DNA of 64,000 nt from assembly GCA_934130175.1 (NCBI GenBank), contig CAKOXP010000008.1, positions 181 to 64,180 on the forward strand, given 5' to 3'. Shown here one piece after another: positions 1 to 64,000 of the stretch (within the stretch, counting starts at the first letter, position 1; every line of letters begins with the position of its first letter). Made by a program: the position numbers and the translations under genes. Source of the stretch: an uncultured Bacilli bacterium (GTDB taxonomy: Bacteria; Bacillota_I; Bacilli_A; RF39; UBA660). Below the pieces are notes generated by a model that saw nothing but the letters and a program-made list of their open reading frames with translations, searched no databases and had not been told where the DNA came from.

Positions 1-897
1 TAAGTTTATATCCATATTTTTATTAAGCATTGCTTTAGCAATATTTTGTTTTTCAGCTAGGCTTCCTTGCTCTAACCCTTGTTCCAACCCTTGTTCCAAC
101 CCTTGTTCTAGACCTTGTTCTAAACCTTGAGCCATTCCTTGTTCTATTCCTTTTTCCAATCCTTCAGCTAATCCTTCGGCTAACCCTTTTTCAATTGCTT
201 CTCTTCTTAAGGAATTTTCTATTTTTCGGTTATCCTCTTCTGCACTCATAAATTCTCTAAAATCTGGATCTTGATTTACTTCTTCTAATGTTTTCATATA
301 CTTATCAACACTCCTATCCTGAGATAGTTCTTCTAAAGTTTTTAATTCTTCTTGATTTAAATCTAACATTATTAAGTATTTATATTTCTCTATCTCATTT
401 CTAGACTTAGAATACCATATATCTTTTATCTTATCCATATTTATATCATATATTATTAAATTTTTGATATACTCATTTCCTTCTTCATCTCTTACTTTAT
501 AAATCCTTACTAACTCTTCTATACTTAAAGAATAACTTAAGTTAATTTGAATTACTAAAGTATCTTCATTATATTCATCTCCTTTCTTTACTTCATGGGA
601 ATATGTATCAAAGATGAATGAGGCATTTCTCGGATGAAGATAATTCGGTTTTTCTGCGTTTACTTCTACTTGAATTTTTCCTATATTGGTTTGTAAAAAT
701 AAATCAAAATGTTTTCTTCTAACATGAATGTTATCAACATTTCTTTCTAGATTTAAAAACTTAATATCTTCTATCTTTACATCTAGAATTGATTCTAATA
801 ATTTAGTTAGAATATCTTTACTTTCCTCTTTCATGAACACCTCCTTAAAGGCTCGATCATTTCTACAGGTATAAAATTTACTGACTGTTTCAGACAT
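1..897 (-). CDS. Rpn/YhgA-family PD-(D/E)XK recombination-promoting nuclease / putative transposase (3' end runs off the window)
   Basis: Absent from the ORF track because it is open at the window edge. Manual translation from ATG 897 (SD AAAGGA 9 nt upstream) gives MSETVSKFYTCRNDRAFKEVFMKEESKDILTKLLESIL... It shows the NDxxFKxxF N-terminus, an FDLFLQ...VEVNAE nuclease-like core and C-terminal (G-L-E-Q)n repeats followed by IAKAMLNKNMD, as in this family. Confidence 0.6.
   Translation of the reverse strand, partial: MSETVSKFYTCRNDRAFKEVFMKEESKDILTKLLESILDVKIEDIKFLNLERNVDNIHVRRKHFDLFLQTNIGKIQVEVNAEKPNYLHPRNASFIFDTYSHEVKKGDEYNEDTLVIQINLSYSLSIEELVRIYKVRDEEGNEYIKNLIIYDINMDKIKDIWYSKSRNEIEKYKYLIMLDLNQEELKTLEELSQDRSVDKYMKTLEEVNQDPDFREFMSAEEDNRKIENSLRREAIEKGLAEGLAEGLEKGIEQGMAQGLEQGLEQGLEQGLEQGLEQGSLAEKQNIAKAMLNKNMDINL
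64..183 (-). repeat. About 10 tandem 12-nt units (ccttgttcNaaN) encoding the (E/A)(Q/E)GL repeat of the Rpn-like protein
   Basis: The period-12 repeat is directly visible: ccttgttccaac ccttgttccaac ccttgttctaga ccttgttctaaa ... Confidence 0.8.
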
Positions 898-933
898 TTT
901 ATCACATCCTTTCTCTTATCTAAAACAAAAAAT

Positions 934-956
934 AGAAGGAAAGCATTTTTCCTTCT
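934..956 (-). terminator. Intrinsic terminator after the phosphohexomutase gene
   Basis: Minus strand reads GAAGGAAA-aatgc-TTTCCTTC followed by tattttttg. Confidence 0.6.
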
Positions 957-996
957 ATAATATTATTGTCTGTTAATTGGATTTTTCCTTAATTTT

Positions 997-2370
997 TTAC
1001 TTATTTAGTTCATTGATTAAATCAGTAAATTCTTTTTGTATACTTTCTAGTCTTTCTTCACTACTAGCTTCAAATCTGGCAGTTAAGTTAGGACCAGTAT
1101 TACTTGCTCTCACAAGAGCCCATCCATCATCAAATAAAACTTTGATTCCATCTATATCTAAGAATTTATATCCTTTTTCTTTAGCATATTCACCTACTTT
1201 AGAAACAATTTCAAACTTAACATCATCATTTGATGCAAATTTCAATTCCTCAGTTGAATAATATTCATTAATACCTGAAAGTAGTTCTTCAACATTTTTA
1301 TCAGTATGAGATAAAATTTCTAACATTCTAAGTCCTGCATACAAACCACTATCAAAACCTAACCATCTATCTCTAAAGTAAACATGTCCTGATAGCTCTC
1401 CACCAAATGGCAAATCATTATCTCTTACAGCAGCTTTAGTATAAGAGTTTCCAGTACGATAAGTAATACACTTTCCACCTAGTTTTTCTACTTCATCACT
1501 AAATGATTTAGAGCACTTTACATCACATAAGAATTCCTTTTTAGAAACTTTATTAATAATATCTCTAACTACTATAATCATATACTTATCAGTTGGAATA
1601 AACTTAGCAGTATTTGAAACCATTCCCATTCTATCACCATCACCATCAAAAGAAAGTCCAATATCGGCGTTCTCTTCTAGTACCTTTTTCTTTAATTGTT
1701 CAAGATTTTCTTCAACACAAGGGTCTGGATGATGATTTGGAAAAGATCCATCACTTACATCATTTATACAAACAATATCTATAGGAAACATACTGTATAA
1801 CTTTTTCATTATAATACTAGTAGTTCCATTTCCTGGATCCAAAACTACTTTAACACGTCTAGAACCAAAATGTAGGTTTTCTCTAAATAAAGTTAAATAC
1901 TCATCAGTTATATCATAATCTTCGATGGTTCCCTCTCCACTAGAAAATTCTTTCTTTAAGATGTAAGCTAAAAAGTCTTGAATTTCTTGTCCTTTACAAT
2001 TACCACTTTCATCAAAAGCAAACTTAAAGCCATTATCATCTTTAGGATTATGACTAGCCGTAACCATTACTCCACTATATACTTTAAGTTTTAAGCAAGC
2101 ATAATAATACATTGGTGTTGTACATAAACCTAAACTAATAATATCAATACCAGTCTCAGTAATACCTTTCATTAAAGCAGTATATAAATCATTACTTGAT
2201 AATCTATTATCGTGTCCAACTACACAAGTAGTCTTGCCAATACTTTTTATATAACTACCAAACCCAAGCCCAACAGTATAGGCTGTATCAACATCAAGTT
2301 CAGTAGGATAAATTCCTCTAATATCATACCCTCTAAATATATTTTTATTTATGTTTTCCTTTATCTTCAT
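997..2370 (-). CDS. Alpha-D-phosphohexomutase (phosphomannomutase/phosphoglucomutase type)
   Basis: 457 aa. Active-site loop GVMVTASHNPKDDNGFKF, metal loop FDGDGDR, sugar loop GGELSGH. Confidence 0.85.
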   Translation of the reverse strand: MKIKENINKNIFRGYDIRGIYPTELDVDTAYTVGLGFGSYIKSIGKTTCVVGHDNRLSSNDLYTALMKGITETGIDIISLGLCTTPMYYYACLKLKVYSGVMVTASHNPKDDNGFKFAFDESGNCKGQEIQDFLAYILKKEFSSGEGTIEDYDITDEYLTLFRENLHFGSRRVKVVLDPGNGTTSIIMKKLYSMFPIDIVCINDVSDGSFPNHHPDPCVEENLEQLKKKVLEENADIGLSFDGDGDRMGMVSNTAKFIPTDKYMIIVVRDIINKVSKKEFLCDVKCSKSFSDEVEKLGGKCITYRTGNSYTKAAVRDNDLPFGGELSGHVYFRDRWLGFDSGLYAGLRMLEILSHTDKNVEELLSGINEYYSTEELKFASNDDVKFEIVSKVGEYAKEKGYKFLDIDGIKVLFDDGWALVRASNTGPNLTARFEASSEERLESIQKEFTDLINELNK

Positions 2371-2389
2371 TTTATCATTCCTCTCTTAA

Positions 2390-3421
2390 TTAATACGAAA
2401 TATTTGTTTTTGCAACTTCTATAACTGGACGAACACCTCTTTTGCCATAAAATAGCTCACCAGTTTCATCAGAGTTCCCATCTCCTGTTGAATCAACGTA
2501 GAAAGCATAAATTCCACGAAATTCAGTAAAGAGTAACATAGCCATGTTTGTTTTATACATATCTAGTTTAGAAGAATGTGCATTTTCTAACCAATATCCA
2601 TATGCATCATTTTTATTGTTTGAACTATATTGAGTACTTTCCATATAATAACTATATTGTTTTAAAATACCTTTTTGAAATGTACCATAATTTGAAATTG
2701 ATTTTTTTAAATCTTCAATAGCTAATAATCTTGCAGCATACCCATTATAAGAAAAAGTTGTTGGTAACGTTCCAGATGATGCTATATTAGTACCAATTTC
2801 ATTTGTTATCGTTCGAGATATATTTTTTAAATTCACATTCTTCCATTGCTCTACAGTTGGTAATTGTTTAATAGCCGTTACTGGTCCATTATTATTACTA
2901 CTACTTTCATCATAAGCAATTCCTACTGTACTTGTAGGATTTGCACCATCTACGTTACTATAATAAATCAACATTGCAGTATCATCATCTAAATCTCCTA
3001 GATAGTAAAATCTCTCTGTTGCTTCATTATATACTCCATCTCCATTTACATCACAGTCAAATGCATCTCCATTTGTTAATGTTCCCTTTGTTCCAAGACT
3101 TCCATAGGTTATAGCATCACCAAGTGAATAACCATCTGCTAAACAATAACCAGAGGTATCAGTATTTTCACATTTTTCTGTATGAAGACTTGTCGCACGC
3201 TTACACAATACTGGTTTACAATAAGAACCTTTTGGACATTCTTTTTTAGCTTCTTCTATCTTCTTTGTTGCTTTAGTACTTATTTTATCTAAAGCATCTT
3301 GAACATTTGTTGCCCCTAAATTGTCCGTATCTACATAATTTATACTTGTTGCCTGTATAATTGTCGATGCATATACACTAGTTCCGAGTAGTAGTAAACT
3401 AACTACCCCCCCCCAGTACAA
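2390..3421 (-). CDS. Secreted protein with an NVQDALD N-module and a Cys-rich/GVRPVIEV C-module; native 5' end (ATG 3464) is out of frame at a G9 tract
   Basis: The track ORF starts at a TTG. Upstream, SD GGAAGGTG-5nt-ATG(3464) opens MKIIKLIMKNNNYKFVLGGGS*, which stops at 3399-3401. G8 or G11 would fuse it to ...VVSLLLLGTSVYASTIIQ (a good signal peptide). The C-terminal 270 aa are paralogous to 53749..55143 and 58197..59591. Confidence 0.75.
   Translation of the reverse strand: MYWGGVVSLLLLGTSVYASTIIQATSINYVDTDNLGATNVQDALDKISTKATKKIEEAKKECPKGSYCKPVLCKRATSLHTEKCENTDTSGYCLADGYSLGDAITYGSLGTKGTLTNGDAFDCDVNGDGVYNEATERFYYLGDLDDDTAMLIYYSNVDGANPTSTVGIAYDESSSNNNGPVTAIKQLPTVEQWKNVNLKNISRTITNEIGTNIASSGTLPTTFSYNGYAARLLAIEDLKKSISNYGTFQKGILKQYSYYMESTQYSSNNKNDAYGYWLENAHSSKLDMYKTNMAMLLFTEFRGIYAFYVDSTGDGNSDETGELFYGKRGVRPVIEVAKTNISY
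3406..3414 (-). repeat. Homopolymeric G9 (C9 on the plus strand) in the 5' coding region
   Basis: Counted base by base. It is one of only two 9-nt G/C runs noticed in this AT-rich window. Confidence 0.95.
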
Positions 3422-3605
3422 ATTTGTAATTATTATTTTTCATTATCAACTTTATTATTTTCATCTTTTCACCTTCCATTATAATTAAAGTATACTTTAT
3501 TTTTTAATTCATTTCAATTGATTTTCACTAAATTTACAACTTAACTTCACTCTATCTTCACAAAAAATGAATAGACTTATTATGTACAGAAAGGAGATAT
3601 ATAAA

Positions 3606-5093
3606 ATGTACTTATTTAAAAATGCTTTTAAAAATATTACAAGAAGTAAGGGAAAAAATATTTTGATTGGAATTATTATTACTGTAGTAACAACATGTAC
3701 TTGTATTTCACTAGCAATAAATAAAGCTGCTTCTAACTTAGTTAATAGTTATAAAACAAAGAATCCATTAGAAGTTAGTTTCAATCTAGATATGTCAAAT
3801 TTAAGAAGCGCAACTGATAGTGAAAAAGAAAATTTTCAGTCACTAACGGTTGATAATATCAAATCCTATGGTGATAGTAATCTTGTAAAGGATTATTACT
3901 ATACCTTAGAGACAAGCATAAATAGTAATGATGTTACAGCTATTGAAGGTAATAAAAAACCAAATGCAGATAATGACAATAACAATGAAATGAAAGATGA
4001 TAATCATAAAAAATTTGATAACTCAAATATGGGTAATTTTAGATTAACAGCTTATTCTAACTTTGCTTACTTAGATGATTTTACAACTGGTAATAAAAAA
4101 ATCATTGAAGGTAAAATGATTACTGGTGATAGTGATAGTAGTGAAATAGTTATTTCTAAAGACTTAAAAGATGAAAATAATTTAGAACTTAATCAAGAAA
4201 TAACCTTTACAAATCCAAGTGATGATGAAAAAAGTTATACTTTTAAAATTGTAGGAATTTATGAAAATGAAGCTAGTTCTTCCACATCTAATTTCATGGA
4301 TATGAATGTTTTAAATAGTGCTAACCAAATATATGCCAATCTAAATAGTGTTCAAAAAGTTTTAGATGATAATAGTAGTAATGATGAAAATAAGCTTGTA
4401 AGAAATAATGGTTTAACTGCTAAATTCTATCTAAATAAAAATAGCGATTTAAAAGAGTTTGAAAAAGAAGTTAGAAAAAAAGGATTAAGCAGTTATTATG
4501 AAGTTAGTACCAATGAAAATGAAATTTTAGAAACATTAAAACCTATTCAAAATATCTCAACATTCTCAATTAATTTCTTAATAGTTATCATAATTATTGG
4601 TATCGTAGTTTTAACTATTATTAATTTCTTAAATATTAGAGATAGAAAATATGAAATTGGTGTATTACGTGCTATTGGAATGAGTAAATTTAAAGTTACA
4701 CTCCAATTAGTATTAGAAACTTTCTTTGTAGCTTTCGCATCACTAATTATTGGTACTGCAGTTGGAATAATTTCTAGTCAACCTGTTACTAACTACATGC
4801 TTAAAAATGAAATAAACTCTTATAAAGAGGAAGTTGAAAATACTACTAATAATTTTAAAGATAATAATTTCCAGAGACCTAGCGAAAGTATGAAAGATGA
4901 TAATATAAAAAAAGGAAAACCTGGAGTTAATAGAAATATAGATTATGTAGATAGTTTGAAGGTTCATATTGATATCTTAACTATTATAGAATTATTTGGT
5001 GTATGTATCTTGTTAACTGCTACTAGTGTTATCACAGTATCCTTAATTATAAATAAATATAGTCCAAATAAAATACTACAAAATAGATTATAG
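3606..5093 (+). CDS. ABC transporter permease, MacB/FtsX type (1 TM, large extracytoplasmic domain, 3 TM)
   Basis: The track ORF starts at 3567, but AGGAG lies 9 nt before ATG 3606 (MYLFKNAFKNITRSKGKNILIGIII). FtsX-type C-terminal TM triplet, adjacent to an ATPase gene. Confidence 0.8.
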   Translation: MYLFKNAFKNITRSKGKNILIGIIITVVTTCTCISLAINKAASNLVNSYKTKNPLEVSFNLDMSNLRSATDSEKENFQSLTVDNIKSYGDSNLVKDYYYTLETSINSNDVTAIEGNKKPNADNDNNNEMKDDNHKKFDNSNMGNFRLTAYSNFAYLDDFTTGNKKIIEGKMITGDSDSSEIVISKDLKDENNLELNQEITFTNPSDDEKSYTFKIVGIYENEASSSTSNFMDMNVLNSANQIYANLNSVQKVLDDNSSNDENKLVRNNGLTAKFYLNKNSDLKEFEKEVRKKGLSSYYEVSTNENEILETLKPIQNISTFSINFLIVIIIIGIVVLTIINFLNIRDRKYEIGVLRAIGMSKFKVTLQLVLETFFVAFASLIIGTAVGIISSQPVTNYMLKNEINSYKEEVENTTNNFKDNNFQRPSESMKDDNIKKGKPGVNRNIDYVDSLKVHIDILTIIELFGVCILLTATSVITVSLIINKYSPNKILQNRL

Positions 5094-5102
5094 GAGGTTA
5101 CA

Positions 5103-5759
5103 ATGAGTATATTAAAAATAGATAATTTAAGTTTTACATATGATAAAGAAAAATTTGTTTTAAAAGATATTAATATGGAATTTGATAAAGGAAAAGTATA
5201 TGGTATCTTTGGAAGAAGTGGAGCTGGTAAGAGTACTCTACTTTCCCTAATGGCTGGTTTAGAAACTTCTAAGTACGGGCATATTTATTATAAAGATAGT
5301 GATTTATTTAAGATGAATCTTGATAAATATAGATGTAATGAAATTGGAATTATTTTTCAAAGTTATAATCTTCTTCCCCAATTTAGCGCTATTGAAAATG
5401 TTATTTTATCAATGGATATTAGTAATATCAAAGGAAAAGATCGATATAAAAAAGCTCAAGAATTATTATTAAAAGTTGGTCTATCAGAAGATTTAATTAA
5501 TCGTCCTGTTTTACAATTATCTGGTGGTGAACAACAACGTGTTGCGATTGCTAGAGCACTATCCTATGAATCAGAAATAATTCTTGCTGATGAACCAACT
5601 GGTAATTTGGATCCTGAAATGGAAGAAGAAATCATTGATTTATTGGTTGAAATTGCTCATAAAGAAAATAAATGTGTAATTATAATTTCTCATTCAAAAG
5701 CTGTCAAAGAACATGTTGATGTTGCTTTTCAACTAGTCAGTGGCAAATTAAAAGTATGA
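5103..5759 (+). CDS. ABC transporter ATP-binding protein (MacB/LolD-like)
   Basis: Walker A GRSGAGKST, signature LSGGEQQRVAIARAL, Walker B ILADEPTGNLD. Confidence 0.95.
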   Translation: MSILKIDNLSFTYDKEKFVLKDINMEFDKGKVYGIFGRSGAGKSTLLSLMAGLETSKYGHIYYKDSDLFKMNLDKYRCNEIGIIFQSYNLLPQFSAIENVILSMDISNIKGKDRYKKAQELLLKVGLSEDLINRPVLQLSGGEQQRVAIARALSYESEIILADEPTGNLDPEMEEEIIDLLVEIAHKENKCVIIISHSKAVKEHVDVAFQLVSGKLKV

Positions 5760-5770
5760 TTAAATATTTC

Positions 5771-6526
5771 TTAATCATACTTTTTATTATGTTTTCTCTC
5801 TTTTCTTGTTTCTTTCATTAATTCTCTTATTTCATTAACTTTATTCTTTAATTCAATAACTCTTTCCTTGTCATGTCCTTCGATTTTAGGGAAAGCATTA
5901 AGTAATCTCTTAAGTAAGAATGATTGTTTTCTTAAGGTTTCATTACGAAGTTTAATTACTTCTTCTGAGACATCTTTTTTAGCAAAATTTCTAGATGAAA
6001 CTTTTAATTGAACTAAAACTACTATTGATGTAATAAAATCAGTTAGAAAAATTGTCATTAAGACTATTGTTACAATTATTAATGTTTTTTCACTCATCAT
6101 ATCAAAAAATGGTAAAATTATAGGATTTAGGAAATAGAATATTGCTACTCCACCAAGGCCGAATAATACTGAATTTAAAAGACAAATTCTTCCATCAACA
6201 TTAAATTTTTGTTTAGAGTAATCCCACCAACGCACTTTAAAAATCTTTTCCATAATAAGACTTGTAAAATACTCCATAACAGAACATATAAAACAACTCA
6301 TTATAAATAGCGCTACTAAGTCATCTTTATATTTATACAAGAATATATACATTAAAACAACACTTGTCCCATATATAGGAAGATATGGCCCTATTAAAAA
6401 CCCTCTATTCAAGACTAACTTTTTAGAGTGATAGGAACAAAAGCAAACCTCTACCAAATATCCAATTACCGAATACACTAAAAACATTAAAAATAAATAG
6501 CATACATTATATAACATTAATCTCAC
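5771..6526 (-). CDS. Polytopic membrane protein, CmpB / 'putative ABC-transporter type IV' (DUF1113)-like
   Basis: FLVYSVIGYLVEVCF...NRGFLIGPYLPIYG matches my memory of that family's N-terminal signature. Coiled, charged C-terminal tail. Confidence 0.55.
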   Translation of the reverse strand: MRLMLYNVCYLFLMFLVYSVIGYLVEVCFCSYHSKKLVLNRGFLIGPYLPIYGTSVVLMYIFLYKYKDDLVALFIMSCFICSVMEYFTSLIMEKIFKVRWWDYSKQKFNVDGRICLLNSVLFGLGGVAIFYFLNPIILPFFDMMSEKTLIIVTIVLMTIFLTDFITSIVVLVQLKVSSRNFAKKDVSEEVIKLRNETLRKQSFLLKRLLNAFPKIEGHDKERVIELKNKVNEIRELMKETRKERKHNKKYD

Positions 6527-6612
6527 CTACTCTTATCTAAGTAACTATTAAGAAATATATCATTTTTAAGATAATTTGTCAAAAAAAGCACTGCATAAAT
6601 CAGTGCCTTTAA

Positions 6613-7449
6613 TTATAAAAATAAGATTACAACAAGTCCTAAAACTAAACAGTAAATTGAAAAATAAATAAGTTTTCCTTCTTTAACAATTTTAGCAAAC
6701 CATTTAGTAAAGATATATGTAAATATTCCTGCTAAAATAGCTGCAATTATATATAAGATATAAGTGCTACTAGAAATTGATAATTCAAGTAAATCTTTAA
6801 TACCTAGAATTGATGTTGCAATTGATATTGGAATATATAAGATAAATGAGAAATTAAAAGCTACATCTCTTTTTAAATTTCTAAACATTCCACCTACAAT
6901 AGTTGCCCCACTTCTACTAATTCCAGGAATAATACTTATCATTTGACAAAGTCCGATGATTATAGAATCTTTAAAGCTGATATCATTGCGATTCTTTTTC
7001 CCTTTAAAATCTTTAATTAAGAATAAGAATACGGCAGTTAGAAGAAGCATTATTCCTACAAACTTAACATTTTCTTCTAGTGCATCTAAAAGTCCTAACT
7101 TTGTTGCGATAAGTCCTGCTACTCCTGCTGGAATTGTTGCGATTATTATTTTTAAACAATACTTAAAATCTAAACCTACTTCTTTATCTTTTCTACTTTC
7201 TTTATTAAAAATAAAACTAAAGAATGATTTTATAAGATTAACTATATCAGACCAAAATATAATTATGATTGCAATTAAACTTCCAAAATTAGTAATAGTT
7301 GCTAAAGTTCCAAAGTCTATATCGATACCACTATTTATTTTAGAAAGAATAGTTTGAAGTATTAAGACATGTCCACTACTAGATACAGGAATTGGTTCTG
7401 TAATTCCTTGCATAATACCTAGTAAAATATATTCAATCAACTCTTTCAT
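6613..7449 (-). CDS. uppP: Undecaprenyl-diphosphate phosphatase
   Basis: 278 aa polytopic protein with the BacA motifs PVSSSGH and PGISRSGATI. Confidence 0.93.
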   Translation of the reverse strand: MKELIEYILLGIMQGITEPIPVSSSGHVLILQTILSKINSGIDIDFGTLATITNFGSLIAIIIIFWSDIVNLIKSFFSFIFNKESRKDKEVGLDFKYCLKIIIATIPAGVAGLIATKLGLLDALEENVKFVGIMLLLTAVFLFLIKDFKGKKNRNDISFKDSIIIGLCQMISIIPGISRSGATIVGGMFRNLKRDVAFNFSFILYIPISIATSILGIKDLLELSISSSTYILYIIAAILAGIFTYIFTKWFAKIVKEGKLIYFSIYCLVLGLVVILFL

Positions 7450-7450
7450 T

Positions 7451-8314
7451 TTACTTTTCTCCTAATTTATAGCTTATTGTATAACCAAATACTAAGAAAA
7501 TAATTCCTATTAAGATTTGGATTATATCAAAACTAACTTTAATATTAAGCATTGTAGATATAGGAATAGCAATAATTGACGCTATAATAAATCCTAATAC
7601 TCCAAAATAAGTTTTTGTCTCATATTTGTTAAATAAGAATTCAATTAATTTAGATATTAAAACAATTCCTAATAATACACCTACACCAAATACTCCTAAG
7701 ATAAGGATGTTACTACCTATATTTTTTAAAGATGTAAATTCTTTGATAACAGCAATTACTGGATAATAATATCCAAGTAACATTAATACAAGTGAACCAC
7801 TTACTCCTGGTATAACCATAGTAGCTGCTGCAATAACACCTACTAAAAATAATAATAAATAATTAACAAACCCCATATTACTTAAACTAACCTTTAAGCC
7901 TTCACCAAAGATAAGACTAGAACAAGCCATAAAGATTACTAAAGCAAATGTTAAAAGAAAGATTAAATAACTAGATGCTTGCTTTACTTCTTTTTTACCT
8001 TTTACCTTACTATAAAGCATTGGAATTCCACCAATTACTAATCCCACAAAGAATAAACTAGTAGGAATTGGATAATGTTTGTATGAGTAGTCAATTACTC
8101 TACTAAGTGATGCTATTGCAAGTAAAATACCAATGGCAATAGGAGCTAAAAAACAAATGTTTTTCTTAAAGTTAGAAAAGAAATGACTTATTGCTCCTAT
8201 AAAATCTTCATAAATTCCTAATATTAAGGCAAGTGTCCCACCTGAAACTCCTGGAATAATATTAGCAATACCCATAATGAACCCCTTAACAACTAATACT
8301 AAATTATCTTTCAT
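7451..8314 (-). CDS. DUF368-family membrane protein (candidate undecaprenyl-phosphate translocase, PopT-like)
   Basis: Duplicated PGVSGG(T/S) motif (IIPGVSGGTLAL and VIPGVSGSLVL). 1-nt gap to uppP. Confidence 0.8.
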   Translation of the reverse strand: MKDNLVLVVKGFIMGIANIIPGVSGGTLALILGIYEDFIGAISHFFSNFKKNICFLAPIAIGILLAIASLSRVIDYSYKHYPIPTSLFFVGLVIGGIPMLYSKVKGKKEVKQASSYLIFLLTFALVIFMACSSLIFGEGLKVSLSNMGFVNYLLLFLVGVIAAATMVIPGVSGSLVLMLLGYYYPVIAVIKEFTSLKNIGSNILILGVFGVGVLLGIVLISKLIEFLFNKYETKTYFGVLGFIIASIIAIPISTMLNIKVSFDIIQILIGIIFLVFGYTISYKLGEK

Positions 8315-8328
8315 AAATTCTCCTTTAA

Positions 8329-9945
8329 TTAGTTTTCAAATAATTCCATAACTAGTGGAATAACATTTTTCTTACGAGATACACATTTATCTACAAAGAA
8401 TCCTTCAGCTACATCTAGATTAGCATACATGATTTCTACTTTATCTTGAGCTTTTGTATTATATAAAACATAAGAACCATTCTTAATTATATCTGTTACA
8501 TATAAAGCTAAGAAACTATAGTTATTAGCCTCAGCAATAGAATCTAATACTTTAACGTATTCATCCATTTCTTTTTCAATTTCATCAAAATTCATAGTAA
8601 AGAATTGTCCAACTCCAAATGTATCTTCTCCTACAGTATATAATTTAAAATCATTATATAGTACATCTTCTTTACTCATACCATCAAGTGCAGTACCAGC
8701 TTTTAACATTTCCATACCATATTCTTCATAGTTAACTCCTGCTATACGTGCTAAATCTTTAACTGCTTCCTTATCACGTTCAGTAGTTGTTGGACTCTTT
8801 AAGATTAAAGTATCTGATAAAACTCCTGAAAGTAGAGCTCCTGCTATATTCTTAGGAATTTTTATTTCACGTTCCATAAACATAGTATAAACAATTGTAC
8901 AAGTAGAACCAACTGCCATATTTCTAAAGTTAACTGGAGCTGATGTTGTAATACTACCTAAATTATGGTGATCAATAATTTCTTTAATAACTGCTTCATC
9001 AATACCATCAGCAGTTTGTTTCTTTTCATTGTGATCAACTAAAATAACTTGTTTTGGATTTTTTTCAGATAAATCTGTAATTCTAAATAAACCTAAACAT
9101 TTATTATTTTTATCTACTACTGGATAGTTAGTATGTTTTAACTTATTATTAATATCCATAACTTCATCAACATAATCTGTATCTAAGAATTTAGTAGGAT
9201 TATAACTACTTACCATAGTTTTAATATAGTTAGCTAAAGATATTAATCTTGCCACATGATATGTATCTAAATCAGTTCCAACAACATTAACTTTATTAGT
9301 TTTAGCTTTTTCTAATAAATCTTCATTAATTGCACCTCCACCAGTAACAACTAATAATTTAATTTTACTTGAAATAGCATATTCAATAATATCTTGTCTA
9401 TTACCTACTATTAAAATTTCATTTTCACTTAATTTGATATTTTTCAAGAAAGTTGCACTATCAAATGCTGCAGCTAAAATATTACCCTTTATTTCTTCAT
9501 CAAATTTTAATATTTCGACTCCACCTAAAACATCTAAAACATTTTGATAAGATGTTTCCAACTTTTCTGTATCATCATTTAACATATTACGAGATAGATC
9601 TTTCATTGTAATAAGTCCTGAGAAAATATCATCTTCTTTTACAATAGGTAATCCAGTTAAATTTTCATTTAACATATATTGATAACCTTCATAAATAGAA
9701 TCATTTTCCTTCATAAAGAAACCTTTATGATAGTTAACATCCTTTAATTGTAATTTAACATCATTTAGGTATGCTGGTTCTTCTAGATTGAAGTAATCAA
9801 TTGCATACTTTGTTTCTTTATTAATATTACCTAATACTCTAGGTTCTGTATTATTACCACATTCATTTTCTAAATATGATAGCCCAATAGCTGACATAAC
9901 TGAATCTGAATCTGGTTTCTTATGACCAAAGATCATTGTTTTCAT
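8329..9945 (-). CDS. ppaC: Family II (Mn-dependent) inorganic pyrophosphatase with a CBS/DRTGG insertion
   Basis: GHKKPDSDS N-terminus, DHN/DHHN motifs (VDHNEKKQ, IDHHNLG) and a ~250-aa insert between the DHH and DHHA2 parts. Confidence 0.85.
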   Translation of the reverse strand: MKTMIFGHKKPDSDSVMSAIGLSYLENECGNNTEPRVLGNINKETKYAIDYFNLEEPAYLNDVKLQLKDVNYHKGFFMKENDSIYEGYQYMLNENLTGLPIVKEDDIFSGLITMKDLSRNMLNDDTEKLETSYQNVLDVLGGVEILKFDEEIKGNILAAAFDSATFLKNIKLSENEILIVGNRQDIIEYAISSKIKLLVVTGGGAINEDLLEKAKTNKVNVVGTDLDTYHVARLISLANYIKTMVSSYNPTKFLDTDYVDEVMDINNKLKHTNYPVVDKNNKCLGLFRITDLSEKNPKQVILVDHNEKKQTADGIDEAVIKEIIDHHNLGSITTSAPVNFRNMAVGSTCTIVYTMFMEREIKIPKNIAGALLSGVLSDTLILKSPTTTERDKEAVKDLARIAGVNYEEYGMEMLKAGTALDGMSKEDVLYNDFKLYTVGEDTFGVGQFFTMNFDEIEKEMDEYVKVLDSIAEANNYSFLALYVTDIIKNGSYVLYNTKAQDKVEIMYANLDVAEGFFVDKCVSRKKNVIPLVMELFEN

Positions 9946-10082
9946 ATAATCATTCCTTCCTTCTACGTAAATGATTATATCATATATATTTTAGAAAAAA
10001 AATGATTTTAATTGATAACTAATAAAATTATTTACAGAATAAGGCGTTTTTGTTATAATAGCAGGCAAAACCTCAGGTATAG

Positions 10083-10673
10083 GTGGTGAGAAAATTGAAG
10101 AAGAAAAAGTTTATGAAAACTAACTTTATTTTAGGAATTATTCTTTTTTCAACAGGAATCATTCTAGAGTTTGGTAATGGACTTTCTAGTATATTTGATG
10201 GAAGTTTAACGGGACTTAATTTAAGTATGAATGAAGTTGATACTGTATATAGTGATACTATAGATCCATTATCAAATGATGCTACCTACATTCAAGATAC
10301 TACCTGGAAATTTCCCGCTACTACAAATTACTATATTTCATCAAGTTATTCTTCATATCATCCAGCAATAGATATTGTACCTACTGATGGAAACTATGAA
10401 ATATATGCTGCATCAAGTGGTTATATTGTTACTTCTAGTTATAAATGGGATGGTGGAAATTATTTAGTGTTAAAACAAGACAATGGTTATTACAGTTTGT
10501 ATTGTCATTTATCTGATAAAAAAGTAAATGAAGGAGATAGAGTCAATAAAGGTCAAGTTATTGGTACTATGGGTAGAACTGGTCTTGCAACTGGTGTTCA
10601 TCTTCACTACTCTATCTGGTCTGGATATCCCTATCAACACTCTTCATCTATCAATCCTTTAAATTTTTATTAA
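10083..10673 (+). CDS. M23 family metallopeptidase (secreted or membrane-anchored)
   Basis: HPAIDI ... GRTGLATGVHLHY motifs. The start is ambiguous (GTG 10083, TTG 10095 or ATG 10113). Confidence 0.85.
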   Translation: MVRKLKKKKFMKTNFILGIILFSTGIILEFGNGLSSIFDGSLTGLNLSMNEVDTVYSDTIDPLSNDATYIQDTTWKFPATTNYYISSSYSSYHPAIDIVPTDGNYEIYAASSGYIVTSSYKWDGGNYLVLKQDNGYYSLYCHLSDKKVNEGDRVNKGQVIGTMGRTGLATGVHLHYSIWSGYPYQHSSSINPLNFY

Positions 10674-10684
10674 AAAGAAAAAAC

Positions 10685-13600
10685 CTAGTTAATAGGTTTT
10701 AATTCTTTATCTAAAATAGAATATAAATATAATTCTATTTTTTTATTGGTTCTTTTACTAATAGCTTCCTTATAACCTTCTAATTGTTTAGTATATGCAT
10801 CATCTAAAACATTCTTTAATTTATAATCAATTATTATAATAGTATCAGTATTTTCAATCATCAAATCAATAATTCCTGTCTTAAATTCATTATCTTTCTG
10901 ATAAATAAATTCGTATTCTTTATACATTTTAGAATTCAAATTATCTTTAATGATTTTTTGATTAAGGAAAGCTTCTACTAATTCTTTTTCTTTATTTGAA
11001 ATAACATCATAATCTGGATTATTAAAATCAATAAGTTCAAATATTTCATGAATTTTTGTACCTAACTTCATCTTGGAAATATCTTCAAGACTATTTAGAC
11101 TAACAACATTTTTAGAAAAGTGTTCTTCTTTTAAGACTTCTTTAGAAAAAGATTTTTCTAAAACTTTTAAATTATCTTCTACTAATAAACTATTATTATC
11201 AGAACCACTTTTATTAATAAGGTAATCTTTAGTACAATCTACTTCTATTTCCTTAATATATTCTTCAATATAATTATAAGTAAAATACATCATATCTTTA
11301 AATGAAGTCATCATATTCTTTTGATAATTGCTTGGATTTTCTATTAGTTTTTCACTATCAAACTCAGGCATAACTATTATCATTTTTTCTTTTGCTCTAG
11401 TAAGTGCAACATACAATAATCTAATTTTTTCTGATAATTCTTCTTCTTTTGTATCAAGTTTTAACAAAGTTTTATAAATAGTATCTTTCTGATAATTATT
11501 AAAATAAGGAATAATTAAACCATACTTGTTACTATAGAGTATTGAATCATTTAATTCCCTAAAACTAAATTTCTTAGTAAACCCAGCAAAGTAACAAACA
11601 GGATACTCTAAACCTTTTGATTTATGAATAGTCATAATTTTTACGGAGTTTGATTCTGAAGTATTAAGGGAAAATGTTTTTTTGGTATCGTTTTCAAAAA
11701 TATTTTCTAAGTAATCAACAAAATCAGATATAGTCATCCCATTAGATTCAAAATCATTAAGTAAATTGTAAAAATATTCTAATCTTACTCTTCCTACTTT
11801 GACATCAGTAAGTTTAAGTAAATTTTCTTCATAATTAAATATTTCAAGTAATTTTAAGAAAAATACTTTAGGTGAAGTCTCATAATAATAATTATATAAT
11901 TCTTCACATTTCTTATAAATAATTGTATCTTTATAATTACCAGTTTTTATTGTATGGAATAACTCTTCATCAGAAAGTTCAAATAAGAAACTTCTACCGA
12001 GGGATAAATAAGCATATTTAAAACTATTATCGAAAGATTCTTTATCAATAGCTTCTTCTAATTTTAAAATATTTTTAATAATTAAGATATCACTACTGCT
12101 TTTAATTTCTTCATCTTTATACAAGGTAAGAGGAATTCCTAAGTATTCAAATACTTTCTTATATAAATCAAAATCTCTAGTTCGATCAAGTAAAATTACA
12201 AAGTCACTATACTCTGCTTTTCTTAGGATTAAAGTATCTTTATCAAATATCAAATAATTATTTTCTATTTTTTCTTTGATATCTTTTCCTATCGCAAAGA
12301 TTTCTTTTTCTGTATCACTAAACTTGGTATCTTCTTTTTTATAAGTCAAGATTTCAAAATCATAATTTTGATTAGTTTTACCCTCTTCAATATAAGTGTT
12401 ATTACCAAATACCATTTGATGTGACTTTCTATAAGCAGCTCCCCCTAAATCATCAAACATTAAGTTATTGAATACTAGATTAATATTATCTAAAACTTCT
12501 TTTCTCGATCTAAAGTTTTTAAGTAAATCTATTTTTATACCACTATCTGTATTTGCATATAAATCATATTTATTTTTAAAGATATTAGGATTTGCATTTC
12601 TAAATCTATAGATAGATTGTTTAATATCTCCAACCATATAAACATTATTTTTACTTATTAAAGAAACAAAATATTCTTGGATATCGTTAGTATCTTGGTA
12701 CTCATCGACCATTATTTCATTAAATTTATTTGTCAACTCATCTCTAACACTAGAATTTTCTTCTACTATTTTTATAGCAAACCTACTAATATCATTGAAG
12801 GAATACATGTTGTTTTCCTGTTTTATTTTTGAAAAGCTATCATCAAATAAATTAAGTATTTCAATAATTAGTCTCATATTAGATTTAGTTGATAATATTT
12901 CTTCTCTTATTTGTTCTGTATTTTCGTAAACACATAAACTTTTAATATTAGTAACAATACTTGATATTTCTTTTTTTATATTTTTAGCCTCAGTATCAGC
13001 ATCTTTATCTATATTTGGTAATCTAAATTCAATGGATTTAACTACCTCATTATAGTTTCTTGCTTTAAGTAAAGGATTAATTACTTGATCAAGTTTTTCC
13101 ATATACTTCAAATCTAAATATAAGGATAAGCTTTTTATATCTTCTTCAATGTAAGATTTGTATTTTTCGATTACATCAAAATAAGAAGAAATGGCTTTAT
13201 CAATAAATTCATCATTGTAATATGTATCAAGGTAAGTGTTAAGATATTTTTTCTTATCTATCTTCATATCTAACTTATCACTAATCTTAATGAGTAATGC
13301 TTTTAATTGTTCATCATCCTTATAGCAAAAATCTTTAATAAAGTGTTTAAATTCCAAACTTCCATTAGAGTAATACTCATCAAAGATTTCATCCATCAAT
13401 TTTTTCTTATAGATATTAATTAAAGCATCATCACTAATTCCAACATTTCTATCTAGACCAAGTAAATAATGATATTTTTTAACAATACTTAGAGAAAAGC
13501 TATCAAATGTTGTTATATATGCTGAATCTATTAAATCAAGTTCTGATATCATATTTTCTTTTTTTAATTTTTTTCTAATACGATCTTTCATTTCTTTAGC

Positions 13601-13774
13601 AGCAGCATTAGTAAATGTCATAATTAATAATTCGTCAATATGAACTCCACTTTTAATTTTTCTCAATACTCTTTCGGTAAGAACGGCTGTCTTACCACTA
13701 CCTGCTCCTGCTGAAACGATAATATTATTATGGTCTAAGTTTATCGCATCAGTTTGTTCTTTTGTCCAAGCCAT
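10685..13774 (-). CDS. addA: ATP-dependent helicase/nuclease subunit A (UvrD-like helicase with C-terminal RecB-type nuclease)
   Basis: Walker A GAGSGKT, VDEYQDTN, C-terminal IIIDYKLK nuclease motif. addB lies nearby on the same strand. Confidence 0.85.
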   Translation of the reverse strand: MAWTKEQTDAINLDHNNIIVSAGAGSGKTAVLTERVLRKIKSGVHIDELLIMTFTNAAAKEMKDRIRKKLKKENMISELDLIDSAYITTFDSFSLSIVKKYHYLLGLDRNVGISDDALINIYKKKLMDEIFDEYYSNGSLEFKHFIKDFCYKDDEQLKALLIKISDKLDMKIDKKKYLNTYLDTYYNDEFIDKAISSYFDVIEKYKSYIEEDIKSLSLYLDLKYMEKLDQVINPLLKARNYNEVVKSIEFRLPNIDKDADTEAKNIKKEISSIVTNIKSLCVYENTEQIREEILSTKSNMRLIIEILNLFDDSFSKIKQENNMYSFNDISRFAIKIVEENSSVRDELTNKFNEIMVDEYQDTNDIQEYFVSLISKNNVYMVGDIKQSIYRFRNANPNIFKNKYDLYANTDSGIKIDLLKNFRSRKEVLDNINLVFNNLMFDDLGGAAYRKSHQMVFGNNTYIEEGKTNQNYDFEILTYKKEDTKFSDTEKEIFAIGKDIKEKIENNYLIFDKDTLILRKAEYSDFVILLDRTRDFDLYKKVFEYLGIPLTLYKDEEIKSSSDILIIKNILKLEEAIDKESFDNSFKYAYLSLGRSFLFELSDEELFHTIKTGNYKDTIIYKKCEELYNYYYETSPKVFFLKLLEIFNYEENLLKLTDVKVGRVRLEYFYNLLNDFESNGMTISDFVDYLENIFENDTKKTFSLNTSESNSVKIMTIHKSKGLEYPVCYFAGFTKKFSFRELNDSILYSNKYGLIIPYFNNYQKDTIYKTLLKLDTKEEELSEKIRLLYVALTRAKEKMIIVMPEFDSEKLIENPSNYQKNMMTSFKDMMYFTYNYIEEYIKEIEVDCTKDYLINKSGSDNNSLLVEDNLKVLEKSFSKEVLKEEHFSKNVVSLNSLEDISKMKLGTKIHEIFELIDFNNPDYDVISNKEKELVEAFLNQKIIKDNLNSKMYKEYEFIYQKDNEFKTGIIDLMIENTDTIIIIDYKLKNVLDDAYTKQLEGYKEAISKRTNKKIELYLYSILDKELKPIN

Positions 13775-13822
13775 ATCTTTTCACCCTCTTATCAAAAGTT
13801 AATCTTACATATATTTAATATA

Positions 13823-14413
13823 TCATAAAACAAATACTTTAAACAAACATTTAAGAAGATTATGTCTCTGATATCTATAAATAGTTACTACTATAAATAA
13901 TATAAAAATATATAGTAACACCGCAAATACCGGTAGTAAAAATTTTTTAATATTTTGATTTGCGATTTTCATTTTATATTCATCTAAAGAATATTTCTTC
14001 TTCCATCTGTTTAATTTTCCTTTTGCGCATTTTATATACAATTGATTAGCAAACATTACCCAAAATGTTTTTTCAATAATAATTGATAAAAAGAACAAGA
14101 AATCGGAAAAGTTAAAAAATCCCAAATTAATAAAACTACCAATATAAGTATTAAAATAAACAAATAATAAACTCAGTAATTCAAGGAAAAATCCAACAAA
14201 GAAACAATTTCTATAACAAAAATATAGTCCTCCAAGTAAAAATACTTTTAAATTATTAGTATTATGTATTATATCATCATACTCATACCCTAACATAATT
14301 TCTAAATCACTATTTTCACTCTTTGTTTTTTTGATATAGTTTCCATTTTTCATATACCCACAAACCATACAATAATCTTTAAAATTAGATTTTCCACATT
14401 TAGGACAATTCAT
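13823..14413 (-). CDS. Zinc-ribbon membrane protein (DUF2628-like)
   Basis: N-terminal CPKCG...CMVCG, then LLGGLYFCYRNCFF and several TM helices. Extended -10 (TGcTATAAT, minus strand, 14450..14458) upstream. Confidence 0.4.
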   Translation of the reverse strand: MNCPKCGKSNFKDYCMVCGYMKNGNYIKKTKSENSDLEIMLGYEYDDIIHNTNNLKVFLLGGLYFCYRNCFFVGFFLELLSLLFVYFNTYIGSFINLGFFNFSDFLFFLSIIIEKTFWVMFANQLYIKCAKGKLNRWKKKYSLDEYKMKIANQNIKKFLLPVFAVLLYIFILFIVVTIYRYQRHNLLKCLFKVFVL

Positions 14414-14487
14414 AAAAACACCAATCTTTCAATTCTTATTATCAAGCTAATTATAGCATAGTATTGTAAGATTTTTTCTAGTTTTTT

Positions 14488-14518
14488 CTTGTTTAATTTA
14501 TCGAACATGTGTTATATT
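14488..14518 (+). promoter_or_regulatory. Unit 1 promoter with overlapping LexA (Cheo-box-like) operator CGAACATGTGTTAT (14502..14515)
   Basis: TTGTTT -35, 17-18 nt spacer, TTATAT/TATATT -10. The 14-mer matches the Firmicute consensus CGAACATATGTTCG at 11 of 14 positions and overlaps the -10. Confidence 0.55.
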
Positions 14519-14583
14519 TAACTTGGAACATTTAGTTGTTGAGTGTCTACCTCTAATCTTTATAGAGAGGAGGTTATTGATAT

Positions 14584-14667
14584 ATGGGAAAGAAAGATTT
14601 TTTAATTACTATCTTACTCACTATTATCATATTATTAATAGCTCTACTCTTCATAACATTGAAGTAG
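14584..14667 (+). CDS. 27-aa hydrophobic peptide MGKKDFLITILLTIIILLIALLFITLK (type I toxin-like)
   Basis: SD AGAGGAGG 8-9 nt upstream. The ORF length is conserved in all three units despite 4 substitutions. Single TM flanked by Lys. Confidence 0.6.
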   Translation: MGKKDFLITILLTIIILLIALLFITLK

Positions 14668-14676
14668 TATCACCTA

Positions 14677-14766
14677 TAAATAAAAACGGCACTCATCTCT
14701 TTCAAAGATAAGTGCCTCTCAAACAAATTTGGGTAGACATTCTACTTGTCAAACTGAATGTTCCCC
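14677..14766 (-). ncRNA. Candidate antisense RNA, unit 1 (3' end defined by a minus-strand terminator at 14677..14716)
   Basis: Minus strand reads GGCACTTATCT-ttgaaag-AGATGAGTGCC followed by gtttttattta. A possible TAAAAT -10 lies at 14773..14778, so the 5' end is uncertain. Confidence 0.3.
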
Positions 14767-14836
14767 TTTTTTATTTTATGCAAGAATACTTGCTACATAC
14801 ATAATAACATATTCTTTTTATTTTTTCTAGTTTTTT

Positions 14837-14867
14837 CTTGTTTAATTTATCGAACATGTGTTATATT
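14837..14867 (+). promoter_or_regulatory. Unit 2 promoter with LexA-box-like operator (14851..14864)
   Basis: -35 TTGTTT at 14838..14843, -10 at 14861..14867, CGAACATGTGTTAT overlapping it. Confidence 0.55.
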
Positions 14868-14932
14868 TGACTTGGAACATTTAGTTGTTGAGTGTCTACC
14901 TCTAATCTTTATAGAGAGGAGGTCTTTGATAT

Positions 14933-15016
14933 ATGGGAAAGAAAGATTTTTTAATCTTTATCTTACTTATTATTATCATTTTACTTATAAGCCTACTCTT
15001 CATTATCTTGAAGTAG
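14933..15016 (+). CDS. 27-aa hydrophobic peptide MGKKDFLIFILLIIIILLISLLFIILK (type I toxin-like)
   Basis: SD AGAGGAGG. Nucleotide-identical ORF in unit 3. Confidence 0.6.
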   Translation: MGKKDFLIFILLIIIILLISLLFIILK

Positions 15017-15024
15017 TAAATCCT

Positions 15025-15116
15025 ATAAATAAAAATGACACTCATCCGCAAAGATAAGTGTCTATCAAACCAATTTAGGTAGACATTCAACTAAGCAAAA
15101 AAACTGAATGTTCCCT
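15025..15116 (-). ncRNA. Candidate antisense RNA, unit 2 (terminator 15025..15062)
   Basis: Minus strand reads GACACTTATC-tttgcg-GATGAGTGTC followed by atttttattta. It overlaps the 3' UTR and terminator of the peptide mRNA. Confidence 0.3.
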
Positions 15117-15187
15117 TTTTTTATTTTATGCAAGAATACTTGCTACATACATGATAACATACTCTTTCTATTTTTTCTAGTTTTTTT

Positions 15188-15218
15188 CTTGTTTATTTTA
15201 TCGAACATGTGTTATATT
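15188..15218 (+). promoter_or_regulatory. Unit 3 promoter with LexA-box-like operator (15202..15215)
   Basis: Same architecture as units 1 and 2. Confidence 0.55.
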
Positions 15219-15283
15219 TGACTTGGAACATTTAGTTGTTGAGTGTCTACCTCTAATCTAGAAAGAGAGGAGGTCTTTGATAT

Positions 15284-15367
15284 ATGGGAAAGAAAGATTT
15301 TTTAATCTTTATCTTACTTATTATTATCATTTTACTTATAAGCCTACTCTTCATTATCTTGAAGTAG
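15284..15367 (+). CDS. 27-aa hydrophobic peptide, identical to the unit 2 peptide
   Basis: SD AGAGGAGG; ATG 15284, TAG 15365-15367. Confidence 0.6.
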   Translation: MGKKDFLIFILLIIIILLISLLFIILK

Positions 15368-15375
15368 TAAATCCT

Positions 15376-15465
15376 ATAAATAAAAATGACACTCATCCGC
15401 AAAGATAAGTGTCAAATCCTAACATTTAGGTAGACATTCAACTTTGCAAAACTGAATGCTTTCCT
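15376..15465 (-). ncRNA. Candidate antisense RNA, unit 3 (terminator 15376..15413)
   Basis: Same hairpin and T-run as unit 2. Confidence 0.3.
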
Positions 15466-15545
15466 TTTTTTATTTTATGCAAGAATACTTGCTACATACA
15501 TAGTATCATAATATTAATTTTTTTTCAATATATGCTTTCTTAAGA

Positions 15546-17852
15546 TTAATCATCCAAGAAAGATAAATCGTTCTGTTTTTCTAAAGTAATAGTATCCTTA
15601 TTAGTCATAAAGCAAAGATCTTTATACTTACAATAACAACAAGATAAATTAGAGTTATCCATCACTTTGGGATCAATTCTAAAATCTGCATCCAAGATAT
15701 AATCAACTGCTTCATTAATTTTCTTATCCGTATAAGTTAAGATGTTATCAAATTCTTCATCATTAAGAACCTTTGCATAAGCAGAAAATGATGAATCCTT
15801 ATTTAATTTCATACTTTTGATAAGTTCACTCTTCTCATAAGTTTTATCAAAATCACTTAATACTTCTAAATCTGCTGTCGAATATCCTTGTAATTTTAAA
15901 TTTTCAAGTCTCATTTCTTCTAAAGTTTTTGAAGAAGAAAAGCTATTATTTGAATTTAAAACTTTTTGTAAATATATACCAGCAATTCTTGGATTTGTAA
16001 ATAATCCTGATTTATTAACTAAATATAAATATATAGGTAACTGCATACTTAAACCGTATTTTAAGTTATTAATATTTGTCGTAATACTTCCTGTTTTATA
16101 ATCAATTATACTAACTAGATTATTGTGATACATTATTTTATCTATTTTACCAGTTAAGATTGTATCTATTTGTTTATCTAATTTAACATTAACTTCTTTT
16201 TCATATAATTTATCTTTAAAATTTGTTAGTAAATCTTGATCCTTAATTATTCTAATATCTTCTTTTAAATCTTCTTTTAAATTGTCTAAGAAAAATCTTT
16301 CTTTTAAACTCAAGGTTTGTTTTTCTAAATAAGAATCCCATTCCCTATCTAAATTAAATAATGGATTATCCATAACTGAAAATATATAATGAAATAAATT
16401 ACCAATAACAGTTGAAAAATTCGATTTATATGGATCTATTTTCAAAATATACTTTATATAATATTGAAACTTACATAGATAAAAACTATTTAGTGAAGTA
16501 TAACTTACTTTTAGATATGAATTTAAGTATTCATAGAGTTCTTCTTTCTTAACATTCTTATATTTGTTGTCATATGTATTATATGGAATCACATAATGAC
16601 TATATAATTTCTTTAGATAATCATCTATTTCATTATATTTATAATAATTATCTAATTTTTCACCAAGTAATAACTTATTATATAAATTACTATTAGTAGT
16701 ATTCATTTTATAATCTATAACTTCTAGATTTAATTCATCTATTAAACTTGATTTTAGATATTCATTAAAACTACTTTTATCTTTGTATGATAAAATGCAA
16801 TTTTTTGTATTTGAAATTATACTAATAACACGTTCTTTTTCTTTCTTATTTTTTATATATGAAGGCATTAATCCAACAGTTAGTTTTAACTTATCGGACA
16901 AATAGTCCTCATCCTTATATATCTTAGGCAATACATCTTGATTTAAACTTACAATAAATAAATAGTTATCATCATCTACTATAGGAATATCAGAGACTAC
17001 ATTAATAGCATTATCATATCTAGTAGAGCTTAGTTTAGTACTTTTTAAAGTATCAACTAAAAATTCTTGATAATTAGGACTATCTTCAATATCTTTTAAA
17101 GAATTTATCACATCAACCAACTTTTTAACTATAGGATTAATAAATCCTGGTAATTCCTTTGTTTCTAAATATTTCTTAACAATACTAGTACCATATAAAT
17201 TTTGATTTAAATTAATATTAAGTGGAATATTATAATAAGAAAATAATTTATACATTAGAAAACTATATTCACTATCTACATTAGAAATAATTATCTTATT
17301 TAGTGGTACACCTTTATCTATTAAAGATAGGATATTTTCTATCACGAATATAATTTCCTCTTCTAAGCTACTACAATGATATACAGGAATATTTATATTC
17401 TTTGGTTTCAAGTTAACAATTTTATTATTTTTGAAAATTTCTTCTTCATAAGGTTCAAGCAAAAAATAATTATATATTAAAATATTCTTATTTTTTATAT
17501 AGTTTTTGAATAAGAAGTTAAATTCCAAATAGTTATTTTCTATTAAATCTTTCTTTATATTTTGAAGACTAATTAGCTTGGAATCATTATAATTCTTTTC
17601 TACATCTATAAAATATAAATTGTTTATGATTGTCTTTGCTGTTGAAATATTATAATGATATTTAGAAATTAAATAATCAAGTGTTTTATTCTCATATGAA
17701 AAAAAGTAAGATTTTCTAAACTCCTCTAAAGAGATAAATTTTATTGGTACTAGGCTATCTGAATACTTTTTTAAAATATATTTTTTTGTTTTGTTAGGAG
17801 TAATTAATATTGTATCTTCATTCATGTTAAGTTCTAAATCCATAAGTTTCAC
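15546..17852 (-). CDS. addB: Helicase-nuclease subunit B, compact form (768 aa)
   Basis: C-terminal RecB-type nuclease IIDYKTG plus an Fe-S cysteine pattern (an upstream Cys in FYLCKF, then C-x2-C-x5-C in SCCYCKYKDLC). No intact Walker A at the N-terminus. Confidence 0.8.
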   Translation of the reverse strand: MKLMDLELNMNEDTILITPNKTKKYILKKYSDSLVPIKFISLEEFRKSYFFSYENKTLDYLISKYHYNISTAKTIINNLYFIDVEKNYNDSKLISLQNIKKDLIENNYLEFNFLFKNYIKNKNILIYNYFLLEPYEEEIFKNNKIVNLKPKNINIPVYHCSSLEEEIIFVIENILSLIDKGVPLNKIIISNVDSEYSFLMYKLFSYYNIPLNINLNQNLYGTSIVKKYLETKELPGFINPIVKKLVDVINSLKDIEDSPNYQEFLVDTLKSTKLSSTRYDNAINVVSDIPIVDDDNYLFIVSLNQDVLPKIYKDEDYLSDKLKLTVGLMPSYIKNKKEKERVISIISNTKNCILSYKDKSSFNEYLKSSLIDELNLEVIDYKMNTTNSNLYNKLLLGEKLDNYYKYNEIDDYLKKLYSHYVIPYNTYDNKYKNVKKEELYEYLNSYLKVSYTSLNSFYLCKFQYYIKYILKIDPYKSNFSTVIGNLFHYIFSVMDNPLFNLDREWDSYLEKQTLSLKERFFLDNLKEDLKEDIRIIKDQDLLTNFKDKLYEKEVNVKLDKQIDTILTGKIDKIMYHNNLVSIIDYKTGSITTNINNLKYGLSMQLPIYLYLVNKSGLFTNPRIAGIYLQKVLNSNNSFSSSKTLEEMRLENLKLQGYSTADLEVLSDFDKTYEKSELIKSMKLNKDSSFSAYAKVLNDEEFDNILTYTDKKINEAVDYILDADFRIDPKVMDNSNLSCCYCKYKDLCFMTNKDTITLEKQNDLSFLDD

Positions 17853-17914
17853 CTTTAAATATTATAGCATATAAATTATTATTTTAGAAAAGAAAAAAAC
17901 ATCCAAAGATGTTG

Positions 17915-18457
17915 TCAAATAGCATATGATATTGTTCCTATTACTTTGGCACTTGTTATCTTGGTACCAGTTAGCTCTCTTAACATAACATCACCATTTG
18001 GTTTAATTGTCAAGAATGCGGTATTACTAACACTACTTTCTTGCCAAACAATTCCATCAACCTGTTGTCTTGGTCTGTAATCAGTTGGTATATTAAATAC
18101 AACATTTGTAGTTGGTGATTTTACGTAAACCCCAATATTTATAATGACTGTACTAGATGTTTTTGCATAATAATTATTATGCAGAGAATCATTTATTAAA
18201 GTATAACCACTATTAAAATTTGAAACTATAGTCTTTTTTGTTTCTAACTTGTCTTCAATACTTGAAAGCCTAGAATTTACTTTACCACAAGTTCCATCAA
18301 TAGCTGCTTGAACGTTAGCAGCACCTAAGGATGAATTATCTGAATAACCAACTTTACTGGCACTAATTGCATAAGTTGTTGCAGCATACGTACAGCCTAT
18401 AGAAATAATACCAGTTATTAGTGTAGTAATTATAATTATCATAATTGTTTTCTTCAT
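17915..18457 (-). CDS. Small secreted protein, NVQAAIDG N-module with a unique C-terminal domain (paralog of 32339..32878)
   Basis: SD AGGTGGTG then ATG 18457. Signal peptide ...SIGCTYA, then ATTYAISASKVGYSDNSSLGAANVQAAIDGTCGKV. Confidence 0.7.
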   Translation of the reverse strand: MKKTIMIIIITTLITGIISIGCTYAATTYAISASKVGYSDNSSLGAANVQAAIDGTCGKVNSRLSSIEDKLETKKTIVSNFNSGYTLINDSLHNNYYAKTSSTVIINIGVYVKSPTTNVVFNIPTDYRPRQQVDGIVWQESSVSNTAFLTIKPNGDVMLRELTGTKITSAKVIGTISYAI

Positions 18458-18490
18458 CTTAGACACCACCTATTATACTATTCTAAGATT

Positions 18491-18504
18491 ATTATACCCA
18501 CCCC
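18491..18504 (-). promoter_or_regulatory. -10 TATAAT preceded by an interrupted G tract (GGGGTGGG)
   Basis: Minus strand reads TTGATT-18nt-TATAAT. Homologous to the G9-containing promoter at 32913..32927. Confidence 0.5.
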
Positions 18505-18508
18505 GAAA

Positions 18509-18537
18509 CAAAAAAATCAAGCAATTTCTTGCTTGAT
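18509..18537 (-). terminator. Intrinsic terminator after rpmF (part of the duplicated cassette 5' region)
   Basis: ATCAAGCAA-gaaa-TTGCTTGAT followed by T7. Confidence 0.7.
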
Positions 18538-18547
18538 TCTTAACTTA

Positions 18548-18757
18548 TTATTCTGCTACTTTTGTTTCTACTACAGTTTGTTTTTTGTAACTACCACAAT
18601 GTTTACAAACTCTGTGTGGTTTAATCATTTCTCCACATGTAGGGCATTTAGTCATACCTGGAGCTACCATAGCTTTGTGTGCTTGTCTAGTTCTTTTTCT
18701 AGTTTTAGAAACTTTACGAAATGGAACTGCAAACATTTGAATATCTAATCTCATCAT
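18548..18757 (-). CDS. rpmF: 50S ribosomal protein L32
   Basis: [19 protein letters not shown]...[26 protein letters not shown] lies 8 nt before ATG 18757; ATG 18736 is an alternative start. Confidence 0.9.
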
Positions 18758-18762
18758 CTTTA

Positions 18763-19230
18763 TCACTCCTTTTTATCAAAGTTTTCTAACAATTCACTAA
18801 ATGGATTATGTTCAAGTGAATTTTCTTCTTCACTAACTAATTTCCATCCATCCCCATGAAATTCACTGAGATTCGTAACCTTAGTAAATTTTAAGGGAAC
18901 CTCTAGTACAATATTTTCCCACAAAAACTCGAATAAATCAAGTGTATTTTGATTGTTTTTCAAGTTTTCATCTAAAATATCATTATATTCTATACTAAAT
19001 GGGTATAAAACCTCTTCAAGCGAAATATCATCTGCTAAAACCATATTACCACTTATAACTACATCTGCATATAAATTATCTTCAGAATCATAATAAAGTT
19101 TTCCTTCAACTTTAATATTATCTAGTTTTTTAACACTACTGTTTTCAAAATATGTCTTTGGAATATTTACGACTTCATTCAGCTTATATGAGTCATTAAA
19201 ATTTAAATCTATCTGCATTTGCATCACCAT
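18763..19230 (-). CDS. yceD: YceD/DUF177 family protein (23S rRNA accumulation protein)
   Basis: Acidic ~150-aa protein directly upstream of rpmF, the conserved gene pair. The start may be the fifth codon (ATG 19218). Confidence 0.7.
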
Positions 19231-19351
19231 CTAAATTATACTATGAAATATCAAAAAAGTAAATTAATGAAGTTTAAAAATATAGCAAAAATACTTTTAT
19301 TTAAAGAAAAAATATGTTAAAATTATACCTATCAAAAAGAGGTGGCGTAAT

Positions 19352-20515
19352 ATGGCTGTTGGAGTGATTGCTGAATATAATCCCTTTCATAATGGACATA
19401 TGTATCATTTAAAAAAAATCAAAGAAATGTTTCCTAACGAAGAAATTGTTGCGGTAATTTCTTCTTCTTTCACACAAAGAGGAGAACCTTCTATCATTAA
19501 TAAATGGGATAAAACTGATATTTGCTTAAAAGCTGGTATTGACCTAGTAATAGAACTACCCTATGTATTTTCTACTGAAAGTGCTGACTATTTCAGTTAT
19601 GGTGCTTTAACTATTTTAGAAAAACTAGGTGTTGATAAATTTGTTTTTGGAAGTGAAACTAATGATATTGATATCTTTGAAAAAATTGTTGATATAGAAC
19701 TTAATAATGAAGATTTTGATAAGCTTGTAAAGATATATTTAAAATTTGGTAACAATTATCCTACTGCTCTATCTTTAGCACTGAAAGATTTAGATGGAGA
19801 AGTTTTAACTTTACCGAATGATTTACTTGGAATTAGTTATGTAAAGATAATTAAAGAGAATAATTACAAGATAAAGCCCTTCTGTATTAAAAGAACAAGT
19901 GATTATAATAGTCTTAGTATTGATAATAATATTAGTAGTGCTACTGCTATTAGAAAGGCCTTAGAAGAAAAGAAAGATGTTAGTTCTTTGGTTCCAGACT
20001 TTGTTTTAGAAAAATTTAGTGAACTTCATTTTAAAGAAGATTATTTTAAATTTTTAAAATATAAGATCATGTTAGATGATAATCTGGAAAGATATCAAAC
20101 TGTCGATGAAGGATTAGGTTTTAAGTTAAAAAAAGAGATAATTTCTTCTACTAGTTACGATGAATTAATTGAAAAAATAAAATCAAAAAGATATACTCAA
20201 AATAGAATCAATAGAATGCTTAATCATATTCTATGTAATTTTACTAAAGAAAAAAAATCTAAGTGTCAAGATTTAGAATATATTAGAGTACTTGGATTTA
20301 ATGATAAAGGACAAATGTTTATTAATAAAAACAAAAAGAAATGTGACCTTCCTATTATTTCTAACTTTTCTAAAAATAAATCAATAATGATGGAACAAGA
20401 ATTTATCGCAACCTTAGTCTACGCATCTATTTTAGATGAAAAAAGAAAAAAAGAACTAATAGAAAAAGAATATAAATACCACCCAAAATATAAGGAGAAG
20501 ATGAATAATGAATAA
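19352..20515 (+). CDS. tmcAL: tRNA(Met) cytidine acetate ligase (YlbM/DUF795 nucleotidyltransferase)
   Basis: N-terminal GVIAEYNPFHNGH motif; ~390 aa. Confidence 0.8.
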   Translation: MAVGVIAEYNPFHNGHMYHLKKIKEMFPNEEIVAVISSSFTQRGEPSIINKWDKTDICLKAGIDLVIELPYVFSTESADYFSYGALTILEKLGVDKFVFGSETNDIDIFEKIVDIELNNEDFDKLVKIYLKFGNNYPTALSLALKDLDGEVLTLPNDLLGISYVKIIKENNYKIKPFCIKRTSDYNSLSIDNNISSATAIRKALEEKKDVSSLVPDFVLEKFSELHFKEDYFKFLKYKIMLDDNLERYQTVDEGLGFKLKKEIISSTSYDELIEKIKSKRYTQNRINRMLNHILCNFTKEKKSKCQDLEYIRVLGFNDKGQMFINKNKKKCDLPIISNFSKNKSIMMEQEFIATLVYASILDEKRKKELIEKEYKYHPKYKEKMNNE

Positions 20516-21173
20516 AATAAAAACACACGGACAATTAATAGTTATATCAGGACCTAGCGGTTGTGGGAAAGATACAGTTGTTAAGGAAGTGCTAAAAACA
20601 AATCCAAATGCTTGGTTATCTGTTTCTTGTACAAGTAGAAAACCTCGTCCTGGAGAAGTTAACGGAAAAGATTATTTCTTTTTATCAAGAGATGAATTTG
20701 AAAAAAAGATTGCTGATGGAGACTTACTTGAATATGCTGAATACGCCGAAAACTATTATGGAACACCTAAAGATATTATCGTTGAAAAAATTAATCAGGG
20801 TATTGACGTCATTTTAGTTATTGAAATTCAAGGTGCTTTAAAGATAAAAGAAATTTTAAAAGAAACTATTTTCGTGTTTATCCTTCCACCTACTATTAAA
20901 GAATTAAGAAGACGACTAGAAGGAAGAAAAACAGAGACAAAAGAAGTAATGATGAAACGATTTAAAACAGCTTATAGAGAAATAAATGAAGTTAATAAAT
21001 ACAACTATGTTGTTATTAATGATATTGTTGAAGAAGCTGCTAAGAAAGTTAATGCTATAATTGCTTCTGAAAAATGTCGTGTTGATCGTATTGAAGAAAC
21101 ATTTTTATCTTCCCTTGAGGAAGAAATTCACGAGCTACTAATTAGTGAAAATGAGACAATAGATATAAAATAA
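20508..21173 (+). CDS. gmk: Guanylate kinase
   Basis: GPSGCGKDT P-loop, ...EYAEYAENYYGTP, LRRRLEGRKTE. Confidence 0.9.
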   Translation: MNKIKTHGQLIVISGPSGCGKDTVVKEVLKTNPNAWLSVSCTSRKPRPGEVNGKDYFFLSRDEFEKKIADGDLLEYAEYAENYYGTPKDIIVEKINQGIDVILVIEIQGALKIKEILKETIFVFILPPTIKELRRRLEGRKTETKEVMMKRFKTAYREINEVNKYNYVVINDIVEEAAKKVNAIIASEKCRVDRIEETFLSSLEEEIHELLISENETIDIK

Positions 21174-21275
21174 TGCAAGTATAAAAGCCAAGGAAATCAA
21201 ATCTTGACTTTTTTTGATGCTTCTTTAGCCAAAATAAAGAGATTGAAAAATTCAATCTCTTTATAATTACTTTTA

Positions 21276-22685
21276 TTAGTCGATAACTTCTATTTTCATT
21301 AAGTTAGTTGTTCTATTTTCATCTGTATTAGGGAAACCACCAGTAATAATTAATTTGTCCCCTTCTTCAAGATCCATAAACTCTTTAGCTCTTTCAACAC
21401 TTAAATTTAATACTTCATCTGTTGAATTGCAAATTTTAAGATCTGCTGGATATACTCCCCAATTAAGAGCTAATCTACGTCCTGTCTTTTCATCTGGACA
21501 TAAAGCTAAGATTGGAGCTTTTGGTTTTAAATTACTAATGATAGCAGCAGTTTTTCCACTAATTGTTGCAGCACAGATTAACTTAGCACCTAAACGATTA
21601 GAACTTTCTACAACACCTTCAGCGATTGCTCCTGGAACAGTATTAACTTCTCTTCCAGTAATATAATCAAATTCTGCATACTTTTCAGCAACTTCACAAA
21701 TATTTGCCATAGCTCTTACTGTTTCAACTGGATGTTTACCAACTGTAGTTTCACCACTTAACATAACTGCATCAGTTCCATCTAATACTGCATTAGCGAT
21801 ATCAGATGTTTCAGCTCTTTTTGGACGACTATTTTCCATCATTGTTTCAAGCATTTCAGTAGCAGTAATAACTACTTTACCCATTTCACGACAGATTCTA
21901 ATCATTAATTTTTGAGCATGTGGAACTTCTTCACTTGGGATTTCTGTTCCTAAGTCTCCTCTACCAATCATAACACCATCAGATACTGTTAAGATATCTC
22001 TTAAATTATCGATACCAATTTGGTTTTCAATTTTACAAATAATTTTCATATCTTCACGATGATATTCTTTTAAGATTTCTTTTACTTCTAATACATTTTG
22101 CTTTGTAGAAACAAATGAAATAGCTAAGAATTCTCCACCATGTTCACAAGCATAAATAATATCTTGTCTATCAACATCACTAATATATGGAATATTTAAT
22201 GCTTTACCAGGAACACTCATACTCTTACGATTACCTAATGTTCCACCATTAATTATTTTACATGTAACTCCATCTTCTTCAACTGATGTTACTTCAACTT
22301 TCATTTTAGCATTTTCAAGTAAAACAGTATCACCAACTTCTAAATCACTAAGTGCTTCTGGATGATTAACTGTAAATCTTTCTTGATTACCTAAAACATC
22401 TTCTTTTACAATACGAATTGTATTACCTGGAATTAATTCAATTGAATCATTTTCTAAAACACCACTACGGAATTCAGGTCCTTTAGTATCCCATAAAAGA
22501 GCTACTGATTTTCCAGTAAGTTTTCTTACCTTACGAACTGAGTCTACTACTTTAACTCTTTCTTCCATAGTTGCATGAGAAAAGTTAATTCTTGCAACAT
22601 TCATTCCAGCTTCAACCATTTCTTTCATGACTTCAACGTCACTACTTGATGGTCCAATACTACAAACAATTTTTGTCTTTTTCAT
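21276..22685 (-). CDS. pyk: Pyruvate kinase
   Basis: MKKTKIVCSIGPSS...NFSHA...MIGRGDLG. The true start is ATG 22685 (AGGAGG upstream); the track ORF is over-extended into mutM. Confidence 0.95.
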   Translation of the reverse strand: MKKTKIVCSIGPSSSDVEVMKEMVEAGMNVARINFSHATMEERVKVVDSVRKVRKLTGKSVALLWDTKGPEFRSGVLENDSIELIPGNTIRIVKEDVLGNQERFTVNHPEALSDLEVGDTVLLENAKMKVEVTSVEEDGVTCKIINGGTLGNRKSMSVPGKALNIPYISDVDRQDIIYACEHGGEFLAISFVSTKQNVLEVKEILKEYHREDMKIICKIENQIGIDNLRDILTVSDGVMIGRGDLGTEIPSEEVPHAQKLMIRICREMGKVVITATEMLETMMENSRPKRAETSDIANAVLDGTDAVMLSGETTVGKHPVETVRAMANICEVAEKYAEFDYITGREVNTVPGAIAEGVVESSNRLGAKLICAATISGKTAAIISNLKPKAPILALCPDEKTGRRLALNWGVYPADLKICNSTDEVLNLSVERAKEFMDLEEGDKLIITGGFPNTDENRTTNLMKIEVID

Positions 22686-22794
22686 ATTACTTCTCCTCCT
22701 AAACTCACTTACCAAATATACCACAAAACAATAAAAAAAACAACTATTTAGAGTTGTTTTTACTATATTTAACAGTGTTTTAGAAAGCTTTACT

Positions 22795-23616
22795 TTATTT
22801 TTGACACTTACTACAGAAATATGTTGAACGACCATTTATTTTTATGACATCTATCTTATTACCACAATTAGGACAGTTAGCATTTTTCTTTCCATGAACA
22901 GCAAGCTCATTTTGAAACAAGCCATGCACTCCTTCACTAGAAGTAAAGCTTTTTATAGTAGTACCACCTAATTTAATTGCTTTTTCTAAAATAATTTTTG
23001 TATTATCAATTATTTTTTGACATTCATCAACAGTAATAGTTTTTGATTTTCTTCTAGGATCAATCCTACTTGCAAACAAAATTTCATCATCATAAATATT
23101 TCCTATTCCTGTAATAATAGTCTGATCTAATAAACTTGTCTTAATTGGAATAGATTTTGTACTTAATTTATCACATAAATATGTAGCAGTTAGATTTTTA
23201 TCATTATACTCATATCCCATATCTTTTAATGGAACTTGATTTAAATAATTATTTTTATCAAGTAAATACATTTTTCCAAATTTTCTAACATCGTGAAAAC
23301 GCATTTCAATATCATCATCGAGTAAAAAGACTACATGTTCATGTTTGTTTAAAGTATCGCCCTTTTTCCTAAAGGTAAATTTTCCTTCCATACGTAGGTG
23401 AATTAATAAAACATAATCATCTAAAATAAAGACTAACCACTTACCTCTTGTTGTTATATCATGAATAGTTTGATTTTTGATTTTTTTAGTAAACTCTTTG
23501 GCACTAGGAGATGATATTATATTATCCCAATAAACAGAAACATCTTTTATTGTCATTTCTAAAACTTTTTGTTTTAGTGCTTTTACTACTGTGATTACTT
23601 CTGGTTTTTCTGGCAT
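22795..23616 (-). CDS. mutM: Formamidopyrimidine-DNA glycosylase
   Basis: N-terminal MPEKPEV and a C-terminal zinc finger CPNCG...GRSTYFCSKCQK. Confidence 0.93.
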   Translation of the reverse strand: MPEKPEVITVVKALKQKVLEMTIKDVSVYWDNIISSPSAKEFTKKIKNQTIHDITTRGKWLVFILDDYVLLIHLRMEGKFTFRKKGDTLNKHEHVVFLLDDDIEMRFHDVRKFGKMYLLDKNNYLNQVPLKDMGYEYNDKNLTATYLCDKLSTKSIPIKTSLLDQTIITGIGNIYDDEILFASRIDPRRKSKTITVDECQKIIDNTKIILEKAIKLGGTTIKSFTSSEGVHGLFQNELAVHGKKNANCPNCGNKIDVIKINGRSTYFCSKCQK

Positions 23617-23633
23617 ATTATACTACCTCCTTC

Positions 23634-26258
23634 TTATTTTGCTTCATACCAATTAGAACCTGTTTCAATATCAACAACTAATGGAACATCTAATTTATAG
23701 GTGTTTTCCATAATATCTTTAACAATTTTCCTAACTGTTTCAGCCTCATCGTTTAAAACATTAAACACAAGTTCATCGTGTACTTGAATTAACATTTTAC
23801 TCTTTAAACCTTGTTTTTTAAACTCATCATAAATCTCTACCATAGCTTTCTTTAAAATATCCGCTGCGGTACCCTGGATTGGAGTATTTAATGCTATTCT
23901 CTCTCCGGCACTACGAACCATATAGTTTTTATTTTGTAATTCTTCAATTACTCTTTTACGATTCATAAGTGTTTTTACATATCCATTTTTATATGCATCT
24001 TGTTTTTCTTTATCCATATATTCCTTAATACCTGGATAAGTCTCTAGGTAATTATCAATAAATTCTTTAGCCGTTTTTATATCAATTCCTAAATCTTCAC
24101 TTAATCCAAAGCTACTTATTCCATATAAAATTCCAAAGTTAACTGCTTTTGCTGTTCTTCGCATATCTTTAGTAACATCCTCGATTGGAACATGGAAGAT
24201 ATCTGATGCAGTTTTAGCATGAATATCTTGATTGTTTTTGAAAGCTTCGATTAAGTTTGAAGCATCTGATAGTGACGAAAAAATTCTAAGTTCTACTTGA
24301 GAATAATCACTAGATAAAATAATAGAATCATCATCAGGAATAAAAGCTTTTCTAATCAATCTAGAATATTCTGCTCGTGCTGGGATATTTTGTAAATTAG
24401 GATTGATACTAGAAAGTCTTCCTGTTCTAGTTAAAGTTTGTGTAAATATTGTATGAATTCTTCCATCTTCTCTTATTTCATTTTTAAGTCCTACTGCATA
24501 GTTTGTATATAATTTTATTAGTGTTCTATATTCCAATATCTTGTTTACAATAGGATGAGCATCTTTAATTTTTTCTAAAATTTCTTTATTAGTTAGATAT
24601 TGATATCTTTTATTAGCAGAATTATTTCTTTTAGGATATTTTATGCCTAACTTTTCAAACAAAACTTCTCCTAATTGTTTTGGAGACATGATATTAAATT
24701 CATATCCTGCATCTAAATAAATTGCCTGTTCCATATCATTTATATGTTTTTCTAAGTCTTTAGCAACTTCATCTAAATATTCTGAATCAACCTTTATACC
24801 GGTTAATTCCATATCTGCTAGTACTCTAGCTAAAGGCATTTCTATATCTTCAAATAGACTTTTTTCTTCTTCTTTTTCTAACTCTTCTTCTAATTTATCG
24901 TGTGTTTCGTAAATGAATTTAGCTTTTTCTATACATAAAGTTTTTATTTTTTCTTCTTCTACTTCTTTTCTTCTTTTATCAGTTCCATAAGACTCTTCAT
25001 ATGACTCAATATCATAGTCTAACTCTTTTGCTAAATAACTGATATCATCTTTAACATTATAATTTAAAAGATAAGCTGCTATCATTGTATCAAAAATAGT
25101 ATTTTTTTCTTTAATCCCTACGTTATTAAATAAAACTATATTTTTCTTTAAATCATAGGTGTACTTGTTATAAATTGATGAAAATATTTCTTTGTATTTT
25201 TCTAAAGATTCCTTATTTATGAAATATCCATAATCTCCATCATAAATTCCTATTCCAATGATATTTGCCTTACTATATATTGTGCCATCCATTTCAATAT
25301 AATAAGAAAAATCACGGTCTTTTGAAAAGTCATTTATATCTTTTATTTCTAATGTTTTTACCTTTTTTTCTTCTTTTTCTTCATTTTTTAAATCTAGAGT
25401 TGGTAATTTTCTAAGTAATGAGTTAAATTCAAATTCTTGTAACAAACTAATATATTCTTCTAAATTTAGACCATTATATTTTAAATCTTCCAAAGAAAAG
25501 TCAAGTGGTACTTCTCTATAAATTGTAGCCATTTCATAACTCATATAAGCTTTATCTTTATCATTTATAAGTTTTTCTTTTGTCTTACCAGTAACGCTAT
25601 CTATATTTTCATATAAGTTATCTAAACTCTTATATTTGGTAAGTAGATTAATAGCTGTTTTTTCACCTATTCCTTTTACACCAGGAATATTATCACTAGC
25701 ATCTCCCATTAATGCTTTTAAATCTATCATTTTGATAGGTTCTACCCCATAGGTATTCATAAATTCTTGTGTATCCATTCTAACAAAGCCACTAGTCTTT
25801 AAAAGTTTTACATCCACTTCATCACTTATTAATTGAAGCAAGTCTTTATCACTACTTATAATAGTTGCGATAAACTGATCTTCTTCATCAACAATTCTTG
25901 AAACAGTACCAATAATATCATCTGCTTCATAATTATCTATTTCAAAGTGTTTAATTCCCATTGCATCCAAAATTTCTTTAGCTTTAGGAAATTGCTCTTT
26001 TAACTCTTCTGGAGTTGCATTACGTCCTCCCTTATAAAAGTCATATTTATTATGTCTAAAGGATTTTCCTTTATCGAATGCTACTAAAATATAATTAGGT
26101 TCTTCTTCTTTAATGATTTTATTCATCATATTAATAAAACCATATAAAGCATTAGTAGGAAATCCTTTAGAATTTCTCATAATAACACCTTGATAAGCAG
26201 TTGCAAAATAACTTCTAAATAATAAATTATTACCATCCACCAAGATTAATTTTTTCAT
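23634..26258 (-). CDS. polA: DNA polymerase I
   Basis: 874 aa with a 5'-nuclease N-terminus and family A polymerase motifs (DYSQVELR, RRTAKAVNFGILYG, QVHDELV). Confidence 0.95.
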   Translation of the reverse strand: MKKLILVDGNNLLFRSYFATAYQGVIMRNSKGFPTNALYGFINMMNKIIKEEEPNYILVAFDKGKSFRHNKYDFYKGGRNATPEELKEQFPKAKEILDAMGIKHFEIDNYEADDIIGTVSRIVDEEDQFIATIISSDKDLLQLISDEVDVKLLKTSGFVRMDTQEFMNTYGVEPIKMIDLKALMGDASDNIPGVKGIGEKTAINLLTKYKSLDNLYENIDSVTGKTKEKLINDKDKAYMSYEMATIYREVPLDFSLEDLKYNGLNLEEYISLLQEFEFNSLLRKLPTLDLKNEEKEEKKVKTLEIKDINDFSKDRDFSYYIEMDGTIYSKANIIGIGIYDGDYGYFINKESLEKYKEIFSSIYNKYTYDLKKNIVLFNNVGIKEKNTIFDTMIAAYLLNYNVKDDISYLAKELDYDIESYEESYGTDKRRKEVEEEKIKTLCIEKAKFIYETHDKLEEELEKEEEKSLFEDIEMPLARVLADMELTGIKVDSEYLDEVAKDLEKHINDMEQAIYLDAGYEFNIMSPKQLGEVLFEKLGIKYPKRNNSANKRYQYLTNKEILEKIKDAHPIVNKILEYRTLIKLYTNYAVGLKNEIREDGRIHTIFTQTLTRTGRLSSINPNLQNIPARAEYSRLIRKAFIPDDDSIILSSDYSQVELRIFSSLSDASNLIEAFKNNQDIHAKTASDIFHVPIEDVTKDMRRTAKAVNFGILYGISSFGLSEDLGIDIKTAKEFIDNYLETYPGIKEYMDKEKQDAYKNGYVKTLMNRKRVIEELQNKNYMVRSAGERIALNTPIQGTAADILKKAMVEIYDEFKKQGLKSKMLIQVHDELVFNVLNDEAETVRKIVKDIMENTYKLDVPLVVDIETGSNWYEAK

Positions 26259-26301
26259 ATTACATCACCTAAAGTACATTATATCATACTTTTTGTGAAA
26301 C

Positions 26302-26451
26302 TTATCTTGCTAATTTAATAGTAAGTGCTTGATTTGTATTTGTACTTGCATGATCTAGTTCAGTAACTCTATTAGATATTAATAAAGTTGATGCTATAGC
26401 CATCAAATATATAAATGTTACAAACATACCTTTCTTTACTATTTCCATCAT
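26302..26451 (-). CDS. 49-aa single-TM peptide divergent from lexA (candidate SOS-induced division inhibitor, SosA/YneA-like by position)
   Basis: Below the track size cutoff. SD GGAGAGG lies 6 nt before ATG 26451. Peptide: MMEIVKKGMFVTFIYLMAIASTLLISNRVTELDHASTNTNQALTIKLAR. Confidence 0.5.
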   Translation of the reverse strand: MMEIVKKGMFVTFIYLMAIASTLLISNRVTELDHASTNTNQALTIKLAR

Positions 26452-26481
26452 TTTAATCCTCTCCTTTCTCTTGACAATTTA

Positions 26482-26510
26482 AGTATACATCATACACTTG
26501 TTCGTGTCAA
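26482..26510 (-). promoter_or_regulatory. Consensus promoter (TTGACA-17-TATACT) with a LexA-like box CGAACAAGTGTATG in the spacer
   Basis: Minus strand: -35 at 26505..26510, box at 26491..26504, -10 at 26482..26487. Confidence 0.6.
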
Positions 26511-26519
26511 TGATATTTT

Positions 26520-26559
26520 AAAACATTTGTTTGACAATTTACACTATTAATGTTAAACT
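26520..26559 (+). promoter_or_regulatory. lexA promoter (TTGACA-17-TAAACT) with the dyad AAAACATTTGTTTG overlapping the -35
   Basis: -35 at 26531..26536 and -10 at 26554..26559. The AAAC-N4-GTTT dyad at 26520..26533 is a degenerate Cheo box (10 of 14). Confidence 0.45.
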
Positions 26560-26580
26560 AAAGTTACAAGGAGGGATTGT

Positions 26581-27198
26581 ATGGAAAAGTTAACTGAAAA
26601 ACAAGAATATATTTTACAGATTCTGAAACAATTAAAAGCTAAAAATGGTTATGCCCCTACTGTTAGAGAAATTGGTGCTGCTGCTAATTTACATTCACCA
26701 GCAACTATTCATTTTCATCTAAAAAAACTTGAAGAAAAAGGATTCATCAAAAAAGATACAAGTAAAAATAGAACTATTGAGATATTAGTTCCAAATGAAT
26801 TTGAAGAAACTAATGAAAATATTGTTGAGGTTCCATTACTTGGAAAAGTTACAGCTGGTACTCCAATAGAAGCCATAGAAACACCTGATGAATATTTTTC
26901 ATTACCGGCTAATTTGGTTACTAATAAAAAGGAAGTTTTCACCTTAAAAGTAAGTGGAGAATCCATGATTAATGTTGGAATCTATGATGGAGATATCTTA
27001 ATTGTAGAAAGACAAAATACTGCTAAAAATGGTGACACAGTAGTTGCTATGAATAAGGATAATGAAGCAACAGTTAAAACATTCTATAAAGAAAATGGAC
27101 ATTTTAGATTACAGCCTGAAAATGATACAATGGATCCTATCATTCTTGATCAAGTTACGATATTAGGTAAAGCTGTTGGATTATACAGAAAATTTTAA
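26581..27198 (+). CDS. lexA: LexA repressor (S24 autopeptidase)
   Basis: N-terminal wHTH (GYAPTVREIG), an AG cleavage site (VTAGTP), Ser in VSGESM and Lys in ATVKTF. Confidence 0.95.
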   Translation: MEKLTEKQEYILQILKQLKAKNGYAPTVREIGAAANLHSPATIHFHLKKLEEKGFIKKDTSKNRTIEILVPNEFEETNENIVEVPLLGKVTAGTPIEAIETPDEYFSLPANLVTNKKEVFTLKVSGESMINVGIYDGDILIVERQNTAKNGDTVVAMNKDNEATVKTFYKENGHFRLQPENDTMDPIILDQVTILGKAVGLYRKF

Positions 27199-27212
27199 TA
27201 AAAAAATAAAAA

Positions 27213-27240
27213 ATGCTGATATTAAGTCAGCGTTTTTTTA
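27213..27240. terminator. Bidirectional terminator between lexA and the convergent gene
   Basis: A-run, GCTGA-tattaag-TCAGC, then T7. Confidence 0.7.
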
Positions 27241-28461
27241 TGGCATTGTGTATGAAAATCCAAATACGTATGTTGAACCTGCATATATATGAGTAGTGTA
27301 AGTTTTTCCTCTTTCGTTATTATGATTTGAAGCATATATTCTTCCAAACTTATAACTACCATATCTATTTGAATAATCTGTAGCACTATACAATTTTAAA
27401 TCATCTTGACCATTGGCATTCGACCAAGTTGGAAAACTTGTTATATCAGATCTTCCAAATACAGCAACCTCTACATCGCCAGGACCAAATTCATAATATC
27501 TGTAAACGACTCCTGATATTGGAAATTCATCAATTTTATCCTTATAACTAACTAGATTACCACCTTGATTATTTAATATTGGATAACCAGTACGCGTAGC
27601 TTTGATTGTATTGTTAATCAAATAAGTATAACTATTATTTCTATTTAAAACAGCATAAAAACCAGAATTAGAAGTTATTTGTATAGTCATATTCTCGATA
27701 TTAGCTTTTGCTGAATCATCTGTTCCTAAAGTACTATTATTAACAAAACCATATCCCGTTGATTCTATGGTTCCACCTTCTGTTTTTATTCTTCCACCTT
27801 CATCATTATATAGTGCAGTCCCGTCTGTTCCTTCTTTTGTCAATTTTATGTTAGCTTTTTTGATATTTAAAGACCCCTTATTTCTGATTGTCCATCCTAT
27901 AGTGTTAGAAAAATTACCATTTTCAATGGTACATCTTCCATCACTATCATTAAATAATGAATTACTACTACTACCAGAGTAAGTATATGTACCATCTGTT
28001 ATAGTAAGCTCACCATTATTATAAATTGTAGGTTCAGAACCATTGCAATCAATACTGCCGTTGCTTATCTTGACTTTTGAACCAGATGCAATCGAAATAC
28101 ATCCATTAATTTTCTTACCACTAAGATTAATTTCTGCTATATTCTTACCAATATTTATTGTATTAGTTTCTGTTATATCACTTTGTACAATGATTTTAGA
28201 ACCTTCAGGAGCATCTGCTACAGCATCACCTATTGATTCATAGTGTCTTTTTGTTGAATAAGGAGTTTGAACTGTAACAGGAGTTGTTATATTTTTTTCT
28301 AGTTCATCAACTACAGTTTGTGTAAATTCTTTACTATTTTTACGATTAAAAGCCATTATACTTATAATCATTCCCATAACCAAAACGATTACTATAAGTA
28401 ATCCATAAAGCATTGTAGAAACCGCAAATCCCTTATTATTCATTTTTTTCATTATTGTCAC
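27238..28461 (-). CDS. Surface protein: pilin-like N-terminus, beta-helix-like middle, C-terminal GBS Bsp-like repeat
   Basis: The probable start is ATG 28452 (MKKMNNKGFAVSTMLYGLLIV...). The middle is rich in short N/G/T strands. The C-terminus FPTWSNANGQDDLKLYSAT...GSYKF...ASNHNNERGKTYTTHIYAG matches the Bsp-like repeat pattern as I remember it. Confidence 0.55.
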   Translation of the reverse strand: MTIMKKMNNKGFAVSTMLYGLLIVIVLVMGMIISIMAFNRKNSKEFTQTVVDELEKNITTPVTVQTPYSTKRHYESIGDAVADAPEGSKIIVQSDITETNTINIGKNIAEINLSGKKINGCISIASGSKVKISNGSIDCNGSEPTIYNNGELTITDGTYTYSGSSSNSLFNDSDGRCTIENGNFSNTIGWTIRNKGSLNIKKANIKLTKEGTDGTALYNDEGGRIKTEGGTIESTGYGFVNNSTLGTDDSAKANIENMTIQITSNSGFYAVLNRNNSYTYLINNTIKATRTGYPILNNQGGNLVSYKDKIDEFPISGVVYRYYEFGPGDVEVAVFGRSDITSFPTWSNANGQDDLKLYSATDYSNRYGSYKFGRIYASNHNNERGKTYTTHIYAGSTYVFGFSYTMP

Positions 28462-28486
28462 AATCCTTATTATTAATATAATAATA

Positions 28487-29026
28487 TCATATTTTTTTTA
28501 GTATTACTACATATTTATCCCCATATTTTTTATCCTTTATCATAGAATATTCAGAAGAATAAATAATTTTTTCTAAACTATCGCTTTCACAAATTATTAA
28601 ACCATTCTTATTTAATAAATCATTGTCACTAATTAATTTTATAGCCTCTTCAATGTAATTGGTTTTATATGGTGGATCTAAAAAAATAATATCAAATTTA
28701 GTATCTATTTCTTTTAATACTTTTTTAAAATCGCCATAAATGACAACACATTTATCTGAAATACCAAGCCTATTCAGATTGTATTTAATTATTTTGATTG
28801 CTTTTTTATTAAAATCTGCTAAATATGATTTGTTTGCCCCTTGACTAATTGCTTCTATCCCTAAATTACCGCTTCCTGAAAATAGGTCTAAGCAAGTACT
28901 ATTATGAATATTATTTTGAATCATCGCAAACAAAGATTCTTTTACCCTATCCATTGTTGGTCTAGTACCTTCTAAGTTAAAGCCTTCCAAGACTCTTCCT
29001 TTTAAACTTCCACTAATTATTTTCAT
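28487..29026 (-). CDS. rsmD: 16S rRNA (guanine966-N2)-methyltransferase
   Basis: LDLFSGSGNLGIEAIS and the LDPPY motif; 179 aa. Confidence 0.88.
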   Translation of the reverse strand: MKIISGSLKGRVLEGFNLEGTRPTMDRVKESLFAMIQNNIHNSTCLDLFSGSGNLGIEAISQGANKSYLADFNKKAIKIIKYNLNRLGISDKCVVIYGDFKKVLKEIDTKFDIIFLDPPYKTNYIEEAIKLISDNDLLNKNGLIICESDSLEKIIYSSEYSMIKDKKYGDKYVVILKKI

Positions 29027-29307
29027 CTATTACAGCCCCTAACATTATCGATACTTCTTAATTTTTCATTAATATGCATAATTAGAAAATTAACTTCATT
29101 TTCAAGCAATTTATATTTTTTTATTTCTTTGTGATTATAAATATCTAATCTTAAATTATTATCAGGTATTTGATTATATTTTTTTATTTTTTCTAATAAC
29201 TCATCATTTTTTTCTATATCAGAAAAAGCTTCATCTAATTTATTAAATAATTCAAGTGAATCAAGATCATTTTTAACTCTTTCTAATTTTTCATAAATCT
29301 CTGTCAT
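29023..29307 (-). CDS. YlbF/YmcA (DUF963)-like small helical protein
   Basis: 94-aa helical protein with a C-terminal GC. Synteny with ylbD/ylbE-like genes and rsmD, as in the Bacillus ylb region. Confidence 0.4.
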   Translation of the reverse strand: MTEIYEKLERVKNDLDSLELFNKLDEAFSDIEKNDELLEKIKKYNQIPDNNLRLDIYNHKEIKKYKLLENEVNFLIMHINEKLRSIDNVRGCNR

Positions 29308-29364
29308 TTATATCACCAATTATATTCTATCATATAAAAGAAAAAAATAGAAATAATACAATTT

Positions 29365-29586
29365 CTATTTTAAAACATCCATAAAACTGTGAATTAAATT
29401 CATACTTTGATTTAGTTTTTCTAGTTTATCTTCAGTTGTTAATTTATATTTAGCTTTCATTGCTTTTTCTAAATCTTTTATTGAATTTGGATCTCTATTT
29501 AAGTATTTATACCAATAAGATTCTTCTCTTAAAAATCTATATATATTAGGATTAGATCTGACTATTATCTGAGTTTTTATATCCAT
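29365..29586 (-). CDS. YlbE-like protein
   Basis: The RSNPNIYRFLREESYWYKYLNRDP pattern resembles YlbE (..RFLREQPIWYRKLSRNP..). Confidence 0.55.
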   Translation of the reverse strand: MDIKTQIIVRSNPNIYRFLREESYWYKYLNRDPNSIKDLEKAMKAKYKLTTEDKLEKLNQSMNLIHSFMDVLK

Positions 29587-29945
29587 TAATCATCAAAATA
29601 TTTATACATTGGTCTTGGCTCATATGTTGGAACTTTTGTTTTTGAACCTATTCCAATATCTTGAAGTAATCCTATTGTTTTCTGTAAATTATTTACGCCC
29701 TTTTGTACTGAGTCCAAATCAACTTTCTTAATCATATTTATAAGTTCTGAAAATGAAGATTCTCTAGTATCTAGACTGCTTGTAGTAGTCTCTTTTTTTG
29801 ATATATACTTATCCCAAACACTACTATTTTCTCCATATAGTTCATATAGTTCATATAGTTTTTGCCAACTAGTTTTATTATCCATAACACTATTACCTAA
29901 TTCGGGATAATTTCTAACAAAATTTTTAAATGTTTCCTTTGACAT
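29586..29945 (-). CDS. YlbD-like protein
   Basis: FKNFVRNYPELGNSV...TSWQKLYELYELYGENSSVWDKY resembles the YlbD signature WQ..YE.W.L.GE...W..Y. Confidence 0.55.
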   Translation of the reverse strand: MSKETFKNFVRNYPELGNSVMDNKTSWQKLYELYELYGENSSVWDKYISKKETTTSSLDTRESSFSELINMIKKVDLDSVQKGVNNLQKTIGLLQDIGIGSKTKVPTYEPRPMYKYFDD

Positions 29946-30005
29946 ATTAATTCACCTATTAAAATATATGACAAATAAAATAAGATATGTAAAAAGAGGA
30001 AATTA

Positions 30006-32258
30006 TTATTCCTCTTCATTGTTATTTAATTGCACTAATACTTCTCGTGGTTTTGAACCATTAGAAGGGCCTATTATTCCTCGCTCTTCTAACAAGTCTA
30101 TAATTCTTGCAGCACGATTATATCCTAATTTAAATTTTCTTTGTAAAAGTGAAGCACTTGCTTTTTGCGTACTTATGACAAATTCAACGATATCATTGTA
30201 TAATGGGTCATCATACTCTTCTTGTTGATTCATATCTTCTATTTGAGATGCACTTTTATCACTACTTGAAACATCTAAATTCATCATGGCTTCATCATAT
30301 TGAGCTTTCTGTTGAGAAATTGTGTAGTCAATTATTCTTTTTATTTCATCATCTGTAATAAATGAACCTTGAATACGAAGTGGAGAATTCATTCCGATTG
30401 GTAAGAACAACATATCTCCTTTTCCTAAAAGGTTTTCTGCTCCTGTTTGATCAAGAATTGTTCTAGAATCGATTCCAGATCCAACAGAAAATGCTATACG
30501 TGATGGGATATTAGCTTTAATTAATCCTGTGATTACTTCAGTTGATGGACGTTGTGTTGCGACTATTAAATGCATTCCAGCAGCACGTGCTTTTTGAGTA
30601 ATTCTTAAAATTGAATCCTCTACTTCCTTTGCAGCAACCATCATTAAATCAGCCAACTCATCGATAATAATAACTATGTATGGCATTTTTTCCTTTTTAG
30701 CATCAATATCTGTAATTTTAGAATTTTCTTTTTCGATATAAGCATTATATCCTTCAATGTTTTTTGTTTTAGATTCACTAAACACTTGATATCTTCTTTC
30801 CATCTCAGCAACCATTTTAGCAAGAGCAATTGATGCCTGTTTAGGATCTGTAACAACAGGTCTCAATAGATGAGGTACGCCATTATAAACTGAAAGTTCA
30901 ACAACCTTAGGATCTACCATAACAAGTTTTACTTCATCTGGTTTTGCTCTCATTAAAATTGAACAAATAATTCCATTAACACAAACAGATTTACCTGAAC
31001 CTGTAGTTCCTGCTATAAGTAAATGCGGCATTTTATTGATTTCACAAACACCAATATCACCCATAATACTCTTACCAAGAGGTACCATCAACTTTTTATC
31101 CATTGCACTTTGCATCTGTTTACTACTGATAATCTCATAAAAACTAACTGGGGATGGGGTATCGTTAGCAAACTCAATTCCAACAGTATTTTTACCTGGA
31201 ATTGGAGCTTCAATTCTAACATCTTTTTTAGCTAGAGCTAAAGAAATTTCTCTATTAATACTTGTAATTTTATTAACTCTTGTACCGCTAGCAATTTCAA
31301 GTTCATACTGAACAACTGTTGGTCCAATATGGACTTCAACTACCTTACCACTAATTTTAAAATCTTTTAATACTTGTTCTAGAGTTGCAATATTTTTCTC
31401 TATTACACTATTATCTGTAGCCTTACTTTTCTTCTTAGGCTTATCAAGCAAATCAATACTAGGCAATTTGTAATCTCTATTGGTTGATGTCTTAGTCTCT
31501 GTTTTGACCTCGTTTGTAGTTCCTTCAGAAACTTTTGCTTGTTCTACTTTAGTTATCTCGTCAATACTAGATATCTTTATATGTTTTCCTTCATCTTTTA
31601 ATTCAGTAGTAATCTCTTCTGTACCGTCCTTGATGATAACACCCTTTGATTTATCTTTAACTTTTTCTTTCTTCCCTCTTGGGGTTCTATTTTTATATTT
31701 TTCTTTTAAAGTATCAAATAAAGAGAAACCAACAAATAATAAGAAACCTAGTCCAATTAATGTCCATGATACTATTTGCATTCCTGTATATGAGAATAAA
31801 GCATCAAAAAGGATTGCAAAAACCCCACCAATAATTCCTCCTCCTACTGCTGTAAGATCAGTAAGTGTTCCTGTATTCATAACACTATTAAAGCCACCAA
31901 CCAACTGATTAATAGTTTCTTTAAAAATACTCATCATATTACTTTCTTTTTCTATAAAACCCTGATGCATTAAAATTAACAGTCCTAATGTAAATACATA
32001 TATTCCAATAAGTTTAGTTGTAAAAAAGTCAGGCCACTCTCTCTTAACTACTAAATACGCACCTATTATTAAAATAGAAACTAAAAAAAGCATATAAATT
32101 GAACCAAATAGGAAAATTGAAAATGATGTAAAAAATCTACCTACTACACCATATTTTCCGAGTCCTAATATAGCAATTAATACAAGTAAAATCCCATATA
32201 ACTCAGCCGCATGCTCGAAACTTTTTTTAGATTCTTTTCTTTTCTTTTTCTTTGCCAT
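30006..32258 (-). CDS. ftsK: DNA translocase FtsK/SpoIIIE
   Basis: N-terminal TM helices, motor domain with GTTGSGKS and IIIDELADLMM, and a C-terminal gamma wHTH (LLQRKFKLGYNRAARIID). Confidence 0.95.
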   Translation of the reverse strand: MAKKKKRKESKKSFEHAAELYGILLVLIAILGLGKYGVVGRFFTSFSIFLFGSIYMLFLVSILIIGAYLVVKREWPDFFTTKLIGIYVFTLGLLILMHQGFIEKESNMMSIFKETINQLVGGFNSVMNTGTLTDLTAVGGGIIGGVFAILFDALFSYTGMQIVSWTLIGLGFLLFVGFSLFDTLKEKYKNRTPRGKKEKVKDKSKGVIIKDGTEEITTELKDEGKHIKISSIDEITKVEQAKVSEGTTNEVKTETKTSTNRDYKLPSIDLLDKPKKKSKATDNSVIEKNIATLEQVLKDFKISGKVVEVHIGPTVVQYELEIASGTRVNKITSINREISLALAKKDVRIEAPIPGKNTVGIEFANDTPSPVSFYEIISSKQMQSAMDKKLMVPLGKSIMGDIGVCEINKMPHLLIAGTTGSGKSVCVNGIICSILMRAKPDEVKLVMVDPKVVELSVYNGVPHLLRPVVTDPKQASIALAKMVAEMERRYQVFSESKTKNIEGYNAYIEKENSKITDIDAKKEKMPYIVIIIDELADLMMVAAKEVEDSILRITQKARAAGMHLIVATQRPSTEVITGLIKANIPSRIAFSVGSGIDSRTILDQTGAENLLGKGDMLFLPIGMNSPLRIQGSFITDDEIKRIIDYTISQQKAQYDEAMMNLDVSSSDKSASQIEDMNQQEEYDDPLYNDIVEFVISTQKASASLLQRKFKLGYNRAARIIDLLEERGIIGPSNGSKPREVLVQLNNNEEE

Positions 32259-32338
32259 TATATCTTACTCCTATCTATAAAAATTATAACACTAAAAGAT
32301 AATATTTCAAAGAAAAAAGTCTCCTACTTAAAGACCAA

Positions 32339-32878
32339 TTACCTTGCATACAATCTAATAATTTCAAAATGATTTTGATTTACATTTGATGATTTTGACG
32401 TTGTTCCTACCACAATGCTTTTTTTTGTTATTGAAATAGCACCATCCCAGTAATAACCATAGTTACTACTATAGGAATAAAGTTTACTACTAAACTTTCC
32501 AGTTGATGTAGGTGGAATTTGATAACTGTTAGCAGAATAGGCCCAAAAGTTAGAAACATAGATTATTGGAACAATTTCTGTATATTCTGACAAATCAATA
32601 TTATAAGTAAGTGAGTAGCCGTTGCTGGTATCTTTAGTTGGTGTTGGTAGAGTTATTTCAATCAAATTCTTGTTAAGCTTATTTGCTAAAACAGTACTTA
32701 CCTTACTACAAGTTCCATCGATTGCTGCTTGAACGTTATCTGCTCCTAAACTGGAATTGTCTGTATAACCAATATTTGAAGCATTAATTGCATATGTTGT
32801 TGCAGCATATGATCCACTTATTGAAATTACACAGGTAATTGTCGCTATTATAAGTGTTATTCTTAAACTCTTTTTCAT
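32339..32878 (-). CDS. Small secreted protein, NVQAAIDG N-module with a unique C-terminal domain (paralog of 17915..18457)
   Basis: SD GGTAGGTG then ATG 32878. Signal peptide ...SISGSYA, then ATTYAINASNIGYTDNSSLGADNVQAAIDGTCSKV. Confidence 0.7.
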   Translation of the reverse strand: MKKSLRITLIIATITCVISISGSYAATTYAINASNIGYTDNSSLGADNVQAAIDGTCSKVSTVLANKLNKNLIEITLPTPTKDTSNGYSLTYNIDLSEYTEIVPIIYVSNFWAYSANSYQIPPTSTGKFSSKLYSYSSNYGYYWDGAISITKKSIVVGTTSKSSNVNQNHFEIIRLYAR

Positions 32879-32912
32879 CTTAGATATCACCTACCATACT
32901 ATATCTAAGATT

Positions 32913-32927
32913 ATTATACCCCCCCCC
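32913..32927 (-). promoter_or_regulatory. -10 TATAAT immediately preceded by a G9 tract in the promoter spacer
   Basis: Minus strand reads TTGATT-tttttt-gcctc-GGGGGGGGG-TATAAT, a 20-nt spacer versus 18 nt in the paralogous promoter. Confidence 0.55.
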
Positions 32928-32932
32928 GAGGC

Positions 32933-32961
32933 AAAAAAAATCAAGCAAAATTTTTGCTTGA
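32933..32961 (-). terminator. Intrinsic terminator after ftsZ (homologous to the one after rpmF)
   Basis: TCAAGCAAAA-a-TTTTGCTTGA followed by T8. Confidence 0.7.
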
Positions 32962-32967
32962 CTTAGA

Positions 32968-34113
32968 TTAATAATTTCTATCCTTTAAAAATGGAGGAAG
33001 ATCAAATTCTGAATCAGAATCATTAGATGAATCCTCATCAATAGGAGTTAATATTTCACTAGTTGGTTGTGATTGATATATCATTTCTGGTTCAACTCTT
33101 TGGGTTCTTCTTGTTTGTTGAACATTGCTGTAAACAGGTTGACTACTTTCTATTTCTCTATTTTTCTTATCGAAACCTGTAGCAATTACAGTAACTATTA
33201 CTTCGTCAGATAAGTTTTCATTAATAACTGAACCAAAGATTGTATTAATATCAGTATTAGCTGCTGCACGTACAACTTCTGCTGCTTGTTCTGCTTCAAA
33301 TAATGTTAAGTTAACTCCACCTGTAATATTGATAATAGCATCAGTTGCTCCTTCAATAGATGTTTCAAGAAGTGGTGAAGATACAGCCTGTTTAGCAGCT
33401 TCAATTGCTCTATCTTCTCCCATACCAATACCAATACCGATAATAGCATGACCACTTTTCTCCATTACAGCTTTAACATCTGCAAAGTCTAGGTTAACAA
33501 GTCCAACTACAGCAATCAAATCAGAAATTGATTGAACACCACGACGTAATACGTTATCAACTTCTTTAAATGCTTCTAACATTGGAGTTGTTTTATCAAT
33601 AATTTCTCTTAATCTATCATTTGGAATAACAATTAAAGTATCTACATGTTTCTTTAATTCTTCTAATCCTTCTAAAGCATTTTGCATTCTCTTCTTACCT
33701 TCGAATGAGAAAGGTTTTGTAACAATTGCTACTGTAAGTGCACCTAAAGCTTGAGCAATTTCAGCAACTACTGGAGCTGCACCAGTTCCAGTTCCTCCAC
33801 CCATTCCACAAGTAACAAATACCATATCTGCTCCTGCTAAAGCATCTTCTATTTCTTTCTTAGATTCAACTGCAGCTTCTTTACCAATCTCTGGTCTTGC
33901 TCCTGCTCCTAATCCATCTGTAAGAGATGCTCCTATTTGAATTTTAACATCTGCTTTAGAACTATTTAATACTTGTAAATCTGTGTTAGCTGCAATAAAC
34001 TCTACTCCCTTAACACCAGATTCAACCATTCTATTGATAGCGTTACCGCCACCTCCACCAAGACCTATTACTTTAATCTTGGCTAATTGATCCATTTCTA
34101 ATCCGCCTATCAT
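32968..34113 (-). CDS. ftsZ: Cell division GTPase FtsZ
   Basis: GLGGGGGNA and [10 protein letters not shown] motifs, with a C-terminal DLPPFLK tail. Confidence 0.97.
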
Positions 34114-34125
34114 ACCTGTTCCTCC

Positions 34126-35367
34126 TTAATTTTCAAAAAAACGACCGAATACCTTATTTATAATATTATTGTCATTACTTCCTTTTGTTTCTCTAATTGT
34201 TATTAAACTTTCTATATCAGACTCACTCAACATATTAGTTTGTTTTCCACGTAAATTAAGTTTACTATCAAAATACTTAATAATTCCAAAAACACTACTA
34301 TATTTATTATGTCTAATTCCCATGGTAGTTATATTGCATACTCTTGCTTTTATACCAAGCTCATCTTCTAATAAATATTGGAATCCTGCAAGTTCTGATA
34401 CACCACCTGTTACAATTATATAACGTATTTCTCGTTTTGTTAAGTTTTTTAACTCATTTTTTATCAAATTTAATATTTCTATAAGTCTTGCTTCTACTAC
34501 CTTTGACAATTCTAATTGATTAATTTCTCTTACATTATCGTTATCAATTAGAGCTTTATAGGTCTCATTAACATCTGCATACCTTGCAGAAGATACGACA
34601 AAATTTTCTTTTAAAAATCTAGAGTCTTCCTTACTTGTTTTATAAATATAAGATATATCATTATCTATATTTCTACTTCCAACACTGATAACTTTATTTT
34701 TAATCATAATTCCTTTATTAAAAACAGAAATAGTAGTCTTATCTTCACCAATATTAATAATTGCTCCTACTTGCTTATCAAGATTATTATTCTTAATTGC
34801 AAAATAGTCCCCAGTAGTAGAATAACAAACATCAATTGCATCAACACCACTTAACTTTAATACTTCAAGTATTTTGTATACTAAATCTTTAGGAGAAGTT
34901 GTCATCAAAACTCTTGTTTCAATAGATTTTCCAGCCATTCCTTTGGGATCTTTTATGTTATCTTCTTCATCTACTTTAAAGCTAATTGGTACTGCAGTAA
35001 TAAGTTCCTCATCGTCATAGACATGACCTATTAACGCATCTTTTAAAACATTTGAAACATCTTCACCTGTTATTTCTTGATAGTCAATGACGTCACAACT
35101 TCCTACAACAATATCCATTCTACAATCAATTGCAGGAATACATACTATCGCTTTAGTAATCTTTATTTGAAGCAGTTCATTGATTTTTTTAACAGATTTT
35201 TTAACTGATGTTATAGCCTGCTTTGTATCTACTATAATTCCCTTTTTTATTCCTTGTGATTTTTCACACACTTGGGCAATAACATGAAAATCATTATCTA
35301 CTTTTTGACAAACTAGTATTTTAATAGTATCAGTACCAAGTTCAATACTAGTATAATAGTCATTCAT
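34126..35367 (-). CDS. ftsA: Cell division protein FtsA
   Basis: Actin-like ATPase (IELGTDTIK, VTGGVSELAG) immediately upstream of ftsZ. Confidence 0.9.
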   Translation of the reverse strand: MNDYYTSIELGTDTIKILVCQKVDNDFHVIAQVCEKSQGIKKGIIVDTKQAITSVKKSVKKINELLQIKITKAIVCIPAIDCRMDIVVGSCDVIDYQEITGEDVSNVLKDALIGHVYDDEELITAVPISFKVDEEDNIKDPKGMAGKSIETRVLMTTSPKDLVYKILEVLKLSGVDAIDVCYSTTGDYFAIKNNNLDKQVGAIINIGEDKTTISVFNKGIMIKNKVISVGSRNIDNDISYIYKTSKEDSRFLKENFVVSSARYADVNETYKALIDNDNVREINQLELSKVVEARLIEILNLIKNELKNLTKREIRYIIVTGGVSELAGFQYLLEDELGIKARVCNITTMGIRHNKYSSVFGIIKYFDSKLNLRGKQTNMLSESDIESLITIRETKGSNDNNIINKVFGRFFEN

Positions 35368-35465
35368 ATTATCACTCCAATCTTAACAATATTATTATAC
35401 TATAAATTGATTTCTAGAACAAGATTAATTTAAACTAAAAAGAAGATACTAAAAACAATATCTTC

Positions 35466-36155
35466 CTATTCCTTTATTTGGAAATGATTACCACTATCTA
35501 AGTATAATACCCCTTTTCTTCCATCTAGTTGAGTTAATACTTTATTGTAGTAATTTAGCATTCTAAATTTAGTCAAAGTTAAATAAACACTATTATCATC
35601 GTCCATATATAATAAAAATCTATCTTTATCAAATTCATTAGGTGTGTAGGTTATTTCTGATACCTTTCCTAAAATATCTTTGTCTATTTTCTTTAATCCT
35701 TTTATTAACATATCATACTTAGTATCTGGTACATAATTCATAAGTCTTGGGATTCTAAATAAAGTTACTTCTTCATCTTCCTTTATACTTTTTTTATTTT
35801 CAAAGACAATGGTATGATCAACTTCATAGCTAAATAAGGGAGTATTTTCTTCTATATCTATTTCTAAGACATTATAGAATTTCTTTTTTATTATTGCCTT
35901 TTTTATGTATGGGCTTTTTTCTAATTTTTCTTCAATCAAACTACTTCTAGTTAGAAAAAATGATGGATAATCTTTAATATTTGCAAGTTCTATAATATAA
36001 TCATCATTTAAATAATTAGTATTTTTAATAATAATATTTTTTATTTTTGTATGTAGTAACAAATATATTAATAAAGCAAAAAAAGCTAGTATCAAAAGAC
36101 CTAGAAATAATCTAAATACTCTTAATTTTTTCTTCTTTACTAGTTTCTTTGCCAT
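35466..36155 (-). CDS. divIB: Cell division protein DivIB/FtsQ
   Basis: Basic N-terminus, single TM, then POTRA-like region. Position is between murB and ftsA. Start is ATG 36155 (SD GGGAG 8 nt upstream). Confidence 0.7.
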   Translation of the reverse strand: MAKKLVKKKKLRVFRLFLGLLILAFFALLIYLLLHTKIKNIIIKNTNYLNDDYIIELANIKDYPSFFLTRSSLIEEKLEKSPYIKKAIIKKKFYNVLEIDIEENTPLFSYEVDHTIVFENKKSIKEDEEVTLFRIPRLMNYVPDTKYDMLIKGLKKIDKDILGKVSEITYTPNEFDKDRFLLYMDDDNSVYLTLTKFRMLNYYNKVLTQLDGRKGVLYLDSGNHFQIKE

Positions 36156-36160
36156 ATAGC

Positions 36161-37066
36161 TTACTCCCAATTTACAAATTCTTGTTCTACTCTTAAATCA
36201 ACATTATATTCTTCTTTTACTTTTTCTCTTGCAAGAGTAATTAAATCTCTTACATCAGATGCTTTTGCATTACCCGTATTAATAACAAAGTTAGCATGCT
36301 TATCACTTATCATAGCTCCACCTAATTTATATCCTTTTAGACCACACTTTTCGATTAGTTCTCCAGCAAACATACCGGTTGGATTTCTAAAAACACTTCC
36401 GGCACTTGGATAGTTAAGTGGCTGAGACTCTACTCTTCTTTTCAAACGACTTTTCATTACTTCTTCTATTGCATCTTTCTTACCTTTTTCTAGACGAATA
36501 ACTGCTTCTAAGCAAATATAATCTGGATGTTTTTGAAGGAAAGATGTACGATAGTGAAAATTCATTTCTTTATTTTCAAGTTCTACTATTTTAAAATCTT
36601 TTGTTAAAACTTTTACTGATTGAACAACATATCCCATGTCGCTTTTATAAGCACCAGCATTCATGAATATTGCTCCTCCAACAGTTCCAGGAATACCAGC
36701 AGCAAACTCTAATCCCGTTAATGAATTTTTTAAAGCAACACGAGAAAGCTTCATTAAAGAATAACCTGCCCCTACTTTAATTTTATTATTAATTATTTCA
36801 ATATTATCAAATTCAGTTAGTTTAATTAAAATTCCATCAAATAAATCATCACTAAAAATCAAATTTGAACCATTTCCTAACATCTTATACTTTATATTTT
36901 TTGATCTAATAAATTTCATTAACTTAACTAACTTTTCAGTATTTTTAGGATAGATAACGCATCTAGCTTTACCACCTATTTTATAAGTAGTAAATTTTTT
37001 TAAGGAAGCATCTGTTTCAATTTTTCCTATATTAAGTTGTTTTAAATCTGTTAACCATTCACTCAT
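36161..37066 (-). CDS. murB: UDP-N-acetylenolpyruvoylglucosamine reductase
   Basis: FAD-binding GNGSNL and the SAGSVFRNP motif. Confidence 0.93.
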   Translation of the reverse strand: MSEWLTDLKQLNIGKIETDASLKKFTTYKIGGKARCVIYPKNTEKLVKLMKFIRSKNIKYKMLGNGSNLIFSDDLFDGILIKLTEFDNIEIINNKIKVGAGYSLMKLSRVALKNSLTGLEFAAGIPGTVGGAIFMNAGAYKSDMGYVVQSVKVLTKDFKIVELENKEMNFHYRTSFLQKHPDYICLEAVIRLEKGKKDAIEEVMKSRLKRRVESQPLNYPSAGSVFRNPTGMFAGELIEKCGLKGYKLGGAMISDKHANFVINTGNAKASDVRDLITLAREKVKEEYNVDLRVEQEFVNWE

Positions 37067-37069
37067 CTT

Positions 37070-38152
37070 CTAATCATCCTTAACAATTTTCTTAATTTCT
37101 TGATAAATTCTAGTAGCTGAATCTCTAACCCCTAACTTCAAAGAACTTTCTTTCATTTTATTATATAAAACTTTATTTTCTAAAATAGCATCAATTCTAG
37201 GAATAATACTTGTATAGGAGAAATTATCTTCTTCTATTAACTCTACCGCTCCTAATTCTTCTAGTTCTTTGGCATTTTTATACTGGTGATTATTAGTTAC
37301 ATAAGGAGAAGGAACAAGTATTGAAGGTAGTCCTATCGCAGTTATTTCTGCAATAGTTGATGCCCCTGCTCTTGAGACTAATAAGTCAGTTGATTTTAAA
37401 AGTCCTATAAGATTATCTAAGAAAGGAAGTAATGCTACATTCTTAGGAATAGAAATATTCTTGTAGGAATCATAGTATTTTTTACCTGTAATAATAATAA
37501 CTTGGTAATTTTTGTTATTAAAAGCGGGAATCAATTGCTTTAATTTTTCTGTCATGGTAGTAGAACCAAGAGAACCCATAACTATAACTACTAATTTTTT
37601 ATCTTTATTTAACCCAAATTTTTCTTTTTCTATTCTTTTTGTAGAAATAATTTCTTCACTTCTAGGATTACCAGTATAAACAACCTTGTCTTTTGGAAAA
37701 TCCTTTACGGTATTAGGTAGAGAAACACAAATTCTATCCGCATATCTTGATAACAATTTGTTAGAAACTCCTGGCACTGAATTCTGTTCATGAATTAGAG
37801 TTTTATATTTTAGTTTATGAGCCGCAATCAAAACTGGTGCTGTAATATATCCACCAGCTCCAATAACTATATGAGGATCAAATTCTTTGATTGCTCTTTT
37901 TGCTTCTTTAATTGCTTTTTTATATTTTATAAAAACTCCTATATTTTTAAATATATTCTTTCTATCTAATCCTTCCATTTCAATTCCAACAAATTTTATG
38001 CCTAATTTTGGAATTAGTTCTGCTTCCATTCTATTTGTTGTTCCTATATATAAAAACTGGCTAAGCGGTTCTTTTTCTTTAATTTTATTAAGTATCGCTA
38101 AAGCAGGATAAATATGCCCTCCTGTACCTCCAGCACAGATAACTACTTTCAT
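37070..38152 (-). CDS. murG: Lipid II synthase (UDP-GlcNAc:undecaprenyl-PP-MurNAc-pentapeptide GlcNAc transferase)
   Basis: GGTGGHIYPALA N-terminus and the RAGASTIAE motif. Confidence 0.93.
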   Translation of the reverse strand: MKVVICAGGTGGHIYPALAILNKIKEKEPLSQFLYIGTTNRMEAELIPKLGIKFVGIEMEGLDRKNIFKNIGVFIKYKKAIKEAKRAIKEFDPHIVIGAGGYITAPVLIAAHKLKYKTLIHEQNSVPGVSNKLLSRYADRICVSLPNTVKDFPKDKVVYTGNPRSEEIISTKRIEKEKFGLNKDKKLVVIVMGSLGSTTMTEKLKQLIPAFNNKNYQVIIITGKKYYDSYKNISIPKNVALLPFLDNLIGLLKSTDLLVSRAGASTIAEITAIGLPSILVPSPYVTNNHQYKNAKELEELGAVELIEEDNFSYTSIIPRIDAILENKVLYNKMKESSLKLGVRDSATRIYQEIKKIVKDD

Positions 38153-38224
38153 TCTATCACGTCCTATAACATTATATCATAATTTTATGTTGTTTTTAGA
38201 AAAAAAAGAAGATAATACATAGTT

Positions 38225-38818
38225 TTAATCTTCTAATTGTTGATCTTCTTGAATTGCTTCTACTTTAATAACTCCATGAAAGTGTTGATTCATTATTTCA
38301 TTAGTAGCACTATCTTTTATCCAAAGTTTTAATGAATATGAATTCTTCTCTTCTGAACTAATACTACCAATATCTAATATTCCTGATGTATCTGATAAGT
38401 TTCCTTTTATAGAAGGTTCATTGTTTTTCTGAAATGAATATCTTATATTTGACCAATCTAATTGTTTTGATGAACAACCATCTTTAGTATATGTTTCAGT
38501 ATCATTAACTAACATTAAACGATAATTAGCACCAACTGTACCAGAATTTCTTAAAGTAAATGTGTATGGCTCATATGTCAATCCTTTATTATCAGAAACT
38601 GGAATTGCAGTTGTCAAATCAATGGCATTTTTTTCTGAATTATCAAGTGTCAAAATCAAAGTAGCAGTATCAATTGAATTTACCTTTTTACCTTCATAAA
38701 TCCTAACCCAGACTGCATAGCTTACTGCAAATACACAGATAATAATACTTAAAATTAATACACATAAACCCAATCTATTTACTTTTTTACTTGGATTTTT
38801 TATTTGTTTTTGCTTCAT
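38225..38818 (-). CDS. Stand-alone TasA/camelysin-like (SipW-type signal peptide) secreted protein
   Basis: AVSYAVWV...ATLILTLDN...YTFTLRNSG...SYSLKLWIKD...VIKVEAIQ aligns with the N-modules of 53749..55143 and 58197..59591. It also recalls TasA (GTWAAF...GTLDL...FSFEATQ). Confidence 0.55.
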   Translation of the reverse strand: MKQKQIKNPSKKVNRLGLCVLILSIIICVFAVSYAVWVRIYEGKKVNSIDTATLILTLDNSEKNAIDLTTAIPVSDNKGLTYEPYTFTLRNSGTVGANYRLMLVNDTETYTKDGCSSKQLDWSNIRYSFQKNNEPSIKGNLSDTSGILDIGSISSEEKNSYSLKLWIKDSATNEIMNQHFHGVIKVEAIQEDQQLED

Positions 38819-38932
38819 AAAAACACATCCTATTCTAATTAGAATTATAGCTGATTTATTTTACTTTGTAAATAACAAAAAATAGATTAAATAACTACTT
38901 TACAAAGAAAATGGTACTTTAATTGTACCCTT

Positions 38933-41305
38933 TTACTTATCTCTTAATTTAGCATTATGAGTATTTTCTACTTTTTCTATGATATTATTAAATACAGTCA
39001 TTACTTCTTCATCTGTTAAAGTTCTACTATTATCTTCAAACATACAAGAAAAAGCAATTGATTTTTCATCTTTGCCTACATTTTCTCCTGTGTAAACATC
39101 AAATACTTTAATATCTGAAAGAAGTCTTCCACCAGCTCGTCTGATTGTTGAAGTAACACTATCTGCCATGACATCTTTATCTAAAATGAAAGCCATATCT
39201 TTTTCGATACCTGGATATTTTGGAGCTTCCTTATATTTTAATGGTTTTATATTAGACATTAAAGCTTGCAAAGAAAGTTCAAATACATATACTTCATCTT
39301 TTAAAACTTTAGGATGAACACGACCAATAACACCAATTTCTTTTCTATCTAATAAGATTTTAGCACTAATTCCTGGATGTAGGTCATCTACTTTTTCTTT
39401 AACAAAACTATATCTATTTTTAAATCCCATATAATCAAGTAAATCTTCTACGATTCCTTTTACTACATAGAAATCCACTTTTTTAGAAAAGTCCCAACCA
39501 TTAGAAATATAATTACCTGATAGTAATCCCGCGATTTTACTTTCTTCATTATATGATTTATCATATGTTTTAGCGACTTCGTAAAGTAAGATATCTTTAA
39601 CCTTACGTTTTTTATTATAAGTATATACATTTAGAAGTGAAGGAATAATTGATGTTCTTACAACACTCTTATCTATACTCATTGGATTTGGTAAAATTAC
39701 TTTTTCTTTATGTTCATAGTCAAATAATTTAGCCATATCAGGTGAAACCAAAGTATAAGTTTTAGCTTCATTTAAACCTAATCTTCTAAGTCTTTTAGAT
39801 ACTTGTTTACGATACTTAACATCTCCTATATAATCTCCTCTTCTAATAGGAACAACAGGAAGTGTTGAAACTAGGTTTTGATATCCATAAAGTCTTCCAA
39901 TTTCTTCTGCTATATCATTAACATATGGATCAATATCTAATCTTCTTCTTGGAATTGTAACTTTAAATTTACCATCATTATATTCATAATCAAAGTCTAA
40001 TCTTCCAAGCTCAACCTTCATATCTTCTTCATCTATTTTAATTCCAAGTAATTTATTGATATCTTCTGGACTAAATTCTACTGTTTTAATACTTTTATCA
40101 ACTTTATCATATTTAACAACATCTGTAAGCACCTCAGCATCAGCATACTTTTCAAGTAAATGACAAGCTCGATTTAAAGCTTTATCAGTGTATTCAAAAC
40201 TAAGTCCTTTACCATATCTAATTGAAGCTTCACTTCTAAGATCAAGCTTTGAAGCTGTGTATCTAATACTAACAGGATCAAAGATTGCTGCTTCGATTAA
40301 GATATCAGTTGTATTATCATCTACTTCTGTATTTTCTCCGCCCATTACTCCTGCGATACAAACTGGTTTTTCTCCATCTGTTATTACTATATCTGAAGGT
40401 GATAAAACTCTTTCTTTTCCATCTAAAGTAATTACTTTTTCTTCTTCTTTAGCATCTCTTACTAAAACTTTGTCTCCTAATTTTTTCTTATCAAAGAAAT
40501 GAAGTGGTTGTCCATATTCCAACATTACATAATTAGAAATATCTACAACATTATTAATAGGTCTCATACCTGCTCTTACAAGTCTTTTTTTAATGAAATC
40601 TGGACTTTCTTTAACCTTAACGTTAGTTACCATTCTTGCTGTATAGTAAGGGCACTTTTCTGTTTCAACATCTAAACTAAAATGATTGTTGATAGAGTCA
40701 TAACTTTCTTTAAAACTATCTTCTGGCAACTTAACTTTTCTGTTTAAAATAGCCCCTATTTCATAGGCAAAACCAATATGATAGTAACAATCATTATTTC
40801 TATGTTTATGAATATCTAATTCATATAATGTATCATCAAGTCCTAAATATTTTAAAGGATCTTCTCCTACTTTAGCACTACTATCTAATTCTTCAATTCC
40901 TTTGGCATAAGTTTCATCATTTTTTTCTTCTAAACCTAACTCATATAAAGCACAAATCATTCCATTTGACTCTACTCCACGAATTTTACCCTTTTTAATT
41001 TCAAAATCACCTGGTAAAACAGCTCCTGGAAGAGAAACGATTACTTTTAATCCTTCACGTACATTAGGTGCACCACAAACTATTTGAATAGCTTCACTCT
41101 TACCAATATCAACCATACATACATGTAAATGATCACTATCAGGATGCTCAACACAAGAGATTACTTCTCCAATAACTAAGTTATCAATATGATTAGTAAT
41201 TACTTTTTCAACATTAATACCTGATTGTGTAATTTTTACAGCTAATTCTTTTAAATCTTGATCTGATATATCAATGTAATCACTTACCCACTCTAAACTA
41301 ATCAT
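38933..41305 (-). CDS. pheT: Phenylalanine--tRNA ligase beta subunit
   Basis: 790 aa with tRNA-binding, B3/4, B5 and anticodon-binding-like domains. Overlaps the pheS stop. Confidence 0.95.
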   Translation of the reverse strand: MISLEWVSDYIDISDQDLKELAVKITQSGINVEKVITNHIDNLVIGEVISCVEHPDSDHLHVCMVDIGKSEAIQIVCGAPNVREGLKVIVSLPGAVLPGDFEIKKGKIRGVESNGMICALYELGLEEKNDETYAKGIEELDSSAKVGEDPLKYLGLDDTLYELDIHKHRNNDCYYHIGFAYEIGAILNRKVKLPEDSFKESYDSINNHFSLDVETEKCPYYTARMVTNVKVKESPDFIKKRLVRAGMRPINNVVDISNYVMLEYGQPLHFFDKKKLGDKVLVRDAKEEEKVITLDGKERVLSPSDIVITDGEKPVCIAGVMGGENTEVDDNTTDILIEAAIFDPVSIRYTASKLDLRSEASIRYGKGLSFEYTDKALNRACHLLEKYADAEVLTDVVKYDKVDKSIKTVEFSPEDINKLLGIKIDEEDMKVELGRLDFDYEYNDGKFKVTIPRRRLDIDPYVNDIAEEIGRLYGYQNLVSTLPVVPIRRGDYIGDVKYRKQVSKRLRRLGLNEAKTYTLVSPDMAKLFDYEHKEKVILPNPMSIDKSVVRTSIIPSLLNVYTYNKKRKVKDILLYEVAKTYDKSYNEESKIAGLLSGNYISNGWDFSKKVDFYVVKGIVEDLLDYMGFKNRYSFVKEKVDDLHPGISAKILLDRKEIGVIGRVHPKVLKDEVYVFELSLQALMSNIKPLKYKEAPKYPGIEKDMAFILDKDVMADSVTSTIRRAGGRLLSDIKVFDVYTGENVGKDEKSIAFSCMFEDNSRTLTDEEVMTVFNNIIEKVENTHNAKLRDK

Positions 41306-42356
41306 TTAAATCTTTCTCCTTTCTATCAAATACTTTTTCTTCTCTTAAATCTGTATTATAGAAAACTCTACAGTCATTAATTCCATATTTTAACATTGCA
41401 AGTCGTTCTGATCCAAATCCGAAAGCAAAACCACTCCATTTTTCTGGATCATATCCACTAGATTTTAAAACATTTGGATGAACTACACCTGCTCCTGCTA
41501 CGGTAATCCAACCTGTATTTTTACAAATATTGCATCCTGCTCCATGACAGTTAAAACAACTAATATCCGCTTCTACAGATGGTTCAGTAAATTGATAATA
41601 ACTTGGATGAAGACGTGTTTCTGTTTCAGGTCCAAATAATTTTTTTACTAAAACATCAATTGTACCTTTCAAGTCTGATAAGGAAATATTTTTATCAACT
41701 AATAATCCTTCTATTTGCATAAATTGATGTGAATGAGTTGCATCATCATCATCTCTTCTATAAGTTTTTCCAGGACAAATTACACGAATTGGAACTTCTC
41801 CTTTTCCTTTTAACATTGTACGAACTTGAACTGGTGAGGTTTGACTTCTAAGTAAAACTTCTTCTCCTTCTATATAGAATGTATCTTGAGCATCTCTAGC
41901 TGGATGTCCCTTTGGAATATTTAACATTTCAAAGTTATATTTATCAAGTTCTATTTCAGGTCCATCCACTACATCATATCCCATAGACATAAAAACTTCT
42001 TCGACTTCTTCTACTAGTTTTTCTAAGATACTAGGAGCACCACTTGCTACTTTAGTAGCAGGAAGTGATATATCAATAGCTTCACTTGCTAATTTTTTAT
42101 TAAGAATCTCTTCTTCATAAGCATTCTTTCTATTTTCATAAAATTCTGTAAAAATACCTCTAACTTCATTAACACTTCCTCCAAACTCTTTTTTCTCTTC
42201 ATTTGGAATTTCCTTTATTAATTGATTGAGATTAGTTATAAGTCCTTTTTTACCTAAATACTTTACTTTTAACTCATTAAGTTCATCCATATTAGAAATA
42301 GTATCCATATCTTTTTCTAATAGTTTTTTAACTTCTTCTACTTGTTCATATTTCAT
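41298..42356 (-). CDS. pheS: Phenylalanine--tRNA ligase alpha subunit
   Basis: Class II motifs (GHPARD, FRRDDDDATHSHQFMQIEG, GFAFGFGSERL). Confidence 0.95.
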   Translation of the reverse strand: MKYEQVEEVKKLLEKDMDTISNMDELNELKVKYLGKKGLITNLNQLIKEIPNEEKKEFGGSVNEVRGIFTEFYENRKNAYEEEILNKKLASEAIDISLPATKVASGAPSILEKLVEEVEEVFMSMGYDVVDGPEIELDKYNFEMLNIPKGHPARDAQDTFYIEGEEVLLRSQTSPVQVRTMLKGKGEVPIRVICPGKTYRRDDDDATHSHQFMQIEGLLVDKNISLSDLKGTIDVLVKKLFGPETETRLHPSYYQFTEPSVEADISCFNCHGAGCNICKNTGWITVAGAGVVHPNVLKSSGYDPEKWSGFAFGFGSERLAMLKYGINDCRVFYNTDLREEKVFDRKEKDLND

Positions 42357-42591
42357 ATATATCCTCCTTACAAAAAAAATAACTATAATCTAAGGACGAA
42401 TTATCGCGGTACCACCTTAGTTTATAGTTATTTATTACTTACTATACACTTATATTCTTTTAACGCAAGAATTACGCTTACTATTAATAAGGACTCCTAA
42501 GACGAATTCGTATAATTATATTATCTGTTTCCACCAACCACAGACTCTCTAAAAATAATCATTATATTACTACTTCTTAATCAACATCGAT
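42357..42591 (-). promoter_or_regulatory. T-box leader (Phe) with terminator/antiterminator
   Basis: Minus strand has an extended -10 TGaTATAAT (42598..42606). Stem I-like elements are CGATGTTGA, AGAGAG and GGTGGAAAC, and a GAA-UUC-G specifier candidate lies at 42504..42509. The T-box motif is AAGGTGGTACCGCG (42405..42418). The terminator is CTATAAACTAAGG...CCTTAGATTATAG followed by T8 (42371..42427). Confidence 0.85.
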
Positions 42592-42632
42592 AGCTGTATT
42601 ATATCACAAAAAGTACAAATTTACTAGTGTTT

Positions 42633-43184
42633 TTAGACTGTTAGTAATTCTTGTTCTTTTGCTTTTAAAATTTCTTCTATTTTCTTATTATATTGATTTA
42701 CTAAATCTTGAATATCTTTTTCTACTTGTTTTTCTAAATCTTCTGGAAGTTCTTGTTTTTTAGCCTCATCTAAACCATCATGTCTTGCATTTCTAATTGA
42801 TACTTTAGCATCTTCTGCCATAGCTTTTACTTGTTTTGTTAATTCTTTTCTTCTTTCCTCAGTTAGTGCTGGAATTACAATTCTAATTGATTCTCCATCA
42901 TTGTTTGGAGTATAACCTAAATTTGATTCAAAGATTGCTTTTTCAATATCTTTTAAACATCCTTTATCAAATGGTTTTATTAATAATTGTGTAGCCTCAG
43001 GTACAGAAATTGTCGCTAACTGTTTAAGTGGAGTCATAGATCCATAATAAGATACAACAATACCATCTAAACTTGAAGGATTAGCTCTTCCTGCTCTTAC
43101 TGTTCTAAGTCTTTGTTCATATGATTCTATTGTTTTATTCATCTTTTCTTTTGCTAAAGAAATAATTGTTTCATTCATTTTCAT
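42633..43184 (-). CDS. frr: Ribosome recycling factor
   Basis: 183 aa: LRTVRAGRANPSSLDGI...IPALTEERRKEL. Confidence 0.95.
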   Translation of the reverse strand: MKMNETIISLAKEKMNKTIESYEQRLRTVRAGRANPSSLDGIVVSYYGSMTPLKQLATISVPEATQLLIKPFDKGCLKDIEKAIFESNLGYTPNNDGESIRIVIPALTEERRKELTKQVKAMAEDAKVSIRNARHDGLDEAKKQELPEDLEKQVEKDIQDLVNQYNKKIEEILKAKEQELLTV

Positions 43185-43247
43185 CTCTCCTTAAGTATTA
43201 TTATAATATATTAAAATTATAAAATAAAGAAAAAGTAGAAATAATTT

Positions 43248-44297
43248 CTACTTAACTAATTCTATACTTTCTAAATAATAATTATTATTATCTTTGTCAA
43301 AATCAAAAGTATATTTATATTGATTTAATTTAGCATAATCTTTTTCAATATCAAATGTTTCATATGTATAATCAGTCAATTGGTCAACACCCTTAGCATT
43401 AGTAATATCATAAGCCTTGTATATATTTCCCTCTGCTGTTATCTCAATAGCAACATTAATATATAATTTATTATTATCTTTCTCAACTTTAACTATTTTT
43501 CTTTTCATTGACATAGCTGAAGTTCCACCACAACCAGTTTTTTCTTTATATTGATAATATCCATTTGCATATTCATAATATTTGCAAGTTCCATAATCAA
43601 TAGTTTCTTCGTGTGCTTTAAATTTATCTTTTCCAAATAGTTCTGTTAAACTTTCATCTAACTGTTCTTTAGAAAAATAAAAGGGTGATCTTATATTAGC
43701 AACGCCTAATACTTGAATATAGTCAGCACTAAAGTTTGCAGGTGTTGTCTTATCTTTTGCATATAGAATTTCATAATTTGCAGCATCTTGAGATGAACTA
43801 ACTGAATTATCATATCTTTCGATTAATTTCTTTGCAAAAATACTTGTAGGTTCTATTTCTTCTATTTCATTATTTTTATCATTTTTTATTTCTTTATTAG
43901 ACTTCTTATTTGCCTCACTCTTATTAACTTCAGTACTATCAGTTTTATTAAAAATTTCAAAATAATAATAGCTACCACCAGCACCCAAAGCAAGACAAAT
44001 GATAATTATTAAAAATGTAGTGAATGGATTTCTTTTCTTATATTTCTTGTTTTTTTTCTTCTTTTTTGATTCTAGGAATTCTTCTTCGTCATCATTTTCT
44101 TCTTCTTTTTTTGTTAAATCAGGTTTATCAGCTTCTAGAACACTTGGCATATCCTTTGGCGGATCAATTTTAACCTCTGGGAAAGAAACTGTTTCTTCTA
44201 AAGATTCGACCTGATCATTATTTTCTGGATTAAATATTGCTGACTTCTGGCCTACCTCAGCAACAAATGTGTTACTCATTTCATCATCTTTGTTCAT
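43248..44297 (-). CDS. Bitopic membrane protein of unknown function (acidic cytoplasmic N-terminus, TM, extracytoplasmic domain)
   Basis: AAGGAG lies 9 nt before ATG 44297. A K-rich stop-transfer KKKKKNKKYKKRN is followed by the TM FTTFLIIIICLALGAGG. Confidence 0.5.
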   Translation of the reverse strand: MNKDDEMSNTFVAEVGQKSAIFNPENNDQVESLEETVSFPEVKIDPPKDMPSVLEADKPDLTKKEEENDDEEEFLESKKKKKNKKYKKRNPFTTFLIIIICLALGAGGSYYYFEIFNKTDSTEVNKSEANKKSNKEIKNDKNNEIEEIEPTSIFAKKLIERYDNSVSSSQDAANYEILYAKDKTTPANFSADYIQVLGVANIRSPFYFSKEQLDESLTELFGKDKFKAHEETIDYGTCKYYEYANGYYQYKEKTGCGGTSAMSMKRKIVKVEKDNNKLYINVAIEITAEGNIYKAYDITNAKGVDQLTDYTYETFDIEKDYAKLNQYKYTFDFDKDNNNYYLESIELVK

Positions 44298-44373
44298 ATA
44301 TAACAACTCCTTATCTTCTTAATATAACTACATTATATAATTAAAGAAGAAAAATAGCAAGAAAAAAAGAATT

Positions 44374-44916
44374 CTACTCACCTTTAGAATCCTCTTTATA
44401 ACTCAATATTTCAGAATACTTTTCTCTAATACTCTTTAATCTTTTCTTAGTAAGATATTCACTAGATAATTCCTCTTCTTTTGAAAAACAATTACTATAG
44501 TTTATTATCTTACCATCTTTAACAGCAACTAAAAGGGGAATTTCAAAATCAAAATTAGAAATATCTTCTTTTAGTTCCATTTTTAGTCTTTTATATTTAC
44601 CTTTTTCTTTATTCTTTAAAGTATCAAGGTTATAATAATTAATTTCTTTAATAGATAATTTTTTAGCTTCACTATTTATTAGTCCTACAGCTTCTACACT
44701 TCCTTCATCATCAGAATTAGCAAGTAAAATAAGTCCTGTTCCACTTTCTAAAATAGTAACTATATCTTTATAACTAGAATAAACAAATGGATTATTTTTA
44801 CTAACATTATATTCTTTAGCAAACTTTTCACTATCTGTTAATTCTTCTACTTTTTTAACAGAACAACCTGTTGTAAATATAATAAGTATTAGAAAAACTA
44901 CTACTAATTTTTTCAT
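44374..44916 (-). CDS. Lipoprotein of unknown function
   Basis: Lipobox IIFTTGC at residues 12-18. Confidence 0.55.
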   Translation of the reverse strand: MKKLVVVFLILIIFTTGCSVKKVEELTDSEKFAKEYNVSKNNPFVYSSYKDIVTILESGTGLILLANSDDEGSVEAVGLINSEAKKLSIKEINYYNLDTLKNKEKGKYKRLKMELKEDISNFDFEIPLLVAVKDGKIINYSNCFSKEEELSSEYLTKKRLKSIREKYSEILSYKEDSKGE

Positions 44917-44919
44917 TAA

Positions 44920-45792
44920 CTATCCTTTAATTTGGTTCATTACTTCTTCTGCAAAGTTTTCTTCTTTCTTTTCGATTCCTTCTCCTACTTCAAATCTAGT
45001 CATTGAAACAATCTTACCACCGTTATTTTTAACATAATCAAGAACTGTCATACCACTATCTTTAACAAATGGTTGTTCTTCTAAACAAATTTCTTTATAG
45101 AATTTATTTAATCTACCAGTAACCATTTTTTCAGCTATTTCAGCTGGTTTTCCTTCTTGCATAACTTGTTCTTTGATAACATGAGCTTCATGTTCAACCA
45201 TTTCAGCTGGAACTTCTTCTCTTGTTATAGCAGTTGGATTCATAGCAGCAGCATGCATTGCTACATCTTTAGCAACTTCTTCAGTAGTGTTTTCTAAAAC
45301 AACTAAACTACCAATTCTACCACCCATATGTTTATATGCTCCAAATACTTCATTATCGTTTTTAACTACTTTTTTAAAACGTCTAATGCTTATTTTTTCT
45401 CCGATTGTTGAAATAATGTTAATTAATTTATCATTAACAGTTGTTCCTTCATCATTATAGTTTAATAATGCATCAACATCATTGAAATCACTTTTTAAAA
45501 TAAGATCGGCTACATAATCAACGAATTTAGTAAATTCTTCATTTTTTGCAACGAAATCAGTTTCAGAGTTAACTTCTAAGATAACAGCTTCATTTCCTGA
45601 AGTTATAATTTGGCATACACCTTCAGCAGCTACTCTTCCTTCTTTTTTAGCAGCTTTAGAGATACCCTTTTCACGTAACCAGTCGATTGCTTTATCCATA
45701 TCTCCTTCGCATGCTTCTAAAGCTTTTTTACAATCAAGCATACCAGCTTGAGTTTTTTCTCTTAATTCTTTTACATCACTTGCTTTATACAT
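44920..45792 (-). CDS. tsf: Elongation factor Ts
   Basis: VKELREKTQAGMLDCKKAL N-terminal UBA-like domain; 290 aa. Confidence 0.95.
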   Translation of the reverse strand: MYKASDVKELREKTQAGMLDCKKALEACEGDMDKAIDWLREKGISKAAKKEGRVAAEGVCQIITSGNEAVILEVNSETDFVAKNEEFTKFVDYVADLILKSDFNDVDALLNYNDEGTTVNDKLINIISTIGEKISIRRFKKVVKNDNEVFGAYKHMGGRIGSLVVLENTTEEVAKDVAMHAAAMNPTAITREEVPAEMVEHEAHVIKEQVMQEGKPAEIAEKMVTGRLNKFYKEICLEEQPFVKDSGMTVLDYVKNNGGKIVSMTRFEVGEGIEKKEENFAEEVMNQIKG

Positions 45793-45838
45793 TTTAAATC
45801 CTCCTTATATTTAGAAAAAGGACAATTATTAATTATCC

Positions 45839-46810
45839 TTATTTATTTAATGCTTCTACTAATTCACTTTTCTTCATAGTAGAATAACCTTTAATTCCAG
45901 CTTCTTTTGCTTTTGCTTTTAAGTCAGCTAAAGTAAGACTAGATAAGTCAGTAGTTTCTTCTTTTGAAATTTCTTTAACTTCTTCTACTTCCTTCTTTTC
46001 TTCTTTAACAACTTTTTTTTCTTCTTTTACTTCTTTTTTGAATTCTTTCTTATCTTCTTTGAAAGATTTTTTTGAATTCTTTTTGAAATCTTTTGTTTTT
46101 TCATCTTCTGTTACGTAATCAATTACTTCATTACCATTAACTTCAGCGATAGCGTTAGTAAGTGCTCCTATGATTAATTTAACAGCACGAACTGCATCAT
46201 CGTTTCCTGGAATAACGTAATCAACAACATCTGGATCACAGTTAGTATCTACTATACCAAATACAGGGATTCCTAGAATATGAGCTTCTTTAATTGCGAT
46301 TTCTTCTTTACGAGGATCAACAATAACCATTGCTTGTGGAGCTTTTTTCATCTCACGGATTCCTCTTAAGTTTTTATTTAATTTTTCATATTCTTTTTTG
46401 ATATTAACTACTTCTTTTTTAGGTAATAAATCAAAAGTACCATCAGCTTCCATTTTTTCAATTTCATCTAATCTTTTAATTCTACTTCTTATTGTCTTGA
46501 AGTTAGTTAAAGTTCCACCTAACCATCTTTCATTCATGAAATACATGTTAGTTCTAACAGCAGCTTCTTCTACTGCTTCTTGAGCTTGTTTCTTAGTTCC
46601 AACAAATAAAACCTTTCCACCATCAGTAGCGATTTGTTTTAAAGCTTCATATGCTTCTTCTAATTTTTTAACTGTTTTAGCTAAATCGATAATATAAATA
46701 TCATCACGTGTTGTATAGATGTATTCCTTCATTTTTGGATTCCATCTTCTTTTTTGGTGTCCGAAATGTACACCAGCTTCTAATAAATAATTCATTGATA
46801 TTACTGTCAT
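45839..46810 (-). CDS. rpsB: 30S ribosomal protein S2 with an ~87-aa K/E-rich C-terminal extension ending in a Rho_N/SAP-like motif
   Basis: The canonical S2 core runs to about residue 236. It is followed by [24 protein letters not shown]... and then [32 protein letters not shown]. Confidence 0.93.
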
Positions 46811-46902
46811 TTTTTAATTTCTCCTTTTCGTTTCATCTTCTATTAGTTTCTAATACCTACAACCCTTAAGGCACGAAGTAGATAAATTCGCTAATATGTT
46901 TA

Positions 46903-47499
46903 TTATTTTAAAGCTTCTAATAATTCAGCTTTTTTCATTGTTGAAGCACCTTTAATATTTTGTTTTTTTGCTTCTTCTTTAAGTTCTGCAACTGTCATTT
47001 TTGAATAATCTGTTGCTTCTTTTTTAGTTTCTTTCTTTTCTTCTTTTTTTGCTTCTACTTTCTTAGTATCAGCTTTCTTAACTGTTTTTGTTCCTTCAAT
47101 AGTAACTTCTTTTAAAATTTCAGTTTTGTTTGCTTTTGCTTTTCCAGCTTTTCCATCACGAGCAACTTTTACTAATTCAGTAAATGCTTCTGGATTGCTG
47201 ATAGCGATTTCTGATAACATTTTACGGTTTACTTCAACACCAGCTTTAGTTAATCCTTCAATAAATCTTGAATAACTAATGTCATTTTGACGACATGCAG
47301 CATTGATTCTTGTAATCCATAACTTTCTGAAATCTCTCTTCTTTTGTTTTCTGTCTCTAAATGCATATTGACCTGAATGCATTAATTGTTCTTTAGCAGT
47401 TTTATATAATCTATGTTTACTACCAAAGTAACCTTTAGCTTGTTTTAATACTTTTTTATGACGAGCTTTTGTAACAGCTCCATTCTTTACTCTTGCCAT
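46903..47499 (-). CDS. rplT: 50S ribosomal protein L20 with an ~80-aa K/E-rich C-terminal extension ending in a Rho_N/SAP-like motif
   Basis: The canonical L20 core runs to about residue 116. The extension ends in [31 protein letters not shown]. Confidence 0.93.
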
Positions 47500-47525
47500 T
47501 TTATTTCCTCCTTAATACTTCTAAA

Positions 47526-47714
47526 TTAAATAATATTTTTTAATCTGTTGTAATCTGCTTTAGATAAAGTAGATCCCTTTCTACAACTTCTATTGAAGTT
47601 TGTTGATTTAGAACCAGTATTATGTCTACTTCCTGGTTTTCCAATTTTAACAACTTTGTTTTTATTTGTTCTAAAAACTTTTGCACTACCTTTATGTGTT
47701 TTAATTTTTGGCAT
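47526..47714 (-). CDS. rpmI: 50S ribosomal protein L35
   Basis: MPKIKTHKGSAKVF...; 62 aa, between infC and rplT. Confidence 0.93.
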   Translation of the reverse strand: MPKIKTHKGSAKVFRTNKNKVVKIGKPGSRHNTGSKSTNFNRSCRKGSTLSKADYNRLKNII

Positions 47715-47729
47715 AATTATTTCCTCCTA

Positions 47730-48275
47730 CTATTTTTCTTTCTTTGGTAATAACATCATTGTCATAGTTCTACCGTCAAGCTTAGGCATTTCACCTACTT
47801 CAGCATAGTCCTCTACTTTTGAAGCAAAGCGTAATAAAACCTCTTTTCCTAATTCGGTATGAGCCATTTGTCTACCCTTAAATCTAATTGTTAATTTAAC
47901 TTTGTCACCCTTTTGTAAATACTTAGTAGCATTTCTAAGTTTAGTTTCAAAGTCTCCAATATCAATTACAGGTGATAGGCGAAATTCCTTTAACTCAGAC
48001 ATATTAGCCTTTTGTTTTTTTAATGCTTCCTTAGCTTTCTTTTGTTTTTCATAACGGAACTTATTATAATCCATTACTTTACAAACAGGCGGATTAGCAT
48101 TAGGACTAATAAGAACTAAATCCAAAGAAGCATAATTTGCTAAAGTCTTAGCATCTTCAATAGACTTTACTCCTACTTGTTCACCATTTGGCCCAATTAC
48201 TAAAACTTCTCGAGCTTTAATCTGATCATTGATCAGCATGTTATCTTTATTGTTTGCGATAACTAACACCTCCAT
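47730..48275 (-). CDS. infC: Translation initiation factor IF-3 (start codon uncertain)
   Basis: INDQIKAREVLVIGPNGEQ...; the track ATG (48273-48275) is embedded in the SD-like ATGGAGGTG. Confidence 0.9.
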   Translation of the reverse strand: MEVLVIANNKDNMLINDQIKAREVLVIGPNGEQVGVKSIEDAKTLANYASLDLVLISPNANPPVCKVMDYNKFRYEKQKKAKEALKKQKANMSELKEFRLSPVIDIGDFETKLRNATKYLQKGDKVKLTIRFKGRQMAHTELGKEVLLRFASKVEDYAEVGEMPKLDGRTMTMMLLPKKEK

Positions 48276-48415
48276 AAAATAAGAAAAGTGGATATAAATT
48301 TATACCCACTTAAAAACCTATAATTTTAATTATATTAATTGGCTTTTTACCTAGTACTATTCGCTACTCAGGTGGATATAAATCGCTTTCCTTTTTCTTG
48401 ACTGATATAATTATA
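48276..48415 (-). promoter_or_regulatory. infC-rpmI-rplT leader: consensus promoter plus terminator/antiterminator (L20-leader-type attenuator)
   Basis: Minus strand has TTGACT(48433..48438)-17-TATAAT(48410..48415). The terminator is GTGGGTATA-aattt-TATATCCAC followed by TTTTCTT (48281..48311). The 12-mer ATTTATATCCAC is repeated upstream (48372..48383) and can pair with the terminator 5' arm. Confidence 0.5.
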
Positions 48416-48453
48416 TGCTTAAAGCTATTAAAAGTCAACACTTTTTTCATATT

Positions 48454-49674
48454 TTAGAGATTAAAATTTCCCTTTTTAAAAATTAATTTCTTGCCTTGAT
48501 TCGTTTCAGCTTCTATTTGTAAGTCACTTGTTCCTATCATGAAGTCAACATGAGTAGCACATATATTTAAGCCTTTTTTAATTAATTCTTCTTCACTTAA
48601 GTTTTTGCTATTATATATACTTTTAACAAAACCTCTTCCAAGGGCTAGATGACATGAAGCATTTTCATCAAATAACGTTTGGTTAAAGACTAAACCAGTA
48701 TTAGATATAGGTGAGGCGTATGCAACTAGTGCTACTTCTCCTAAATAATCTGCTTTCTCTTCAGAAGTGATTATTTTTTCTAAAGTCTTTTGTCCTTCTT
48801 TTGCATAGCAAGAAACAGCCTTACCATCTTTAAACTCTATATAAAAATCATTAATACAAACATCGTTATAATATAAAGGTTTACTGGCATAAACAATCCC
48901 ATTTGTTTTTCTATAGTCAGGCGAAGTAAATATTTCATAGCTTGGCATATTTACGATTAAAGATCTTCCTAAATCATTTTGTTTATCTAAATTCATCCAA
49001 ATATTTTTATCTGGTAACTCAATATATAAATCTGTACCAAGTGAATTTGTATAATGCATCTTTCTAATGTTAAGATTATTTAATTTTTCTTTATACTTGT
49101 TATTGGTTTCTATATATTCATCCCAAGCAGCAATAGGATCATCTCTATCAACCATACACATTTTCATAATCATATAAAATAATTTTTGATATGCTTCATC
49201 ATCATCCTTGAAGACTGTCTTAGCCCATCTTTCATTAGGAAGTGCAACTATTGTCCAAGGGAAAGTATATTTACTGACATTTTTTCTATAATATGGTGTG
49301 GTTTTTCCTCTTTCACTTACCCATTTTGCTATTTTATCTTCACCAATATCATTCATTAAACCTGGAACTGTAGAAGTTAAGAATAACAAAGAACCTCCTT
49401 TTAAGGCATAAGTATTCAAATTTGTTCTATCGATAAGCGGATTCAATTTTATATCTTCAACTGAAGTATTCTTTAAATAATCATGAATTTCATCTAAATC
49501 ATTAACATTTATACAAACATCAAATATTCCCATCTCATTTGCTTTTTCTTTAACTTTTAATGCAAAAGGAATATGTTCTTTAAAATCACAATTTATCATT
49601 AAAGATTTACTATCATCAAAGTTAAGACATTTTTTTAAAATTAATTCAATATATTTTTCTTCTAATTCTCTCAT
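48454..49674 (-). CDS. M29 family aminopeptidase (AmpS/PepS-like)
   Basis: 406 aa; C-terminal CHLALGRG...ATHVDFMIG pattern. Confidence 0.8.
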   Translation of the reverse strand: MRELEEKYIELILKKCLNFDDSKSLMINCDFKEHIPFALKVKEKANEMGIFDVCINVNDLDEIHDYLKNTSVEDIKLNPLIDRTNLNTYALKGGSLLFLTSTVPGLMNDIGEDKIAKWVSERGKTTPYYRKNVSKYTFPWTIVALPNERWAKTVFKDDDEAYQKLFYMIMKMCMVDRDDPIAAWDEYIETNNKYKEKLNNLNIRKMHYTNSLGTDLYIELPDKNIWMNLDKQNDLGRSLIVNMPSYEIFTSPDYRKTNGIVYASKPLYYNDVCINDFYIEFKDGKAVSCYAKEGQKTLEKIITSEEKADYLGEVALVAYASPISNTGLVFNQTLFDENASCHLALGRGFVKSIYNSKNLSEEELIKKGLNICATHVDFMIGTSDLQIEAETNQGKKLIFKKGNFNL

Positions 49675-49768
49675 TTTTTCACCTCAATAATTACCATATA
49701 TAATACCAAATTTAATTCTAATGAGCAAGAAAAAAATCCACATAAAATGGATTTTTGTTATAATTATT

Positions 49769-50611
49769 TTATTTTTTAACTTTGTAGAATGCGCCACAGA
49801 AGTTACGTCCAAATTTAGATTGATCATTTAAACCATATTTACTTGCTGCACTATTAGAATAATATTCAGGATTAGTAATAGTATCATTTTCATTATATAC
49901 TACATTTTGAATATTTCTTTCTTTCATTTCTTCTTGAATAGCTTTTCTTAAATTAATATGGAAAATTCCATTTTTATCTTCGATTATGCCTTTATCCCAT
50001 AATTTCTTATCTGTAGCCCAAGAAGGATATGTATCATAAGTCCAACTATCACCAGCACAAGCAGACACATAAGCAATAATATCTTCATCTTTACTGTTAT
50101 ATGCTTCTTTTAATGCATCAGCAACCATCATTGGCATTTTTTTATCAATTAAATCTGCAGAACAGTGAGCTACTGCTGTAACACCTTTGCTTCTATCTTC
50201 CATAACAACAACAGGACAATCTGCTACTGGATGTCCAACAACTACTCCTGGAACTTTATCAGTAATAATTAAAATATCTTCATCAATATCAGTCCATCCA
50301 TTTGTATTAGCTTCAACATAGTCTCTAGTTATTTCAAAATAACTACCATCTTTAGTTTTTTGATCAGCCATGAACATCTTGTGCCAATTAAATCCATTAT
50401 CTTTACCAAAGGCTAATCTATGAGAATTAAAAATAACTCTTTTATCATCCTTTGTTAGTTCATAATCATTTAAATCCTCAATATTTAAGCTATGAATGCT
50501 TGCCAACATCTTCTTGTCAAATTCAGTGATGTTGCTTAGTCTCATAGTTCCACCATTCATTGTTCCATAAATATTTTTAGAATCAACTAATTTTAAATTA
50601 TATTTTACCAT
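49769..50611 (-). CDS. Divergent DUF152/YfiH (PgeF, laccase-domain)-like protein
   Basis: GHPVADCPVVVMED...AVAHCS...GRNFCGAF resembles the His-Cys-His core arrangement of the family, but with a long N-terminal extension. Confidence 0.45.
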   Translation of the reverse strand: MVKYNLKLVDSKNIYGTMNGGTMRLSNITEFDKKMLASIHSLNIEDLNDYELTKDDKRVIFNSHRLAFGKDNGFNWHKMFMADQKTKDGSYFEITRDYVEANTNGWTDIDEDILIITDKVPGVVVGHPVADCPVVVMEDRSKGVTAVAHCSADLIDKKMPMMVADALKEAYNSKDEDIIAYVSACAGDSWTYDTYPSWATDKKLWDKGIIEDKNGIFHINLRKAIQEEMKERNIQNVVYNENDTITNPEYYSNSAASKYGLNDQSKFGRNFCGAFYKVKK

Positions 50612-50726
50612 TTTATATTCCCCCTTAAAATGTATTCACATTATACTATAAATTCTTTAAAATGTCAAGATTTATTTGTGGGCATAAAAAAACTTCTTAT
50701 TAATATATTAACATAAAAAAGTTTTA

Positions 50727-51470
50727 TTATTTGACTAATCTTTTTGATTCTATTTCTCTAATATTGTTTTTACTATAACTAAATTTTTTAGCTTCATTTA
50801 TAAAATAATTAATTATCTTTCTCGAATTTTCATCAAAATCATAACTAACTTCTGGATGCCATTGTATTCCCATATTAAAGAAATTTGCTGGATATTCTAT
50901 TCCCTCTATTAATCCATCTTCACTTATAGCAACTGTCTTATAAATATGATTTTCTAAAGCATGATATTTATGAAAACTATTAACCATAATTTCTTTTTCG
51001 CCAATGATTTCAAAAAGTTTAGAATCTTCATTTATATATACTTTATGGGTTAAAATATCATAATTTTCTTGGTCATGCTTTATTTCTGTTTCATTAGTTC
51101 CTAATTCTACGTCCTCTTGATAACAGCTCATCATTTGCATACTCAAACAAACAGCTAATGTTGGTATCTTTTTTTCAATAGCACATTCAAGCATATATCT
51201 ATCATACGGAGTAAACTTCATACCTCCTGGTAAAAATAAACCATCACATCTATCTAAATTATCATTAATGATTTGTTTTTCCTCTAAAGTTAATTCTTTA
51301 AATTCACTAGTTTTTGTATCAATATAATTAACATCTTGAACAGGAGGTATCGGAAAAACATTCCCTCCTGCTTTCTGAAGAGTTCTTCTAACTGATTCAG
51401 CCATATAAGTAATGCATCTATTATCACTCAAGTGTTGGTATCTTAATGGCACTCCAATTATTGGTCTCAT
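50727..51470 (-). CDS. Class I glutamine amidotransferase-like gamma-glutamyl hydrolase (peptidase C26, PuuD-like)
   Basis: LPGG, a nucleophile elbow AVCLSMQ, and GIQWHPE. Confidence 0.75.
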   Translation of the reverse strand: MRPIIGVPLRYQHLSDNRCITYMAESVRRTLQKAGGNVFPIPPVQDVNYIDTKTSEFKELTLEEKQIINDNLDRCDGLFLPGGMKFTPYDRYMLECAIEKKIPTLAVCLSMQMMSCYQEDVELGTNETEIKHDQENYDILTHKVYINEDSKLFEIIGEKEIMVNSFHKYHALENHIYKTVAISEDGLIEGIEYPANFFNMGIQWHPEVSYDFDENSRKIINYFINEAKKFSYSKNNIREIESKRLVK

Positions 51471-51479
51471 CCTAACCTC

Positions 51480-52856
51480 CTAAAATTTAATCTTTTCTTC
51501 TATATAATCTACTAATTCATCCAAATTTAAAGTTATTTGTTCCATAGTATCTCTATCTCTTACAGTAACTGTATTATTATTTATTGTTTCATCATCAATA
51601 GTTATTGCAAATGGTGTTCCAACAGCATCACATCTTCTATATCTTTTTCCAATTGAACCAGCTTCGTCATAACTAGTCATAAAGTATTTTGATAAAGTTT
51701 GGTATACTTCATTTGCTTTTTCTGAATGATATTTTTTAACAAGAGGTAAAACAGCCACTTTGAATGGTGCTAAAGCTGGATGTAGTTTTAATACTTCTCT
51801 TGTATCGTTTTCTAACTCTTCTACGTGATAACTATCTGCTAAAACAGCTAATAAAAGTCTATCTACTCCTACAGATGGTTCAATTACATATGGTAAGTAT
51901 TTCTCATTAGTTTCTGGATCTAAGTATTTTAAATCAGCCTTAGAATGCGCCTCATGTACACCTAAATCATAATTAGTACGATCTGCTACTCCCCATAATT
52001 CTCCCCATCCCATTGGATAGTTATATTCAATATCAGTAGTTGCAGCACTATAGAATACTAATTCATCTTTTTCATGATCTCTATATCTTAAATTTTCTTC
52101 TCTTAATCCTAAGCTTTTCAAAAAATCAAGACAATATTTTTTCCAGTATTCAAACCATTCTAAATCAGTTCCTGGTTTACAGAAAAATTCTAATTCCATT
52201 TGTTCAAATTCTCTAGTTCTAAAAATAAAGTTACCAGGAGTAATTTCATTTCTAAATGCTTTACCAACCTGTCCAATACCAAATGGTAATTTTGCTCTCA
52301 TAGAACGATATACATTAGAAAAGTTAACAAATATTCCTTGAGCAGTTTCTCCTCTTAAATAAACTTTACTTTGACTATCATTAGTAACACCCATATGAGT
52401 TTCAAATAATAAGTTAAATTGTCTAATTGATGTAAAGTCACTCTTACCGCAATGAGGACAAGTAATATTGTTTTCTTTGATAAATTCTTCTAATTTTTCA
52501 TTACTCCAACCATCACCTGTTTCTTCACCCTTAGTAAATTCTTCAATTAATTTATCAGCACGATGACGTGTTTTACAATTTTTACAATCTATTAAAGGAT
52601 CAGAAAAGCTTGCGACATGTCCACTTGCTACCCACACTTCCGGATTCATAAGTATAGCAGCATCTAATCCATAATTATATCTATTTTCTTGAATAAATTT
52701 TTTATGCCATGCATTTTTAATATTATCTTTTAATTCTTTTCCTAATGGACCATAATCCCAAGTATTTGCAAGTCCCCCATATATTTCACTTCCTTGAAAG
52801 ATATATCCATATTGTTTAGCATAATTTACTAGTTTTTCCATTGTTAATTGTTCCAT
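51480..52856 (-). CDS. glyQS: Glycine--tRNA ligase (homodimeric alpha2 type)
   Basis: 458 aa with [42 protein letters not shown] and a C-terminal anticodon-binding domain. Confidence 0.95.
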
Positions 52857-53395
52857 AATTCTCTCTCCTTTTCAATTAATTTAACAATCTCTTCTTCTTT
52901 ACTCTCTATTCTAACATACTCACCAATGCTTTTTTTGGCGAATTTTTTCTCATATAACCAAAACATTTCTTTTATAAGTGGTGAATAGAAAAAATCATCA
53001 TTATATAAAATAATTAATTTATCATCTTCTTTAGTTCTAGATTCTTCAATAGAAGATAGTATTTCTGTATAAGTCCCAAGTCCTCCCGGTAAAAATAGTA
53101 AAACATCACTTTTTTGATAAATTTCTCTCATTCTATCCATTGATGTTTCTACTATAATTGTCTCATCTAAATCTAAGTCATCAAGTTGATCCTTATAAAT
53201 TTTAAGTGTTACTCCGCAGACTTTTTTATTATGATTTTTAAAAATATCATAACAACTTCCCATTAAACCATTATGGTAAGCACCAAATACTAGATTAACA
53301 TCTTCAATTGCCGCTAGTTTTGCAACTAATGATAAACTATTTTTATAAAATTTATCATCTACTATTTCAGAACCACAACCTATAAATACATTCAT
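52844..53395 (-). CDS. LOG/TIGR00730-family protein (nucleotide 5'-monophosphate nucleosidase-like)
   Basis: [11 protein letters not shown] (the PGGxGTxxE motif) in a Rossmann-like 183-aa protein. Overlaps the glyQS start by 13 nt. Confidence 0.75.
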
Positions 53396-53684
53396 AAAAT
53401 TCCTCCTAAAATAAGAAAAACTTCTAGAATATATATAAGGACGAAAATAAATATTTCCGCGGTTCCACCTTATTTATTCTAGAAGAATCACTTTAATTAT
53501 ACTGCTGTTTGAGTTTCCACCTCAGTCATCGCAACTTATAAATATATACTACTAATATTTATTTAATTAGTCAAGATGAACAATCGATTTTTTTCCGATA
53601 ATGTAAACATAGTATCCATCTTGTTTTCTATTTTTTAAAATAAACTCTTTAATTTTCTTAATCATACCAATACCCCTCTTACGA
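53396..53684 (-). promoter_or_regulatory. T-box leader preceding the LOG-glyQS operon
   Basis: Minus strand has an extended -10 TGgTATAAT (53691..53699), a GCGATGA element and GGTGGAAAC. The T-box motif is AAGGTGGAACCGCGG (53457..53471). The terminator is CTTCTAGAATAAATAAGG...CCTTATATATATTCTAGAAG followed by a T-run (53411..53485). The specifier was not confidently located. Confidence 0.75.
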
Positions 53685-53748
53685 GTGCATATTATACCAT
53701 ATATTTAAGAAAAAGTAAAGAAGTAACTAATGTTTATAAGTTTATATT

Positions 53749-55143
53749 CTAATAATCAATATCAGTTTTAGCAACTTCTATTACTGGACGAACACCAAAA
53801 GAATAAGTGCTGGTAACATGATTTAACTCTAAACGACGATAATCAGCATCAATGGTCAAAACTGAAGAAAAATATAGAGAACCATGTGTTTCTAACCATT
53901 CACCTTTTGTCATTAAATCACCTGATGAATATTTTGTATTTTCCATTAGATATTTACATTTAGTACTCACTTCTCCCAATCCTCCATTATTTATTATAAC
54001 ATCACATCCTGCACTCATTTCTTGACCCGTTAATAATCGTGCTGCATAACCTTCATAACTAAATCCTGATTTTCTAACTATGCCTTCAGAATCTGTTATA
54101 TCTCTTATATTGCTTTTTAATCTTACATTTTTCCATTGATCTATTGTTGGTAATTGTTTTATTGCTGTTACTGGTCCATCAATATAATCTCTTGAATCAT
54201 AATTCTGAGCATTTGAATCATACGGATATACTGTTGAATTTGAAGGTTTTCCCTCGCTTACGTTATTATAATAGATTAACACTGCTGTTTTATCATCCGT
54301 TGTTGTTCCATTTATCATATCTGATACATAATAAAATCTTTCTGTTTCAGCATCATATATACTATCACCATTAACATCACAATCAAAAGCATCACCTGAT
54401 GCGAGTATTCCACTCTTTCCTAAATTACCATATGTTATTGTTGTAGTTTTCATACTTCCACTTGCTGTATAGCCATCTGCACCACAAAAGTGATACTCAT
54501 TTGTTTGGCTACATGTTTCTGTATGAAGTGTTGTTGCTCTTTTACATATTGCTGTTTTTGTTGGTGTTACTGTTTGAGTAGCTTCTAAACTAAGTTGAGC
54601 ATTAAATATTTTTCCCATTACTTCGTTTTCTGTATTATTATCTCCTGCTTTTGAGTCTATCCAAATTCTTAAACTATACTTAATAGTTTTTCCTTTTTCA
54701 ATTGTTCCTGAGTCTATTACTCTATCTGTTAATATTTTTGATTTTGATGCTGTTGCTTCTTCTCCATCTTTTAATAAAATATATCTTACTTTAGAGTCAG
54801 CTAATCTATCTTCATCTGCTATTGTTACATCTTCATTATTATCATTTGTATAAATATCTAGATCTTTTAATGATAAAGTATAACTACTTGTACTACTTTT
54901 ATTTGTTAATGTAAATGTATATTCTTTTGTAGTCATTCCTTGTCTATAACTTCTTGGTACTTCTTTTGTTAATTTTATTCCCTCACTTGTTGTATCATCT
55001 AATGTTAATTCTAAGTTTCCTGCTGTTATCTTGTTAATTATCTCTGATTTTTTAGTTATATTTAACCACGCATATGTTGTTCCTATTATTACTACTAGTG
55101 TTAGCACTAGTGCAACTACTAATATTTTTTTATTATTTTTCAT
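53749..55143 (-). CDS. Secreted two-module protein: TasA/SipW-type N-module plus Cys-rich DVNGD / GVRPVIEV C-module
   Basis: IIGTTYAWLNITKKSEIINKITAGNLELTL...FNAQLSLEATQ, then CKRATTLHTETC...GDAFDCDVNGDSIYD...GPVTAIKQLPT...GYAARLLT...GVRPVIEVAKTDIDY. Confidence 0.7.
   Translation of the reverse strand: MKNNKKILVVALVLTLVVIIGTTYAWLNITKKSEIINKITAGNLELTLDDTTSEGIKLTKEVPRSYRQGMTTKEYTFTLTNKSSTSSYTLSLKDLDIYTNDNNEDVTIADEDRLADSKVRYILLKDGEEATASKSKILTDRVIDSGTIEKGKTIKYSLRIWIDSKAGDNNTENEVMGKIFNAQLSLEATQTVTPTKTAICKRATTLHTETCSQTNEYHFCGADGYTASGSMKTTTITYGNLGKSGILASGDAFDCDVNGDSIYDAETERFYYVSDMINGTTTDDKTAVLIYYNNVSEGKPSNSTVYPYDSNAQNYDSRDYIDGPVTAIKQLPTIDQWKNVRLKSNIRDITDSEGIVRKSGFSYEGYAARLLTGQEMSAGCDVIINNGGLGEVSTKCKYLMENTKYSSGDLMTKGEWLETHGSLYFSSVLTIDADYRRLELNHVTSTYSFGVRPVIEVAKTDIDY
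54530..55143 (-). repeat. Direct repeat copy A (~610 bp, the N-module-coding part) matching 58978..59591
   Basis: Side-by-side reading shows roughly nine in ten identical positions (by eye, not computed). Confidence 0.8.
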
Positions 55144-55174
55144 TACTACTTCTCCTTAAAAATATTTTTATTTT

Positions 55175-56623
55175 TTACTTAGTCTTCCTATATATAAAAT
55201 GAAACTTCCAACTATTATCAATCAAAATAATATTAGTATCCTCATTTATTCCATAATATTTTTTAAACATTTCTAAATGATAGGCATTTTCTGGATTAAT
55301 ATTACATGGTGCAAAAGAAGGATATGCAACTATTTCTATATTTTTAGCTTTAGCATTTATTCCTTGCTTTATTCTCAGATAATTGTCATTATATTGTAAA
55401 TGAATACTTATATAAAAAGTAATATATAATATTATACCTACTACATTACTAGTAATTAAAAGATAATTTATAAGTTTACTTTTGTTTAAATATCTATCTA
55501 TTATTATTAAGTAACTAACACTCATAAATAAATATGTTGCAAAGGAAGTTCGATAGCCCCATGTTGGTGAAAGAAGCATTATTCCGTTTGAACATATTCC
55601 AATGAGAAAAAATAATACAGCTAAATCTTTATTGATGCTCTTACTATCTTTAATAACTAAAAGAAAACTGAAAATACTATATAACAAGAAATATATAATT
55701 GTAAAAATATTATTACTTGAAAATTGATCATTTAAAGTAAAAGTTATTACTGGTACTATAGAAAAAATTTCAAATAGATAGAAAAAAATCCTAACTATTT
55801 TATTTTTTATTTTATTTCTGGTAATTAGACAATTACCTATAAGCATTAATATAATTAGTAAGTAATTAATAAGATATGTATAATATATGAAATTTGGTAT
55901 ATTATACCCTATTTTCTTTATAAAACTTAGATTATTAAAGTATGTATTTTCAATACTATTTCTTAAAGTATTACCTGGTGATAAAAACATGATTATAAAA
56001 CTAATTATTGATATAAGCAAAAATATAATTAATTTCTTATTTATCTTTTTAGTTTCCAAGTAATCAAGGATTATAAATAAAATGTTAATTAATATTAAGA
56101 TAATAGCCATATGTTCAACAAACATTGGAATTATTATATTTAATATTATTAAAAAGATATTTTTTTTCATTGATGATAACTTATTTTTATAAAGTTCATT
56201 TAAATAATAAAGTAATAGTAAAATAACAAATAAATAGGTGATATTACCAGCTATCCAAACAACAACCTGTGAAAAGGTATACAAATTCATAAAAAGAAAT
56301 ATTAGTGGTACTGCCAGAAACATCGTTTTTTTATTTTTAAATTTGCATATGGTATTTATCATATACATTATTAATACAATAATTAAACTATTCAGAATAT
56401 TCCATAACCATTTATTATAAGTAAGTATGTTGATTAATAGTCTGCTTATGAATCTGCCTTCCCATGAAAAATACATTCCAACAGTATTTACTACTATATG
56501 TCTTATTCCTTGTTCTCCAACTAAATAATTGCCCCAATCATCCCCAGAAATAGGACTTAAAAACATAATTAATAGAAAAAAGGTAAAATATAATATATAT
56601 TCTTTTTTAATACACTCTTTCAT
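55175..56623 (-). CDS. Large polytopic membrane protein, GT-C-like glycosyltransferase candidate (DUF6056-like)
   Basis: The start is ATG 56623 (SD AGAGGA). More than 10 predicted TM helices, with an early extracytoplasmic loop SPISGDDWGNY (an acidic DD motif like GT-C enzymes). Adjacent to an LCP gene. Confidence 0.4.
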   Translation of the reverse strand: MKECIKKEYILYFTFFLLIMFLSPISGDDWGNYLVGEQGIRHIVVNTVGMYFSWEGRFISRLLINILTYNKWLWNILNSLIIVLIMYMINTICKFKNKKTMFLAVPLIFLFMNLYTFSQVVVWIAGNITYLFVILLLLYYLNELYKNKLSSMKKNIFLIILNIIIPMFVEHMAIILILINILFIILDYLETKKINKKLIIFLLISIISFIIMFLSPGNTLRNSIENTYFNNLSFIKKIGYNIPNFIYYTYLINYLLIILMLIGNCLITRNKIKNKIVRIFFYLFEIFSIVPVITFTLNDQFSSNNIFTIIYFLLYSIFSFLLVIKDSKSINKDLAVLFFLIGICSNGIMLLSPTWGYRTSFATYLFMSVSYLIIIDRYLNKSKLINYLLITSNVVGIILYITFYISIHLQYNDNYLRIKQGINAKAKNIEIVAYPSFAPCNINPENAYHLEMFKKYYGINEDTNIILIDNSWKFHFIYRKTK

Positions 56624-56681
56624 AAATATTCCTCTACCTTCATATAAAAATGATAACATAAAAAGAAAAGAAAAAGAAGTA

Positions 56682-58088
56682 TTATTTGTTATTTAATACC
56701 TCTTTTATCTTTTTGCTAACAGTATTTACTTGTTCCATATCAGGTATGGTAACACCTACTTCTTGAGTTCCTAAATGTCCCATTCCTTTTCCGTCTGTAC
56801 CATCTGGATATTGTTCAATTATTTCATAATCACTATAATTTTCTATTAATGATTTAAATAGATTAGTAACAGCTTTTTTATTCATATCAGTAGTATATAA
56901 ATTGCTATAACTATTTAAAATTTCTGTGTAATTAGATAAAGTAGATCCAGATAAAGTCTTTTTAGCTACACTAAGTAAAATTTTACGACAATTATTTATT
57001 CTTCCTCTTTCATTATTTTTTAGATTAAGTCTTTCTCTGGATATCGCAAGTATTTCCTTTCCATTATAGTTTTTGCATCCTTTAGATACATTCAATTTTG
57101 TACCAGTTTTGTCATCATATGTATTAGTTGTTAAAACATGTGTTGTTGTAAAGTCATAGTCAGAACAAAACTCTACTCCTCCTAAAGTGTCAACAACATT
57201 TACTAATGAATTAGTATTAATATTAAGTGTATAATCAATATCTATATCAAAGAGTTCTTCTAGTGCTTCTTTGCTAACATCACTATCAAGTGAACCCAAA
57301 CACATCAATGTATCTTTTATATTATAGGCTGGAACATCAATATAATATCCTCTTAAAACAGAAGTTAAAACTATTTGTTTGCTTTTAGTATTAACAGTAA
57401 CAAGCATATTAAAGTCTCGCATTATTCCAGTGAAATCAACACCATTTAAATAAATAGTATAACTATCTTTTACAGTATCATTTTTCTTTTCTTTATAACT
57501 AACACTAAATTCTTTAATTATTTTGTAATTATTACTATCATATAAAATAGATGAATTCATTAAATAATCATAATTAGATTTACTTATCAATAAATAATTA
57601 TTTGTATCATTATTAATAATATCTAAAACAGTACTTATACTATCAGTTGCGACTAATTCTCTATCTTTTAGTTTTTTTAATGCCAAATCTATACTTTTAG
57701 AATACTTATAATAAAAGATTTTATTATTTATTTTTTGAATATCATTAATAGGATTATTAATATTAGTTATAACTATATAATCAGTACTTACAACAGCATA
57801 ATCAGAAAATCCTTTATCTATAAATGTATTTGTTTTATCTAGATAATAAAACCCAAAAATATTAAAAGCATTAGTAATAATCAATATTATGATACCTAAT
57901 ACCAAGAAAAATTTATTTTTTAAATTAACAAATACTATACCTAATAAATTAATAATAACTTCAACCACAATAAATAATATAAGGTATTTATTACTAAGAA
58001 TATTTATTTTAATAACAGTAATCAATAAAAGTATAAATATAATTAAACTTATTATACTTAAAATGTTTCTCAATACACTTTTTTTCAA
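56682..58088 (-). CDS. LytR-CpsA-Psr (LCP) family phosphotransferase
   Basis: N-terminal TM helices, then RDFNMLVTVNTKSKQIVLTSVLRGYYIDVP...IDIDYTLNINTNSLVNVVDTLGGVEF. Confidence 0.7.
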   Translation of the reverse strand: MKKSVLRNILSIISLIIFILLLITVIKINILSNKYLILFIVVEVIINLLGIVFVNLKNKFFLVLGIIILIITNAFNIFGFYYLDKTNTFIDKGFSDYAVVSTDYIVITNINNPINDIQKINNKIFYYKYSKSIDLALKKLKDRELVATDSISTVLDIINNDTNNYLLISKSNYDYLMNSSILYDSNNYKIIKEFSVSYKEKKNDTVKDSYTIYLNGVDFTGIMRDFNMLVTVNTKSKQIVLTSVLRGYYIDVPAYNIKDTLMCLGSLDSDVSKEALEELFDIDIDYTLNINTNSLVNVVDTLGGVEFCSDYDFTTTHVLTTNTYDDKTGTKLNVSKGCKNYNGKEILAISRERLNLKNNERGRINNCRKILLSVAKKTLSGSTLSNYTEILNSYSNLYTTDMNKKAVTNLFKSLIENYSDYEIIEQYPDGTDGKGMGHLGTQEVGVTIPDMEQVNTVSKKIKEVLNNK

Positions 58089-58196
58089 TTCAAACCACCT
58101 CTAAATACGCTGCATATTATAGCATGTATTTAGATATTTGTAAAGAAAAACTAAGCAAACTAAAAATGAAAATCATTATGATTCTCATTTTTGGTT

Positions 58197-59591
58197 TTAA
58201 TATTCGATATTTACTTTAGCAACTTCTATTGCAGGACGGACGCCACGATAACTTGCACTATTTACATATACGTAATCAATATATCGATAATTACCGCGAA
58301 CAAGCCAAGCATAATTTGAGCGTGATGAATCCGGAGTTTCTAACAATCCTCCGTAAGTAGCTAAACTATCAGATGAATATTTTGTATTTTCCATTAAATA
58401 TTTACATTTACTACTTAGTTCACCTTTTATATAACTTCCTACTATAACATCACAACCAGTACTTACTTCTTGGGTAGTTAATAGTCTTGCTGCATATCCT
58501 TCATAACTAAAGGCTGTTGGAAGATCTCCCGCAGTTGTTGTATTTCCTCCATTCTCATTTGTTATAGCTCTTGTTGTATTTGTTAGGTTTACGTTACTCC
58601 ATTGCTCTGTTGTTGGTAATTGTTTTATTGCTGTTACTGGGCCATTATTGTTAGTTCCACTTTCATCATATGCATATGCTGTTGAATTAGATGCCACTCC
58701 TCCACTTACATTATTATAATAGATTAATACCGCTGTATTATTATCTGTTGTAACTCCATTTGTTACATCTGATACATAATAAAATCTTTCTGTTTCAGAA
58801 TCATATAATCCATCCCCATTAACATCACAATCAAATGCATCTCCACTTGTTAGAACTCCTTTTGTTCCCAGATTTCCATAGGTCATTGCATCATTTAAGG
58901 CATATCCATCCGCTTGACAATATCCTGTTGCATCTTCATTAGAACAAGTTTCTGTATGAAGTGTTGTTGCTCTTTTACATACTGCTGTTTTTGTTGGGGT
59001 TACTGTTTGAGTAGCTTCTAAACTTAGTTGTGCGTTAAATACTTTTCCCATTACTTCTTCTTCTGTATTATTATCTCCTGCTTTTGAATCTATCCAGATT
59101 CTTAGACTATAAGTAATTGTTTTTCCTTTTTCTATTGTTCCTGAGTCTATTACTCTATCTGTTAATATTTTTGATTTTGCTGCAGTTGCTTCTTCTCCAT
59201 CTTTTAATAAAATATATCTTACTTTAGAATCAGCTAATCTATCTGCATCTGTTATTGCTACTTCTTCATTATTATCATTTGTATAAGTATCTAGATCTTT
59301 TAATGATAAAGTATAACTACTTGTACTACTTTTATTTGTTAATGTAAATGTATACTCTTCTGTTTTTATTCCTTGTTGATAACTCATTGGGATTGCTTTT
59401 ATTAATTTTATTCCTTCACTTGTTGTATCATCTAATACTAATTCTAAGTTTCCTGCTGTTATTTTATTTACTATATCTGAATTCTTTGTTAGTCTTAACC
59501 ATGCATATGTTGTTCCTATTATTACTACTAGGATTAATACTATAGCTATTACTAAAAGTTTTGCATTTCCTATTTTTTTCTTTTCTTCCAT
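58197..59591 (-). CDS. Secreted two-module protein, paralog of 53749..55143
   Basis: Same N-module. The C-module CKRATTLHTETC...GDAFDCDVNGDGLYD...GVRPAIEVAKVNIEY is closer to that of 2390..3421. Confidence 0.7.
   Translation of the reverse strand: MEEKKKIGNAKLLVIAIVLILVVIIGTTYAWLRLTKNSDIVNKITAGNLELVLDDTTSEGIKLIKAIPMSYQQGIKTEEYTFTLTNKSSTSSYTLSLKDLDTYTNDNNEEVAITDADRLADSKVRYILLKDGEEATAAKSKILTDRVIDSGTIEKGKTITYSLRIWIDSKAGDNNTEEEVMGKVFNAQLSLEATQTVTPTKTAVCKRATTLHTETCSNEDATGYCQADGYALNDAMTYGNLGTKGVLTSGDAFDCDVNGDGLYDSETERFYYVSDVTNGVTTDNNTAVLIYYNNVSGGVASNSTAYAYDESGTNNNGPVTAIKQLPTTEQWSNVNLTNTTRAITNENGGNTTTAGDLPTAFSYEGYAARLLTTQEVSTGCDVIVGSYIKGELSSKCKYLMENTKYSSDSLATYGGLLETPDSSRSNYAWLVRGNYRYIDYVYVNSASYRGVRPAIEVAKVNIEY
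58978..59591 (-). repeat. Direct repeat copy B matching 54530..55143
   Basis: See copy A. The two copies are offset by 4448 bp. Confidence 0.8.
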
Positions 59592-59668
59592 ATTTTACAC
59601 TTCCCTCTAGTATTAGAATACACTAATAATTTTAAAATATCAATTAAAAATGACTTCTACAGTCCTCC

Positions 59669-59785
59669 TTATTTGTCTAAATTAATTTCATCTGCTATTT
59701 TAGAAATTTTCAAAGAGCAAAACATAAATAATGTTAATACTCCAATTGTTATAATACCTAAAGTTAATAATGCTGCCTTAATCAT
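59669..59785 (-). CDS. 38-aa single-TM peptide MIKAALLTLGIITIGVLTLFMFCSLKISKIADEINLDK
   Basis: Below the track cutoff. SD AGGAGA lies 6 nt before ATG 59785, with a TTGATT-16-TATAAT promoter (59812..59839, minus strand). Confidence 0.35.
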   Translation of the reverse strand: MIKAALLTLGIITIGVLTLFMFCSLKISKIADEINLDK

Positions 59786-60011
59786 ATTTTATCTCCTATC
59801 TTCTTATATTTATTATATTATATAAATTTGTAAAATCAAACAAATTTGTCACAATTTTACACCTGAAATATGAGGGCATTATATTATACTTTAGGTTTCT
59901 TTGCAAATGACCAAATTTAATAATTGAATAGAATTTATATCTAAAAATTTATTTTTTACCTAATAAAAAAGCATTTAATCATTTGTTAAACGCTTTCAAT
60001 TAATTAGTTTC

Positions 60012-60569
60012 CTACTTTTCTAAATTATTTTTAGAAAAGTCATATAACAATTTTAAATTGTCAGGAACATTATTAGTTTTATCTAGTTTTAGTTCATCTA
60101 ATTTTAAATTAATAGTTGATGTTTGTTCGACAACACTTTTATCAACTCCATAAATAACAAATTGTTTATTAAACTGTTCTAATACTTTAGAATAGTTACC
60201 ACCGTCATCATATTTAATTAAATACAAACTATTTGAATGATTAAACTCTTCGGCATTCTTTAGTTTATCAACAATTAACTCTATCGCCTTATCATAAGGT
60301 TTTCCTTCTATTTTTTTATTTGCTAAAGTTGAAACACTTTTACTATTTAAAAACAAAATATTAGAAACTTTATCTTTTTGATTAATAACTAATATTACAT
60401 CTGATTCTACCTTTACTCCTATTAATGATTTATAATTTGTATCTAGTTTTATATTTTTACTTTTAGTATTAAAAACCATTACGATAACTATAGCAATTAT
60501 TACAATTAATACTAAAATTCCTATAATTGTTCCCATCACTACTTTCTTATTTTTATTCATCTCTTCCAC
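60012..60569 (-). CDS. Membrane-anchored protein of unknown function, abutting PBP2B with no intergenic gap
   Basis: Its start at 60569 abuts the PBP2B stop at 60570. N-terminal TM GTIIGILVLIVIIAIVIVMVF. A terminator lies ~25 nt downstream (59965..59998). Confidence 0.5.
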   Translation of the reverse strand: MEEMNKNKKVVMGTIIGILVLIVIIAIVIVMVFNTKSKNIKLDTNYKSLIGVKVESDVILVINQKDKVSNILFLNSKSVSTLANKKIEGKPYDKAIELIVDKLKNAEEFNHSNSLYLIKYDDGGNYSKVLEQFNKQFVIYGVDKSVVEQTSTINLKLDELKLDKTNNVPDNLKLLYDFSKNNLEK

Positions 60570-62714
60570 CTAACTTTCAAATTTTTTATCCAAGCTCAAA
60601 ACAATTTCCATACCATCTGTTATAGGTGTATTTTCAGAAACACTTTGAGTTTTTACATAACCGCTGCCTTCTAGTTTTACTTTTACACCAAGTATTTCAA
60701 GTAAACTTTTAGCCTCTTTACTAGAAAGACCTACAACATTTGGAATTACATAACTACTATCATTAGTTATCAAATATATTTTATCTTTATTAGTAACTGT
60801 TGTTTTAGCAGTTGGATATTGTTTAACTACCTTAGTACCATTCCCAATTATTTGATAATTCATACCATTATTGGTTAAGGTTGTTTTTACTTTTTCTAAA
60901 TCTTTATTAGTAAACGATGGTAATTTATACTCAATTACTTGATCTGTAGCAGTTTGTTTTTCTGTTCCTAAGTATTTACCTGTATTCAAAACAACTTCTT
61001 TTACAGCATTAGATATTGGTTTTTGACTACCATTACTTGGTCTTTTTACAGAAGCGTAAATAATTATTTGAGGATTGCTCTTAGGATATATTCCTGCAAA
61101 AGAAGAAATTATATCATTTTTACCATTCAAATAACCTCTTCCATTTTCCGCAGCTATTTGAGCAGTACCAGTTTTACCTATAAGTTCATGACTATCGATA
61201 CGATACCCACTACCTGTATTTCCTATTCCATTAACTGTATCATCCATTAACTGGATCATCTTTTCAACTGTTGTAGTAGAAGCAACTCGTTCTATTTCGT
61301 TTTTCTTACCTTTCATTACTACTTCATTAGTAGTTGGATTTACAATTTTTTTAACTATGTATGGTTCAAGTAACATTCCATCACTTGTAAGTGGTGTTAA
61401 AGCTTGAATGTTTTGCATTGGTGTTGTTGTAATTCCTTGACCAAATCCAGCATTATAAATTTCTGTTTCATATTTAAAGTTCATTGTACCAGCTACTTCA
61501 TTTGGTAAAGATATTCCTGTTTTTGAACCAAATCCAAGTTTTCTAAAATATTGCCTCAACATAGCTGAATTCATATGATTTTTAATTAAATTAATAACTC
61601 CAACATTACTTGATAGAGCATAACCCTTATCATAACTTATCATACCCCAACCATTACGATTCCAGTCACCAATTACAGTTCCATCAGATGTTTCATAAGT
61701 ACCTGATTTATAGGTTTCACTTCCATTATAAACACCATTTTCCATAGCTGCCATATAAGTAAATGTTTTCATAGTAGAACCAGGTTCATAGGCTGATGCT
61801 ACTGTAAGGTCTAAATAATTAGTCATATTTCTTAAGTTAGGATCAAATGATGGATAAGAAGCAAGGCCTAAGATTGCCCCTGTTTTAGCATCTGCTACTA
61901 CCATTGTAAACCATTCATATCCAAACTCTTCTTTGGCTTTATTTAGAGCTTGTTCTATAAAAAACTGAATATTACTATCAACTGTTAAATATATATCTTT
62001 TCCTTCAATTGCATCTTCTTTTAACTCTTTAGTATCAGCTATTTTATATCCTTTTAAATCTTTTTGATATGTAACATAGCCATCTTTACCTTTTAAGATT
62101 TTGTCATAGTATTTTTCTATACCCATCTCGCCTGAAATATCATCTTCGTCATCACTACTTGCTTTAGCATATCCAAGTGTATATGATAAAAACTGACCTT
62201 TAGGATAGTATCTTTTATAACTTTCAATAAAATCTAGTCCTGGTAAGTTTAAATCTTCTATTTTCTTTTTATCTAGTTCAGAAAGACCTTTACCATGACT
62301 ACCAAATTCTGTTTGATAAACCCCTTCTTTATTAAGATATTTTAAAACTTCATCTTTTTCCATAGAAAGAATTGGTGCGAGAGCTTCAGCTGTTTTTTCT
62401 TTATCTACAACATGTTGAGGATTATCTTTATTTTCAGTTCTTTTTGGATCTAGATACGCTATTAGTTTATAAGAAGAAACATTTAGAGCTAAAGCTTCAT
62501 TATCGCTAGAATAGATTGTTCCTCTTTTTGCTTTTAATATTTCTGTTTTACTGGTTCTTTTACTAGCTAGTTCTTGAAGATTTACACCATCAATTGTTTT
62601 TGATGTTGATAACTCTATTACTCTTCCTATCATAACTACAAACAAAAAAAGAGAAGAGAAAATGAATAGCTTACTATATTTTATACTATTTCTAGTTTTT
62701 TTCTTTCTCTTCAT
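60570..62714 (-). CDS. Class B penicillin-binding protein (PBP2B/FtsI-type) with two C-terminal PASTA domains
   Basis: SxxK (GSTMK), SSN and KTGTA motifs. Located downstream of ftsL. Confidence 0.92.
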   Translation of the reverse strand: MKRKKKTRNSIKYSKLFIFSSLFLFVVMIGRVIELSTSKTIDGVNLQELASKRTSKTEILKAKRGTIYSSDNEALALNVSSYKLIAYLDPKRTENKDNPQHVVDKEKTAEALAPILSMEKDEVLKYLNKEGVYQTEFGSHGKGLSELDKKKIEDLNLPGLDFIESYKRYYPKGQFLSYTLGYAKASSDDEDDISGEMGIEKYYDKILKGKDGYVTYQKDLKGYKIADTKELKEDAIEGKDIYLTVDSNIQFFIEQALNKAKEEFGYEWFTMVVADAKTGAILGLASYPSFDPNLRNMTNYLDLTVASAYEPGSTMKTFTYMAAMENGVYNGSETYKSGTYETSDGTVIGDWNRNGWGMISYDKGYALSSNVGVINLIKNHMNSAMLRQYFRKLGFGSKTGISLPNEVAGTMNFKYETEIYNAGFGQGITTTPMQNIQALTPLTSDGMLLEPYIVKKIVNPTTNEVVMKGKKNEIERVASTTTVEKMIQLMDDTVNGIGNTGSGYRIDSHELIGKTGTAQIAAENGRGYLNGKNDIISSFAGIYPKSNPQIIIYASVKRPSNGSQKPISNAVKEVVLNTGKYLGTEKQTATDQVIEYKLPSFTNKDLEKVKTTLTNNGMNYQIIGNGTKVVKQYPTAKTTVTNKDKIYLITNDSSYVIPNVVGLSSKEAKSLLEILGVKVKLEGSGYVKTQSVSENTPITDGMEIVLSLDKKFES

Positions 62715-62731
62715 CTTATCACATCCGTTTA

Positions 62732-63040
62732 TTATTTATCTTCTGTAATTGTTCTTATATTATTATTATTATAACTCAATCCTTGGTTTGCTGCAACCTC
62801 TTGGATTTTTGTAAGAGATGCTAATTCATCAATTGTCATAGAAATACTTTCATTAGTTTTTTCTTGTTTTTCAATTTCTTTCTTTTGTTGTTCAACTTCA
62901 AAGTTTATTTTTGCAAGTGTTGCTTTGGAAAACACGATAGAAAGTGGAGATACTAATAATAGAAAAACTGCTAAAGTGTATAAGAATTTTTCTGTTTTAG
63001 ACATCTTTAATTGTTTTTTCATTTTTTTCTTCTTTTTCAT
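62732..63040 (-). CDS. ftsL: Cell division protein FtsL
   Basis: Basic N-terminus, single TM, coiled coil. Position is between rsmH and the PBP. ATG 63040 is preferred (AAGGG 9 nt upstream). Confidence 0.7.
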   Translation of the reverse strand: MKKKKKMKKQLKMSKTEKFLYTLAVFLLLVSPLSIVFSKATLAKINFEVEQQKKEIEKQEKTNESISMTIDELASLTKIQEVAANQGLSYNNNNIRTITEDK

Positions 63041-63055
63041 GAAAATCATCCCTTT

Positions 63056-63982
63056 TTATTTAATTTTTTCTATAACCCTAAGTTTTGCACTTCTTGCTCT
63101 CTTATTATTTTCTAATTCCTCTTTTGAAGGAAGTATAGCTTTATTAACTACTAATTTATAATCTGGTAAATATTCTTCTGGTATATTTGGAAGTCCTTTT
63201 ACTTTTATATCTATTTCACTAACATTCTTGAAATAGCGTTTTACAATTCTATCTTCTAGGGAGTGAAATGTAATTACAGCAACTCTTCCACCAACATTAA
63301 GCATGCTTAGAGCTTGTTCTAAGGCTGGTTCTATAACATCTAGTTCATGATTTACTTCAATTCTAATAGCTTGAAAAATCTGTTTTGCTGGATGTTTGTC
63401 TATTCTAAATTTCATAGGTACAGCTGTTTTAATTATTTCTGCTAACTCTAAAGTTGTTTCAATATTTTTTGTTTTCCTATACTCTATGATTTTATTGGCA
63501 ATATTTCTTGAAAACTTACTTTCTCCATAATCATTAAAGATTTTTGTAAGTTCTTCTTTGCTATAGGTGTTAACGACATCATAAGCACTAAAATCTTGTT
63601 CTTGATTCATTCTCATATCAAGTTTAGCATCCAAATGATAACTAAAACCTCTTTCTTGTTCATCTAGTTGTGGAGAAGATACTCCAAGGTCAAATAAACA
63701 AGCATCAACTTTTTCTACACCTAATTCATTTAATTTTTCTTTTAAATGAACAAAATTACTTTTAATGATAGTGAAGTTAGTACCAATCGAGTTTAAACGA
63801 TCAGTACTATACTTAATTGCTTCACTATCTTGATCGAAGGCGAATAGTCTTCCTCTTTTTATTCTTTTTAAAATTTCACTACTATGTCCTGCATAACCTA
63901 GTGTTGCATCAACAACAATACTATTTTCGTCTAAATTAAGAGCACTAACTGCTTCTTCTAATAAAACACTTATATGCTTCAT
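63056..63982 (-). CDS. rsmH: 16S rRNA (cytosine1402-N4)-methyltransferase
   Basis: HISVLLEE...DATLGYAGHS...DLGVSSPQLD...SLEDR motifs. Confidence 0.95.
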   Translation of the reverse strand: MKHISVLLEEAVSALNLDENSIVVDATLGYAGHSSEILKRIKRGRLFAFDQDSEAIKYSTDRLNSIGTNFTIIKSNFVHLKEKLNELGVEKVDACLFDLGVSSPQLDEQERGFSYHLDAKLDMRMNQEQDFSAYDVVNTYSKEELTKIFNDYGESKFSRNIANKIIEYRKTKNIETTLELAEIIKTAVPMKFRIDKHPAKQIFQAIRIEVNHELDVIEPALEQALSMLNVGGRVAVITFHSLEDRIVKRYFKNVSEIDIKVKGLPNIPEEYLPDYKLVVNKAILPSKEELENNKRARSAKLRVIEKIK

Positions 63983-64000
63983 AAATCTAGACCCCCATCA

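Follow-up and report, generated by a model that had tools for sequence, protein, structure and literature searches.

A G9 tract divides the signal peptide of a predicted secreted protein: a probable phase-variation locus in an uncultured gut Bacilli bacterium

The window, by which we mean the whole 64,000-nt stretch of DNA analyzed here (GCA_934130175.1, CAKOXP010000008.1:181-64180), comes from an uncultured Bacilli bacterium of the human gut. The contigs that carry the locus derive from Hadza and other stool metagenomes. In a GTDB scan, the relatives are MAGs labeled Bacilli, 'Tenericutes', Mycoplasma sp. CAG:877 and Clostridium sp. CAG:433, and the best match is 51% identical. On the minus strand near the left end of the window, the gene of a predicted secreted protein is divided by an uninterrupted run of nine guanines (Table 1). 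The Shine-Dalgarno sequence GGAAGGTG (3477-3470) is followed after 5 nt by an ATG (3464-3462), whose frame extends for 21 codons through the G9 tract to a TAG at 3401-3399, two codons beyond it. The body of the gene lies in the +1 frame as part of a 343-aa ORF (2390-3421) that opens with a TTG and has no purine-rich Shine-Dalgarno sequence upstream. Reading of the minus strand confirms the initial annotation on both counts, the ribosome-binding site, ATG and early stop in one frame and the 343-aa body with its TTG-only start in the other. The promoter-like site upstream of the ATG is kept in every allele fetched.

Table 1. Features of the G9-split gene, the second G9 tract, the interrupted tract and the paralogous genes in the window.
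Feature	Position	Strand	Basis and remarks
Promoter-like TTGAAA-17 nt-TATACT, without G tract	3489..3517	-	consensus scan, 10/12 matches; consensus match alone
Shine-Dalgarno sequence GGAAGGTG	3470..3477	-	direct reading; ATG 3464 lies 5 nt downstream
Frame-0 mini-ORF MKIIKLIMKNNNYKFVLGGGS, then stop; signal-peptide n-region severed by the frameshift	3399..3464	-	ORF reading
G9 homopolymer (C9 on the plus strand)	3406..3414	-	16 codons past the ATG
Hydrophobic core and cleavage region VVSLLLLGTSVYA	3368..3406	-	+1 frame
Gene body, 338 codons and stop, +1 frame; predicted secreted DUF6273-like protein	2390..3406	-	ORF
Interrupted tract GGGGTGGG; TTGATT (18520-18515), 18-nt spacer, TATAAT (18496-18491)	18497..18504	-	same promoter module
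179-aa predicted secreted protein P0146	32339..32878	-	mature N-terminal motif A.SI.Y.D...LGA.NVQ.A.D in common with the G9-split gene
Second G9 tract in a 20-nt spacer, TTGATT (32944-32939) / TATAAT (32918-32913)	32919..32927	-	sequence reading
464-aa paralog, camelysin/TasA-like N-terminus, without G tract	53749..55143	-	C-terminal ~275 aa in common with the G9-split gene
Second 464-aa paralog, without G tract	58197..59591	-	53% identical to the body of the G9-split gene

Removal of one G fuses the two frames. The repaired product reads MKIIKLIMKNNNYKFVLGGVVSLLLLGTSVYA/ST (junction part ...FVLGGVVSLLLLGTSVYA/ST...) and has the build of a Sec-type signal peptide, with a lysine-rich n-region, a hydrophobic core and a V-Y-A cleavage motif; its predicted mature N-terminus is STIIQATSINYVDTDNLGATNVQDALDK. 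Tracts of G8 or G11 are in frame (ON) and tracts of G9 or G10 out of frame (OFF), and the window is in the OFF state, as had been proposed, with the G9 reading ending at TAG 3401-3399. Homopolymer contingency loci are recognized by an uninterrupted mononucleotide run of at least ~7 nt in the 5' coding region, which is what the G9 tract is. The sequences flanking the tract are AAATTTGTACT on one side and TAGTTAGTTTAC on the other, and GGAGGTGGA plus one base, with the frame kept, is an example of a G9-length tract in a locked form.

The initial annotation called a 9-nt G/C run highly unexpected in a genome this rich in A and T, and the base composition of the window bears this out. At 27.5% G+C, ~0.005 runs of at least nine C or G are expected under independent bases, and 33 of 1000 shuffles contain any run of at least 8 nt. 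The window holds two G/C runs of at least 6 nt, both exactly 9 nt long, and zero of 6-8 nt; at least one run of 6 nt or more occurs in 723 of the 1000 shuffles (72%). Runs in the window are thus either at most 5 nt or exactly 9 nt, a distribution that suggests selection against accidental slippery tracts outside switch loci.

The length of the coding tract was compared across metagenomes. Twenty other samples, whose assemblies were made with SPAdes, MEGAHIT or further pipelines, bring the number of distinct G9 contigs, window included, to 21. Routes free of bias toward G9 led to 14 of the contigs (the neighboring GlmM, FtsX and ABC genes, a protein starting 3' of the tract, and a DNA pattern with a free gap), and all 14 look-ups gave G9. 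The free-gap pattern, scanned against JGI metagenomes, matched a single contig, likewise G9. G8 and G10 were found solely through odd-length members of the clusters of close-allele proteins. G10 occurs in two samples (L145, ERZ27287192; L146, ERZ4560332), from which the proteins P0127 (272 aa) and P0143 (204 aa) derive, and the first of these contigs has 0 mismatches to the window over 150 nt on each side of the tract. G8 occurs in one assembly (L147, ERZ27287164), which is the DNA-verified ON state; compared with a G9 contig (L132), its 150-nt flanks show 0 mismatches upstream and 2 downstream. G9 and G10 both terminate at a TAG, and G8 restores the full-length ORF. The G8 contig encodes P0172 (305 aa), an in-frame fused protein MKITRLIRKNNNYKFVLGGVVSLLLL... 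that reads MKITRLIRKNNNYKFVLGGVVSLLLLGTSVCAST... and has the junction KFVLGGVVSLLLL, exactly the fusion of signal peptide and body that had been predicted for G8. A second in-frame protein, P0169 (352 aa, ...KFVLGGVVSLLFFGTSVFAQT), belongs to a diverged allele of the type of contig L048 and is known at the protein level. Furthermore, a natural G3AG8 variant (GGGAGGGGGGGG) from another lineage retains the same frame as G9.

Thus, G8, G9 and G10 occur on flanks that are otherwise the same, and polymorphism of tract length on unchanged flanks, seen here between samples, is a defining trait of contingency loci. A length fixed at G9 in all populations, which had been named as a finding that would speak against a switch, is contradicted by the G8 and G10 contigs. 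A homopolymer sequencing or assembly error with G8 as the true, in-frame sequence had been named as well, and homopolymers are indeed error-prone; one SPAdes contig (L020) terminates inside the coding tract and two contigs terminate beside the promoter tract described below. These terminations could reflect such errors, and they are also weak hints of heterogeneity within populations. However, G9 recurs in 20 other independent samples from several projects and assemblers and is therefore not an assembly error, Illumina consensus is reliable at 9 nt, and the interrupted paralogous tract and the differing tract lengths are cleanly resolved in the same data sets. We regard an error as extremely improbable.

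The body of the gene is maintained by purifying selection, as judged from codon comparisons. The window and the L048 allele differ by a dS of 0.92, with dN/dS at 0.09 in the first 70 body codons and at 0.43 in the remainder, and body ORFs of 286-338 codons are intact across deeply diverged alleles at dN/dS of 0.09-0.5. The short upstream frame evolves like coding sequence as well, according to the comparison of its variant haplotypes. The L048 allele has the same arrangement with a different mini-ORF (MKILNLIRRDKNYKFVLGGGS, then stop), in which 4 of 10 nucleotide changes are synonymous, and contig L132 carries a third variant; neither the reading frame nor the positive charges are lost in any of the three haplotypes. 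In intact relatives, the n-region is the homolog of the mini-ORF, for example MGRIVKHLKNNYKIIIG.... The signal peptide is unbroken in relatives at ~50% identity (MGRIVKHLKNNYKIIIGIIIGVV...), and its n-region can be aligned with the mini-ORF, so that the gene of the window is genuinely frameshifted with respect to its ancestor.

These data also bear on the possibility that the frameshift is fixed in a decaying pseudogene, or that the body is translated alone from the TTG at 3421 (MYWGGVV...). Gene callers do report the 343-aa TTG ORF in every G9 contig, and the protein collection is without an in-frame version of the exact allele of the window. Decay is nevertheless excluded by the dN/dS values and by the intact body ORFs. 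A start at the TTG lacks a Shine-Dalgarno sequence and would drop the charged n-region that the other frame conserves; moreover, the L048-type allele has TCG in place of TTG, and its 10 upstream codons in the body frame are without a canonical start. The 343-aa TTG protein in the databases is therefore, on this codon evidence, a gene-caller artefact of the OFF state, and annotators should be cautioned that the public entry reflects that state. Taken together, a pseudogene or a TTG-initiated body is very unlikely. Termination-reinitiation was considered separately and rejected, there being no start codon near the stop.

Alleles of the gene are mosaic. Against contigs L022, L048 and L135, window positions 2390-3200 are nearly the same in the 5' part, and the alleles agree over the first ~60 mature residues; in parts of the C-terminal half, 30-residue windows drop to 10-30% identity. 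Breaks within or next to the gene are frequent among metagenome contigs. The mosaic pattern and the contig breaks suggest cassette-like recombination or mixtures of strains, and a hypervariable C-terminal half would fit an exposed, diversifying protein.

The body protein has 1424 homologs and no match in Pfam, NCBIfam or a PDB sequence profile. An AF2 model reaches a pLDDT of 72 and a pTM of 0.71. Foldseek returned no match with E below 1 in the PDB, and by fold the protein most resembles a DUF6273 protein from a myovirus, a gut phage (E 2e-4, TM 0.34). The protein does not reach the gathering score of the Pfam family DUF6273 (PF19789), and two relatives also stay below the threshold of 23.5 bits, P0046 with 22.1 and P0005 with 14. 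Judging from these models, the protein is thus DUF6273-like and not a demonstrated member of DUF6273. It contains no lipobox, LPXTG motif, or membrane anchor or segment, and a Sec-type signal peptide alone is evident. Hence, in place of the surface protein named in the initial annotation, it is best called a predicted secreted protein, a term that implies no surface location.

The second G9 tract of the window lies in a promoter spacer, downstream of the ftsZ terminator and upstream of a gene for a 179-aa secreted paralog. In 18 contigs of other samples, this promoter tract reads G8 in 3, G9 in 11, G9AG in 2 and G10 in 2, with at least three length changes within a single haplotype. Its spacer, 20 nt in the window, ranges from 18 to 21 nt across other samples, and the interrupted paralog has one of 18 nt. 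In its position and in its length polymorphism between populations, the tract corresponds to a promoter-spacer homopolymer switch of the porA / tp0126 type. The sequence-level features that define coding switches and promoter switches are therefore both present in the window. A comparison of the two tracts gives non-9 lengths in 0/14 look-ups for the coding tract vs 5/18 contigs for the promoter tract (one-sided Fisher ~0.04), from which it follows that the coding tract may be less mutable than the promoter tract, or under constraint. The same promoter module recurs with the interrupted tract GGGGTGGG downstream of rpmF and upstream of a gene for a 180-aa paralog (17915-18457). The interrupted tract is unchanged in 4 of 4 other samples and thus provides a natural locked control.

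G tracts in this position extend to related organisms. In related MAG species, 79 loci (280 kb) contain only four G runs of at least 7 nt, and all four lie on the sense strand in the spacer between the -35 (TTGACA, TTGATT or TTGCAA) and the -10 of family genes. Related gut Bacilli MAGs carry G9 or G10 tracts in the equivalent promoter position (TTGACA-19/20 nt-TATACT). In another strain, a further G9 promoter tract (contig L008, 4127-4135; TTGATT-19 nt-TATAAT) lies ~165 nt past the left end of the window, upstream of another small family gene, and adjoins an Rpn-type PD-(D/E)XK gene. As for the paralogs themselves, the C-terminal half of the 180-aa protein resembles phage minor tail proteins (phrog_3639, E 3e-8). 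In both 464-aa paralogs, a camelysin/TasA-like N-terminal domain (PF12389, E 8e-5) is joined to a DUF6273-like C-terminal domain, and their genes form part of a cell-envelope cluster that also encodes an LCP-like protein and a PBP. An inverted repeat (ATCTTAGATAT / ATATCTAAGAT) at 32877-32911 (minus strand), found also at 18458-18490, has an SD-like GGTAGGTG in its 13-nt loop and a 3' arm that overlaps the start codon. Its 7-bp core TCTTAGA/TCTAAGA is preserved in every copy of the promoter module, and the repeat may form a 5'-UTR hairpin that affects translation or mRNA stability.

We propose, with a probability of roughly 80%, that the G9-split gene is a contingency locus, that its G tract switches by slipped-strand mispairing and that the window captures the OFF state. 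This agrees with the translational phase-variation switch suggested by the initial annotation, and it is supported by the G8 (ON) and G9/G10 (OFF) alleles in metagenomes of other people. Transcription would probably start from the ordinary promoter without a G tract, and translation from the ATG at 3464. The tract is placed between the charged n-region and the hydrophobic core of the predicted Sec signal peptide. With G8 (or G11), the ribosome would read through to give a 357-aa (or 358-aa) precursor, destined for export and for cleavage behind VYA; a G9 or G10 tract would halt the ribosome after 20-21 codons, and the body would not be synthesized. Cells would move from one state to the other, in either direction, whenever DNA replication adds or drops a G, so each population should be a mixture that is mostly G9 (OFF) with an ON minority. 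In the same organism, the second G9 tract would set the -35/-10 spacing for a paralogous secreted protein.

The predominance of G9 can be read in a different way, namely as programmed recoding. In that case, G9 would be functional as it stands, and full-length protein would arise either because RNA polymerase slips and leaves some transcripts one G short, or because the ribosome slips by +1 on GGG-G. A same-frame G9 as the consensus in 21 contigs, across three mini-ORF haplotypes diverged to dS ~0.9, agrees with such a scheme, as do the uniform result of the 14 unbiased look-ups and the frame retained by the G3AG8 allele. However, in-frame G8 and other-frame G10 alleles exist in nature, so the site is not fixed and neither the shift site nor its frame is conserved, and the distant homologs at ~50% identity have uninterrupted signal peptides. 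No stimulatory RNA structure was detected near the tract (z = -1.5; 12 of 200 shuffles are as stable), and the frame-0 stop, two codons past the tract, lies away from the slip site and does not have the placement of a stimulatory element. In addition, bacterial transcriptional slippage is documented chiefly on runs of A or T. Mutational bias could also account for the dominance of G9: an equilibrium computed from published C. jejuni rates, which come from an unrelated organism, consists of ~15% G8, 49% G9 and 28% G10. With such an equilibrium, G9 would be expected as the consensus in nearly all samples, and we infer that the predominance of G9 is what a hypermutable G tract would give. Recoding as the sole explanation is hence quite unlikely.

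A combination of slippage-driven switching and recoding is conceivable, in which G9 would not be fully OFF and RNA-polymerase slippage or a +1 ribosomal slip would supply a constant trickle of full-length protein, with full expression from G8. We consider this unlikely. If true, the locus would be a three-level rheostat that unites recoding and phase variation, and the same logic might apply across the poly-G-controlled secreted protein family of uncultured gut Bacilli.

Homopolymer phase variation is textbook knowledge for the pathogens Neisseria, Campylobacter, Treponema and Mycoplasma. For Neisseria pilC, Jonsson et al. are said to have described in 1991 a poly-G tract in the signal-peptide coding region that sets the frame of an exported protein; pilC differs from the present case in that it belongs to a Gram-negative pathogen and encodes a pilus-associated adhesin of unrelated sequence. 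In Mycoplasma, homopolymer switches are found in the vlp promoters (poly-A) and in the vaa coding sequence (poly-A). As is proposed for the window, a low-GC Bacilli-related lineage controls a paralogous family of exported proteins by homopolymers in promoter spacers and coding regions. Unlike in the window, where cell-wall functions (UppP, PBP, LCP) are encoded, the Mycoplasma tracts are poly-A, the products are lipoproteins and the cells have no wall.

The G tracts of the sortase-pilin genes bbr_0113 and bbr_1889 in B. breve UCC2003, which are intragenic and divide the Sec signal from the body, are the closest known case (PMC9187656). B. breve, too, is Gram-positive and a gut commensal; a G tract parts two ORFs, one with the Sec signal and one with the body of the exported protein, the two are out of frame in the reference sequence, and a minority of in-frame cells arises by replication slippage (PMC9187656). 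It differs as a high-GC actinobacterium with tracts of G10-G12, and the product, an LPXTG pilin whose function is known, comes from the first gene of an operon (PMC9187656), whereas the gene described here is monocistronic and lies in a genome of 27% G+C, with a G9 tract and a DUF6273-like product that has no anchor motif. Poly-G tracts of C. jejuni have a modal length of 9, G8 and G9 being biased toward insertion and G10 and G11 toward deletion (PMC3401435). Similarities to the present locus are the AT-rich genome, this modal length, single-nucleotide steps, G8, G9 and G10 as common states and several tracts per genome (PMC3401435). However, C. jejuni is a proteobacterial pathogen whose tracts lie mostly in glycosyltransferase, capsule and flagellar-modification genes, and the measured switching rates are its own (PMC3401435). 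For T. pallidum tp0126, most molecules carry 9 G's, and 8 or fewer are permissive (PMC7864442). The tract at 32919-32927 resembles tp0126/tpr and N. meningitidis porA in that a G run between -35 and -10 sets the spacing by its length (PMC7864442). The species differ in phylum and gene family.

In the literature searched, no paper was found that ties phase variation to these gut lineages. Hence, the mechanism is well known and its occurrence in this uncultured gut lineage is new to that literature. Homopolymer phase variation is scarcely documented in uncultured gut commensals, and here a single 64-kb window contains a probable coding switch, a probable promoter switch and a naturally locked copy, and all three belong to one fast-evolving paralogous family of predicted secreted proteins. 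The ON/OFF state of these loci can be read directly from metagenomic reads, so that selection of commensal expression states in vivo by host immunity, phage or diet can be put to the test.

Further features of the window lie outside this family. An intergenic region at 14471-15510 consists of a 351-bp unit in three tandem copies (91% matches), with no convincing ORF and no Rfam match. At the left window edge (64-176), the 12-nt unit CCTTGTTCCAAC is repeated ~8 times. A T-box leader (42389-42593, minus strand; Rfam RF00230, 113.9 bits) is consistent with a Firmicutes origin.

Follow-up and report, generated by a model that had tools for sequence, protein, structure and literature searches.

Three tandem copies of a candidate type I toxin–antitoxin-like module in uncultured gut Bacilli

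Organization of the array and its small ORF

The window, a 64-kb stretch of DNA from an uncultured Bacilli bacterium, carries at 14456–15510 three direct tandem repeats that are spaced 349 and 351 bp apart and have an identical order of parts. An initial annotation of the sequence had described them as three tandem units of ~350 bp, and every part listed there was recovered in its place. Identity is 98% between units 2 and 3 and 84% between units 1 and 2 (232 nt). The genes near the array are housekeeping genes (addA, addB, polA and pyk). A mobile element was ruled out, as the unit ends lack inverted or target repeats and there is no transposase; a leader peptide or attenuator was ruled out too, as no gene lies downstream on the plus strand and every unit terminates.

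Each unit has a putative toxin promoter on the plus strand. That of unit 1 (14489–14518) combines a −35 element, TTGTTT (14489–14494), with an 18-nt spacer and a TGn-extended −10, TGTTATATT (14510–14518). Its counterparts lie at 14838–14867 in unit 2 (−35 at 14838–14843, extended −10 at 14859–14867) and at 15189–15218 in unit 3 (−35 at 15189–15194, extended −10 at 15210–15218). Across the related cassettes described below, the −10 keeps a fixed distance, 6–9 nt upstream of GGAAC. The predicted toxin mRNA of unit 1 (~253 nt, 14525–14777) runs from GGAACA to the end of a U-tract, with both ends placed from the promoter and the U-tract; those of units 2 and 3 would span 14874–15127 (~254 nt) and 15225–15476 (~252 nt). 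The plus-strand terminator proposed in the initial annotation is present as a long-loop hairpin, or 5′–3′ helix, followed by T6–7ATTTT, but it is not a standard short-loop hairpin and was not called by a terminator scan.

The predicted mRNAs contain ORFs of 27 codons at 14584–14667 (MGKKDFLITILLTIIILLIALLFITLK), 14933–15016 (MGKKDFLIFILLIIIILLISLLFIILK) and 15284–15367 (the same peptide as in unit 2), as previously annotated. A strong Shine–Dalgarno (SD) sequence, AGAGGAGG, stands 10 nt 5′ of the ATG in all three units (14566–14573, 14915–14922 and 15266–15273). The 27-residue peptide has ~19 hydrophobic residues in a row. Between units 1 and 2, the ORF differs at 14 nt and, as had been noted, at only 4 residues (dN 0.119, dS 0.57).

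Homologous cassettes, ~50 in number, were found in some 35 metagenome-assembled genomes (MAGs) of AT-rich uncultured gut "Bacilli", in which arrays of 2–4 units are common and some genomes carry several loci. We traced the peptide family at the DNA level. A scan of a genome collection yielded 43 small-ORF cassettes in AT-rich Bacilli MAGs; the scan pattern demanded both an SD and MGKKDF, so that these hits have a conserved N terminus by construction, and only the copies found by nhmmer are free of this bias. The latter have other N termini (MNKKDF.., MSKKDI.., MTKRENS.., MRTRTF.. and MMKKRNF..), with intact, hydrophobic ORFs of 21–31 codons. In 80 relatives, nhmmer placed no cassette closer than 1.5 kb to lexA, and we rejected a lexA-linked cassette.

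Translation of the peptide, which had been argued from the substitutions between units, is further supported by the family. The ORF spans 22–34 codons, is hydrophobic and is intact in every homologous copy found, divergent ones included; disrupted homologues had been named in advance as one of the findings that would count against the proposal. SD-like motifs of the GGAGG type precede it. The suggested Ka/Ks comparison gave a dN/dS of ~0.31 (264 pairs), indicating purifying selection; alignment entropy at codon positions 1, 2 and 3 is 0.87, 0.47 and 1.09; and the +1 frame contains stops in 29 of 29 sequences, with the other frames also interrupted. The peptide sequence diversifies fast across the family and retains its hydrophobicity. 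Collectively, these patterns suggest that a small, hydrophobic, membrane-targeted ORF is really coding.

Database searches agreed with the initial annotation, in which the peptide had not been assigned to any named toxin family. Pfam returned no family at E ≤ 1 except DUF6366 (0.28), and the Pfam Fst model did not match; NCBIfam gave only chance matches (E 0.5–1.6), a PDB profile search nothing at E ≤ 10 and PADLOC no match. Neither strand reached a gathering score in Rfam, in which hits at E ≤ 10 were only chance matches to snoRNA, miRNA and sRNA models far below threshold. A full-text search for the peptide string gave no match. Nothing places the array on a prophage or plasmid: neither a blastn search of phage and plasmid records nor a pattern scan of IMG/VR returned a match. 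A bacteriocin precursor was ruled out, as the peptide is wholly hydrophobic and has no leader, cleavage motif or partner genes.

Predicted structures of the two RNAs

The strongest structural feature of the units, missed in the initial annotation, is a helix between the mRNA's first ~27–30 nt and the ~40 nt just ahead of the U-tract. We refer to these segments as the 5′ and 3′ lock elements. In unit 1 they occupy 14525–14554 (GGAACATTTAGTTGTTGAGTGTCTACCTCT) and 14732–14766 (GGTAGACATTCTAC ... CTGAATGTTCCCC), the latter followed by the U-tract at 14767–14777; in unit 2 they lie at 14874–14903 and 15078–15115 (U-tract 15116–15127), and in unit 3 at 15225–15254 and 15429–15464 (U-tract 15465–15476). 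The unit 2 mRNA has a minimum free energy of −74.2 kcal/mol (z = −7.06). Across the family, cognate 5′–3′ duplexes average −33.6 kcal/mol, compared with about −18 kcal/mol for shuffled partners. In a joint alignment of 5′ UTRs and antisense RNAs, pairing extends to 86% of lock cells, and changes on both sides occur in 18 of 27 columns, although such cell counts, because the sequences are related, exceed the number of independent events.

A second predicted structure places the SD in a conserved hairpin with an upstream ACCUCU; of 39 cassettes, 31 pair three or more of the five SD bases. In the full-length mRNA, the predicted pairing probability is 0.79 for the SD and 0.95 for the AUG, so that the modelled structure of the toxin mRNA would restrain its translation. 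Antisense binding leaves this predicted accessibility unchanged (0.79 to 0.84 for the SD, 0.95 to 0.95 for the AUG); we therefore do not claim a translation-blocking role for the antisense RNA. No activating fold was predicted, as SD and AUG are paired in the full-length, antisense-bound and 3′-truncated forms alike.

On the opposite strand, the terminator scan found one terminator-like hairpin per unit whose T-run exists on the minus strand only, as the initial annotation had it (3 found, 0.2 expected). The minus-strand RNA proposed there was shorter (~90 nt) than the ~117 nt that we predict from the TGn-extended −10 promoter to the terminator. The predicted antisense RNA of unit 1 (14678–14794, minus strand, ~117 nt) comprises a 5′ hairpin (14780–14793), a central hairpin and a terminator stem (14688–14716) with its T-run, and its promoter (14801–14829) reads TAGAAA-17-TATTAT with a TGn. 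Those of unit 2 (15027–15144, ~118 nt; 5′ hairpin 15130–15143, terminator stem 15037–15062) and unit 3 (15377–15493, ~117 nt; 5′ hairpin 15479–15492, terminator stem 15388–15413) are preceded by the minus-strand promoters TAGAAA-17-TATCAT (15151–15179) and TTGAAA-17-TACTAT (15500–15528), each with a TGn. The −35 of the unit 3 antisense promoter lies in unique flanking DNA, beyond the repeat.

Over ~100 nt the predicted antisense RNA is fully complementary to the toxin 3′ UTR; it stops short of the ORF, with its terminator adjoining the toxin stop codon. Its fold has a z score of −4.09, and the family consensus shows compensatory changes in 12 of 18 pairs and two covarying hairpins. A sigma-70 promoter at a fixed position, often near-consensus, scores at least 9 (maximum 13) in 37 of 45 unique cassettes. 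The central hairpin repeats the sequence of the toxin 5′ UTR, but has C or A in place of 5′ UTR U or G and is thus expected to pair with the 3′ lock better than the mRNA 5′ end does. These observations point to a gene for an antisense RNA complementary to the toxin mRNA.

LexA-like boxes at the toxin promoters

The sequence CGAACATGTGTTAT occurs exactly three times in the 64 kb, at 14502–14515, 14851–14864 and 15202–15215, and overlaps the extended −10 each time. The initial annotation had reported it as matching the Firmicute LexA consensus CGAACATATGTTCG at 11 of 14 positions, which holds for all three copies, and had placed a lexA gene in the window, which Pfam confirms (plus strand, 26581–27198, 205 aa); we used this gene, the proposed regulator, to calibrate an operator model. 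The canonical Cheo-box pattern, GAAC-N4-GTTY, gave two intragenic chance matches in the window. Because it missed even the window's lexA operators, we replaced it with a lineage-specific matrix from 80 lexA loci, filtered on the right half-site. A second matrix, of free left half-sites only, led to the same conclusion. In all, LexA operators of related lexA genes (n = 95) were used, and the lineage motif is CGAAC-N4-GTTYG.

The window's own lexA operators rank first and second by the LexA matrix. Operator 1, CATACACTTGTTCG (26491–26504), scores 14.6–14.8 bits, and operator 2, AAAACATTTGTTTG (26520–26533), which overlaps the −35 of the lexA promoter, scores 16.3–16.7 bits. Operator 1 also lies within the spacer of a minus-strand TTGACA-17-TATACT promoter that serves a divergent 49-aa ORF. 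With the half-site matrix, the left half of the toxin box scores 10.8 bits and the right half −1.7, a total of 9.1 compared with 14.6 and 16.3 for the lexA operators; the first matrix gives 6.7 bits, compared with 10.5–21.6 for its source operators. The right half has a T at half-site position 2, where 95 of 95 free half-sites have A or G.

Within the family, operator-like boxes of at least 8 bits were found at 10 of 41 toxin promoters but in only 1 of 44 antitoxin promoter regions (Fisher p = 0.003), and that single box is the toxin promoter of the next unit. An earlier test had found such boxes at 12 of 41 toxin promoters, compared with 0.9% of random 100-nt windows. Some relatives have good operators, with AGAACAAATGTTTG in L018 reaching 17.5 bits and those of L065, L070, L083 and L053 13–14 bits; the L040-type box reads CGAACATTTGTTAT. 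In the closest relatives, the box itself varies, G10 included (CGAACATGTATTAT, CGAACACGTGTTAT and TGAACATGTGTTAT), whereas its flanks are near-identical.

The full claim of the initial annotation is that the window's LexA represses the three toxin promoters and DNA damage induces them, as for tisB and dinQ in E. coli. In its favour, the left half-site, CGAACAT, is perfect and scores the maximum, and the box lies between −35 and −10, overlapping the extended −10, a typical repressing position. It ranks 7th (half-site matrix) or 13th (first matrix) of ~64,000 window positions, each accepted operator of the window likewise has one weak half, and operator 1 and the toxin box have CGAACAnGTGT in common. 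The enrichment at toxin over antitoxin promoters and the good operators in relatives point the same way. Against this, the right half, with a T where none of the 95 free half-sites has one, is explained by the extended −10: GTTAT belongs to a TGnTATAAT-type −10 that is kept in family members without the CGAAC half. Comparable first-matrix scores also occur within coding regions, no intergenic region of the window has a canonical GAAC-N4-GTTY, and the box varies in the closest relatives between nearly constant flanks. The boxes hint weakly at LexA control of the window's three copies; because the operator is degenerate, SOS control here is possible but unproven, and we consider the full claim doubtful.

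Interpretation and relation to known systems

The region is probably an array of three modules from a new, type I toxin–antitoxin-like family with 3′-overlapping antitoxins, present in uncultured AT-rich gut Bacilli. The architecture proposed in the initial annotation, a single-transmembrane peptide ORF with a convergent cis-antisense RNA over the 3′ UTR, in tandem, is supported by the ORF conservation, the covariation and the conserved antisense promoter. From comparative promoter analysis, each unit would be transcribed on the plus strand into an mRNA of ~253 nt that encodes a membrane peptide of 27 residues with a single helix. Structure prediction and covariation suggest that this mRNA locks itself, with its 5′ end on the 3′ element, its SD in an anti-SD hairpin and its AUG paired, and the full-length message would therefore be stable and poorly translated. 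The minus-strand sigma-70 promoter would drive a ~117-nt antisense RNA with a hairpin that protects its 5′ end, another at its centre and an intrinsic terminator. This RNA may displace the mRNA 5′ end from the 3′ lock and form a long duplex, leading to RNase III cleavage and mRNA decay. By analogy with known toxins, the peptide would appear once transcription of the toxin exceeds the supply of antisense RNA, and would then enter the membrane and arrest growth. In family members with a LexA operator at the toxin promoter, the SOS response could be the trigger.

We infer the toxicity of the peptide, and the family peptides end without the polar or charged tail on which some known type I toxins depend, which counts against a toxin. 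The peptide could instead be a non-toxic small membrane protein, such as a transporter modulator or stress-response factor, whose synthesis is tuned by the cis-antisense RNA, and both the purifying selection on the ORF and the lack of resemblance to toxins in Pfam, NCBIfam, PDB and PADLOC would fit. We nonetheless judge this improbable: a 27-codon ORF is predicted to be under three layers of repression (the 5′–3′ lock, the SD hairpin and an antisense RNA with a strong promoter), is amplified in tandem and at several loci per genome, and encodes a peptide that changes rapidly while staying hydrophobic. Layered repression, tandem copies and fast diversification are hallmarks of type I toxins, whereas housekeeping small proteins are usually single-copy and have no dedicated antisense RNA. 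It is far less probable still that the units are non-coding repeats, whether an sRNA gene array or a structured intergenic repeat, with an incidental ORF. Strong RNA structure on both strands would suit such repeats, and hydrophobic ORFs arise easily in AT-rich DNA, but even divergent copies keep the ORF, SD-like motifs precede it across the family cassettes, the window units hold the SD 10 nt from the ATG, and codon-position entropy, dN/dS and the interrupted other frames all speak for coding.

The closest known systems to the type I toxin–antitoxin-like module include the 3′-overlapping ones of Bacillus subtilis (bsrG/SR4, bsrE/SR5, yonT/SR6 and txpA/RatA), with which it has in common a Firmicute context, sigma-A promoters with an extended −10 and a small hydrophobic toxin. 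There, SR4, SR5, SR6 and RatA bind the 3′ ends of the toxin transcripts and bring in RNase III (PMC5848175, PMC3531473). In both cases a convergent antitoxin with its own terminator covers only the toxin 3′ end or 3′ UTR (~100 nt in the cassette, 65–123 nt in B. subtilis), the toxin mRNA partly masks its own SD, and the expected route leads from duplex to RNase III cleavage and decay (PMC5848175, PMC3531473). The differences are that neither peptide nor RNAs have sequence or profile similarity to those systems, that the toxin has 27 aa rather than 30–59, that here the mRNA 5′ end is locked on the antisense-targeted 3′ element and the antisense RNA copies the 5′ UTR, and that the units form chromosomal tandem arrays with no prophage link.

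The mRNAs of hok/Sok (E. coli plasmid R1) and aapA1/IsoA1 (Helicobacter pylori) pair end to end, 5′ with 3′. Their full-length toxin mRNAs, like the predicted cassette mRNA, are inert by folding and SD sequestration; for aapA1, folding of the full-length mRNA blocks translation (PMC5416894). Several chromosomal copies and conservation in mRNA structure rather than sequence are further likenesses (PMC5416894). The antisense RNAs of these systems act on the 5′ region of an mRNA activated by 3′ processing, whereas here the target is the 3′ UTR and 3′ processing as an activator is not evident in the predicted folds; the phyla are also different and the peptides unrelated. In par (fst RNA I/RNA II, Enterococcus faecalis pAD1), another Firmicute system, toxin and antitoxin transcripts are convergent as in the cassette, the toxin is a hydrophobic peptide of 27–33 aa, comparable to that described here, and the very 5′ end of the toxin RNA forms a stabilizing helix with a 3′-proximal segment, much as in the lock. 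Both par RNAs end at one shared bidirectional terminator, and direct repeats let RNA II base-pair with the translation initiation region at the 5′ end as well. In the cassette, by contrast, each RNA has a terminator of its own, and the initiation region is not complementary to the antisense RNA.

The SOS-regulated systems tisB/istR-1 and dinQ/agrB of E. coli have single-transmembrane toxins of comparable size (TisB 29 aa, DinQ 27 aa), and combine LexA at the toxin promoter with a constitutive antitoxin, matching the family's boxes at toxin rather than antitoxin promoters (PMC8309996, PMC11951105). Their antitoxin genes are either separate or divergent, the antitoxin RNAs base-pair with the 5′ UTR, and their LexA boxes are good, experimentally tested matches, whereas the window box is degenerate. 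The LexA-controlled type I systems named as examples in those papers are from E. coli only (PMC8309996, PMC11951105). More speculatively, the cassettes could be the first example of a type I toxin family in Bacillota that is linked to the SOS response and in which many members keep an ancestral LexA-repressed toxin promoter and the antitoxin is constitutive. Its RNA would mimic the toxin 5′ UTR, out-compete the mRNA 5′ end at the 3′ lock because Watson–Crick pairs replace intramolecular G–U wobbles, and open the mRNA to RNase III; the arrays would also be recombination sites that reshuffle small gut Bacilli genomes. As a whole, we regard this as rather unlikely.

A literature search found no published type I system in uncultured reduced-genome gut Bacilli. 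As ORFs of <30 codons escape gene callers, whole lineages look empty, and the cassettes would provide these bacteria with a well-delimited family of peptide, locked mRNA and antisense RNA whose natural variation could guide mutational tests. The module would join two known control principles, a 5′–3′ mRNA lock and a 3′-overlapping antisense RNA, and because two RNA segments compete for one target, strand displacement is directly testable. Should LexA control hold for the members with good operators, they would represent an SOS-controlled type I toxin outside E. coli, and DNA damage, for example by fluoroquinolones, would be tied to membrane-toxin-mediated dormancy in common human gut commensals.

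Organization of the repeat array

The array (14456-15510) comprises three units repeated directly at intervals of 349 and 351 bp, with units 2 and 3 sharing 98% identity and units 1 and 2 sharing 84% over 232 nt. On the plus strand, each unit has a toxin promoter (-35 TTGTTT, an 18-nt spacer and a TGn-extended -10, TGTTATATT), and the LexA-like 14-mer CGAACATGTGTTAT, found at these three sites alone in the window, straddles the junction between spacer and -10. GGAACA, 6 nt downstream of the -10, is the putative transcription start; a Shine-Dalgarno (SD) sequence (AGAGGAGG) and a 27-codon ORF lie on the same strand. A few bases past the stop codon is a terminator-like hairpin whose T-run is confined to the minus strand; the array contains three such minus-strand terminators, compared with 0.2 expected from shuffling. 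Each unit also includes the hairpin GCAAGAATACTTGC, a second plus-strand inverted repeat followed by T6-7ATTTT, and a minus-strand antisense promoter (TAGAAA or TTGAAA, 17 nt, then TATTAT, TATCAT or TACTAT with TGn).

The initial annotation had described this layout, and its parts were confirmed with three amendments: the antisense RNA, previously put at ~90 nt, is predicted here to be ~117 nt; the plus-strand terminator is of unconventional form; and nucleotides 1-30 of the mRNA show complementarity with the stretch just before the U-tract. Upstream of unit 1, the repeat begins with ATTTTTTCTAG (14470-14481), the sequence that supplies the -35 (TAGAAA, minus strand) of the unit 1 and unit 2 antisense promoters. 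No antisense gene follows it at this position, and the sequence is probably what remains of a duplication boundary.

The array is flanked by an addB-like gene (15546-17852, minus) on one side and by a 196-aa membrane-protein ORF (13823-14413, minus) on the other, with addA beyond (10685-13774, minus), such that addA and addB, which are normally adjacent, are split here (10685-17852). The 196-aa protein has an N-terminal zinc ribbon (CPKCG...CxxCG) and several hydrophobic segments, and matched none of the Pfam and PADLOC families searched.

A family of cassettes in gut Bacilli

Searching one genome per GTDB species with the pattern GGAGG-N6-12-ATGGGNAARAARGAYTTY returned 88 stretches; individual loci carry L-numbers below. 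Forty-three matches had a hydrophobic ORF of 22-34 codons, and the contigs bearing them are all AT-rich (24-33% G+C). With the single exception of L072, titled Ruminococcus sp., their record titles read Bacilli, Tenericutes, Firmicutes CAG:822, Candidatus Onthousia, Erysipelotrichaceae or just "bacterium", and the sources are guts of humans, rabbits, deer, goats and chickens. The other matches were chance N-termini of ordinary proteins from unrelated taxa, mostly of higher G+C. A nucleotide profile of the cassette, run on the same loci and leaving N-termini free of the survey pattern, recovered extra copies starting MNKKDF.., MSKKDI.., MTKRENS.., MRTRTF.., MMKKRNF.. and MKKNLMIF.., all with an intact hydrophobic ORF of 21-31 codons. 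Arrays were frequent: L035 has four units, L023 three, and L021, L049, L053, L070 and L094 two each. In addition, several genomes encoded 2-4 separate cassette loci. The units studied here are thus members of a gene family and not a local curiosity. A second peptide subtype sits beside MGKKDF-type units in two arrays (L094 3214-3494, minus; L070 6942-7220, plus); these peptides, MMKKRNFVIKVLRYITIILFLLIIMIIVIKK and MRTRTFILKFLRLIAIILLLTTLLVLAIKK, have basic residues at both ends within an unchanged RNA framework.

Coding capacity was assessed on 29 distinct 27-codon ORFs, using only codons 7-27 because the first six are set by the search pattern. Entropy across the three codon positions was 0.87, 0.47 and 1.09 in turn, dN/dS was 0.31 (264 pairs), and the +1 frame contained stops in all 29 ORFs. 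Between units 1 and 2, the ORF differs at 14 nucleotides (dN 0.119, dS 0.57). A disrupted ORF in a homologous cassette, which the initial annotation had named as evidence against its reading, occurred in none of the cassettes found. Judged by these substitution patterns, the ORF is a translated sequence.

We also compared the surroundings of the array. In L049, a close relative with 97% identical AddA, the 196-aa ORF is kept together with the array and addA. In L049 (1-5300), addB is missing from the far side of the array, where the translations read as a CvpA-like membrane protein, an RNase HIII-like protein and DnaJ. A same-species contig (L006, 1-2500) has an HTH regulator and an adenine glycosylase on that side. 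Human-gut assemblies of the same species (Hadza and others) carry two or three units, with frequent contig breaks at the repeat. The arrays are either rearrangement breakpoints or places where assemblers joined contigs across the repeat.

A locked mRNA and a structured antisense RNA

The predicted unit 2 mRNA folds at -74.2 kcal/mol, compared with -42.4 ± 4.5 for shuffled sequences (z = -7.06). Across 39 distinct cassettes, the duplex between cognate 5' and 3' UTRs, hereafter the lock, averaged -33.6 kcal/mol, compared with -25.1 for non-cognate partners and about -18 for shuffled 3' partners, and divergent members ranked their own partner first. In a joint alignment of 27 core columns, 86% of cells held a standard pair versus 78% in non-cognate combinations, and 18 of the 27 columns had changed on both sides, with GGAACAU/AUGUUCC, for example, replaced by GACACU/AGUGUC or GAGACA/UGUCUC. 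The SD lies inside a local hairpin (at least three of its five bases paired in 31 of 39 cassettes), the anti-SD arm of which covaries (ACCUCU/AGAGGAGGU, CUUUUCUUU/AAAGAAAGG, CUUCA/UGAAG).

The antisense RNA is similarly constrained. Its sigma-70-type promoter occupies a fixed place on the minus strand and is often near consensus (TTGACA-17-TGnTAAAAT); of 45 distinct cassettes, 37 reach a promoter score of 9 or higher (maximum 13). Downstream are GTATGTAG and a 5' hairpin with a covarying stem. Alignment of 29 antisense sequences gave a central 8-bp hairpin and a 10-bp terminator, with compensatory changes in 12 of 18 pairs; the unit 2 RNA folds with z = -4.09. The antisense RNA overlaps ~100 nt of the toxin 3' UTR and ends before the ORF. 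In 34-aa variants (..IKIAPSVLG; L025 4043-4285, L083 5450-5698, L095 1080-1326), its terminator hairpin lies within the last codons, so the C-terminal extension is encoded by the terminator stem. In all units and all relatives, the central hairpin is homologous to the toxin 5' UTR (14525-14554 versus 15050-15115), with C or A in the antisense RNA where the 5' UTR has U or G. Pairs that are Watson-Crick in the antisense duplex are therefore G-U wobbles in the lock at these sites, which makes the lock systematically weaker than that duplex.

Comparative evidence thus establishes two predicted convergent transcription units, a locked mRNA with a sequestered SD, and a structured antisense RNA directed at the 3' lock element. 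The antisense RNA would displace the mRNA 5' end and form a long duplex open to RNase III cleavage, the route described for SR4, SR5, SR6 and RatA of Bacillus subtilis (PMC5848175, PMC3531473). The peptide would be a membrane toxin produced once toxin transcription exceeds the antisense supply. Fold prediction yielded no activating step: the SD and AUG were paired whether the mRNA was full length, bound by the antisense RNA or truncated at its 3' end. On the comparative evidence, the type I toxin-antitoxin array proposed in the initial annotation is a well-supported candidate in its architecture, with toxicity and transcripts being predictions.

Neither the peptide nor the RNAs matched entries in Rfam, Pfam, NCBIfam, PADLOC, PDB, IMG/VR, phage and plasmid records or literature full text. 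The B. subtilis 3'-overlap systems are functionally nearest. The end-to-end lock of the cassette resembles that of hok and the upstream helix of fst RNA I. The aapA1 mRNA offers a further parallel (PMC5416894). The family is new and the kind of system is already known. Its appeal lies in being a clean, testable case from an uncultured lineage of the gut, and in the proposed competition mechanism.

LexA operators and toxin promoters

The intergenic regions of the window contain no canonical GAAC-N4-GTTY, so we derived the lineage's own LexA motif from 80 lexA loci (51-84% protein identity). Two operators are conserved upstream of lexA across these loci, and 95 operators gave the consensus CGAACAATTGTTCG. 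Among ~64,000 window positions, the matrix ranked operator 2, AAAACATTTGTTTG (26520-26533), first at 16.7 bits and operator 1, CATACACTTGTTCG (26491-26504), second at 14.8 bits (16.3 and 14.6 bits with a free half-site matrix); the operators used to build the first matrix scored 10.5-21.6 bits. Each of the two has one degenerate half-site (CATAC.., AAAAC..), and neither fits GAAC-N4-GTTY on both halves, so the sites of lexA autoregulation in this organism escape a standard Cheo-box search.

Control of the window's three toxin copies by LexA through CGAACATGTGTTAT, as the initial annotation proposed, appears doubtful. The box scores 6.7 bits (rank 13) with the first matrix and 9.1 bits (rank 7) with the free half-site matrix, divided into 10.8 for the left half and -1.7 for the right. 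At half-site position 2, the right half carries T against a purine in 95 of 95 free half-sites; GTTAT belongs to the extended -10 and is also present in members lacking CGAAC; and the nearest relatives vary inside the box. At the family level, however, 12 of 41 toxin promoters have a box scoring 8 bits or more, versus 0.9% of 100-nt windows drawn at random from these loci. In a matched control at this threshold, they were found at 10 of 41 toxin promoters versus 1 of 44 antitoxin promoter regions (Fisher p = 0.003), the single antitoxin-region box being the toxin promoter of a neighbouring unit. Family boxes take at least three positions: some overlap the -10, some lie in the spacer and others precede the -35. 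The relatives have operator-like examples such as AGAACAAATGTTTG (17.5 bits, L018), AGAACAAATATTCG (L083) and CGAACATTTGTATT (L070). The SOS reading is thus supported only in part; LexA control is plausibly a trait of part of the family. Its logic would resemble that of tisB and dinQ, and two reviews (PMC8309996, PMC11951105) name LexA-controlled type I systems only in E. coli.

Divergent from lexA is a 49-aa single-TM ORF, MMEIVKKGMFVTFIYLMAIASTLLISNRVTELDHASTNTNQALTIKLAR (26302-26451, minus), whose minus-strand promoter (TTGACA-17-TATACT) has its spacer filled by the LexA operator CGAACAAGTGTATG (promoter and operator, 26491-26510). Similar ORFs of 44-62 aa with a basic N-terminus and one TM lie upstream of lexA in 34 distinct relatives, with a LysM-like GDTLWKIA in that of one distant relative. 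The 49-aa product looks like a YneA/SosA-type SOS cell-division inhibitor. Elsewhere in the window, pheS (41298-42356) and pheT (38933-41305) are immediately preceded by a T-box leader (42389-42593, minus), which scores 113.9 bits against a gathering score of 93.

Follow-up and report, generated by a model that had tools for sequence, protein, structure and literature searches.

A candidate type I toxin-antitoxin-like cassette of uncultured Bacilli, with a covarying 5′-3′ mRNA interaction and a putative 3′-overlapping antisense RNA

Introduction

In a 64,000-nt stretch of DNA from an uncultured Bacilli bacterium (hereafter the window), three tandem repeats each carry a very short open reading frame (ORF) followed by a hairpin. 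Does the region behind the ORF act in the mRNA, in an RNA read from the opposite strand, or in both? A preliminary description made from the sequence had noted a compensatory change in the hairpin, a wobble position that is valid in the minus-strand RNA only, a 9-nt complementarity between the 5′ and 3′ UTRs and a possible pairing that would sequester the Shine-Dalgarno (SD) sequence, and had proposed either a hok-like fold-back or a 3′-overlapping antisense control. Here we follow these signals through the homologues of the cassette, and weigh what the locus may encode.

Results

The cassette array and its setting

The array (Table 1) is flanked by a 196-aa zinc-ribbon membrane-protein gene and addA on one side and by addB on the other. 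Read along the plus strand, unit 2 consists of a promoter, the leader, the SD sequence AGAGAGGAGG, the ORF, an A-run with a hairpin at 15037-15062, the segments AGGTAGACATTCAAC (15077-15091) and AACTGAATGTTCC (15102-15114), a T-run and the palindrome GCAAGAATACTTGC (15130-15143), after which comes a minus-strand promoter (15179-15151). The genome, of 1.32 Mb and 26.8% G+C, holds eight full cassettes on four contigs. Five of these lie outside the array, on contigs C12 (L011, 680-1452), C3 (L012, 660-1300) and C10 (L013, 840-1150); two of the five are found directly behind a tRNA-His gene, and in the first of them the UTR scaffold is the same but the peptide is another one, of 30 aa. The genes addA and addB, normally adjacent, are here split by the array and the 196-aa gene (13775-15545). 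In another genome of the same genus (L016), two cassettes rather than three stand beside the same 196-aa gene, so that copy number varies at the addA/addB-side site.

Table 1. Positions of the cassette features in the three units of the window
Feature	Unit 1	Unit 2	Unit 3	Strand	Basis or remark
Whole array, three tandem cassettes of ~350 bp each	14470-15535 (all units)			+	93% mean column identity
mRNA promoter: -35 TTGTTT, extended -10 TGtTATATT		14838-14867		+	Read directly
LexA-box-like CGAACATGTGTTAT, overlapping the extended -10	14502-14515	14851-14864	15202-15215		Window promoters
Leader, 5′ strand of the long-distance interaction	14525-14552	14874-14901	15225-15252	+	RNAfold, covariation, duplex energies
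SD hairpin: anti-SD ACCUCU (14898-14903) with GGAGGU (14918-14923)		14898-14923		+	MFE fold
ORF of the 27-aa hydrophobic peptide (unit 2: MGKKDFLIFILLIIIILLISLLFIILK)	14584-14667	14933-15016	15284-15367	+	ORF list
Antisense terminator T(-): stem, then U-tract AUUUUUAUUU	14716-14688 (stem)	15025-15062 (stem 15062-15037)	15414-15387 (stem)	-	Terminator scan, covariation, wobble asymmetry
3′ element AGGUAGACAUUCAAC, partner of L2, also 5′ arm of H2	14731-14745	15077-15091	15428-15442	+	
H2: ACAUUCAGU...GUUGAAUGU in minus sense		15083-15112		-	RNAalifold, pair counts
AACUGAAUGUUCC, L1 partner of the mRNA 5′ end, also 3′ arm of H2	14752-14764	15102-15114	15450-15464	+	
AACUGAAUGUUCC plus the mRNA-ending U-tract		15102-15122		+	
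A-rich single-stranded linker CAUAAAAUAAAAAAA	14765-14780	15116-15130	15465-15479	-	Most conserved cassette stretch (A3 columns 26-39)
H1, 5′-terminal hairpin GCAAG-UAUU-CUUGC	14780-14793	15130-15143	15479-15492	-	Folds
Antisense promoter: TAGAAA, 17 nt, TGtTATCAT	14829-14801	15151-15179	15528-15500	-	Promoter scan

Homologues were collected with nhmmer, as a strict regular expression had missed diverged copies; the 113 full-length cassettes obtained were reduced to 76 that were non-redundant at 93% identity, and 68 were analysed. Matches occur in 44 of 61 related genomes, one of which has up to 16 DNA matches, some of them partial. Within this set of 61, strong matches are confined to the taxonomic family of the window, and those outside it are weak (E no better than ~3e-5). 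A pattern scan of species-representative genomes, from which chance matches in unrelated phyla were removed with nhmmer, located the cassette in metagenome-assembled genomes named as uncultured Bacilli, Tenericutes, Coprobacillus sp. CAG:605, Firmicutes bacterium CAG:460 and Candidatus Ventrenecus. The contigs of four further loci (L069, L082, L105 and L142) carry bona fide cassettes in records labelled Muribaculaceae. One of these contigs (1868 bp) is identical to that of L035, whose genome is placed in the window's own family; because the two are the same contig, this points to mis-binning or mislabelling rather than to occurrence in Bacteroidota. Searches by blastn of plasmid and phage collections gave no match to the cassette, an Rfam scan of the region with E up to 10 returned noise only, and a full-text literature search for the peptide and leader sequences was without a match, as was a search for literature linking type I toxin-antitoxin systems with this lineage.

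The peptide and its promoter

The peptides of the 27-aa ORFs have Lys-rich ends and an Ile/Leu core. Across the family, one and the same UTR scaffold is combined with three classes of peptide, namely MxKKDFLI... (27 aa), MKTKTFIIKVLK...VIKK (30 aa) and MTKREFSQF... (25 aa), and the ORFs appear to be exchangeable inside a fixed regulatory frame. Entropy at the three codon positions was 0.75/0.29/0.94 in the 27-aa class and 0.61/0.44/0.90 in the 30-aa class, and synonymous differences outnumber nonsynonymous ones. This codon-position pattern, together with the synonymous excess, indicates that the peptide ORFs are translated and under purifying selection. Searches of Pfam and NCBIfam with the peptides gave no family match. 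One criterion for a type I system, a small (<60 aa) hydrophobic peptide of membrane type on a short mRNA, describes what was found here, the predicted mRNAs being 217-251 nt long.

With RNA starts and 3′ ends placed from consensus motifs only, transcription of the unit 2 mRNA would begin at ~14873-14875. A TATAAT-like -10 element is kept at the mRNA promoter position throughout the family. The motif RAAC-N4-GTT occurs in 29 of the 68 cassette promoters, compared with ~0.5 expected from its genome-wide frequency. In other cassettes the LexA-like box reads RAAC-N4-GTTT; GAACNNNNGTTY has no match in the window's own promoters, where the box has GTTA, and the strict form CGAAC-N4-GTTYG is absent from the whole genome.

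The minus strand encodes a candidate antisense RNA

The sequences and coordinates of the preliminary description proved correct throughout. The hairpin behind the ORF reads GGCAC...GTGCC in unit 1 (14688-14716), whereas units 2 (15037-15062) and 3 (15387-15414) have GACAC...GTGTC. A single compensatory change among three near-identical repeats is, taken alone, weak evidence; covariation is, however, present across the wider set of 68 non-redundant homologues, where 11 of the 12 pairs of the T(-) stem are changed on both sides. The strand specificity claimed for the hairpin was likewise found, since the position that is C/A in the plus sense is G·U in the minus sense and a U-tract follows the stem on the minus strand only, and folding of both strands gives a stable minus-strand hairpin.

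In a consensus scan only the minus strand gave terminator-like sites, three of them where 0.2 were expected, together with three minus-strand promoters. Family-wide, the antisense promoter has an extended -10 in 62 of 66 cassettes and a -35 matching at least four of six positions in 63 of 66 (variants include TTGACA, TTGTAA and TTGAAA); it is near-consensus and stronger than the mRNA promoter. A constant 21-22 nt separates its -10 element from the conserved linker, and this places the antisense transcription start at the foot of H1, and the RNA would extend from ~15144 to ~15027, a length of ~117 nt. Another criterion for type I systems, an antisense gene with its own promoter, terminator and complementarity to the toxin mRNA, thus finds its counterpart here, at the level of sequence only.

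Folding of the minus-strand RNA (15146-15025) predicts three hairpins, with an energy of -32.5 kcal/mol (z = -4.2). RNAalifold, applied to the minus-sense alignment of the 68 sequences, recovered H2 and the T(-) stem, with 13 of 17 pairs compensatory. When the 21 pairs of the antisense structure were counted, 91.8% of cells were paired compared with 81.5 ± 0.5% in shuffles, and 166 cells were changed on both sides compared with 59; neither value was reached in 500 shuffles, and slid controls were 30-41% paired. The wobbles in these hairpins are strongly asymmetric, with 180 cells G·U in the minus sense and 18 G·U in the plus sense only. For H2 the corresponding figures are 118 and 2, and 94.8% of its cells are paired in the minus sense versus 75.7% in the plus sense. 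Folding cassette by cassette gave -15.5 (minus) versus -13.0 kcal/mol (plus) for T(-) and -11.1 versus -7.6 kcal/mol for H2; H1 also folds better in the minus sense, which is the better one in 50-58 of the 68 cassettes. The H1 stem is swapped wholesale in paralogues (UGAAG/CUUCA, CAAGG/CUUG). Covariation, wobble asymmetry, per-cassette folds and promoter conservation therefore confirm family-wide what the preliminary description had proposed from three units, namely that the structure is selected in the minus-strand RNA.

Among the 68 homologues, the linker is conserved as CATAAAATAAAAAA in the minus sense, which in the plus sense is the T-run plus ATTTTATG. This conservation exceeds the needs of a terminator U-tract; within the antisense RNA, the linker may act as a single-stranded toehold or be recognized by a protein or an RNase.

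The mRNA 5′ end is predicted to pair with its own 3′ UTR

The exact complementarity reported between TGTCTACCT (14893-14901) and AGGTAGACA (15077-15085), with the pairing kept by one G·U in unit 1, is present, but its length had been underestimated, the 9-mer being the core of a fold-back of 27-28 bp. In unit 2 the leader GGAACAUUUAGUUGUUGAGUGUCUACCU (14874-14901) pairs with 15077-15091 and 15102-15114, its segment GGAACAUUUAGUU forming helix L1 and GUUGAGUGUCUACCU helix L2. The minimum free energy (MFE) fold of the mRNA (14869-15128) has -74.2 kcal/mol (z = -7.2) and holds the leader GGAACAUUUAGUUGUUGAGUGUCUACC in this clamp.

Two kinds of evidence indicate that the clamp is kept across the family. 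Duplexes of leaders with 3′ UTRs have a mean energy of -34.3 kcal/mol for cognate pairs, -26.5 for non-cognate pairs and -13.5 for shuffled 3′ segments; cognate and non-cognate duplexes differ at a permutation z of -13.3 in this alignment-free comparison. Counts were also made on a sequence-only MAFFT alignment of a 5′ UTR plus 3′-end construct, with a specified structure of 28 pairs that derives from one member of the alignment: over the 68 cassettes, 88.3% of cells were paired compared with 81.0 ± 0.4% in shuffles, and 18 pairs and 150 cells were changed on both sides, each of these values being reached by 0 of 500 shuffles, a significance that, here as for the antisense hairpins, is somewhat overstated because the sequences are related and the shuffle controls ignore phylogeny. 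Slid controls were 37-48% paired. Covarying pairs include A-U/G-C at 35:30, C-G/U-A at 42:20 and U-A/G-C at 51:11. RNAalifold, run on a MAFFT mini-construct of 5′ and 3′ UTRs, proposed instead a pairing of the SD with the U-tract, which we rejected as spurious, since in that alignment the leader classes are out of register with one another.

Wobbles in the clamp form valid pairs in the plus sense only, a polarity opposite to that of H2 and T(-). One stretch of 3′ UTR DNA is thus doubly constrained, for pairing with the leader in the mRNA and for hairpin formation in its complement. Where C·A mismatches weaken the local plus-strand hairpin, the antisense hairpin has G·U pairs. In the 27-aa class this local hairpin at the T-run is weak, with a mean of -4.8 kcal/mol and 19 of 27 cassettes weaker than -6, whereas the helix of the mRNA 5′ end with the last 13-15 nt has -14.7 kcal/mol and ends exactly at the U-tract. 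The weak hairpin is seen in the window (15077-15122) and in 27-aa-class cassettes at L026, L031, L048, L056 and others.

In the plus sense, the leader (14887-14896) has a further complementarity, to the 5′ arm of the T(-) hairpin (15037-15044). These duplexes co-evolve as well (cognate -13.4 versus permuted -9.7 kcal/mol, z = -9.9). The match may mark another docking site or an intermediate of folding, or it may have arisen by gene conversion between twin hairpins.

Predicted sequestration of the SD

Pairing of CCTCT (14899-14903) with the SD had been raised as a possibility, and the MFE fold indeed contains it as ACCUCU:GGAGGU, with 80% of cells paired across the family and weak covariation, since the SD itself is invariant. 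The helix is stacked directly on the clamp, and the anti-SD shares bases with the inner clamp end (ACCU, in helix L2, in the window class and UUGCC in another). The energy needed to open the ribosome binding site (RBS), from the SD to just past the AUG, was 9.7 kcal/mol in the closed mRNA, 11.5 with the 3′ UTR blocked and 12.3 with the 3′ end truncated, rising in 56 and 62 of the 68 cassettes, respectively. The opening energy rises without the clamp because the anti-SD overlaps its inner end; the clamp is thus predicted to compete with the SD for the anti-SD, shifting the RBS opening energy by 1.7-2.6 kcal/mol. When the 3′ UTR was blocked in models of the 68 cassettes, the probability that the first 12 nt are unpaired went from 0.14 to 0.55, and the SD was predicted to be buried in every state modelled.

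Discussion

We think it probable, at roughly 0.7, that the cassette is a type I toxin-antitoxin-like module of two convergent transcripts, in which a clamp in the style of hok and AapA1 is joined to a 3′-overlapping antisense RNA in the style of Bacillus, as suggested by the covariation, promoter and folding evidence. A hok-like fold-back and a 3′-overlapping antisense control, offered in the preliminary description as alternatives, would then both be present; occlusion of the SD by the 3′ end, as in hok and AapA1, does not hold, the anti-SD being local. The sequences themselves show the cassette features, the covariation, the strand-specific wobbles, the conservation of the promoter and selection on the coding sequence; from these we infer production of the two RNAs, toxicity of the peptide and the effects of antisense binding described below.

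The plus strand would yield an mRNA of ~250 nt encoding a 27-aa single-helix membrane peptide, the putative toxin. The first 27-28 nt of this mRNA would be paired with two segments of its own 3′ UTR, so that the molecule is shut end to end, up to the terminator U-tract, and a local anti-SD hairpin on the clamp would bury the SD. From the stronger, near-consensus promoter, the minus strand would give an antisense RNA of ~117 nt composed of H1, the A-rich linker, H2 and T(-), and fully complementary to ~100 nt of the mRNA 3′ UTR. Since the antisense RNA is complementary to the segments on which the leader docks, it is a near-copy of the leader, and its binding would therefore have to displace the leader; it is Watson-Crick throughout where the leader uses G·U. 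Binding would expose the mRNA 5′ end, the freed anti-SD would pair more fully with the SD and tighten the SD lock, and the long duplex of mRNA and antisense RNA would be a substrate for RNase III. The genome encodes RNase III, two RNase J paralogues and RNase Y.

We put forward only tentatively a more specific scheme, a leader-mimic switch that requires toehold strand displacement, a change from a closed to an open state and a terminator built from the mRNA 5′ end to hold jointly. Under this scheme the antisense RNA would oust the leader from the shared 3′ UTR docking site by toehold-mediated strand displacement, with the invariant A-rich linker, pairing with the mRNA U-tail, as the toehold. 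Closed, the mRNA would be protected from nucleases and weakly translatable; once opened, it would be locked at the SD and exposed to cleavage by RNase III. [quoted passage not shown]

The RNA signals may be real and the toxin-antitoxin label nonetheless wrong, if the peptide is a benign small membrane protein, such as a regulator or stress peptide, that is tuned by a cis-antisense RNA and mRNA structure and possibly controlled by LexA. The peptides show no likeness to known toxin families, the SD is predicted to be buried in all states, and a LexA-box-like motif in 29 of 68 promoters would suit a damage-induced small protein. A benign role fits poorly, however, with the wide occurrence of cassettes in tandem and in multiple copies (eight in the 1.3-Mb genome, and as many as 16 DNA matches, not all of them complete, in a relative), with two or three unrelated classes of hydrophobic peptide on one regulatory scaffold, with the very tight occlusion of translation, and with an antisense promoter stronger than that of the mRNA. 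Multiple copies, varied peptides, tight occlusion and a strong antisense promoter together are the usual hallmarks of type I loci (PMC8594479), and we consider a benign peptide unlikely.

Two further readings would deny one or the other of the RNA elements a role of its own, and both were rejected. If the two ends were complementary because a recombinase or gene conversion preserves them as DNA, as the terminal inverted repeats of a small mobile element, one would expect the multiple copies, tandem arrangement and varied genomic contexts that are seen, including one array directly behind a tRNA-His gene; the recurrence of leader-like sequence in the T(-) hairpin could also be due to gene conversion. 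Maintenance of DNA would not, however, yield non-Watson-Crick positions that are G·U in the plus sense in the clamp and in the minus sense in H2 and T(-). Moreover, the conserved sequence reaches past the repeats and includes both promoters, no recombinase gene or target-site duplication was seen, and plasmid and phage collections had no match. The strand-specific wobbles and the conservation beyond the repeats leave this origin very improbable. Nor is it readily credible that the minus-strand hairpins merely terminate neighbouring minus-strand genes without a separate antisense RNA. The gene addB (17852 to 15546, minus strand) does run towards unit 3, whose T(-) could stop it, but a near-consensus minus-strand promoter lies 21-22 nt from the linker in 62-63 of 66 cassettes, whatever their genomic context, and the internal units of the array, like the copies on other contigs, have no minus-strand gene upstream. 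H1 and H2, needless for a simple terminator, are nevertheless conserved and covarying. It is on these grounds, own promoters, independence of context and conservation of H1 and H2, that the plain-terminator reading was set aside.

The toxin-antitoxin-like reading can be compared with known systems of three kinds. With bsrG/SR4 of Bacillus subtilis, and with txpA/RatA, bsrE/SR5 and yonT/SR6, the cassette has in common a small hydrophobic peptide mRNA and a convergent antisense RNA of ~100-180 nt that starts from a promoter of its own and overlaps the 3′ end of the mRNA, as well as an SD in a local helix. To our knowledge, a 5′ end clamped to the 3′ UTR segments that the antisense RNA targets has not been described for bsrG/SR4, txpA/RatA, bsrE/SR5 or yonT/SR6. 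When SR4 binds the 3′ end of bsrG, the helix that holds the SD is reported to grow longer and decay to be promoted (PMC3834814); our energy model predicts an SD effect in the same direction here, a logic closer to SR4/bsrG than to hok and AapA1. The antisense RNAs of TxpA/RatA, BsrE-G-H and YonT also overlap the ORF (PMC8594479), whereas in the cassette the overlap takes in the 3′ UTR only, or the last 2-3 codons in the 30-aa class. No likeness in sequence, Rfam, Pfam or NCBIfam to the bsrG/SR4 or txpA/RatA families was found, and we do not assign the cassette to them by homology.

In hok/sok of plasmid R1 and aapA/IsoA of Helicobacter pylori, as here, the full-length toxin mRNA is closed by a covarying 5′-3′ interaction. 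In mRNAs of the hok/AapA type, short 5′ hairpins can form first during transcription, and removal of the 3′ end activates translation of hok and AapA1 (PMC6733600). Trimming thus activates those mRNAs, while accessibility of the RBS is predicted to fall here when the clamp is lost. The 3′ end of hok and aapA provides the anti-SD or locks an inert fold, and it is in the 5′ part or the ORF of the mRNA, once processed, that their antisense RNAs bind; in the cassette the SD is paired with a nearby anti-SD, and the antisense RNA would bind the 3′ docking site itself. With hok/sok the fold-back principle is the sole shared feature, as there is no Hok/Gef domain (Pfam) and no mok-like or overlapping leader ORF, and the antisense RNA lies at the 3′ end. 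A long-distance interaction, as in aapA/IsoA, is present, but the SD pairs locally and the antisense RNA covers the 3′ UTR only, unlike that of aapA, which lies wholly inside the mRNA and overlaps the ORF start.

Fst/RNAII (par of pAD1) and SprA1/SprA1as resemble the cassette in being Gram-positive type I systems with convergent RNAs that meet at their 3′ ends, in their SD-sequestering 5′ structure and in their tandem or multi-copy loci. The functional interaction of Fst/RNAII and SprA1 lies outside the overlap, at the 5′ translation-initiation region (PMC8594479). No Fst domain or Rfam match was found here, and the repeat is inverted rather than direct, so that the antisense RNA resembles the leader instead of complementing it, save for a possible 8-bp match to the T(-) arm. 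T1TAdb places the convergent 3′-overlap design in Gram-positive families and the 5′-3′ interaction in the Gram-negative hok and AapA (PMC8594479). Their combination, with antisense RNA and leader competing for one site, was not found in the literature searched on these systems.

The cassettes are an undescribed toxin-antitoxin-like family that is common in uncultured gut bacteria, and their loci are invisible to present gene and RNA annotation although the small genomes of this lineage carry up to ~12 copies. In the reading that we favour, two designs from separate systems, the 5′-3′ clamp of hok and AapA1 and the 3′-overlapping antisense RNA of Gram-positive bacteria, would be united in such a way that antitoxin and mRNA leader compete for a single docking site. 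The family would offer a compact model, rich in covariation, in which to study RNA strand displacement and the control of translation from a distance, and the opposite G·U asymmetries of its overlapping elements allow the functional strand of each to be read from DNA alone.

Follow-up and report, generated by a model that had tools for sequence, protein, structure and literature searches.

A repeated terminator-promoter-leader module heads a candidate phase-variable family of exported, phage-fibre-like proteins in uncultured gut Bacilli

The window (the whole 64-kb stretch of DNA analysed) contains two similarly built loci, A and B; these and all other features given below lie on the reverse strand. 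Locus A is flanked by rpmF and addB. The stop codon of rpmF (18548..18766; ribosomal protein L32, TIGR01031, 79.3 bits against a cut-off of 22.6) lies 6 nt ahead of a terminator-like hairpin with a T7 run (18512..18541), which was found by a terminator scan and has its core stem ATCAAGCAA/TTGCTTGAT at 18516..18537 (folding energy -14.3 kcal/mol, z -4.2). A promoter scan placed a predicted -35 element, TTGATT (18515..18520), within the 3′ arm of this hairpin and the T-run, and, after a spacer of 18 nt, a -10 element, TATAAT (18491..18496), that is invariant in the alignment of paralogues (A5); the promoter has 10 of 12 consensus matches. An interrupted G tract, GGGGTGGG (18497..18504), is read in the spacer. 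The leader is predicted to form a stem-loop (UCUUAGA...UCUAAGA, 18457..18488; -9.5 kcal/mol, z -3.3) that encloses the SD AGGTGGTG (18464..18471) and whose 3′ end is the first base of the start codon. The coding sequence begins 90 nt downstream of rpmF and specifies 180 aa from the ATG (17915..18457): a signal peptide with a possible lipobox ISIG↓C (18386..18457), a conserved N-module (codons 25-60, 18278..18385), and a helical neck and beta-sandwich head (17918..18277) in the AF2 model (head pLDDT ~90, helix at residues 43-71). A weak terminator-like hairpin (CAACATC...GATGTTG with T7, 17893..17914; -5.1 kcal/mol, z -1.3) marks the 3′ limit of an island that varies between strains, with flank identity returning at ~17900.

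Locus B lies between ftsZ and ftsK. Its hairpin, GTCAAGCAA/TTGCTTGAT (32938..32964; terminator scan, -11.8 kcal/mol, z -2.9), adjoins the stop codon of ftsZ (32968..34113; TIGR00065, 427 bits). A predicted -35 TTGATT (32939..32944), assigned by homology to locus A, is followed by a T8 run (32933..32940) that is T7 in other samples, by a pure G9 tract (32919..32927) that would be a candidate slipped-strand switch, and, directly 3′ of that tract, by the -10 TATAAT (32913..32918), assigned from the paralogue alignment. In the predicted stem-loop of the leader (AUCUUAGAUAU...AUAUCUAAGAU, 32877..32911; -10.4 kcal/mol, z -3.6) the SD AGGTGAT (32886..32892) spans the loop and the 3′ arm, and the stem takes in the AU of the start codon. 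The 179-aa coding sequence (32339..32878) comprises a signal peptide (32807..32878), the N-module (32699..32806), and an AF2-predicted helical neck and beta-sandwich head (32342..32698; head pLDDT ~85, helix at residues 45-68). In both AF2 monomers the N-module is modelled with low confidence. A weak terminator-like hairpin after the gene (32313..32336; -7.2 kcal/mol, centroid hairpin -5.4) is not significant, because its z is -0.1.

The initial annotation had proposed that the two loci share a 5′ region of ~270 bp and that the rest cannot be aligned, and this was borne out. BLASTN between the loci aligned ~267 bp at 76.8% identity (E 1e-47). Identity was 79% over the hairpin and T-run, 80% over the spacer and -10, 85% over the 5′UTR, 71% over the signal peptide and 81% over the mature N-module; the bodies, the 3′ flanks and the ends of the upstream genes each showed 60-63%, the background level of AT-rich DNA such as this. 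At the protein level the BLASTP alignment was confined to residues 1 to ~66, and hhalign of the two family profiles covered columns 1-68 only (E 9e-37); the bodies gave no alignment, even when profiles were compared. The shared module runs in the order hairpin with -35 TTGATT in its 3′ arm, T-run, G tract, TATAAT, structured 5′UTR, signal peptide and motif. The near-invariant N-terminal motif is YAAT.YAI.A..IGY.DNS.LG..NVQAAIDGTC, and its mature form of ~35 residues may be written ATxYAIxAxxIGYxDNSxLGxxNVQAAIDGTC. The cassette hairpin sequence occurs twice in the window, at loci A and B, with 0 occurrences expected, and the two predicted terminator-like hairpins (18541..18512 and 32964..32938) compare with 0.1 expected by chance. 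No third DNA copy of the module was found within the 64-kb window by BLASTN. A G tract had been noted in both cassettes; it is a pure G9 in locus B and the interrupted GGGGTGGG in locus A.

A third, distant family gene occupies 2390..3421, with a variant N-motif, NVQDALD, and a Cys-rich head (tblastn E 2e-6). Its protein matched the relative P0137 in BLASTP (E 2e-6), in agreement with the NVQ motif recognized there at the outset. The gene carries a promoter of its own, and close to its 5′ end it contains a G9 run (3406..3414). In the whole window there are just two G/C runs of at least 6 nt, both in NVQ-family genes; the G9 of locus B is one of the two, and the number of runs of at least 9 nt expected in the window is 0.005.

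A search for the 5′ module beyond the window, suggested in the initial annotation, found it in multiple MAGs. Copy numbers were taken from the reference MAGs closest to the window and from metagenome contigs nearly identical to it. In the nearest species-level MAG (HGM10839) at least 13 genes, spread over 10 loci (L001-L005, L007-L010 and L024), start with the module, and a rabbit-gut MAG has up to ~16 module loci. All 46 family loci are in gut MAGs labelled 'uncultured Bacilli bacterium', many of them at contig ends. The N-module is common to all relatives retrieved (62 and 122), and among 1.8 billion protein representatives it is carried by 172 clusters at 50% identity, nearly all of which have it at residues 1-64 of a protein of 60-340 aa. 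A metagenome scan with the pattern GGGTATAATNNNYTTAGATA was unspecific, as only 9 of the 120 loci retrieved were true family members. From these searches, the family is confined to a clade of uncultured gut Bacilli, and no description of it came up in the literature searched. The module starts 0-10 nt after unrelated stop codons, and in L007 the gene that follows it (P0137) differs in both N-motif and head type. The genes upstream of paralogues are housekeeping genes, including those for a dUTPase, a sigma factor and an AI-2E transporter, and genes of unknown function. The earlier view of insertion at the 3′ ends of essential operons is correct as to housekeeping genes, but not all of the upstream genes are essential.

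The hairpin was compared over 17 paralogous loci. Paired bases made up 97% of cells, and wherever one side alone has changed, a G-U or U-G pair results, which is valid on the sense RNA only; one compensatory change, C-G to U-A, was seen. Columns 31-40 of alignment A5, the block CTTGATTTTT, do not vary among the 17 paralogues, and the G before this block is kept in 16. The same hairpin stands ahead of paralogues behind unrelated genes and ahead of every gene in a tandem array, as predicted if it travels with the cassette. For the 5′UTR hairpin 92% of cells are paired over the 17 paralogues; covariation support for it was rejected, as it was no better than in shuffles.

In most paralogues TTGATT and TATAAT are separated by a spacer that includes a poly-G tract, most often G9 (19 of 29 tabulated promoters). 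Tract lengths were read from consensus assemblies, some at low coverage (2-7x). With identical flanks, G8, G9 and G10 were found across samples at four loci, and pure tracts vary independently inside one three-gene array. At locus B the tract is G8 in L048 and L049, G9 in the window and in L047, L051 and L053, and G10 in L085, with flanks otherwise near-identical; the distance between TTGATT and TATAAT is 20 nt in the window, 19 nt in L047 and 18 nt in L048. When samples were compared, 6 of 19 G9 comparisons differed, against 3 of 148 for control runs of A/T, 6-8 nt long, from these contigs, all three being the promoter's own T-run. Such length polymorphism with constant flanks, set against invariant A/T controls, is that expected of a contingency locus, and the repeat lies in the predicted core promoter, where the G9 abuts the -10 in a spacer of 18-20 nt. 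Rabbit-gut lineages have G9-11 or (TA)n at the same promoter position.

The tract of locus A, GGGGTGGG, is interrupted and is unchanged in a strain contig (L054); therefore copy A is probably locked, and its tract probably is not mutable. The proposal that the proteins are individually switchable would fit the pure tracts, and probably does not extend to locus A. Spacers of 18-20 nt all exceed the 17-nt optimum. Interrupted tracts occur with 18-nt and 19-nt spacers alike, so a reading of the ON spacer length from them was rejected, and this length cannot be read from the sequence. At one locus a T12 run lengthens the spacer to 27 nt, and that copy would therefore be off, or TTGATT would not be the sole -35. 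A sigma-F-type reading of GGGTATAATA was rejected because, by inspection, it has no properly spaced -35. From sequence considerations, the promoter is likely to be used and the length of the tract to affect expression.

The idea that the bodies are interchangeable was supported by comparison of loci and strains. At least seven unrelated clusters of C-terminal bodies are joined to the module, and signal-peptide types cross-assort with body types. The N-terminus of locus A is found identically in P0009, which lies behind rpmF and has a type-B-like body, and in P0011, which has a Gp10_C body. Between strains the rpmF locus is conserved and the body is replaced within flanks that are 94-96% identical; flank identity runs to window position 18275-18287 and resumes at ~17900, and Gp10_C alleles occupy the locus in other strains. 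In the N-module pS is 0.48 and pN 0.14; therefore its conservation is not due only to recent gene conversion, and the substitution pattern indicates that the N-motif is under purifying selection. A common 3′ repeat bounding the bodies was looked for and rejected, as none was found; exchange would be ordinary homologous recombination at best and not a dedicated shuffling system.

A likeness to phage tail fibres had been suspected from the NVQ motif, and several observations favour it. Gp10_C (PF21939) scored above its gathering threshold in P0019, P0082, P0023, P0121 and P0011 (59-95 bits), and most family members carry this domain after the N-module; the window proteins P0001 and P0002 had no Pfam match up to E=1, and the third window protein had none. 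The best PHROG tail-family alignments of P0019, of the Gp10_C type, have their start between residues 29 and 42, ahead of the NVQ motif or at it. The locus A protein matched phrog_3639 (minor tail protein, E 3.5e-8), and phrog_3285 aligned with residues 15-169 of P0001. In tail-fibre-like proteins the NVQ motif occurs as 3-26 internal repeats, in one case together with Peptidase_S74.

Of the two C-domains with predicted structures, one matched a known fold. The model of head A has a fold like that of the TP901-1 and p2 receptor-binding proteins (RBPs), with a Foldseek E of 1.7e-5 and probability 1.0. Of its 23 PDB matches at E <=1e-3, the top six and most others are TP901-1 or p2 RBP chains, and three are different, two being chains of a Zamilon virophage protein and one a Pseudomonas phage tail needle; TM against lactococcal RBPs is ~0.45-0.5, at 14-20% sequence identity. 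Head B had no PDB fold match at E <=1e-3, and its best BFVD matches, to phage tail proteins or uncharacterised proteins of siphoviruses, were weak (E 1e-3). Neither the N-module profile nor a Gp10_C member found anything in PDB sequence searches. PADLOC returned nothing for the A and B proteins or two Gp10_C relatives, and P0003 gave a weak, sub-threshold DrmD match (E 0.0015, 15 bits). The proteins have no toxin or enzyme domain. The signal-peptide consensus of the family is [TSA]-Y-A↓A-T, with no Cys; ISIG↓C is found in the locus-A subtype only. The proteins showed neither a cell-wall anchor nor a sortase signal, and no partner gene linked to theirs was seen. Signal-peptide cleavage and trimer formation are predicted for them, and they may be retained at the surface and bind ligands in adhesion to glycans or other cells.

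These data suggest, with somewhat better than even probability, that the loci belong to a contingency-locus multigene family of exported phage-fibre-like proteins with interchangeable heads and poly-G promoters. What is observed is the anatomy of the cassette, the multi-copy family, its mosaicism, the replacement of bodies at a conserved locus, the polymorphism of tract length, the purifying selection on the N-motif and the RBP-like fold of head A; judged from sequence, the family probably supplies a variable set of binding proteins, secreted or at the surface, that mutation switches. Its members would be small Sec-exported proteins built as phage receptor-binding or tail-fibre tips. The hairpin would halt read-through from the co-directional upstream gene (rpmF or ftsZ) and so insulate the cassette, whose sigma-70-type promoter would have its -35 TTGATT in the hairpin 3′ arm and the T-run and poly-G, abutting the -10, as its spacer. 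The structured leader would carry the SD, and the signal peptide would be cut at the conserved [TSA]-Y-A↓A site. The mature motif of ~35 residues is predicted to run on into the helical neck; it would correspond to a tail-fibre shaft repeat, probably a trimerisation or docking element, and may also serve as a homology arm for recombination. The at least seven unrelated beta-sandwich head types, including the RBP-like A, the unmatched fold B and the Gp10_C of most relatives, move between loci and between strains. Strand slippage that adds or removes G's (and T's) would shift the -35/-10 spacing over 18-20 nt and so raise or lower the expression of each gene separately. Locus B (G9 and T8, 20-nt spacer) would be a mutable copy, probably low or off in this genome, and locus A (GGGGTGGG, 18 nt) a locked one.

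The same features allow a further proposal, which we consider doubtful, that these are domesticated phage tips whose N-module docks all members on one surface anchor and whose heads are switchable. By analogy with RBPs on a baseplate, the shaft or docking motif and its conserved Cys may provide the docking, and dozens of heads may be presented, each under the control of a separate insulated promoter with poly-G or (TA)n. A clonal population may then show stochastic, combinatorial binding specificities, directed at host glycans or other microbes or masking phage receptors.

The contingency-locus interpretation has to be weighed against simpler ones. The family could be an ordinary paralogous one of constitutive secreted proteins, with the G tract a fixed element and lengths of 8, 9 and 10 arising from short-read homopolymer errors. 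All lengths come from consensus contigs, some of them at 2-7x coverage, G9 is by far the modal length, and seven further contigs of two loci are all G9, as this explanation predicts. We regard it as rather unlikely, since non-modal lengths recur in independent studies (G8 in Hadza and MERR22 assemblies), outside the promoter no A/T run of 6-8 nt varies in the same contigs (148 comparisons), and dozens of paralogues, in DNA of 27% GC, retain a pure G9 at one and the same place in the promoter, a place taken by (TA)n in other lineages. Moreover, three Logan contigs begin exactly within pure tracts, whereas an interrupted tract is spanned by a Logan contig of ERR7737974, one of the runs concerned. 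A role for the proteins, with the architecture unchanged, in phase-variable defence or competition and not as host adhesins is quite unlikely; as secreted RBP-like trimers they would in that case attach to the cell's own wall polysaccharide and hide phage receptors, or attach to competitors. TP901-1 and p2 RBP heads bind bacterial cell-wall saccharides, and head A has the fold of this lactococcal type; a wall anchor is not recognisable, and the repertoire of heads turns over quickly between strains, all of which would suit such a role. Against it, there is no match to known defence families in PADLOC and no toxin or enzyme domain.

Two other explanations concern the origin of the parts, and both appear very improbable. 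If the proteins were alternative tail fibres or RBPs of a prophage, tailocin or contractile injection system with its genes at another site in the genome, their resemblance in fold and domain to phage RBPs and Gp10_C, and a shaft motif common to tail fibres, would be accounted for. Phage tails assemble in the cytoplasm, however, and every member begins with a Sec-type signal peptide. The genes stand singly behind rpmF, ftsZ, dUTPase, sigma factor and other genes, with no phage genes near loci A and B, and no relative was found by a scan of 2.9 million viral contigs with the N-module profile or by tblastn of the mature A and B proteins against 50,697 GenBank phages. The hairpin-promoter-leader unit of ~90 nt could alternatively be a MITE- or Correia-type mobile element that spread the family by transposition. 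Its boundary at the hairpin, so close behind unrelated stop codons, is sharp, and it is also found ahead of the P0137 gene with its different N-motif and head. On the other hand, the window has no copy without a family gene, and terminal inverted repeats, target duplications and a 3′ boundary repeat were not seen. In the three to four related genomes and metagenome contigs examined (87-96% flank identity) the rpmF and ftsZ sites are filled; therefore the insertions look old and vertically inherited.

Phase-variable surface repertoires are textbook knowledge for Neisseria, Haemophilus, Mycoplasma and Treponema pathogens, and those of gut bacteria are known mostly from invertible promoters in Bacteroides. 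If the contingency-locus interpretation is true, uncultured, genome-reduced, spore-forming Bacilli of the human and rabbit gut use simple-repeat promoters likewise, and such promoters drive a sizeable exported family that derives from phage tail-fibre tips and has its heads swapped between strains. The family would supply a compact natural terminator-promoter-leader-signal cassette and small candidate lectin or receptor-binding domains, some of them without a structural relative. Tract length and head type could serve as a marker for strain dynamics in metagenomes. Annotators of these MAGs are also warned that where a contig breaks, or a 'hypothetical protein' follows a core gene, a repeated contingency family may be involved.

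Among known systems, fibre tips of the Gp10_C (PF21939) or tail-collar type with HxH motifs provide the domain of most family members, and differ in that the two window proteins themselves have no Pfam match. The lactococcal RBPs TP901-1 ORF49/BppL (2f0c, 3ejc, 4v96) and p2 (1zru, 2bsd) have a similar size of ~160 residues and the same succession of docking segment, neck and beta-sandwich head. Their heads are reportedly swappable at the neck, both naturally and experimentally (chimera 3d8m). They have no signal peptide and are docked in a baseplate, whereas the family described here has Sec signals, chromosomal housekeeping contexts (rpmF/addB and ftsZ/ftsK in place of a tail module) and its own promoters; only head A is superposable on a solved RBP, and head B is unmatched.

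The resemblance to mycoplasma Vlp/Vsp antigens drawn in the initial annotation stands as an analogy and not as membership. Like Mycoplasma hyorhinis Vlp and M. bovis Vsp, the family is multigene, with a conserved 5′ block (promoter, leader, signal peptide), divergent mature regions and a homopolymer tract in the -35/-10 spacer, which in Vlp lets each gene switch independently; the spacer homopolymer and the 5′ block are found in most paralogues. Vlp proteins, in contrast, are lipoproteins of wall-less Mollicutes with tandem-repeat C-termini, encoded at one clustered locus, and the likeness is analogy only because their tract is poly-A. The proteins here have an SPase-I type peptide (a lipobox Cys only in the locus-A subtype, ISIG↓C) and folded beta-sandwich heads (TRF found no tandem repeats in either gene, and the AF2 heads are compact), and their dispersed genes have poly-G tracts and an insulating terminator. 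There is no sequence homology between the two families. A further known case is that of porA and opc of Neisseria meningitidis, genes of exported proteins with a G/C homopolymer next to or in the promoter spacer. In tracts of the porA/opc type, single-unit length changes between populations set the level of transcription. The Treponema pallidum tpr/tp0126 family is said to show phase variation by poly-G/C promoter spacers. Those are outer-membrane proteins of diderm pathogens, whereas the family described here belongs to a low-GC, spore-forming gut commensal of the Bacillus class, and its tract abuts the -10 of dozens of paralogues.

The gene behind rpmF (locus A, 17915..18457, minus strand) encodes 180 aa from an ATG placed 8 nt past the SD AGGTGG, and its start is 90 nt from the end of rpmF (18548..18766, TIGR01031). 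The gene at locus B (32339..32878, minus strand, 179 aa) lies immediately 3′ of ftsZ (32968..34113, TIGR00065). As the initial annotation had stated, the two share a 5′ region of ∼270 bp (267 bp at 76.8% identity, E 1e-47 by BLASTN, both on the minus strand); no third DNA copy of it was detected in the window by BLASTN. Identity was 79% in the hairpin and T-run, 80% in the spacer and −10, 85% in the 5′UTR, 71% in the signal peptide and 81% in the mature N-module. The gene bodies, the 3′ flanks and the rpmF and ftsZ ends were at 60–63%, the forced-alignment background for 27%-GC DNA. The bodies were correctly described as unalignable, since they lie at this background, the BLASTP alignment of the two proteins is limited to the first ∼66 residues, and the profile-profile comparison of the two subfamilies is confined to columns 1–68.

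Family proteins carry a predicted Sec-type signal peptide with a conserved junction (T, S or A, then Y-A, before A-T), followed by the near-invariant ATxYAIxAxxIGYxDNSxLGxxNVQAAIDGTC. Between paralogues, pS of the N-module was high (0.48) and pN low (0.14), so the motif is maintained by protein-level selection and not by recent gene conversion alone. The motif xVxYxDxSxLGAxNVQxAIDxL, for which there is no Pfam model, recurs in tandem, 3–26 times, inside long proteins that resemble tail fibres. Among long proteins, P0187 (2309 aa), P0275 and P0221 have 5–26 tandem copies; P0221 has a C-terminal Peptidase_S74 chaperone domain, and one repeat protein with this domain gave many PHROG tail-fibre hits. 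The conserved N-module is evidently a tail-fibre shaft motif. The likeness to phage tail-fibre-like proteins mentioned in the initial annotation was right, since PHROG tail alignments reach the NVQ motif (in P0019, a relative with a Gp10_C body, the best ones begin at residues 29–42, before or at the motif) and the motif is repeated in tail-fibre-like proteins.

The locus A signal peptide ends (18392..18406, codons 18–22) in ISIG followed by CTYA, which is compatible with a lipobox, so that this protein might be lipid-anchored. The Cys is missing from locus B and from most family members, and the lipobox fit was limited to the locus A signal peptide. No sortase signal or wall-binding domain was found in the A/B family proteins. 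Two further minus-strand products of the window (54991..55143 and 59424..59558) have N-termini with GTTYAW, like SipW/TasA-type signal peptides, and gave weak tblastn hits to the locus A N-terminus.

One protein search yielded 62 relatives and the other 122, and the N-module is common to all of them. Against 1.8 billion representatives, the N-module profile matched only 172 clusters, nearly all with the module at residues 1–64 and with proteins of 60–340 aa. With one genome searched per species, the module was confined to eight gut MAGs, human and rabbit, each labelled "uncultured Bacilli bacterium". The host lineage is a spore-former, as neighbouring genes for SpoIIP, GPR and a SigE-like sigma factor indicate. 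The closest MAG, HGM10839, has 10 loci with 13 genes and a rabbit MAG ∼16 module loci; many module loci lie at contig ends, as is typical of repeats. Past the DGTC codons the bodies form at least seven clusters with no relationship to one another: Gp10_C with 92 proteins, type A with 20, type B with 17, and four smaller groups. Most relatives have the Gp10_C body, with HxH motifs. Signal-peptide types cross-assort with body types. The locus A N-terminus recurs unchanged on other bodies: a type-B-like one in P0009, Gp10_C in P0011, and one of another type-A subfamily in P0008. These comparisons define a mosaic family that is large and restricted to one clade. The reported kinship of the window's 2390..3421 protein through its NVQ motif was confirmed as homology. 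In HGM10839, the 324-aa P0137 (L007:2298-3272) has a Cys-rich head like that protein, and upstream of its gene stands the hairpin-G9-TTATAAT-leader module known from the NVQAAIDGTC genes; this regulatory DNA thus also occurs with a second class of N-motif and body. In a three-gene Gp10_C tandem array, an opposite-strand HTH_38 transposase-like gene stands in place of the first gene in L177, L180 and L185 when compared with L176, L178 and L179.

The insertion sites were compared across strains. P0009 is situated behind rpmF in four other samples. The rpmF locus of the window was aligned with these contigs and with its counterparts in HGM10839 (L003) and in the metagenome contig L125. Flanks were 94–96% identical as far as 18275–18287, the exact end of the N-module, and identity restarted at ∼17900, just beyond the stop codon. 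Everything between was replaced: one set has a type-B-like body and an AraC-type gene there, the others have Gp10_C genes. The AraC/GyrI-like regulator gene (L189–L192, ∼2600–3800) is an insertion that separates the family gene from addB; ∼110 bp resembling window 17801..17913 precede it, and the same flank restarts after it. Relatives also have the ftsZ site filled, but with the type-B body retained (87–99% identity); the differing part is the signal peptide. The two window genes are thus not found unvaried in relatives. The HGM10839 copy behind ftsZ (L004:3001-3346) is frameshifted to an 85-aa ORF, with DNA 88% identical to the window, and is a family member in decay. No shared 3′ repeat bounding the bodies was found. 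Bodies are apparently swapped through ordinary homologous recombination: one arm would be the conserved module (or the upstream gene) and the other the locus flank.

At both loci the module starts 0–6 nt past the upstream stop codon, at a terminator-like hairpin with T-run (minus strand; 18541..18512, −14.3 kcal/mol, z −4.2 at A; 32964..32938, −11.8 kcal/mol, z −2.9 at B). Both were called by a terminator scan with 0.1 expected by chance, and there is no other terminator between either hairpin and its upstream gene. The hairpin sequence has no further occurrence in the window. As the initial annotation proposed, it is part of the cassette: it stands 5′ of family genes that follow dUTPase, a kinase-like gene, unknown genes, rpmF and ftsZ, and in front of each gene of the three-gene array. 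Across 17 paralogous loci, 97.4% of cells are paired, one pair changed on both sides (C-G to U-A), and each of the 10 changes confined to one side leaves a G-U or U-G pair, possible solely on the sense-strand RNA. This pattern fits an RNA terminator for transcripts entering from the co-directional upstream gene, which would shield the downstream promoter from read-through; such insulation would be required by an on/off promoter. A minority of loci (L001, L005, L006, L135, L196) lack the 5′ arm and keep CTTGATTTTT onwards, suggesting that the −35 is the core 5′ limit of the module.

The 3′ hairpin arm and T-run, GCTTGATTTTT, include TTGATT. The best sigma-70-like site predicted at locus A is TTGATT, 18 nt, TATAAT (10/12 matches), and the predicted spacer consists of the T-run, ∼six variable bases and a G tract adjoining the −10. 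The tract is interrupted at locus A (GGGGTGGG) and a pure G9 (32919..32927) with T8 and a 20-nt spacer at locus B; 19 of 29 tabulated family promoters combine a pure G9 with a 19-nt spacer, and interrupted tracts occur with 18- and 19-nt spacers. At the dUTPase locus (L197–L200, P0090), T12 or T10 precedes G9, the T-run length differs between samples, and TTGATT lies ∼27 nt from TATAAT. The leader contains a predicted stem-loop, CUUAGAU...AUCUAAG, running from about the presumed transcript start into the start codon (18457..18488 at A, 32877..32911 at B), with the SD in or beside the loop and the first 1–2 start-codon bases paired. Its fold z was −2.6 to −3.9, with 92% of cells paired and covariation no better than shuffles in 17 paralogues; its role may be to stabilise the mRNA or to attenuate translation. 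Elsewhere in the window lies a T-box leader (42389..42593, minus strand, RF00230, 113.9 bits).

Only two G/C runs of ≥6 occur in the window, both G9 and both in NVQ-family genes (runs of ≥9 expected, 0.005). The other G9 (3406..3414, minus strand), close to the start of the gene for the NVQDALD-motif secreted protein (2390..3421), looks like a translational (frameshift) repeat, not a promoter one. Contigs encoding an identical protein in different samples differ almost exclusively in these tracts: G8 twice, G9 four times and G10 once at locus B, with T7 or T8; G8 three times and G9 seven times at the P0033 locus; G9 and G10 at a neighbouring 274-aa gene; and G8 and G9 at a neighbouring 220-aa gene. 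Lengths vary independently within one array (8/9/10 over three genes in L179). Rabbit-gut lineages have G9–G11 or (TA)5-8 at the corresponding position; in MAGs Lapin-027 bin88 (L015, L020, L022, L033, L035) and Lapin-016 bin45 (L043–L045), (TA)5-8 lies between TTGACT or TTGATA and TATAAT, or G9–G11 before TATTAT. The pattern fits slipped-strand phase variation of transcription. The locus B copy is mutable; locus A, unchanged in the one strain contig that spans its interrupted tract (L054), is probably fixed.

AF2 models built on family alignments gave both proteins one plan: a signal helix, a low-confidence N-motif, a long helix (residues 43–71 in A, 45–68 in B) and a confident beta-sandwich head (pLDDT ∼90 and ∼85). 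Head A matched the receptor-binding proteins (RBPs) of lactococcal phages TP901-1 and p2 in the PDB (best E 1.7e-5, probability 1.0); these chains were the top six and most others of 23 hits at E ≤1e-3, with adenovirus fibre knobs at weaker scores. The locus A sequence also matches PHROG "minor tail protein" families. For head B the PDB gave nothing significant, and the BFVD matches, to tail or uncharacterised proteins of siphoviruses, were weak. The modelled mature protein as a whole resembles a short RBP, with N-terminal segment, neck and head.

We consider it reasonably probable that this is a contingency-locus family, in which each gene would be insulated by its own terminator, driven from a promoter whose spacer contains a repeat, and export a trimeric fibre-like protein whose head would be swapped through recombination at the conserved N-module. 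The outcome would be a population with stochastic, strain-variable binding specificities. That the family is constitutive and the tract differences are assembly noise seems unlikely. Three Logan contigs start precisely within pure tracts, and one of those runs (ERR7737974) also yielded a Logan contig that crosses an interrupted tract; among A/T runs of 6–8 nt in the same contigs, 3 of 148 comparisons differ, all in the promoter's own T-run.

The same architecture might instead serve phage-receptor masking or competition, which we regard as rather improbable. That the genes are parts of a phage or tailocin would accord with the RBP-like heads but is very doubtful: unlike phage genes, they have a Sec signal and chromosomal housekeeping contexts, and no relatives were found in 2.9 million viral contigs or in GenBank phages. 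A MITE-like mobile promoter, carried behind unrelated genes, merits equally little credence.

A description of such a family was not found in the literature searched, which is not proof of absence. The contingency-locus family proposed here would work similarly to the mycoplasma Vlp/Vsp systems but is not a member, as it lacks a family-wide lipobox, tandem-repeat C-termini and homology. The same goes for Neisseria porA/opc and Treponema tpr, with their poly-G promoter switches: similar in working, with no homology and no membership. Structurally closest are the lactococcal-phage RBPs and Gp10_C tail-fibre tips, whereas the present family is not phage-borne. Switch logic and modular RBP logic are each already known; new is that an unstudied gut lineage combines them in a multi-copy family of exported cellular proteins, served by a compact terminator-promoter cassette.
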